The notes under the pieces were generated by a model. The model searched no databases, had not been told where the DNA came from, and saw only the letters and a list, made by a program, of their open reading frames with translations. Position numbers and translations under genes: made by a program. This document shows, piece after piece, positions 1-25,582 of a stretch of DNA of 25,582 nucleotides. The number at the start of each line of letters is the position of its first letter. Position 1 is the stretch's first letter. The stretch lies in contig JABMRZ010000458.1 of NCBI GenBank assembly GCA_013202315.1, forward strand, positions 1 to 25,582. Direction: 5' to 3'. The DNA is from Candidatus Tariuqbacter arcticus. GTDB lineage: Bacteria > Electryoneota > Tariuqbacteria > Tariuqbacterales > Tariuqbacteraceae.

Positions 1-4
1 ATTC

Positions 5-49
5 GAACCGCCGGATTATCCGCTGTACAGCGGACTTGACACCCGGCGG
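5..49. repeat. Nested palindrome (ccgccgg...tccgctgtacagcgga...ccggcgg)
   Basis: Perfect 16-bp palindrome tccgctgtacagcgga at 19-34 inside an outer ccgccgg/ccggcgg stem. A one-mismatch copy, tccgctgtaaagcgga, lies at 24445-24460. Confidence 0.6.
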
Positions 50-57
50 GAACGGAA

Positions 58-80
58 GGTGGGTTAAGACCCCACCCTAC
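58..80. repeat. GTAG-type REP-like palindrome
   Basis: ggtggg-ttaagac-cccacc followed by ctac (reverse complement of GTAG). Closely similar to 2591-2613. Confidence 0.6.
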
Positions 81-133
81 GACTCGTTTCCACACCCCCG
101 CGTGGGAATGCATAGGAAGATACCCACTGTGGA

Positions 134-156
134 GTCAGGGTTGTCTCAACCCTGAC
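134..156. repeat. 10-bp-stem hairpin downstream of the TPR gene (possible terminator or REP-like element)
   Basis: gtcagggttg-tct-caaccctgac. Confidence 0.5.
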
Positions 157-254
157 ATGTAAATAACAAAAATTAATGTCGTTCAGTATAAATACATAAC
201 CGATATAGTAATATCGATGGTGGATGCTGAGTCGGAACAGCTATTTATTCAGCG

Positions 255-2438
255 CTATGACAGCGATTGGAGGATTTCATCGAATATTCGCCGTTCTTGG
301 GGGAAGAGGCGTTGGACATCCCGTATTTTTTGGGGACTATCCCGAAGTTGAAGGGCGATTTCATGCAGTTTCAGAAGTCCTGATAAATCGCTTAATCCGG
401 TATCGCGGCAGAGACCGAGCGAGTTTTCCCATAGATTACTATCGCTGATTGAGGCTAAAGCGAAGAAATAGGGGGTGAGGATATCTACTTGGATATCCTT
501 TTTTAGTATGGACGTTTGGGAGAGCCCTTTCAAGAACGCTTTTTCCGCCAGTCCGTAGTTTTTATCTATTGTTCTGTTCAGTGTGCTGGCGGCGCAGGCG
601 GCGAGTGAAAGTTTCGCCGCTTCCGTTCGAGAAGATATATTCTCGCTGACGCGTAATACTTGAGAACAATATTCACCGCATTGGTCGAAGAGATCCAGTG
701 AAAAGGCGATATCAGCGGCGGCGGTCAGTGCGATGAGGTTATCCGGTTCGGATTGAACCGCTTGTTTGAAGTAGTCGAGGGCTTCAGGCAAATCATCCCG
801 CATCAGGTGAATATTCGCTGACCCAATCAACGCGGGGGGGAATTGAGGGTCGATTTCCAGGGCTTGCTTGAAATATCTCTCGGCTTTTTCCAGTATGTTC
901 AGACTACGGAAAACAGCTCCCAATCCGGAGAAGGGGTGCGGATACCTGGCGGTCGATTGGGCGCTTTGAGTGAAATATGCGCGCGCCTTTTCGATGTTGC
1001 CGTTTTGGAAATTGAGCGAGCCCAGATTAATCCAGAGGAGCGGTTCCTTTTCGCCATAATTTTCAGCGCTATTAAATGAGGTTAGGGCGGCTTTGAATTT
1101 TCCCAGTCGGAGTCTGAACATACCGGTGAATAACATCGCCCTTGCGGCGCGCCCTTTTTGTCCCAGATTCAGGCTTCTTTCCGTTTCGTTTTCCATAATA
1201 GTTTCACCGCGCTCACAGCTCTCGCCTCGGAGGTATCCGGCAACGACTTTGGCAAGGGGTTCATAACTCTGAGACGGGAGACATTCGGGGTCTGTTAGAA
1301 ATCGGACATTATCTACCGGTTTGGGGTGAATGCAGTGGGCTTTTCTGATATAAGCGGTGAACGCTTTTAAGGGGGGATAGTCGATAGTCTTCCATTCATT
1401 CCACCGCCTAATCAAGCTAAAGAGGGGAATTTCATAATGAGAGGTATTTTGTTTAATCCAATAGTGGAAGAGAGAATCGGGCAGACAGTGCAGCGTAATA
1501 TTTTTATCGCTGTAATCGAGGGTGTGCAGCCATCCCGAATCGCGCAGCCGCTTGAATTGGGCGTTAACGACCGGGACTTCAATGGAGGCGATTTCGGCGA
1601 TTTCACCGGGAGTGAGCATTTTATCGGCGCCGGCGATAGTTAATACCAGTTTTTTCTGCTGGGGGGAAAGAGAATCCAATTTGGCTGAAAAGCGCGGCGA
1701 CATTTCTTCGAGCAGGAGATGCAGGGCTCTTTCAGCGGTTAATTCCGGCGCCAGTAGAAATATTTTGGACAGTGAAAGCGCTATGAACGGGGTGCGCGGG
1801 ACGAAACCATATAATTGGAAGATGGATTGTGCTTTTTTGGATATTTTTTCGGGCGCCCCGCGTTTTTTCAGTATCTCACCGAGCTGCTGAATAGTGTATG
1901 CCGGGATTTCAACGAGTATTAATTTTTCACATTTATCGGGCGGTGGAGAATCGGAGAAGAAAATGAACATCAGACCAGCATCGATTCCTTGGGAGATAAT
2001 CTCCGCCAAATGTTTCCCAAGTATGCGGCGAGGTTTTTCGATTAGCACTATCGGACGAATATGTTTATGAGCGAGGAGGTTTTTCAGGTCCGTCCAGGTT
2101 TCGAGGGGGTGATGGCTACCGATTCTTTCGGCGAGTTGAGCGAGGAAATCCGCCGATGAGGAAATCACATTGAATTCATACTGGAAACTAATCCAGACGG
2201 CAGCTTTTCCATAAGAAGAACTGGCGATTTCCGTGTGGATGAATTGAAGGAAATGGGTTTTTCCCCCGCCTTCGACCATCTTGAACCAGTAATGTAATGG
2301 TTCAGCGCCGGAAAGGTATTTTCGTGCGGCTTGAACGGCGTTTTCCACCCGTTCCAAATCACCGACGGTCAATTCCCGGATGATATCCGGGGGAATGGCT
2401 GAGGGTGAACAGAGTAGTTTTTCAAGGTTATTTGTCAT
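255..2438 (-). CDS. STAND-like P-loop ATPase + winged-helix HTH + TPR repeat protein (727 aa)
   Basis: Degenerate Walker A (EGGGKT). MarR-like wHTH segment (LSPQQKKLV...TPGEIAE...VNAQFKRLRDSGWL). Several TPR-like repeats (WINLGSLNFQNGNIEKARAYF; AERYFKQALEIDPQF; ALDYFKQAVQSEPDN). Confidence 0.8.
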   Translation of the reverse strand: MTNNLEKLLCSPSAIPPDIIRELTVGDLERVENAVQAARKYLSGAEPLHYWFKMVEGGGKTHFLQFIHTEIASSSYGKAAVWISFQYEFNVISSSADFLAQLAERIGSHHPLETWTDLKNLLAHKHIRPIVLIEKPRRILGKHLAEIISQGIDAGLMFIFFSDSPPPDKCEKLILVEIPAYTIQQLGEILKKRGAPEKISKKAQSIFQLYGFVPRTPFIALSLSKIFLLAPELTAERALHLLLEEMSPRFSAKLDSLSPQQKKLVLTIAGADKMLTPGEIAEIASIEVPVVNAQFKRLRDSGWLHTLDYSDKNITLHCLPDSLFHYWIKQNTSHYEIPLFSLIRRWNEWKTIDYPPLKAFTAYIRKAHCIHPKPVDNVRFLTDPECLPSQSYEPLAKVVAGYLRGESCERGETIMENETERSLNLGQKGRAARAMLFTGMFRLRLGKFKAALTSFNSAENYGEKEPLLWINLGSLNFQNGNIEKARAYFTQSAQSTARYPHPFSGLGAVFRSLNILEKAERYFKQALEIDPQFPPALIGSANIHLMRDDLPEALDYFKQAVQSEPDNLIALTAAADIAFSLDLFDQCGEYCSQVLRVSENISSRTEAAKLSLAACAASTLNRTIDKNYGLAEKAFLKGLSQTSILKKDIQVDILTPYFFALASISDSNLWENSLGLCRDTGLSDLSGLLKLHEIALQLRDSPQKIRDVQRLFPQERRIFDEILQSLS

Positions 2439-2509
2439 TAGTAATATTCTTGGCGAACGATTTCGGATTAGGATTCTATCGTTTTTGGAATTGCTTCATT
2501 ATTAGCACC

Positions 2510-2538
2510 AATATATATCAAATTTGTTATTATGTCAA
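2510..2538 (-). promoter_or_regulatory. sigma70-type promoter for the ATPase-TPR gene
   Basis: Minus strand TTGACA-17 nt-TATATT, about 70 nt upstream of the start codon. Confidence 0.65.
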
Positions 2539-2590
2539 TTATTGTGATGAGAAAAGGAAGGATAAACCATTATGGATGGTTAGGATAAAT

Positions 2591-2613
2591 GGTGGGTTAA
2601 TAACCCACCCTAC
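2591..2613. repeat. GTAG-type REP-like palindrome
   Basis: ggtgggtt-aat-aacccacc-ctac, same orientation as the copy at 58-80. Confidence 0.6.
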
Positions 2614-3100
2614 CTATGAATAGTGAATATCGAATATTGAACAAGGAATGTTGAAGTTCCGGAAGGTTGAGAACCCGCGCCACAGCCTATTTACAGATTT
2701 AAGAAAGTGGGAGCGGAAATTAAAATATTTTGACAGTAACTTCTAAAGAAAAACTCAATCTTGACGATAATGATAATGAAAGCACAACTTAAAAGTATAG
2801 GGAGGCGTTCGCTTGAATACAACACCAGAAAACAGCGCAATTCATTCACCCAGAATGAATCCCAATATTGGACATTCGAAATGAATATTTTCCGAATTCT
2901 ATTCACCGCTTTTAAAAGCTGTATATATGAAACAGCTTTAAAAATTCTCCATCGCAGTCAAGCGAAAAGAACTCCTCCAACCTCCGCCAGTGACACATCA
3001 GTAGTTTGCCCGCGTTATCTTAACGCCAAAAGGGGCCCGCTGCGGATTTCGGAACCGGTGATGAATTGATTTGATTAATTAGACGAAGTTAACCGCAGAG

Positions 3101-3145
3101 AACCGGGGACTGATCTTACCTCCTTAAACATTTCAGTCCCCGGTT
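3101..3145. terminator. 13-bp perfect inverted repeat downstream of selA (possible terminator)
   Basis: aaccggggactga-19 nt-tcagtccccggtt, about 60 nt after the selA stop. No clear U-tract. Confidence 0.45.
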
Positions 3146-3204
3146 AAACCTCTAAATGCGGGCTGCGCCGCCCTTATAATGTCCCGCCTTTTCAGCCGCC
3201 AATA

Positions 3205-4638
3205 CTATCCGAAAATCCTCTCAAAGGCTTCCAGCAAGAATGGCACATCATCCGGGAATACGGTTCTGAAATCCATCACCACCGCTTCGCTTTCGATGCG
3301 GGTGAAAATGGGCGGATTATTCCTGCGCAATTTGTAGGCGAGTTCGTCCACGGTCATAACTGTGGGGCAGAAGGTGATAATTTTGGAAGGGATATCCCTG
3401 CCGGGTAGGGAACCGGAGCCCATTTGGGAAAAACCATTGACCACATTAGCGATGCATTGCCCTTGGATAAACGGTTTGATTTTGCGGAGGAAGCTCCGTT
3501 CTTTGCGGGCGATTTCGTCCTGTTTTCGAGTGAGAAGCCTTAAGACAGGCAGCCTTTGCGGCAGGGTTTCGGGTTCAAGATAGAGTTTCAAGGTAGCTTC
3601 AAGGGCGCTGTAGGTCAATTTGCCGCAGCGGAAGGAGCGAACTAAGGGGTTATTTTTAATGCGTTTGATGAATTCATTTTTGCCGACGATGACGCCGCAT
3701 TGAGGACCTCCCAGCATTTTATCGCCGGAGAAGCAGACCAGGTCGGCGCCGCCGCGGATGGAATCCTGCACCAGTGGTTCCGGGGGCAATCCATATTGAG
3801 TGATGTCCACCAGGCATCCTGAACCGATGTCGTCCGCCATCGGCAGACCGCGCTGATGGGCGATTTCCGCCATTTCCTTGACGGGGACATCGGAAGTGAA
3901 GCCGGTCATCCGGTAGTTTGAAGCGTGGACGCGGAGGATGAGCCCGGTGTTTTCGGTAACCGCTTCAATATAGTCGTGAGGATGGGTTTTGTTGGTGGTG
4001 CCGACTTCGACCATCATTGCGCGGGAGCGCTTCATCACATCGGGAATGCGGAAGGAGCCGCCGATTTCCACCAGCTGTCCGCGGGAGACGATGACTTCTT
4101 TGCCTTCCGCCATGGTATTCAGCAGGACGATGGTGGCGGCGGAATTGTTATTGACCACGCAGGCGGCTTCGGCGCCGGTGAGGAAGCATAACAGGTCTTC
4201 CACATGTTTATAGCGGTCGCCGCGCCTGCCGGTTTCGCGGTCGACGGCGATGGTGGAATATTGGGCGGCGGCGTGACAGACCGCTTCCCGGGCTTCATCC
4301 GCAAGGGGGGCTCGACCGAGGGCGGTATGCAGGATGATGCCGGCGGCGTTGACTGCATCGTGAACCGAAGGGCGGGCTTTTTCATAGAGAAGCGCGGCGA
4401 TTTTTTCAGCCAGGCGGTCGGGGTCGATGTCGATTTTATCCAGTTCGGATTCATCGGCTTCGAGGATTCTCTGTCTGAGTTTGTCCAGCTCTTTGCGGAC
4501 GATTTCGTTGCCGTATAATTGCGGCAGTTCCTCCAGTGCTTTTCGGACGCCGGGCTTATTTAAAAGATTGGGCATGCCGATGAGGGAGTTGAGGAGGGGG
4601 TGGGGGGATTGTTCAGGATTTTTCTCATTATTTACCAA
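3205..4638 (-). CDS. selA: L-seryl-tRNA(Sec) selenium transferase (selenocysteine synthase)
   Basis: INAAG-like VNAAGIILHTALGRAPL, VVNNNSAA, SRGQLVEIGGSFRIPDVM, EVGTTNKTH, and the PLP-lysine motif FSGDKMLGGPQCG. Confidence 0.96.
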   Translation of the reverse strand: MVNNEKNPEQSPHPLLNSLIGMPNLLNKPGVRKALEELPQLYGNEIVRKELDKLRQRILEADESELDKIDIDPDRLAEKIAALLYEKARPSVHDAVNAAGIILHTALGRAPLADEAREAVCHAAAQYSTIAVDRETGRRGDRYKHVEDLLCFLTGAEAACVVNNNSAATIVLLNTMAEGKEVIVSRGQLVEIGGSFRIPDVMKRSRAMMVEVGTTNKTHPHDYIEAVTENTGLILRVHASNYRMTGFTSDVPVKEMAEIAHQRGLPMADDIGSGCLVDITQYGLPPEPLVQDSIRGGADLVCFSGDKMLGGPQCGVIVGKNEFIKRIKNNPLVRSFRCGKLTYSALEATLKLYLEPETLPQRLPVLRLLTRKQDEIARKERSFLRKIKPFIQGQCIANVVNGFSQMGSGSLPGRDIPSKIITFCPTVMTVDELAYKLRRNNPPIFTRIESEAVVMDFRTVFPDDVPFLLEAFERIFG

Positions 4639-4672
4639 TTTCTGTATCTCCTGATTGTTTATAATATTCGAA

Positions 4673-6223
4673 TTAATATATTCTTACAACAATTACATAT
4701 ACTTTACCATTTTCTAGCTCGTAAACATCTTCAAGTTTTTCACCACGATCGGTTTTACGTCCGTCAAAAACTACTAAATAAGACTTATCTATATTACAAG
4801 TATTCATATATCTATCTAACTGTTCAAATCCACTTTTTGCCCAACCGATATAGTAATTTACTCCCAGCATTTTTAGCTCAACAATATGTTTAAAACTCAT
4901 AAAACTAACTAACAAATCAACATATCCATTTCCTGAAGCTATTTCTTTTCCGACAAACGCAACCCCACTAAATTTACCTTTTAAATAAATTCCCAAATGA
5001 CTTTGTGCAAGTTTTTCAGGATTTTTCACCCATTTATTCCCGCGATCAATCAAAAATACACCTTGACAATTTTTTGTAATTTCTACTGCAAATTCTTGAA
5101 GCACTTCAATAAATTTGGGAGTTTTTGATAGAATTTCTGCTCTATCAAGAAAAGGTTTATATGGTTGTAATTCTTCCTTTAGTCTTAAAGATAGACCATT
5201 TACTATTCTGTTTACAATTTCGTCGGTAAAATGATTTGTTGTGGCTACATTTATGCCAGCCTCTTGAAATAAAAGGAATTCAGAATCGTCATTTAATACT
5301 AAAATGTCTTTTTTACTCTTTCTTAATTCTCCAGGGAGCTGAGAAGGGAATCTCTGGATTTCCCTTCTTGAAAAAAAATCGTTAACGGATTCTATCTTTA
5401 AATTAGATTCTGCTAATAGATTATTAAAGTTTTCAACAACTTCTACTGAATGTGCAACAGAATCGCCTATCGATTGTATAGCTTGACTTTCCACATAAAT
5501 TTGCTTATGAATTTTCTCAAATGACTCAGTTAAAAGAATACTTTCATATATCCTTTCTGAAATGCTGTTAGTGATTCCTATATATTCTAATAAATTTCTA
5601 TTTGAAAAATCAAAAGCCTTTACCAATTCTTGATAGTCCTCAGAAAAAGAGCGAAAATGAGCAGAAACTGATCTTAAAGACGATCCCAATTCTCTCGCTC
5701 TATTTACTAATTCAATGCCAATATCGGGACTACTAATTTGAATTTGTTTCACAAGGTCATTTGTAAAGGAGATACTGAGAATTTGGATTTGACTATAAGG
5801 AAAAATATTTTGGAGGGTATTTGTGTAATGATACAATGGTCTTTGATATAATGAAATAATACGGCTCAATCTCTTTTCTGTTGCCTTTTTGCTTGTCGTC
5901 CAATTATTGTATGTCTGACTTTCAATAAAGGTTTCATAGAAAGCATCGAATAGATTTGAAGATTTTAATTTCTCATTAAAAATTTCTTCCATATTGAGAT
6001 ATTTAAAATAAAATTCCGCCAAACTTACTAGGTCTGAGTAGCTAAGTTCTTTCCTTATCGAGATTTCAGTTCTAACTAATTTTTCCAATACAGAAAAAAA
6101 GGCTTTTTCTTTGTCTTCTCCCGCATCCAAAAATGCCGCAATTGCACCTCCAGTAATATGAGGTACAAGTTCGATTATACCAAAATCAGGACAATTAAAC
6201 CTTGTTATTAGAACTAAAGCCAT
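4673..6223 (-). CDS. AT-rich hypothetical protein with C-terminal PD-(D/E)XK nuclease-like domain (516 aa)
   Basis: C-terminal motif string KEIASGNGYVDLLV...IVELK...GFEQLDRYM...YLVVFDGR. The N-terminal ~370 aa are unrecognised and largely helical-looking. Confidence 0.7.
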   Translation of the reverse strand: MALVLITRFNCPDFGIIELVPHITGGAIAAFLDAGEDKEKAFFSVLEKLVRTEISIRKELSYSDLVSLAEFYFKYLNMEEIFNEKLKSSNLFDAFYETFIESQTYNNWTTSKKATEKRLSRIISLYQRPLYHYTNTLQNIFPYSQIQILSISFTNDLVKQIQISSPDIGIELVNRARELGSSLRSVSAHFRSFSEDYQELVKAFDFSNRNLLEYIGITNSISERIYESILLTESFEKIHKQIYVESQAIQSIGDSVAHSVEVVENFNNLLAESNLKIESVNDFFSRREIQRFPSQLPGELRKSKKDILVLNDDSEFLLFQEAGINVATTNHFTDEIVNRIVNGLSLRLKEELQPYKPFLDRAEILSKTPKFIEVLQEFAVEITKNCQGVFLIDRGNKWVKNPEKLAQSHLGIYLKGKFSGVAFVGKEIASGNGYVDLLVSFMSFKHIVELKMLGVNYYIGWAKSGFEQLDRYMNTCNIDKSYLVVFDGRKTDRGEKLEDVYELENGKVYVIVVRIY

Positions 6224-6501
6224 AATGTTTTACCTCCAATTATTTCTATTATTGTAACACTTTAGTGTTTTGAAGTACAAAGGTCGAATATTCACTGGAA
6301 ATAATTGGAAATTATGGATATAGTATCCAAGAGTATTTCCATCATTTCCATAATATCCAGTGAATTTAACTCTTTACAAATCAAACAAATATGAACAAAT
6401 CACTTCAAAGACCTAAAATGATATCTACTATCTGCTCTAATTGTTCAATTATGTCCAAAAATTTTATAACTTTTAATCTTGCATTCTTAATTTTAAATTA
6501 T

Positions 6502-9114
6502 TCACTCCCATCGTCTTTCCCACCCTTCCCCTTGCCCTTTCAGGTATTTATCGAACCATTCCAGCATCATTTCGCGGTGGGCGGCGTAGTTCTTGAAATT
6601 GCCGGCGATGCCGTGCCCTTCTGAGGGGAATTTGACATAAGCGACATCGCGGTTCAAGACCTTCAAGGCGGTGAACATCTGCTCCGATTCCAGCGAAGGG
6701 ACATTCATATCCGCTTCGCCGTGCAGGAGGAGTAGGGGAGTGGTTATCTTGTCGGCGTGGAACAGGGGCGATTTATCGGCGAAGATGTCGGGGCGGTTCC
6801 AGGGGTAGCTCTTGGCTAACGCGATGTCGCCGTATGTATATCCCCAGATTCCGCCGCCCCAATAGCTGGCGATATTGCTGATGCCGTACATCGACACGGC
6901 GCAGGCGAACATATCGGTCTTGGTTACCAGGTCCATAGTGGTGAAGCCGCCGTAGCTTCCGCCGTAACAGCCCATTCGGTCTGAATTGATGAAATCCTTC
7001 TCAGAAATCAGCTTATTCACCCCTTCGATAATATCCCGCGTAGCGAATTCACCCCAGTCGTTGACATGGTAGTCTGAGAATTCATCGCCGTGCGCCATCG
7101 CACCCACCGGGGTTAATGCGTAGACTACATAACCATTCGCTGCCCAGAAATGATAGGTGAAGTAGAAGGATTCGTCCAAATGCCAGACGCCGGCGTAGTA
7201 ATACACAATCAAGGGATATTTTTTACTTTCATCAAAATCGGGGGGATAGAAAATCCATCCGTCTATCAGGTGTCCCAAAGAATCGGTGAAATCCCAGCGT
7301 TCATATTCGCCGAGGGTGAAATCCGACATCAAATCGGCGTTGGGGTCGAGGAGCGATCGCTGCTTACCGCGCTTGATGTCGAAGGCGAAAGCTCTTTCGG
7401 ATTTATCCAATTCCTGGGAGGTGAAGACCAGCTTTTTGCCATCGGCGGAAAGGTGAAGGTGTTTGATGTATAGATGGGGGATGGGGACTTCCCGGATGTC
7501 GGCGGGATGGTGGATGTCGATGGAATATACTTTGTTGAAACCGCGTATCATCACCGAAAAATAAAGCCGTTTATCCCAGGGGTTCCAATGGAGGGAATTG
7601 TAGGTTCCGCCGTGTTCGTCCACGGTGAAAGGGGTGTCGCCGGTGAGGTTTTTCAATTCCATAGTATTCAGGTTCAACAGCCAGATATCGGTTTCACTGA
7701 GGTTGTGGACGCTGTCCTCTTCGCTTTCGCCGGTGAAATGGCTGGCGCAGGTGAAGGCTAAATGTTCGCCATCGGGGAGGAAAGTTAAATTCAGCGGACG
7801 GGTTTCAAAGGGGATTTTACGGTTTTGGAGTAATCGATTCTCGCCGGTTTCGAGGTCGATCAACCAGAATTCGGTGTTGAAATAGGGGCTGCCGGCAATG
7901 GGGATTCGGCGGGTGAAGACGAGCTTGGTTCCATCGGGTGAAAGGGCGATTTCATCCAGGGCGAAGTCTCCGGTATTGGAAAGCTGATGGGTCGTTCCGT
8001 CTTCTAAAGAGGCGATGAATATACGGCGTTTGTCCTTCCAGTCGGTCAGGCGCTGTTCCAAGTTAGTCAGCAGTGTGTAGTCGTCTGTGCCTGGGGATTT
8101 TCGTTCGCCATCGGTGGTGTAGACGGCGAATTTTTCGTCAGGGGAAATCAACAGCTTCACCAATTGTTTTATAGGACCGAGGATTTGTTCGGAAGCGCCG
8201 GTCTTCAGGTCGCATAACCAGAGGATACTACCATCGGAAGTCGAAGAGCGGAAGAAGAGCGATTGGCTGTTGCGGGTGAATAGGGGGTGGCTTATGCTCT
8301 TACCGAATTCGATTTGTTTCAGCAGTCTGGCATCTGAAGTTGAAAATATTTCAATCCATTTATGGCTTTTGAAAGTCTCAGGTTCGCGGCGTGAGCGCAG
8401 GACTGCGCTTTTCTTGCCATCGGGGGAAATGACTAAACCGGAGATTCGTTCCAGCTTGGCGTAATCGTGATAATTAGTGAAAGCCCTTTTTGGGGTGAGG
8501 GAAAGCGATATTGTTTTTATAGAAAAGCCTTCCTGGGGAGCGATGGAGGCGTTGATTGTCCAAGGGGGGTCGGGCGAATCGTTCGGTTTGACCGTTTTTA
8601 TCATCAATAGGTGTTTGCCGTTGTGGAGGTCGCAGTCTGCGGAGAGCAGGTTGGGGGCGTCTTCGGCGGCTATTTCGGTAATCTGCGCTTCATTTGCACC
8701 GTCGACGAAGAGGGCGGAGGGGTAGGGGGTTTCAATTTTTATGGAAACGGTTTGGCGGCGGCCGGTGGTGATGTAGGCGGCGATGTAGGCGATCGCAGGG
8801 TATTTGACGGTTTCGGGAACAGTGATTTCCTCACCTTCCAACTTCCGCCATTCGGATTTCACGCCAGGGGACCAGTGGATTTCATCTTTTTCGCTGGGGG
8901 TGATTTCATCGAGGTGGAGGAATGCTTGGTTCAGCCAGGATTCAATTTCATCCCCTTCGGCAAAGATGGTGGGCGATATGGGGAGGGGGCCGAGGAGCAG
9001 CCATTGGTCAATGAGAAGTTCCCCATTATCTTGGGCAATCGTTACATTTGATAAACAAAATGAACAGGATAAGGTGATAATTAGCGCTGGCAACAGTTTC
9101 TTCATTTGATTCAT
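6502..9114 (-). CDS. Secreted S9-family (prolyl oligopeptidase / acylaminoacyl) serine peptidase
   Basis: Signal-peptide-like N-terminus, PD40/WD40-like propeller repeats (ISPDG, LSPDG), nucleophile GGSYGG, HGEAD (Asp) and EGHG (His). Confidence 0.92.
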   Translation of the reverse strand: MNQMKKLLPALIITLSCSFCLSNVTIAQDNGELLIDQWLLLGPLPISPTIFAEGDEIESWLNQAFLHLDEITPSEKDEIHWSPGVKSEWRKLEGEEITVPETVKYPAIAYIAAYITTGRRQTVSIKIETPYPSALFVDGANEAQITEIAAEDAPNLLSADCDLHNGKHLLMIKTVKPNDSPDPPWTINASIAPQEGFSIKTISLSLTPKRAFTNYHDYAKLERISGLVISPDGKKSAVLRSRREPETFKSHKWIEIFSTSDARLLKQIEFGKSISHPLFTRNSQSLFFRSSTSDGSILWLCDLKTGASEQILGPIKQLVKLLISPDEKFAVYTTDGERKSPGTDDYTLLTNLEQRLTDWKDKRRIFIASLEDGTTHQLSNTGDFALDEIALSPDGTKLVFTRRIPIAGSPYFNTEFWLIDLETGENRLLQNRKIPFETRPLNLTFLPDGEHLAFTCASHFTGESEEDSVHNLSETDIWLLNLNTMELKNLTGDTPFTVDEHGGTYNSLHWNPWDKRLYFSVMIRGFNKVYSIDIHHPADIREVPIPHLYIKHLHLSADGKKLVFTSQELDKSERAFAFDIKRGKQRSLLDPNADLMSDFTLGEYERWDFTDSLGHLIDGWIFYPPDFDESKKYPLIVYYYAGVWHLDESFYFTYHFWAANGYVVYALTPVGAMAHGDEFSDYHVNDWGEFATRDIIEGVNKLISEKDFINSDRMGCYGGSYGGFTTMDLVTKTDMFACAVSMYGISNIASYWGGGIWGYTYGDIALAKSYPWNRPDIFADKSPLFHADKITTPLLLLHGEADMNVPSLESEQMFTALKVLNRDVAYVKFPSEGHGIAGNFKNYAAHREMMLEWFDKYLKGQGEGWERRWE

Positions 9115-9175
9115 AGTGAATCCTTTCTTGTTTGGCTATGGGTGATGGGCTGTGGGGTGTAGAAAATGAAAGATA

Positions 9176-9964
9176 TTACTTGATTTCATCTTTGGCTTCA
9201 TTCCAGATGGCGTCCATCTCTTCCAGGGTTGATTCGTGTGGGGAGGTTCCCCTTTCGGCTAATTTTTCTTCGATGTATTGGAAGCGCCGGATGAATTTGT
9301 GAACGGTGCGGTTGAGTGATAGTTCAGCGTCGATACTCAGCCATTTTCCCAAGTTGACCAGGACGAAGAGCAGGTCGCCGAATTCCTCTTCCATACGCTC
9401 AGTATCGCCGCTTTGGCGGGCGGATTGAAATTCGGACCATTCTTCCTGCAGTTTATCATCCACGCCGGCGACATCCTTCCAGTCGAAGCCGACTCCGGCG
9501 GCTTTTTCCTGCACTCTGAAGGCGGCGAGGAGGGCTGGCAGATGGGCTGGGACGCCGGCGAACAGCGAGCGTTTTTCATCGGTTATTTTAATCGCTTCCC
9601 AGTTGTCTTTGACCTGTTTTGGTGTATCTGCTTTCGTGTCTCCGAAGACATGGGGGTGGCGGCGGATTAGTTTTTCGACGCAGGTTTGAGCGACATCGTT
9701 CAAGTCGAAATTCCCATTTTCGTCGGCGATTTGGGCGTGGAAGACGATGTGCAGCAGTAAGTCGCCCAGTTCGTTTTTGAGGGATTCGGAGTCGCTCGAT
9801 TCGATGGCGCTCAGAACTTCGTAGGCTTCTTCAATCAGGTAGGGGCGGAGGGACATATGGTCTTGTTCACGGTCCCAGGGGCAGCCATCGGGGGCTCGCA
9901 GGCGCGTCATAATTTCGGCTAAGCTGGCGACGGCGGGGTATTTATCGTCCGTATTTTCGTTCAT
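9176..9964 (-). CDS. mazG: Nucleoside triphosphate pyrophosphohydrolase MazG (tandem domain)
   Basis: LRAPDGCPWDREQ, IEEAYEV, ELGDLL, KLIRRHPHVF, second-domain EEFGDLLF. Start placed at ATG 9964 rather than the ORF-track start at 10009. Confidence 0.95.
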   Translation of the reverse strand: MNENTDDKYPAVASLAEIMTRLRAPDGCPWDREQDHMSLRPYLIEEAYEVLSAIESSDSESLKNELGDLLLHIVFHAQIADENGNFDLNDVAQTCVEKLIRRHPHVFGDTKADTPKQVKDNWEAIKITDEKRSLFAGVPAHLPALLAAFRVQEKAAGVGFDWKDVAGVDDKLQEEWSEFQSARQSGDTERMEEEFGDLLFVLVNLGKWLSIDAELSLNRTVHKFIRRFQYIEEKLAERGTSPHESTLEEMDAIWNEAKDEIK

Positions 9965-9986
9965 AGGGGAATTATTTATTTTTATG

Positions 9987-10017
9987 AAGTGCCAAGTGTC
10001 AAGTACCAAGTGCCAAG
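9987..10017. repeat. Degenerate heptamer array (aagtgcc)n
   Basis: aagtgcc aagtgtc aagtacc aagtgcc aag. Confidence 0.75.
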
Positions 10018-10264
10018 AATTCTGCTTGATACTGACTATATTTAAGATATTATAGGATCTGGTTTGTCTGGGTTAAAAACATTTAATTTATACATTCCAT
10101 ACGCTGAAAGCAAATTTTATGAAGGGGGAATTGGAGAAGCGATTCTTCTCTTTTGCAATGTTGGTGGAGCAATTGAAATATGTAAACCACCATCATTTAA
10201 GGAAATGTTGGTAGTCTGATTGATATTCCGAAATTCATCGAATATTATAATTCCACTAAAAAAC

Positions 10265-10292
10265 TTGATTTTTTTAAAAAATATCGTATTAT
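10265..10292 (+). promoter_or_regulatory. Possible sigma70 promoter of the dCTP-deaminase/GNAT-ASCH unit
   Basis: TTGATT-16 nt-TATTAT about 50 nt before the ATG at 10344. The region is very AT-rich, so a chance match is possible. Confidence 0.35.
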
Positions 10293-10343
10293 ACTAGAAA
10301 GAAATACGCCAAAATCTCATAAATTTGCGTTAGGAAGTAGGAT

Positions 10344-11516
10344 ATGAATAATAAGAATCGGGCTGATGAAATCACTCGTCCGGGAATTTTAAATAAAAAT
10401 CAGATAATCAAATTAATGGACTATGAACATATAATAAATGGTGACAAAAATCACATTGGTGTATCTTCATTTGATCTGCACTTAAGCAAACTTGGATGGA
10501 AATTGGATGCAGGTTTTAAATGTAGGAGCGATAGAACAATAAATGAAATAATCAAGTCCGCTAAAAGTGATGAATTTGAAATAAAACAATTGACTTTATC
10601 TGATTCTGGATTAAAATTAGATAGAGGAAAGACATATTTATTTGAGTTACGGGAAACAATAAATCTTCCGGTTAATTTCTGGGGACAAGGAACTGGGAGA
10701 AGCTCAATTGGACGGCTTGATGTTTTAACAAGATTGTTAGCAGATAATGAAGAACGATACGATGTTGTGACAAATGGTAATAAAAGTTTGTATGTTGAAA
10801 TAACCCCCTTGTCTTTTCCAATTAGGGTGTATCCGGGAACTCCAATATATCAATTGCGTATCGCCTATGGCGATTTTAACAGATTGAGATTGCAAAATGA
10901 CTTACTTAAGTTATATAATGAGTTGCTTAAAAAAGAAAATGGGGAACGATTATCCGGTGAAGATCAGGCATATCTTAGGTTAAATTTGATGCCGGACATT
11001 AGTATACCGGGCAAGAATAAAGTAGTTGCATTTAAAGCTAAGACAAGTGATGATAATGTAATAGACTTGAAAAAAGAGAATGAAGGATTCTATCGACCCG
11101 AAGATTACTGGGAGAAAAAGAAATGTGAAATCACAATAGGAGGGAACTCCGCCCTGAGGATTAAAAAGGATGATTTCTATATTTTAAGATCTTTAGAGAG
11201 ATTTGACTTGCCGGATAATATTGCTGTATATGGTGTTGCGATGACTGAGGAAGTAGGGGAGTTAAGAATACATCATGCGGGTTTTATTCATCCTCGGTTT
11301 GGAAATAATCGTAAAGATAATAAGGGAGCGCCGTTAATATTTGAAGTTCGTGGACACGATATTGAGATGTTATTAATTCATGGAGATGTTATGGCTGAGT
11401 TAAAATACTACCCAATGTCACTTCCAGCGCCGCCTCCAGATAAAAAAGATGATCTTTATTCAAATCAGGAATTAACATTATCAAAATATTTTGGCAATTG
11501 GGAAAATGAAGATTAA
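10344..11516 (+). CDS. dcd: Duplicated-domain 2'-deoxycytidine 5'-triphosphate deaminase family protein (trimeric dUTPase fold, DCD_N + DCD_C type)
   Basis: GILNK..., SSFDLHL, GRSSIGRLDVLTR, LYVEITPLSFPI, FYILRSLE, GELRIHHAGFIHPRFG, LIFEVRGHD, and C-terminal YSNQELTLSKYF follow the long alphaproteobacterial-type dCTP deaminase pattern. Confidence 0.82.
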   Translation: MNNKNRADEITRPGILNKNQIIKLMDYEHIINGDKNHIGVSSFDLHLSKLGWKLDAGFKCRSDRTINEIIKSAKSDEFEIKQLTLSDSGLKLDRGKTYLFELRETINLPVNFWGQGTGRSSIGRLDVLTRLLADNEERYDVVTNGNKSLYVEITPLSFPIRVYPGTPIYQLRIAYGDFNRLRLQNDLLKLYNELLKKENGERLSGEDQAYLRLNLMPDISIPGKNKVVAFKAKTSDDNVIDLKKENEGFYRPEDYWEKKKCEITIGGNSALRIKKDDFYILRSLERFDLPDNIAVYGVAMTEEVGELRIHHAGFIHPRFGNNRKDNKGAPLIFEVRGHDIEMLLIHGDVMAELKYYPMSLPAPPPDKKDDLYSNQELTLSKYFGNWENED

Positions 11517-12492
11517 TATACATAAGATAAATAATACTAACATAGATTGGAAGCGAGAGCTACAAAAAGAGCATCGTGAGGTCGTTATTGAAGCTTCTGA
11601 TTTATATCCTGGAATAGAAATTTGGTATGACCGTAAGGTCAATCCCGGGATTGAGAGTGGCGAGAGGGTTAGCTATCTAATTACTAAGGATAACAACCCA
11701 GTAGCCGCTGCAATTGCAAAACAGGGGGAAGATGCAAAAATCTGCAGTGTAAGAGTTAGAGATGAGGCGATGAATGAAGGATTTGGGGCTATACTTTTTT
11801 TACTTTTAGCTTTTAGTTTTAGACGAGGAACTAAAACAGTCCATTTCACTGCTCCGGATCATCTTTGGAATGAATATGAAAATTTCTTTACTGGGATGGG
11901 TTTTGGAAGAATAGGGAAGGCAGGGGAACAATATCGCTTATTTGATCCAGAAATAGTTGCTGAAGTAGATTACTTGCATTTTAAAAAGAATGTTTTTGAA
12001 AAATATTTTGCCCGATATGCAGGGCAACTTTCTCAAATAAATGATGATCGAATCGATGTCTTATTGAGCATTAAACCAAAATATGCTAATAGAATTATTA
12101 ATCGCACTAAAATTATGGAATTAAGAAGAAGATTTTCTAAAAAATGGATTGGTAGTAGTGCCTTAATATATGCATCTGCACCAGAACGAGCTATAGTTGC
12201 TAAAGTTAGAATTGCACATGTTATTAAAGATAAACCTATTGCTGTATGGAACAACTGGAAAGATGCAATCGATTGCAGTGAGGAGGAATTTCTTATTTAT
12301 ACAAAAGATATTGACGAGGTTTATGGAATATTGTTTGGTAATGTGATTAGTGTTGGTCCATTTTACTTGACTGCTATGGAGAACAAGTTAGAAGATACAT
12401 TAACACCTCCACAATCATATTTAAACTTGTCGATTAATAGTAAATGGGAAAGAGCAATTGCTTTATCAAATATGTCGCTGCAGAACATCTGA
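11506..12492 (+). CDS. GNAT-like acetyltransferase fused to C-terminal ASCH/PUA-like domain
   Basis: N-terminal YPGIEIWYDRKV...KICSVRV...EGFGAILF (GNAT motif A-like). C-terminal VLLSIKPKYANRII...KIMELRR...LIYASAP...PPQSY (ASCH/PUA signature). ATG 11506 overlaps the dcd stop by 11 nt. Confidence 0.8.
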   Translation: MKINIHKINNTNIDWKRELQKEHREVVIEASDLYPGIEIWYDRKVNPGIESGERVSYLITKDNNPVAAAIAKQGEDAKICSVRVRDEAMNEGFGAILFLLLAFSFRRGTKTVHFTAPDHLWNEYENFFTGMGFGRIGKAGEQYRLFDPEIVAEVDYLHFKKNVFEKYFARYAGQLSQINDDRIDVLLSIKPKYANRIINRTKIMELRRRFSKKWIGSSALIYASAPERAIVAKVRIAHVIKDKPIAVWNNWKDAIDCSEEEFLIYTKDIDEVYGILFGNVISVGPFYLTAMENKLEDTLTPPQSYLNLSINSKWERAIALSNMSLQNI

Positions 12493-12532
12493 ATATCTAT
12501 TTATATATTGAAAATATTACAGTTGACTATTC

Positions 12533-12556
12533 GCCCCCGGTTGGGGGCTTTTTTTT
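12533..12556 (+). terminator. Rho-independent terminator closing the dcd/GNAT-ASCH unit
   Basis: gccccc-ggtt-gggggc followed by 8 T. Confidence 0.85.
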
Positions 12557-12682
12557 ACCCACTTGCATAAGTAGCACAGCTGGGCGGGATTAAAGTCCGC
12601 TCCAAGAATGGAAGAAAACCCTATCCCTGTACATATTCGGTGTAGATATCACCAACTCCAGCGTGGATTATGACAGCCATAT

Positions 12683-12711
12683 TTGACTATTTAAGATGGA
12701 TTTTGTACATT
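12683..12711 (+). promoter_or_regulatory. sigma70-type promoter of the POR cluster
   Basis: TTGACT-17 nt-TACATT, followed by an RBS (aggaga) before ATG 12753. Confidence 0.55.
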
Positions 12712-12752
12712 GTGAACTGATACAATAGGCAATAAAGCTATAGGAGAAGTAG

Positions 12753-13295
12753 ATGATAGAATTCAGGTTCCATTCGCGGGGCGGTCAAGGCGGGGTGATC
12801 GCAGGGAAATTATTGGCGGTCGCTTTTAATAAGGAGAATAAACATGTGCAGACCTTCCCCACTTTCGGCGTTGAACGGCGGGCTGCGCCGGTGATGACTT
12901 TCGTGCGAATAGACGACAAACCCATCAGGATTCGCAATCAAGTGTATGAGCCGGATATTTTAGTGATTATGGATCCATCGCTGATAAAGTTCACTCCGGT
13001 GTTGAACGGTTTGAAGGATGGCGGGACTATAATAGTCAACAGTGAGCATCCGCCGGAATATTTTGACTTTCCGAAGAAATTCAAGACCATCACCCTTAAC
13101 GCATCGGCAATCGCTTTGTCTCATAAATTAGGGTCGGTCACTCAACCGATTGTGAATACGGCGATATTGGGTGCGCTGGCGAAAATTACCGGATTAATTA
13201 GCATCGATTCGGTAACGGCGGCGGTCAAGGAAGAGAGTCCGGTGCGACCGGAGGATAATGTCGCCGCGGCGTTAGAGGCTTATAACGCTGTTTAA
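12753..13295 (+). CDS. porC: Pyruvate/2-oxoacid:ferredoxin oxidoreductase gamma subunit
   Basis: EFRFHSRGGQGGV, FPTFGVERRAAPV, YEPDILVIMD, IVNTAILGA. Confidence 0.93.
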   Translation: MIEFRFHSRGGQGGVIAGKLLAVAFNKENKHVQTFPTFGVERRAAPVMTFVRIDDKPIRIRNQVYEPDILVIMDPSLIKFTPVLNGLKDGGTIIVNSEHPPEYFDFPKKFKTITLNASAIALSHKLGSVTQPIVNTAILGALAKITGLISIDSVTAAVKEESPVRPEDNVAAALEAYNAV

Positions 13296-13382
13296 TCGGT
13301 AAATTGGTAAAGCAGTTAAATAGTAAAATAGTAGAATGGTGAATGGTTAATTGAGGATTAATTTTGGGAATATCATCATCCC

Positions 13383-13414
13383 CTATAGCCTATAGCCTAT
13401 AGCCCAAAGCCTAT
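13383..13414. repeat. Degenerate heptamer array (ctatagc)n
   Basis: ctatagc ctatagc ctatagc ccaaagc ctat. Confidence 0.75.
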
Positions 13415-13433
13415 TTACAAATCAGGAGAATAA

Positions 13434-15143
13434 ATGGCTGAAGATAAACCGATTATATTTAAGACTTATAGAGACCTTCCGCTGATGCCGGCATCTTTGG
13501 GACGGATGACGGTGAACGACACCGGCAGCTGGCGGAATGTGGAACCGTATTATATAGACCATACGCCTCCGTGTAATTTGAAATGCCCGGCTGGCAATGA
13601 TATCGTGAATTTTTTGCGATTGACATCGGAGGGGAAATTTCGTCAGGCGTGGGAATTGATATTGGAAACATCGCCTTTTCCCGGAGTGTGCGGGCGTGTA
13701 TGCCCTCATCCGTGTGAAAGCGAATGTAACCGTGACAAGTTGGGCGGGGTCATCAATATCCATTCCATCGAGCGTTTCCTGGCTGATATGAATTTCGAGG
13801 CTCCGATACAGGAAGTTTCCATTAAATATCCCGATAAAAAAGTCGCCATAATTGGTTCGGGACCGGCGGGGTTGGCTTGCGCCTGGCATCTGAATCGAGC
13901 CGGTTATCCCTCAACCGTATTTGAAAGCCACCCTCAAGCTGGGGGGATGATGCGGGTGGGGATTCCCGATTACCGTTTGCCCAAAGAGGTGCTCGATCGT
14001 GAAATCGCCGCCATTCAAGCCGGCGGCACTGAAATCAAGACAAGCTGCCGGGTGGGAGATGATATCACTTTCGATGAATTGATGAAGGAATATGCAGCAA
14101 TATTCATTGCTGTCGGATTCCACCAGAGCCGTGCTTTGGGTGCTGAAGGGGAGGGGCATCACGATGTTGTGCCGGGCATAGAAGTGCTTAAGCGGATTGC
14201 GTTAGGGGAAGCGCATGGATTGAAGGAGAAGGTATTGGTAGTCGGCGGCGGCAATACTGCTATGGACGCCGCCAGGTCGGCTCACCGGTTGGGGGCGGAA
14301 GTAACAGTGGTATATCGGCGGACGCGAAATGAGATGCCGGCGATTCCGGAAGAAATCGATGAATTATTGGCTGAGGGGATACCGATAGATTTTTTAACCA
14401 CTCCGGTTAAGGTCCATACCAACGGCGATGTGATAGAAAAGGTCGAATGCATCAGGATGAAATTGGGCGAGCCGGATTCATCGGGACGGCGCCGTCCTGT
14501 TCCCATCGAAGGGTCCAACTTCTTCGTGGAAGCTGACCAAGTTATCACCGCCATTGGGGAAACGCCGGATTTGGGGTTCGTTTCCGAAGATTTGAAGGTT
14601 GAACGGTGGGGAGTCATCGCCGATGATTTCGGCGTTACTAATATTCCCGGCGTATTTGCGGGGGGCGATGCGGCGACCGGTGAGGGGACGGTTACTCACG
14701 CTATAGGTTCCGGCAGTCGCGCCGCTTCGGCGATTATCAATTTCATCCAAGGTGGAGAATTAAGTGAGAAGGATAAGCTTTCGCCTTCACTGCAGAGAGT
14801 TGATTCAAAAGTGGTGAGGTTTGAAGATTTGAATTTGGATTATTTCGAGCGGCAAGAGCGGATTGAACCCTCGCACATTGCTTTGGAAGAGAGGCGGGGG
14901 AAGTTCACGGAGATTTACCAGACGATGGATGCGGCGCGGGCTTTGTATGAAGCGCAACGGTGTATGTCCTGCGGGACTTGCCCCGCTTGCGATAACTGTT
15001 TCGTGTTCTGCCCGGATGCGGCTATCGCTTACAGCGATGAACCCGGTCAGAAGTATGTGATTGATATTATGCACTGCAAGGGGTGCGGGTTGTGCGCATC
15101 CGAATGCCCCAGGATGTGCGTTGAAATGAAGCCGGTGAAATGA
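13434..15143 (+). CDS. GltD/DsrL-like FAD/NAD(P)-dependent Fe-S oxidoreductase with PorD-like termini
   Basis: N-terminal TGSWR, PPCNLKCP and GRVCPHPCESEC Fe-S motifs, GSGPAG and GGGNTAMD Rossmann motifs, VYRR, FAGGD, and C-terminal CMSCGTCPACDNC...CP and CKGCGLCASECP ferredoxin motifs. Confidence 0.9.
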   Translation: MAEDKPIIFKTYRDLPLMPASLGRMTVNDTGSWRNVEPYYIDHTPPCNLKCPAGNDIVNFLRLTSEGKFRQAWELILETSPFPGVCGRVCPHPCESECNRDKLGGVINIHSIERFLADMNFEAPIQEVSIKYPDKKVAIIGSGPAGLACAWHLNRAGYPSTVFESHPQAGGMMRVGIPDYRLPKEVLDREIAAIQAGGTEIKTSCRVGDDITFDELMKEYAAIFIAVGFHQSRALGAEGEGHHDVVPGIEVLKRIALGEAHGLKEKVLVVGGGNTAMDAARSAHRLGAEVTVVYRRTRNEMPAIPEEIDELLAEGIPIDFLTTPVKVHTNGDVIEKVECIRMKLGEPDSSGRRRPVPIEGSNFFVEADQVITAIGETPDLGFVSEDLKVERWGVIADDFGVTNIPGVFAGGDAATGEGTVTHAIGSGSRAASAIINFIQGGELSEKDKLSPSLQRVDSKVVRFEDLNLDYFERQERIEPSHIALEERRGKFTEIYQTMDAARALYEAQRCMSCGTCPACDNCFVFCPDAAIAYSDEPGQKYVIDIMHCKGCGLCASECPRMCVEMKPVK

Positions 15144-15173
15144 GTTAAAAGTTAAAGGTGAAAAGTTAAAAGT
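15093..15173 (+). repeat. 81-bp direct repeat, copy 1
   Basis: tgcgcatccgaatgccccagg...gtgaaaagttaaaagt. Matches 15798-15878 at 79 of 81 positions by manual alignment. Confidence 0.95.
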
Positions 15174-15209
15174 TGTTATTATATGAATGTTCATAACTTT
15201 GGAGTTCGT

Positions 15210-15413
15210 ATGATAGAAAGAAAATATACAGTAGTTTATGAACCTGAAGAGGATGGCGGATACATAGCGCGCGTTCCAGCTTTACCGGGATGCACCACCG
15301 AGGGGGATACTTTAGAAGAAGCCAGAGCTATGGTTAAAGACGCTGTCCGCGGCTATATTGAATGTTTGCTTGAAAGGAAACTACCTGTTCCCGAATTTTC
15401 TGAGTATACATAA
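15210..15413 (+). CDS. hicB: HicB-family antitoxin-like protein (UPF0150-type, RNase H-fold only)
   Basis: KYTVVYEPEEDGGYIARVPALPGCTTEGDTLEEARAMVKDAVRGYIE. RBS ggag precedes ATG 15210. Confidence 0.88.
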   Translation: MIERKYTVVYEPEEDGGYIARVPALPGCTTEGDTLEEARAMVKDAVRGYIECLLERKLPVPEFSEYT

Positions 15414-15426
15414 ACGAAAGGTTAAA

Positions 15427-15834
15427 ATGGGTGATATATACATTCCCCTGAATATAATTAACGACCAGGAGCCGGAAAGACATCTTGAAATGCGATTCCT
15501 GGTTGATACCGGCGCCACCAGAGCCTGGATACCTGAAAACATCGCTGAAGAGCTTTTAATAGAACCGGTGGGACGGGTTCCTTTAGAACTCGCAGATGGA
15601 AATATCAGCGAATATCCTTATGGATTGTGCAAGTTTGAATATGAGGGTGAAATCGTCAACGGCACGGTAGTTATCGGGCCGAAGGATATTGAACCCATTG
15701 CGGGGACGCATTTGCTTCAAGACTTCCGCCTGATAGTCGATTTAGCCCATCACACTATTAAGCGGGGCAGGGCGATGAGGGCGAAGTATTGTCGGCTTGC
15801 GCATCCGAATGTTCCAGGATGTGCGTTGAAATGA
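15427..15834 (+). CDS. Clan AA (retropepsin-like) aspartyl protease
   Basis: FLVDTGAT catalytic motif, LELADG flap, and EPIAGTHLLQDFRLIVD (xxLGxxxLxxxxLxVD-like). Start placed at ATG 15427. The last ~12 codons come from the repeat copy. Confidence 0.85.
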   Translation: MGDIYIPLNIINDQEPERHLEMRFLVDTGATRAWIPENIAEELLIEPVGRVPLELADGNISEYPYGLCKFEYEGEIVNGTVVIGPKDIEPIAGTHLLQDFRLIVDLAHHTIKRGRAMRAKYCRLAHPNVPGCALK

Positions 15835-15878
15835 AGCCGGTGAAATGAGTTAAAAGTTAAAGGTGAAAAGTTAAAAGT
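15798..15878 (+). repeat. 81-bp direct repeat, copy 2
   Basis: Copy of 15093-15173 with cc changed to tt at two adjacent positions. Confidence 0.95.
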
Positions 15879-15932
15879 GAACTGTAGATTTTAATAAAAA
15901 ATAGGGAAATTAATATTTGGTAGGAGTTTCTT

Positions 15933-16133
15933 ATGGGAAAATTATATAATGTATCAATAATAAACAAACACGATGTCTGGTTACAAGAAGACGAGGAGAA
16001 TCCTTTCTCCTGGGTAGTTATGAGTAAAGAACAATTAGAACAAATACTCTATAGACCACTTAAACGGGGAGAGATGCTTAAAGGGAGAGAAATTGCCGAC
16101 TATGATGATATTGTGTGGATTAACTTTTTATAG
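15933..16133 (+). CDS. Small hypothetical protein (66 aa)
   Basis: RBS aggag about 6 nt before the ATG. No recognised motif. Confidence 0.55.
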   Translation: MGKLYNVSIINKHDVWLQEDEENPFSWVVMSKEQLEQILYRPLKRGEMLKGREIADYDDIVWINFL

Positions 16134-16156
16134 AAAAATATCTTGAGTCATTGGAA

Positions 16157-16885
16157 ATGAAAACAACTAATTTTACATATTCTGAAGCGATTGAACGGGT
16201 TCTATTGGACAATAATTATATTGCGCCTCTCAGAAAAATATACAAAGACATTGTTAAATATCGACCTCTTACTGGAAAAACCCCTTATAACACGATTCAA
16301 GAAAGAGTGCAGAGGGATCCAAAATTCACTAAAATAGGATTAGGCGTATATGCATTAACCGAGTACTTAGATAAATTACCTGTTGCCTCTGAACCCCAAA
16401 ATAAGAAGGAAGAAGAAGAACGAACTCACTATTCTATCCAAGGGATGTTGCTTGAGATAGGCAATATAGAGGGCTTTGATACTTATTCAGCAAACAAGAA
16501 TGCAGTTTTTGATAATAAACCTTTGAATCAAATCATGACTCTTTCTGAATTTCCAAACTTCACATATCCTCGTATAATTCAATCGATAAGATTTATTGAT
16601 ATCTTATGGTTCAACGACAGGGGTTTTCCAAAATCCGCTTTTGAAATAGAAATTACACCACAATTCAGAAATTCTTTAATAAAGTTCTGCGAATTAAGTG
16701 ATTTTTTTACAAAATTCTATATTATAGCCGAGTCTAAAAATAAAAAGAAATATGAAAGAGAAATATCAAGGCCGGTCTTTAAAGAAATCAAAGGAAGATG
16801 TTTATTCAAAACTTGTGACCAAGTTAGAGAAATGTACTTGAAGTCGGTTGAAAAACAAAAGGTCTATACTGAGTTTTTTTGTTAA
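16157..16885 (+). CDS. HARE-HTH domain + restriction-endonuclease-fold protein
   Basis: N-terminal TYSEAIERVL...KIY...TGKTPYNTI...FTKIGLGVYAL (HARE-HTH pattern). C-terminal HYSIQGMLLEIG...FIDILWF...AFEIE (PD-(D/E)xE variant). Confidence 0.75.
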   Translation: MKTTNFTYSEAIERVLLDNNYIAPLRKIYKDIVKYRPLTGKTPYNTIQERVQRDPKFTKIGLGVYALTEYLDKLPVASEPQNKKEEEERTHYSIQGMLLEIGNIEGFDTYSANKNAVFDNKPLNQIMTLSEFPNFTYPRIIQSIRFIDILWFNDRGFPKSAFEIEITPQFRNSLIKFCELSDFFTKFYIIAESKNKKKYEREISRPVFKEIKGRCLFKTCDQVREMYLKSVEKQKVYTEFFC

Positions 16886-17026
16886 CATTTTTTTATGGAT
16901 TCAATGTAGTTTTTCGGCTTACAAGAGTATATAAATGTATTAATAATAACAAAGTGAATTATGTGTTTTTTAAGTAAACCATTTCATCAGAGATATAAGA
17001 TTGATACCATTTCATCAGGAGTATGA

Positions 17027-18187
17027 ATGAAGAAAGTTTTGACCGGGAATCAGGTAGTCGCCTGGGGTGTGATGCTGTCGCGGGCGCAGGTTGTTTCAGC
17101 TTATCCCATCACCCCCCAGACCACAATCATAGAGGAAATCGCAGATCTCATCAATAAGGGGATGTTTCAAGCGCGGTTCATCAAGGTGGAATCGGAGCAT
17201 TCGGCGATGGCGGGGTGCATCGGCGCTCAATCGACCGGGGCGCGTTCTTTCACCGCCACATCGGCGCAGGGGCTGGCTCTGATGCACGAACTGCTTCATT
17301 GGGCGGGATTGGGGCGTTTGCCAATCGTGCTGGCGAATGTGAACCGGGCAATGGCGCCGGGTTGGACTATATGGACCGACCAGAATGACAGCTTGTCTCA
17401 GCGGGACACCGGCTGGATACAGTATTACTGCGAAACGGTGCAGGAAGTGCTGGATACGGTAATACAGGCATACAGAGTTGCGGAGCAGGTGGATCTGCCG
17501 GCGATGTTGGTCTTAGATGCGTTTTTCTTGTCACACACCGCTGAAGCTGTTGAAATACCGGAACAGAAGATCACCGACGATTATCTGCCGCCGTTTGAAG
17601 CTGAATGGAAGCTTGATGTTGACAATCCGAGGGCTTTTTCAGGGATGACCGGAGTGGATATTTATCAGGAATTCCGCTATAAACAGCAAATCGCCTTCGA
17701 TGAGGCGTTGAAGGTCGCTGAAGAGGCGGACAGGGAATATGGAGAAAAATTCGGGCGTTCGTACGGCATAGTGGAGAATTACAGATGCGATGACGCTGAA
17801 TTAATCATAGTAGCTTCGGGCACTGTCAGTTCGACCGCGCGGGAGGCGATAGATTATTACCGGGCAAAGGGTGAAAAGGCCGGTATGCTGAAGATAAGGC
17901 TGTTCCGACCATTTCCCCTGGAAGCGGTGCGGGCATCTTTGGCTCACTGCCGGAAGATTGCGGTGATTGACCGGAATATCAGCCCCGGTCACGGCGGGAT
18001 ATTCGCTCAGGAAATCAAATCGGCGCTGTATAATCAACCGGTCAGCAAACGCCCGATGCTGTTCCCCTTCATCGCCGGATTAGGGGGGCGGGATATCAGG
18101 CCGGAAACGGTCAATCAAATCATCGAAATCGCCAAGAGCGAAGACTATCCCAGGAAAGACATTTATTGGATAGACTTAAAGGAGTAA
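17027..18187 (+). CDS. porA: Pyruvate/2-oxoacid:ferredoxin oxidoreductase alpha subunit
   Basis: TGNQVVA, AYPITPQT, VESEHSAM, TATSAQGLALMHE, LKIRLFRPFP, AGLGGRDI. Confidence 0.95.
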   Translation: MKKVLTGNQVVAWGVMLSRAQVVSAYPITPQTTIIEEIADLINKGMFQARFIKVESEHSAMAGCIGAQSTGARSFTATSAQGLALMHELLHWAGLGRLPIVLANVNRAMAPGWTIWTDQNDSLSQRDTGWIQYYCETVQEVLDTVIQAYRVAEQVDLPAMLVLDAFFLSHTAEAVEIPEQKITDDYLPPFEAEWKLDVDNPRAFSGMTGVDIYQEFRYKQQIAFDEALKVAEEADREYGEKFGRSYGIVENYRCDDAELIIVASGTVSSTAREAIDYYRAKGEKAGMLKIRLFRPFPLEAVRASLAHCRKIAVIDRNISPGHGGIFAQEIKSALYNQPVSKRPMLFPFIAGLGGRDIRPETVNQIIEIAKSEDYPRKDIYWIDLKE

Positions 18188-18228
18188 TTTAATTAACTTA
18201 CAAAGTGCCAAGTATCAGTCTCATTAGT

Positions 18229-18284
18229 TTTGAATTTTAAATTTTGAATTTGTTTCGGATTTCGGATTTCGATTTTCGAATTTG
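18229..18284. repeat. Degenerate heptamer array (tttgaat / ggatttc)n
   Basis: tttgaat tttaaat tttgaat ttgtttc ggatttc ggatttc gattttc gaatttg. Confidence 0.7.
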
Positions 18285-18448
18285 ATTCCGGCTCGTCCGG
18301 GTTAGGGTATAGGATTAAGCAGTCTGTTATCCCGGACAGCCGGGCTCCATACTTTCTTTTTCAATGATCGGGGTCCCGGTCCGCTTCGGCTGGATATGAG
18401 TCTCGACTATTCGGGATGAAAATCGGTAGATGGTGACTGATGACCGAC

Positions 18449-19501
18449 TCATATTATCCCCTTCAATTCATCCATTATACTATTGAAAATATCTTTTGTC
18501 CTGTCGACAATTTCGCCTCTTTTAAATATTATTCCGCCGCCGTTTTTAGCGAATGCGATTCCAATATCGGCTTCACGAGCTTCGCCCGGGCCATTCACTT
18601 CGCATCCCATCACCGCTATTTTCAAGGGGGTATCGACTCCGCTGAGTTCAGTATGCAGCCTTTTCGCCAAAGCTTCGACATCGCCGTGACTGCGGGCGCA
18701 GGTCGGGCAACTGATAATATCCAATCCCGGCGGTTTCAGCCCCAACGCTCTGAGCATAACCAAGCCGTCGCGAATCTCATTTAAAGGGTCGCCGGTGAGG
18801 GAAATCCTGATGGTATCACCGATGCCCTCCGCTAATAATATGCTCATCGCCACCGTGGATTTGATCGAACCGGCGCCGGGAATACCCGCTTCGGTCAATC
18901 CCAAGTGCAGGGGATATTCGACAGCGGAGGCGAGCATCCGGTTCGCTTCGATAGTGAGGGGGATGGAAGACGCCTTGATTGCCAGCACGATATCCTCGAA
19001 TCCTTCCCTTTCGATAGCGCGGACTTGATTGAGACAGCTTTCCAGCATCGCTTCGGCGGTTATCCCCTTTTCCTTCCGCAGTTTCTTTTCCAAAGAACCG
19101 GCGTTCACCCCGATTCTCATCGCCACGCCCTTGTTGGCGGCGGCTTCGACAATCTTCTTCACCCGGTCGAAGGAACCGATGTTTCCGGGGTTGATGCGGA
19201 TTTTATCGGCGCCGCATTCGATGGCTTTGAGCGCGAGTCGATAGTCGAAATGAATATCGGCGATGAGGGGGACGCCGACATTGTCTTTTATCATACCGAG
19301 AGCCCGGGCGGATTCCATATCCGGCGCCGCCACCCTGACCAAATCACAGCCCGCATCCATCAAAGCTCGAATTTGGGCGCAGGTTCTTTCAACATCGCGG
19401 GTATCGGTGTTGGTCATCGACTGGAGGACGATGGGCGCCCCTCCGCCAATCTGTACATCGCCCACCTTCACCCCCCTGCTATACCGGCGGGTGATATTCA
19501 C
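18449..19501 (-). CDS. ispG: (E)-4-hydroxy-3-methylbut-2-enyl-diphosphate synthase
   Basis: LQSMTNT, LIADIHFDY, RINPGNIG, PLHLGLTEAG, GIGDTIRISL, CPTCAR, MGCEVNGPGEA. GTG start overlaps the upstream stop. Confidence 0.97.
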   Translation of the reverse strand: MNITRRYSRGVKVGDVQIGGGAPIVLQSMTNTDTRDVERTCAQIRALMDAGCDLVRVAAPDMESARALGMIKDNVGVPLIADIHFDYRLALKAIECGADKIRINPGNIGSFDRVKKIVEAAANKGVAMRIGVNAGSLEKKLRKEKGITAEAMLESCLNQVRAIEREGFEDIVLAIKASSIPLTIEANRMLASAVEYPLHLGLTEAGIPGAGSIKSTVAMSILLAEGIGDTIRISLTGDPLNEIRDGLVMLRALGLKPPGLDIISCPTCARSHGDVEALAKRLHTELSGVDTPLKIAVMGCEVNGPGEAREADIGIAFAKNGGGIIFKRGEIVDRTKDIFNSIMDELKGII

Positions 19502-20238
19502 TATTGCAGGGAAATTGGTTGATAAGTTTTGATTTTAGTAATTCCGGTGGAATCGATGGAAATTTGCGCCGGCCATCTTTCCGCCCCGACTTTTTTCAGT
19601 TTTTTTCCGTTTAGACTGAATTGAGTCGCTCCGGCGTTGCTGGTCAACAGCCAGATATTTTGCTCGGCGTAGAATTCCTTGACGCTTTCGGGGATTAAAT
19701 TATAATCAAGGGAATCGCCGCCATCGATGGACACCATTAAATACAGCGGCTCGTCTGCGGCTGCAGAGAAAGTAAATCCCTTTTGTTCTATCGGCACAGC
19801 CGGAGTTTCTTCCGATATATCAGCAGTTTTATCGGGGGCGGGTTTGCAAATTAATGTTAGGATAATGATGATGACAATAACGCCGCCCACCCCAGCTAAA
19901 ACATATCGAAAGTTATGCCGAAGAACATCCACCACTTTTTCGATTAAGGCTGTAAAATCACTTTTATAACGATGCTCGGCGGGCAGCGGTTCAAATTCTT
20001 CGTAGTGTGGTTCCCTGATTGCGTCATATTCGCTCATTACTTTGGCTTCATTCATCCCCACTGCGGCGGCGAAGGATTTGAGGAAGGCTCGGATATATGG
20101 TTCCGGTAAAACATCGAAATTTTCATCCTCCAACGCCTGAAGGAACTTCAAATCTATCTTGGTGAGGATGCTTACATCTTCCAGGGACATATCCCCATAT
20201 TCCCTGGCTTTCCTCAATTCATCGCCGAATTCACCCAT
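19501..20238 (-). CDS. rodZ: RodZ-like protein (XRE-type HTH, TM helix, DUF4115-like C-terminus)
   Basis: FGDELRKARE...TKIDLKFLQALED...YIRAFLKSFA, hydrophobic TM segment, and C-terminal SNAGATQFSLNGK. Confidence 0.8.
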   Translation of the reverse strand: MGEFGDELRKAREYGDMSLEDVSILTKIDLKFLQALEDENFDVLPEPYIRAFLKSFAAAVGMNEAKVMSEYDAIREPHYEEFEPLPAEHRYKSDFTALIEKVVDVLRHNFRYVLAGVGGVIVIIIILTLICKPAPDKTADISEETPAVPIEQKGFTFSAAADEPLYLMVSIDGGDSLDYNLIPESVKEFYAEQNIWLLTSNAGATQFSLNGKKLKKVGAERWPAQISIDSTGITKIKTYQPISLQ

Positions 20239-20833
20239 TGTTAATCTCCCGGATAAATATCGTCCAGGTTCGCCTTAATTCAGCCAAAGGCAAACCAACC
20301 ACATTGAAAAAACACCCCTCAATCCGTTCTATCAGCAGGCTCCCACAGCCCTGCGCTCCATAAGCCCCAGCTTTATCCATCGGTTCACCAGTAGCGATAT
20401 AAAGTTCGATTTCTTCATCCGACAAGGGGTAAAACTTCACGGAGGTGATTTGACAGCCGGAAACCGTCCTGTTTAGGGGGATGTGCATAATGGTGAAGCC
20501 GGTGATGACTTTATGCTGTCTTCCAGACAGTTTGCGTAGTATCCTCACCGCGTCTTCCCGGTTTTCAGGCTTGCCTATGGCTTCACCATCCAGCGCGATG
20601 ATGGTATCGGCGGCGGTAATCCAGCCTTCGGTTTCGCCGACGCGGGCGGCTTCAGCTTTACGCCGGGAAAGCTCCATAACCGCGTCTTCTAAGGAAAGTT
20701 GAGTGTCGACGGTCTCATCAATGACTATCGGCTTGACGGTGAAGCGGAGTCCCACCTTTTCCAGCAATTCCCTTCGCCTGGGCGATCCTGAAGCCAGAAT
20801 CACCCGTTCACCTTCCAAGAAATCCCACATCAT
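20231..20833 (-). CDS. maf: Maf-family nucleoside triphosphate pyrophosphatase
   Basis: ILASGSPRRRELL, ADTII, GKP, LSGRQHKVITG, GEPMDKAGAYG, NVVGLP. Confidence 0.95.
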   Translation of the reverse strand: MMWDFLEGERVILASGSPRRRELLEKVGLRFTVKPIVIDETVDTQLSLEDAVMELSRRKAEAARVGETEGWITAADTIIALDGEAIGKPENREDAVRILRKLSGRQHKVITGFTIMHIPLNRTVSGCQITSVKFYPLSDEEIELYIATGEPMDKAGAYGAQGCGSLLIERIEGCFFNVVGLPLAELRRTWTIFIREINNG

Positions 20834-21657
20834 CGCCCCAAAAACAGCGCAATCAATCCAATGAACATACCGAATTTTAATATATTAGACAGTATCCGCA
20901 GTTTATTGGTATCGCCCTTAATCAGAATGTAAATCGCCCAAAGCAAGATAGTTTCAACGCCGAGTAAAGAAACTATAAGATAATAAATATTATAGAAATG
21001 TGCAAAATAAGGCAGGGGAACAATCAGCAGTAATAATACCAATGCCAACACAGCGGTCCTACCCGCCGCGCCGATTCCATATTTCCGGGCGAAAGTTGCT
21101 CCGGGGCGGGCGGAATCGCCGGTGTAATCCTCCATATCCTTGACCATCTCCCGGCTGAAGTGGAAAAAGAGCGAGAACACCGCCGGTATCAATCCGCCCT
21201 TGATATTGCCCGCCAACACTCCGCCGAATATGAACGCCAGGGCGGTCAGGAATGAAACGCAGATGTTCCCCCAAAGCGCGGTCATCTTCAGGCGGGCGTT
21301 GTACGCGAAGAGCAGGAACGCCGCTGAAGCCGTTATCAGAAGCGGAAGCGGTCCCAGGATTAAACCGATGACGATTCCAGCGAGCCCGAACAGCGCTGAA
21401 AACAGACCAGCGGTTGAGAGGGAAATTTCCTTCTGAGGCAGGGGGCGGCCGGGGCGGTTGATGCGGTCGATTTCTATATCGCAGATGTCGTTGTGGATAT
21501 TGCCGGCGGCGGCGATCAAACAGGCGGCGACAGCTCCGAGGGTTACCGTCAAGGGATTCAATTCGGCGAAATCCTTCGCCAGCAAAGCGGCGACCCAGAC
21601 TGAAGCCGCGGTTATCAGAGCGTTAACCGGGCGGGAAAGCTTGAATACGGCTTTCAA
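20830..21657 (-). CDS. UbiA-superfamily prenyltransferase, DGGGP-synthase-like
   Basis: LSRPVN, GNIHNDICDIEIDRINRPGRPL, REMVKDMEDYTGD, multiple TM helices. TTG start is uncertain. Confidence 0.88.
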   Translation of the reverse strand: MKAVFKLSRPVNALITAASVWVAALLAKDFAELNPLTVTLGAVAACLIAAAGNIHNDICDIEIDRINRPGRPLPQKEISLSTAGLFSALFGLAGIVIGLILGPLPLLITASAAFLLFAYNARLKMTALWGNICVSFLTALAFIFGGVLAGNIKGGLIPAVFSLFFHFSREMVKDMEDYTGDSARPGATFARKYGIGAAGRTAVLALVLLLLIVPLPYFAHFYNIYYLIVSLLGVETILLWAIYILIKGDTNKLRILSNILKFGMFIGLIALFLGR

Positions 21658-21849
21658 ATCGGTAAAGAAAAGGGTGTTAATGAGTTGATCTATAGTTGAT
21701 ACTGCGAATTACTGTATACTTATAAGCTGTTATTATTTCATCACAAAGGCTCAAAGGGCACAAAGTTTCACAAAGACTTTCATAATTCACCGAATCTCTG
21801 TGGTGAACAAATTTTACATTTTTCATTCTTAATTTTTCATTCTTCATTT

Positions 21850-23706
21850 TCATCTTATCAGTAGACACTTCTGGGTCTGAATCTGTTCCCCCGCTTGGAG
21901 GCGGACGAAGTAAATCCCGGATGACAGTTCGCTGCCGTCGAAGGGGACTTGATGCGTCCCGGCTTCGTATTTTCCTCCCGCCAGAGACGCAACCTTACGC
22001 CCGGCGATATTGTATATTGCTATTTCTACCGTCGATGCGTAAGGCAGATCGAAGGTTATCAGGGTTTCGGTGTTGAAGGGGTTGGGATGGGTAGATAATG
22101 AAATATATTCATTCGGTGGAGTTGAAAAAACAGGCTCTTCCGTGCCTTCCCAACCATAGGCTGCCCAGCCAAGATTGTGATTGGGCGCAGACTCGCCGGG
22201 AAGGACTTCGAAAGGGAAACTGTCCGAGGCCACAACCGTAACCGGATATAAACCGACATTGCCGATATATGTAAAACTCCCCGCTCGAACATTTGCCGGA
22301 ACAAACTGGGTGATTTGCCTTATAATCGAGGAACCGGCCGGTGAAACTAAACCACTGCGCATTATGAAGGGATCATAAATCGTCCCATTGGGCAGAATAA
22401 CTTCCTCCCAGGCATCGAAGTTGATAGGGTTGACGGTATTGTTTTCAACTAAAGCATCGAAAACGAAACTTCCACCGCCGGGTGGAATTTGAATAGGCGT
22501 GTTGTAAGGCGTCAAAGTCACGGACAGCGGCGCGAAATCGCTTTCAAGGCGAACCAGGTAAACATCCAAGTGGTGATATCCTATCATATTTTCAGCATTT
22601 CCTGAGATAATATATCCACCATCCAGAGTTTGTTGAACGCTTGTGCCACTCTCCCACCAAAAATAAGACTCACAAACTGTTCGAGTCCATATTGTGTCTC
22701 CATTGACATCGGTCCTTACAACATAGACATCTCTCCAAGGTGAACTCAGTGGCCAGGTCATTCCTGCAATAATATATCCCCCATCATATGTTTGTTGAAC
22801 GCTGTAGCCCCCATCACAATCGCTTCCTCCATAAGTTCTCGTCCAAATCGTATCTCCATCTGCATCTGTCTTTATTAAGTAGACATCTGTCATACCAGCA
22901 CCGTATGAATTAGTGCATCCAGCGATAATATATCCCCCATCGGTTGTCTGCTGGACGCTCCATCCTGAATCGTATTGATTTCCGCCATAGGTGCATGTCC
23001 AAACTGTGTCCCCATTTATATTGGTCTTTATCAAATAGACATCTTTCTCGCCGGCGCCATATGAATATGTGTATCCGCCGATAATATATCCCTCATCCGT
23101 GGTCTGCTGAATGCTCATGCCATAATCATCAGCAGGCCCGTCGTATGTACGCGTCCATAATGTATCTCCATCGGCATCAGTCTTCACCAAATAAACATCT
23201 CTATCAAAGCCACCAAAGGAACGGGTATATCCCGCAAGGATATATCCCCCATCTTGGGTCTGTTGGCCGCTGTAGCAAACATCGGGAGCGCCACCTCCAT
23301 AGGGGCGGGTCCAAAGGGTGTCCCCGTTTGCATCTGTCTTAACTAAATAGAAATCCCAATTACCGCCGAAATTTTCGCTCGTTCCGGCAACAATATACCC
23401 CCCATCGGTGGTCTGCTGAACACTTCTGCCAACATCACCCCAGTCGCCGCCGATTATTCGGGTCCAGATTGTGTCCCCATCCGCATCGGTCTTTATCAGA
23501 TAAATATTCTGATAAGGATCTGGAACAAATGAATATGTTTCGCCGGCCACTATATATCCTCCGTCCGATGTCTGCTGAACGCACCAGCCATAATCAGAAG
23601 AGCTTCCCCCAAAGGTTTTGGTCCAAAGGGTGTCCGGTGGCTGGGGTTGGGCGATAGATGTGGCAGTTAAAATGACTACCAATAAAATTGTGCTTGAAGT
23701 TTTCAT
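21850..23706 (-). CDS. Secreted 7-repeat beta-propeller protein with C-terminal T9SS-type-A/FlgD-like sorting domain
   Basis: Signal peptide MKTSSTILLVVILTATSIAQ, seven ~50-aa repeats (W.RT.GG..D.G.SVQQT.DGGYI.AG), and C-terminal PNPFN...ITFDL...IYNIAGRKV...GIYFVRL. RBS ggaggg supports start 23706. Confidence 0.9.
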   Translation of the reverse strand: MKTSSTILLVVILTATSIAQPQPPDTLWTKTFGGSSSDYGWCVQQTSDGGYIVAGETYSFVPDPYQNIYLIKTDADGDTIWTRIIGGDWGDVGRSVQQTTDGGYIVAGTSENFGGNWDFYLVKTDANGDTLWTRPYGGGAPDVCYSGQQTQDGGYILAGYTRSFGGFDRDVYLVKTDADGDTLWTRTYDGPADDYGMSIQQTTDEGYIIGGYTYSYGAGEKDVYLIKTNINGDTVWTCTYGGNQYDSGWSVQQTTDGGYIIAGCTNSYGAGMTDVYLIKTDADGDTIWTRTYGGSDCDGGYSVQQTYDGGYIIAGMTWPLSSPWRDVYVVRTDVNGDTIWTRTVCESYFWWESGTSVQQTLDGGYIISGNAENMIGYHHLDVYLVRLESDFAPLSVTLTPYNTPIQIPPGGGSFVFDALVENNTVNPINFDAWEEVILPNGTIYDPFIMRSGLVSPAGSSIIRQITQFVPANVRAGSFTYIGNVGLYPVTVVASDSFPFEVLPGESAPNHNLGWAAYGWEGTEEPVFSTPPNEYISLSTHPNPFNTETLITFDLPYASTVEIAIYNIAGRKVASLAGGKYEAGTHQVPFDGSELSSGIYFVRLQAGEQIQTQKCLLIR

Positions 23707-23766
23707 TTTACCCTCCATATTGGGATAGTTTTTCCAATGACAAATGACTAATGATTATTTAAGGTG

Positions 23767-23840
23767 GCGTCGAGTCTCCGCACTCGACGCTGTATTCCTA
23801 AATAACAAAGAATAGCTGTCGACTGCGGAGAGTCGACAGC
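23767..23840. repeat. Pair of mutually inverted REP-like hairpins
   Basis: gcgtcgagt-ctccgc-actcgacgc (23767-23790) and gctgtcgact-gcggag-agtcgacagc (23815-23840). The two loops are reverse complements. Confidence 0.8.
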
Positions 23841-23857
23841 ACAAATTTGACCAATGA

Positions 23858-24283
23858 CTATCCTTCCTTCCGGCTGTTCCGGTAATCCAACAGCGCCTGG
23901 ATGAAGAACCCTTTGGAAGGATTATTCCACTGCAGGCGGATGGTGCGGAGGATGCGCTTCTCTTCCTCGGTGATTTGATAGAGGGTGATAGCGTCCGGGT
24001 CGTTAAGCAGTTCCCATAAGCCGGGATACATCCTGCCGCCGGAGGTTTTCGCGGCGTCAGCCAGATATTCACCGGTCGATTCCAACTCTTCCGGGGTGGT
24101 GTCCAAAGCCCGGGCGATTTCCGACAGGGTGCGCTTTGAAGGGCGATGTTCGCCGGTTTCGATCAGCGATAGGTGCGAGCGGTTGATGCCCGCCGTTTTC
24201 GCTAAATCGGATTGGGTCAGGTTGAGGAATTTACGGCGTTCGCGGATAGCGGCGCCCAATTGTTTTTTATAGTCGTTGGTCAT
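23858..24283 (-). CDS. XRE-family helix-turn-helix transcriptional regulator
   Basis: LGAAIRERRKFLNLTQSDLAKTAGINRSHLSLIETGEHRPSKRTLSEIARAL, plus a ~70-aa C-terminal extension. Start placed at ATG 24283. Confidence 0.9.
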   Translation of the reverse strand: MTNDYKKQLGAAIRERRKFLNLTQSDLAKTAGINRSHLSLIETGEHRPSKRTLSEIARALDTTPEELESTGEYLADAAKTSGGRMYPGLWELLNDPDAITLYQITEEEKRILRTIRLQWNNPSKGFFIQALLDYRNSRKEG

Positions 24284-24537
24284 TTCAGGTTCTCTTTCAC
24301 CACAGAGACATAGAGACGAATTAACCACTAATGAACACGAATAAACACGAATAAAAAAAAGATATCACTTGGTAAGAGATTTATTCGGAACCGTTGAAAT
24401 GCAAAGATGATACTGGGCAAACTGAAGGAAAGCAGCGCAATCAATCCGCTGTAAAGCGGATCAGCGAAATCAGCGGTTCAAAGAATAAAAAATCCACCCA
24501 TACAAAACAGCGAGGGACTCATAAAATATTCTCCCTT

Positions 24538-24566
24538 AATATAATGAAAATATTGGGACTTGTCAA
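24538..24566 (-). promoter_or_regulatory. sigma70-type promoter facing the XRE gene
   Basis: Minus strand TTGACA-17 nt-TATATT. Confidence 0.7.
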
Positions 24567-24605
24567 GCAGGATTGCGACTTTTTCTAATATTTTTCATTT
24601 TTCTC

Positions 24606-24634
24606 TTGACATTGTCCAACAAATGTTGTATATT
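24606..24634 (+). promoter_or_regulatory. sigma70-type promoter facing right, with palindrome in the spacer
   Basis: TTGACA-17 nt-TATATT. Palindrome caaca-aa-tgttg at 24617-24628. Confidence 0.7.
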
Positions 24635-24684
24635 ACTTATGGTGGGTGAACATTTGTATATCTTTTCTCAATCTCAATTAACTA

Positions 24685-24710
24685 ATGACCGATGACCAAT
24701 GACCAATGAC
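24685..24710. repeat. Heptamer array (atgacca)n
   Basis: atgaccg atgacca atgacca atgac. Confidence 0.75.
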
Positions 24711-24914
24711 GAATTACTGCCCTGCGGCATCCCCCGCAACGAACATAAAATTTGTTGGGAACGGAACTGCTACCTTTCCGGCGAAGGGTGCCCGGTTCAC
24801 CAAGGACCCAAGAAGCATATCATCCGGCGCCTGCCGGACTATATTTACGATACGGTGTTAATTGACGGTGCGCGGATTAATATCGGCGCCGCCGGTATGC
24901 GACACGGTTCTTAG
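24699..24914 (+). CDS. Small Cys-rich hypothetical protein (71 aa)
   Basis: ORF directly downstream of the rightward promoter, with 4 Cys plus His. No clear RBS. Confidence 0.4.
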   Translation: MTNDELLPCGIPRNEHKICWERNCYLSGEGCPVHQGPKKHIIRRLPDYIYDTVLIDGARINIGAAGMRHGS

Positions 24915-25050
24915 AAAAAACGGCTATAGGCAGTGGGCTATAGGCTGTGGGTTTTTATTTGGATGCAGGCGGGTTTGAAACCCGAACCCACAACGGAAAT
25001 CATTTCTTAAGTATGATTATTAATCTTTTGAACAATAAATAGGAGATTTT

Positions 25051-25383
25051 ATGACCCAAGAATTGATAGAAATTCCCAAATTCCCCCTGAATGAAAGCGA
25101 TTCGACGCTCGATTTGGATGAGATTGCCGCTAAAGTTGAACGGCTTTCAATGCAGGTCGATTCCTACCGGGAAACTATTATCCGGCACATCAAGGCGCGC
25201 TGTGAATTATTGGGAAAGAGTCTCGTTAGGGGAATTGCGGAGAAAGATATTCCTGGATTGCTGGAAATCAAGGAAGAACTTGACGAGGAATATCGACATC
25301 GATTCAGACTGCACTCGGAAATGCCGGTTCAAATGAAAGCCGATTCTTTTTGCGCGGCGCGGTATTTATCCGGGCGGGGATGA
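25051..25383 (+). CDS. Hypothetical helical protein (110 aa)
   Basis: RBS aggag 5 nt upstream of the ATG. No recognised family. Confidence 0.75.
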   Translation: MTQELIEIPKFPLNESDSTLDLDEIAAKVERLSMQVDSYRETIIRHIKARCELLGKSLVRGIAEKDIPGLLEIKEELDEEYRHRFRLHSEMPVQMKADSFCAARYLSGRG

Positions 25384-25388
25384 TGATT

Positions 25389-25458
25389 GGTTATCGGTTG
25401 ACGGTTGACGGTTGACGGTTATCGGTTGACGGTTGACGGTTATCGGTTGACGGTTGTC
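25389..25458. repeat. Ten-unit heptamer array (ggttgac / ggttatc)
   Basis: ggttatc, (ggttgac)x3, ggttatc, (ggttgac)x2, ggttatc, ggttgac, ggttgtc. Confidence 0.9.
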
Positions 25459-25504
25459 AGTTCTATCGATGCTGGCTGGTTTTACTTAACAACAGTATTG
25501 CGAC

Positions 25505-25539
25505 ATATCAAATATCTAATATCAAATATCTAATATCAA
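25505..25539. repeat. Alternating heptamer array (atatcaa / atatcta)
   Basis: atatcaa atatcta atatcaa atatcta atatcaa. Confidence 0.85.
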
Positions 25540-25548
25540 GGAGTAAAA

Positions 25549-25582
25549 ATGTCGAGTCAATTCGTAATAGACAATGAAGGCG
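25549..25582 (+). CDS. Partial CDS running off the window (MSSQFVIDNEG...)
   Basis: aggag RBS at 25539-25543 before ATG 25549. Only 11 codons are visible. Confidence 0.55.
   Translation, partial: MSSQFVIDNEG

Follow-up and report, generated by a model that had tools for sequence, protein, structure and literature searches.

The window, the whole 25,582-nucleotide stretch of Candidatus Tariuqbacter arcticus DNA that was analysed, contains an islet of about 2.4 kb of AT-rich foreign DNA with two coupled genes, DCD2 (gene 1) and GNAT-ASCH (gene 2), set within a contig of about 50% GC (Table 1). The GC fraction falls to 0.31–0.37 over positions 10001–12500, against roughly 0.47–0.55 on both sides. 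The listed open reading frame of gene 2 begins at a TTG at 11491, and the ATG at 11506 gives a product of the same length as its homologues. From this ATG, gene 2 overlaps the end of gene 1 by 11 nt, a layout that recurs at two other loci (L007 and L009) and suggests that the two genes are translationally coupled. Coordinates, GC profile and folding energy thus agree with the initial annotation of two overlapping genes in an AT-rich islet closed by a good terminator. The islet's supposed own promoter fares less well: promoter-like hexamers are present in the leader at 10220–10248 and 10265–10292 (consensus matches only), but the AT-rich stretch holds 19 such matches where 12.6 are expected, barely above chance, which leaves the promoter unsupported. 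The leader additionally bears an imperfect 23-nt direct repeat (10157–10179 and 10204–10226). Its 334 bp contain no ORF longer than 51 aa and no small ORF of note, and no Rfam family is found.

Table 1. Coordinates of the islet features within the window.
Feature	Position	Strand	Detail or basis
AT-rich leader	10010..10343	+	promoter-like hexamers and imperfect direct repeat
Gene 1 (DCD2)	10344..11516	+	390 aa
His316 codon at the motif-III Asp position (xIDPGx)	11289..11291	+	alignments
Overlap of gene 1 stop and gene 2 start, ATGAAGATTAA	11506..11516	+	11 nt
Gene 2 (GNAT-ASCH)	11506..12492	+	328 aa from ATG 11506
GNAT domain, aa 1–175 of gene 2	11506..12030	+	Foldseek, Pfam matches of homologues, profile comparison
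ASCH (PUA-like) domain, aa 183–328 of gene 2	12052..12492	+	PADLOC, hhalign, Foldseek
Intrinsic terminator closing the two-gene operon, GCCCCCGGTTGGGGGC + T8	12533..12556	+	-13.9 kcal/mol, z = -2.2

The flanking genes are confirmed as those for MazG and POR gamma. Without the cassette, mazG lies directly next to porG, at a distance of 310 bp in a genome of the same family (G002) and 548 bp in one of the same order (G001); the pair is therefore an insertion here, between mazG and the POR cluster as first described. No flanking direct repeats are seen at the insertion boundaries, the intergenic DNA of the relatives is too diverged for alignment, and no integrase is found at the insertion.

DCD2 passes the Pfam gathering thresholds for both DCD_N (E 4e-30; 105.4 bits, cut-off 21.4) and DCD_C (E 3e-31; 108.9 bits, cut-off 22), also matches DCD, and aligns with the tandem-domain enzyme of Agrobacterium tumefaciens (PDB 2r9q) at E 3e-62. 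Public records label the gene '2'-deoxycytidine 5'-triphosphate deaminase'. Specifically, GRSSxGRLD and Glu152 are retained in the N domain, and AGFxHPxFG and Glu334 in the C domain. In an alignment with M. tuberculosis Dcd, GRSSIGRLD falls on the GxSSxxRL Ser/Arg motif and Glu152 on the catalytic Glu of the deaminase; across the family, Ser120, Arg124, Glu152 and Glu334 do not vary. Motif III departs from this pattern of conservation, with His in 61/61 sequences of the paired clade and Asp in 16/16 stand-alone homologues as well as in both 2r9q and the M. tuberculosis enzyme. To our knowledge, this Asp is universal in Dcd and dUTPase; in dUTPase-fold enzymes it serves sugar binding and dUTP hydrolysis. 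Judged by such general knowledge of the fold, the retained Ser/Arg/Glu set combined with the Asp-to-His replacement makes DCD2 most likely a monofunctional nucleotide-pool enzyme. The stand-alone PRK07559/2r9q deaminases have the DCD_N + DCD_C fold and the Ser/Arg/Glu core in common with DCD2, but are only about 30% identical to it and differ in the motif-III residue and in lacking a GNAT-ASCH partner; against the NCBIfam PRK07559 equivalog, DCD2 scores 209.2 bits, under the curated 283-bit cut-off.

The product of gene 2 is a GNAT-ASCH fusion. Its AlphaFold model (pLDDT 95.1) retrieves many GNAT structures and the Zymomonas mobilis protein ZmASCH (TM 0.82) in Foldseek. Gene 2 itself yields a weak Pfam match to ASCH (E 0.022) and none to GNAT, and its homologues exceed the thresholds for both (for example P0158, with Acetyltransf_7). 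The GNAT domain contains the acetyl-CoA pyrophosphate loop (xxxGxG/A) with conserved G92 and G94, and residues Y34, W40, R54, K78, C80, Y143 and E149 are invariant in the family. The nearest catalogued counterpart is the PADLOC candidate PDC-M11; in Escherichia phage PhiR47_2 (PV340567) this pair is annotated as GevT toxin and GevA antitoxin. The GNAT half and GevT both fall in phrog_13728 and have conserved Y/W/K/G/T/GF/E positions in common; taken whole, the fusion shows remote homology to the GevT family (hhalign E 4e-9). The ASCH half, in which K202, E205, R207, Y222, S304 and a PPQSY motif are conserved, matches PADLOC PDC-M11B over residues 186–313 (E 5e-26), GevA (hhalign E 5e-30) and ZmASCH (5guq; profile E 7e-30). 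The ZmASCH nucleic-acid cleft residues Y47, K53 and S128 correspond to Y222, R228 and S304. By these profile comparisons, the ASCH half is a member of the GevA/PDC-M11B/ZmASCH subfamily, and gene 2 combines GNAT and PUA-like parts that also make up the prophage pair GevT/GevA. The likeness to YqfB drawn initially does not hold: the domain belongs with single-stranded nucleic acid binders, carries K202-x-x-E205-x-R207 (GKER type) in place of the Lys-Thr-Arg (GKTR) of YqfB, and forms part of a fusion rather than a small monomer.

DCD2 and GNAT-ASCH are an obligate pair that co-evolves and is transferred jointly. In one DCD clade drawn from species-representative genomes of many phyla, the partner adjoins DCD2 in 58 of 61 members; beside the 16 stand-alone DCD homologues, which lie in conserved synteny, it is always absent. 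Conversely, the full-length fusion has DCD2 next to it wherever it is found (10/10 other genomes of the same phylum, 5/5 Planctomycetota), as do six of six metagenome contexts retrieved through the partner protein. Overall, the pair occurs across a dozen phyla. The intergenic gap at 57 loci is most often -4 nt, with extremes of -77 and +74 nt, and the mirror-tree correlation between DCD2 and its partner reaches r = 0.86, a value attained in 0 of 2000 permutations. No conserved third gene surrounds the pair, be it a metabolic neighbour, a transporter, or a restriction or reader partner. One contig carries a natural single-chain fusion of the two (P0206, 724 aa), which could be a frameshift artefact.

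Among relatives the pair is patchy and horizontally acquired. It is carried by 11/79 genomes of its own phylum and varies inside genera; the DCD2 tree intermixes phyla and sets the paired clade apart from stand-alone DCD on a long branch (1.35 changes per column). Its GC lies under that of the flanks at 50/52 loci, by a mean of 8.8 points, in hosts of 30–70% GC. In all four relatives checked, dut is present and a Dcd of any kind is absent, so gene 1 is not a housekeeping gene; the empty site and patchy carriage likewise show that it is not a vertically inherited dcd. In-frame stops occur in DCD2 beside an intact partner at two loci (L022 and L026) and in genome G013. Intact His-type DCD2 also occurs partnerless. 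In Caldithrix such a gene is coupled, with conserved synteny, to a ParA-like gene, and a few other genomes likewise have one alone; the enzyme is thus not lethal by itself.

Housekeeping genes predominate among 72 immediate neighbours from about 20 loci, PADLOC matches are few, and the anticipated defence-island enrichment is thus not seen. At some loci the pair stands beside phage head genes, a CAP12-PCTIR TIR gene, or an OLD-like ATPase with a small partner gene; RNR, 5'-nucleotidase, PNP and EndoV each appear at a single locus, as does MazG beside the present islet. No DCD2 relative was found in 50,697 phage records or, by DCD alignment, in IMG/VR, and no paired-type DCD2 on PLSDB plasmids. 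The pair is absent from PADLOC as a system, which bears out its description as uncatalogued: the sole match is that of the ASCH half to PDC-M11B, and DCD2 matches no PADLOC family at E <= 1.

Like the present cassette, PDC-M11 consists of two overlapping genes in a mobile accessory cassette, with the same ASCH subfamily, a phrog_13728 GNAT and a GNAT plus PUA-like architecture. It differs in that here the GNAT and the GevA-type ASCH are fused in one protein, the partner gene encodes a dUTPase-fold enzyme without similarity to GevT, and the cassette is cellular rather than a prophage pair. Neither cassette protein nor any other gene of the window matches PDC-M11A (GevT, GNAT-EVE), to which gene 2 is only remotely homologous. 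The toxin and antitoxin labels of GevT and GevA come from the GenBank record. A literature search returned nothing usable on GevA/GevT, PhiR47 or the Pfam names, and two surveys each mention PDC-M11 a single time, in passing.

In the GNAT toxin-antitoxin operons TacAT and AtaRT the GNAT gene stands second. TacAT, AtaRT and KacAT resemble the present operon in having the GNAT gene as the downstream one of two, but here an RHH/DUF1778 antitoxin is lacking, DCD2 lies upstream and GNAT and ASCH form one protein. A marginal sequence match to gene 2 is given by KacT (E 1.2). An anti-phage dCTP deaminase, reportedly described by Tal and co-workers in 2022, is said to act by nucleotide depletion as a single gene with a zinc cytidine-deaminase fold. 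The proposed outcome, dCTP removal by deamination, is alike, whereas DCD2 is dUTPase-like and belongs to a two-gene system; that its fold is unlike that of the described defensive deaminases, as initially noted, stands. Iyer and co-workers are said to have proposed in 2013 that GNAT-EVE proteins write an acetyl mark on nucleic acid, and to have described (PIN)-GNAT-EVE + ASCH operons. Operons of GNAT-EVE and ASCH have been predicted to be toxin-antitoxin systems (Bell et al. 2020, PMC7641849). Among characterised proteins, ZmASCH is nearest to the ASCH half, with conservation at the Tyr47/Lys53/Ser128 cleft; it is a stand-alone protein of 149 aa without a GNAT or a DCD partner, and it binds and cuts ssRNA. 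Deacetylation of ac4C has been reported for GKER-type K/E ASCH proteins (bioRxiv 10.64898/2026.02.27.708502), in a preprint that also cites an earlier report of ZmASCH being without this activity.

We favour, tentatively and at somewhat less than even confidence, the reading of the islet as a horizontally acquired, self-contained two-gene conflict operon of a toxin-antitoxin-like or abortive-infection-like kind, with DCD2 as a putative pool enzyme and GNAT-ASCH as its regulator. Speaking for it are the pairing and co-evolution, the foreign origin, the clade-specific His316, the non-housekeeping nature of gene 1, the relation to GevT/GevA, the conflict-type genes beside some loci and the stops in DCD2 next to intact partners; the mostly housekeeping neighbours, the absence from the phage, IMG/VR and plasmid collections, the partnerless DCD2 genes and the origin of the GevT/GevA labels in a GenBank record count against it. 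DCD2, with the deaminase Ser/Arg/Glu set retained and His replacing the motif-III Asp, would convert dCTP, or N4- or 5-modified dCTP, into dUTP, and the resulting fall in dCTP and rise in dUTP would harm DNA replication. In GNAT-ASCH, the ZmASCH/GevA-like domain would bind single-stranded nucleic acid and the GNAT domain acetyl-CoA; as the cognate partner, the protein may regulate or neutralise DCD2 via complex formation, acetyl transfer or both. Cells would then be poisoned only once phage infection or loss of the cassette disturbs this balance. That all three domains converge on cytosine N4, as raised in the initial annotation, is conjecture. A stronger form, in which the Asp-to-His dUTPase-fold dCTP deaminase and the acetyl-CoA-using GNAT-ASCH make up a poison/antidote couple around that position and hence a new class of nucleotide-pool conflict, is doubtful; in one version dCTP, or phage-modified dCTP, would be acetylated and then deaminated to dUTP. 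We know of no toxin-antitoxin or defence system with such chemistry.

Which protein is poison and which antidote has two possible answers. While a conflict-type pair, one of the options first put forward, is the favoured choice, the fusion is a remote GevT homologue, and control of the deaminase by GNAT-ASCH is therefore only one of the two role assignments. In the reverse assignment, which we consider rather unlikely, GNAT-ASCH would be a GevT-like acetyltransferase effector on nucleic acid or a cytosine nucleotide, and DCD2 an enzymatic antidote that might, for example, act on acetylated dCTP and release its N4-(acetyl)amino group, leaving dUTP, much as DarG reverses DarT. The relationship of the GNAT half to an annotated toxin (by phrog_13728 and conserved positions) is consistent with this reversal, as are the DCD2-then-GNAT order seen in TacAT and AtaRT and the fact that the full-length fusion is never found without DCD2, whereas His-type DCD2 occurs alone. 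However, a highly conserved 390-aa enzyme would be an unusual antitoxin, the GevA-like ASCH, the supposed antitoxin part, is already inside the fusion, DCD2 is broken more often than the fusion, and the N4-acetyl-dCTP intermediate is pure conjecture.

An accessory role outside conflict is likewise unlikely: as a transfer-prone metabolic module, the pair would serve to sanitise or salvage cytosine nucleotides that carry an N4-acyl group or another modification, or would open an additional route from dCTP to dUTP. The strong constraint on catalytic residues in all three domains, the ac4C deacetylation reported for GKER-type ASCH proteins (bioRxiv 10.64898/2026.02.27.708502) and the largely housekeeping neighbours without a defence-island signal would fit such a role. 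Against it stand the patchy spread, the consistently low GC across diverse hosts and the missing metabolic neighbour or transporter; moreover, pure salvage would leave the GNAT, a writer, without a function, and ZmASCH cuts ssRNA and is cited as lacking the deacetylase activity.

Nucleic-acid modification, in which GNAT-ASCH would place, and perhaps remove, acetyl marks on RNA or DNA while DCD2 adjusts the precursor pool, appears improbable. The parallel with the GNAT-EVE architecture, the conservation of the ZmASCH binding cleft as Y222, R228 and S304, and the proposal of DNA-base acetylation for GNAT-EVE recounted by Bell et al. 2020 (PMC7641849) speak for it, but the pair lacks a conserved restriction or reader partner and is absent from the phage collections searched, and a dCTP deaminase is not evidently needed. 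Finally, an ordinary housekeeping dcd beside an unrelated gene is scarcely credible: the public deaminase label and the absence of the catalytic Glu from the only other Dcd-fold gene of the MAG (contig C111) are outweighed by His316, the missed PRK07559 cut-off, the strict GNAT-ASCH link, the low-GC islet, and relatives with an empty site and no Dcd at all. His316 and these relatives contradict this reading, which is rejected.

If the favoured conflict reading is true, the dCTP-depletion strategy would have a second, unrelated protein fold and would be linked to the large uncharacterised group of GNAT-PUA/ASCH (GevT/GevA, PDC-M11) conflict modules; through this link the cassette could reveal the targets of those acetyltransferases. 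The invariant Asp-to-His change additionally offers a mutational handle on the choice between deamination and hydrolysis in dUTPase-fold enzymes. The pair is small and self-contained and occurs in many phyla that are mostly known from metagenomes. The present stretch is itself found only in DNA runs from a freshwater metagenome.

The cassette lies between the genes encoding MazG and the POR gamma subunit and consists of two overlapping genes, the first encoding DCD2, a tandem dCTP-deaminase-fold protein, and the second a GNAT-ASCH fusion. The closest homologues of the fusion are exactly 328 aa long at full query coverage; the ATG start of gene 2 yields this length, and the real overlap is therefore 11 nt. 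Homologous loci L007 and L009 show an identical layout. Across 10001-12500 the GC fraction is 0.31-0.37, against about 0.47-0.55 on either side. The islet described in the initial annotation is thus confirmed in its low GC, overlapping genes, terminator and site between mazG and the POR cluster, but not convincingly in its promoter, since the promoter-like hexamers upstream of gene 1 are matches barely above expectation in such AT-rich DNA. Just 5' of these hexamers, an imperfect direct repeat (AATGTTGGTGGAGCAATTGAAAT and AATGTTGGTAGTCTGATTGATAT) may be an operator or a chance product of the AT-rich composition.

Features of the cassette and of other AT-rich segments in the window
Feature	Position	Strand	Details
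DCD2 gene (gene 1)	10344-11516	+	ORF, 390 aa
GNAT-ASCH gene (gene 2)	ATG 11506 (start)	+	328 aa; ORF listing begins at TTG 11491
Terminator	12533-12556		GC-rich hairpin and T8; folding energy -13.9 kcal/mol
Imperfect direct repeat	10157-10226		23-nt copies, 47 nt apart
ORF of second AT-rich islet	4673-6223	-	515 aa; GC about 0.30
ORF of third AT-rich islet, which lies within the POR cluster	16151-16885	+	244 aa

The data establish that the two genes form a mobile, obligate two-gene cassette. Scanning a single genome of each species gave 80 loci with a DCD2 relative. With few exceptions, an HMM of the fusion places the partner directly beside DCD2 wherever DCD2 identity is about 33% or more, while no adjacent partner is detected in any of the 16 most distant loci. 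In the DCD2 tree, a long branch (1.35 changes per column, support 100) separates the paired sequences from the others; on their side, 58 of 61 rows have the partner next door, including L067, whose partner is absent from the gene calls and was detected by the HMM, and one row, L027, is truncated by the contig end. Three copies on this side are genuine orphans: one is from Myxococcales, and the two from Caldithrix are coupled to a ParA-like gene. Reciprocally, DCD2 lies beside the fusion in all 10 other fusion-bearing genomes of the phylum and in all five found among 401 sampled Planctomycetota, so that the proposed co-occurrence of the two families is borne out in both directions. The intergenic distance ranges from -77 to +74 nt (mode -4), the gene order is reversed in five Planctomycetota loci, and the paired loci have no third gene in common. 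Pairwise distances of DCD2 and partner are correlated (r = 0.86; Mantel test, 0/2000 permutations as high), phyla are freely intermixed in the tree, and at 50 of 52 loci the GC content of the pair is below that of its flanks (mean difference 8.8 points), in hosts of 30-70% GC. The stand-alone clade of distant DCD2 relatives (Hyphomicrobiales, Acidobacteriaceae and others) has a conserved synteny of its own. In the two Caldithrix genomes (L039:7216-9125 and L066:6430-8339), an intact His-type DCD2 directly follows the ParA-like ATPase gene with a one-base overlap and shared synteny; six more genomes of their family carry partner-less DCD2 at similarly low identity to that of the window.

Comparison with relatives shows that the cassette is an insertion and that its DCD2 gene is not a housekeeping gene. 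G002, a 93% complete genome of the same family, retains S9 peptidase, mazG, porG and porD in order with a mazG-porG gap of 310 bp, and the gap is 548 bp in G001 of the same order versus 2743 bp in the window. At the order level 1 of 3 genomes carries the fusion and at the phylum level 11 of 79, with carriers and non-carriers within single genera. Moreover, G002, G001, G019 and G022 encode dut and no Dcd other than the cassette's own, and presumably obtain dUMP by another route. The empty site, the dcd-less relatives and the patchy carriage together contradict a sole, vertically inherited housekeeping dcd. In the MAG that contains the window, dut is on contig C51, and contig C111 (L001:172-1179) encodes a 335-aa protein that combines a single Dcd-fold domain with a hydrophobic (membrane) tail at the C terminus. 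In this protein, Gln takes the place of the deaminase Glu (PLQLVN) and Asn that of the motif-III Asp (FINPGW); PADLOC gives no match for it.

Gene 1 matches Pfam DCD_N, DCD_C and DCD as well as structural-genomics entry 2r9q (E 3e-62), and scores 209 bits on NCBIfam PRK07559, under the 283 cut-off. In alignment with Dcd of M. tuberculosis, GRSSxGRL and the catalytic Glu152 are found in the N domain, which has no AGFIDPGF segment; the C domain has this segment, together with another Glu (Glu334), and no Ser/Arg motif. Ser120, Arg124, Asp126, Glu152, Glu334 and many more residues are common to the paired and stand-alone clades. Position 316, however, is His in 61/61 paired-clade sequences and Asp in 16/16 stand-alone sequences, 2r9q and canonical Dcd. 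In dUTPase-fold enzymes this motif-III Asp touches the deoxyribose 3'-OH, and in dUTPases it activates water for dUTP hydrolysis. From these residue patterns, paired DCD2 probably retains deamination, with the other function lost or altered.

Gene 2 itself gives only a weak ASCH match in Pfam, while its homologues exceed the GNAT and ASCH thresholds. Its AlphaFold model, built from 50 homologues, has a pLDDT of 95.1, and Foldseek relates the C-terminal half to Zymomonas mobilis ZmASCH (PDB 5guq; TM 0.82) and the N-terminal half to many GNATs. In the GNAT half, the glycines of the acetyl-CoA loop are conserved along with a group of invariant residues; the ASCH half conserves K202, E205, R207, Y222 and S304. 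ZmASCH, the closest characterised ASCH (E 7e-30), is a single-stranded nucleic acid binder with weak ssRNA-cleaving activity; the residues on which its function depends, Tyr47, Lys53 and Ser128, are equivalent to Y222, R228 and S304. Many ASCH proteins are reported in a 2026 preprint (bioRxiv 10.64898/2026.02.27.708502) to deacetylate ac4C via a Lys/Glu dyad, which is present in gene 2; an earlier report, as cited there, describes ZmASCH as lacking this activity.

The suggestion that the pair matches no named system is supported in PADLOC: DCD2 has no match, and only the ASCH half has one, to PDC-M11B (E 5e-26). A tblastn search against phages identified Escherichia phage PhiR47_2, in which two overlapping genes between cI and kil are annotated as GevT toxin and GevA antitoxin; the former matches PDC-M11A and the latter PDC-M11B. 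GevT relatives, named N-acetyltransferase by NCBI, are the counterparts of GNAT-EVE proteins encoded next to ASCH genes, which Bell et al. 2020 (PMC7641849), after Iyer et al. 2013, describe as common in prophages and predict to be toxin-antitoxin systems. In profile comparisons, the fusion's ASCH domain resembles GevA (E 5e-30), and the whole fusion resembles the GevT family at 96% probability (E 4e-9) over 270 columns across both domains. The GNAT domains of fusion and GevT match phrog_13728 and the ASCH domains of fusion and GevA phrog_3136, whereas DCD2 has no similarity to GevT. A literature search retrieved no functional link between dCTP deaminase and ASCH. In Planctomycetota (L114-L123), a GevT-family (PIN)-GNAT-EVE gene precedes 8 of 13 stand-alone GevA-like ASCH genes; therefore PDC-M11-type pairs and the DCD2 cassette coexist in that phylum.

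The best-supported reading is a GevT/GevA-related conflict module, in which a nucleotide-pool enzyme (DCD2) and an acetyl-CoA/nucleic-acid-binding protein (GNAT-ASCH) would act as a couple. The evidence on which member is the poison points both ways. DCD2 is favoured in this role by its decay pattern, by the GevA-like ASCH domain of its partner and by dCTP depletion as a precedent, whereas GNAT-ASCH is favoured by GevT homology, by gene order and by the fusion never being found alone, as DCD2 can be. Decay on the DCD2 side comprises in-frame TGA codons in L022, L026 and G013 and a truncated DCD2 in G011; on the partner side, the fusion is split in G020. At L022:7944-9152 and L026:7980-9167, as in G013, the TGA is single and variable in position, with an intact downstream GNAT-ASCH, and could reflect pseudogenisation, sequencing error or a recoded TGA.

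The expected defence-island enrichment did not materialise: most of the 72 immediate neighbours, drawn from about 20 loci, are housekeeping genes (e.g., PEPCK, aconitase, RNR, DnaA and radical SAM enzymes), with few, mostly generic PADLOC matches. Because this signal was not found, a non-conflict metabolic role of the pair is possible. In individual loci, the pair lies beside conflict-type genes, namely a CAP12-PCTIR TIR gene, an OLD-like ATPase, phage terminase, portal and capsid genes, RmuC, HNH and a methyltransferase fragment. Paired-type DCD2 was not found in 50,697 phage genomes, IMG/VR or PLSDB plasmids. At L094:6476-16557, the pair is flanked by a small XRE-type HTH gene on one side and a lambda-like head module (GpA terminase, portal, S49 protease, GP7 capsid) on the other; in prophages Lj965 and psiM100, GevT/GevA-like pairs are likewise located just upstream of terminase genes. 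Within the window, the 515-aa ORF of the second AT-rich islet has a weak PDDEXK_9 match alone (E 0.007) and no PADLOC match, and for the 244-aa ORF of the third, Pfam gives no match and PADLOC a weak one to REase_II (E 4e-4).
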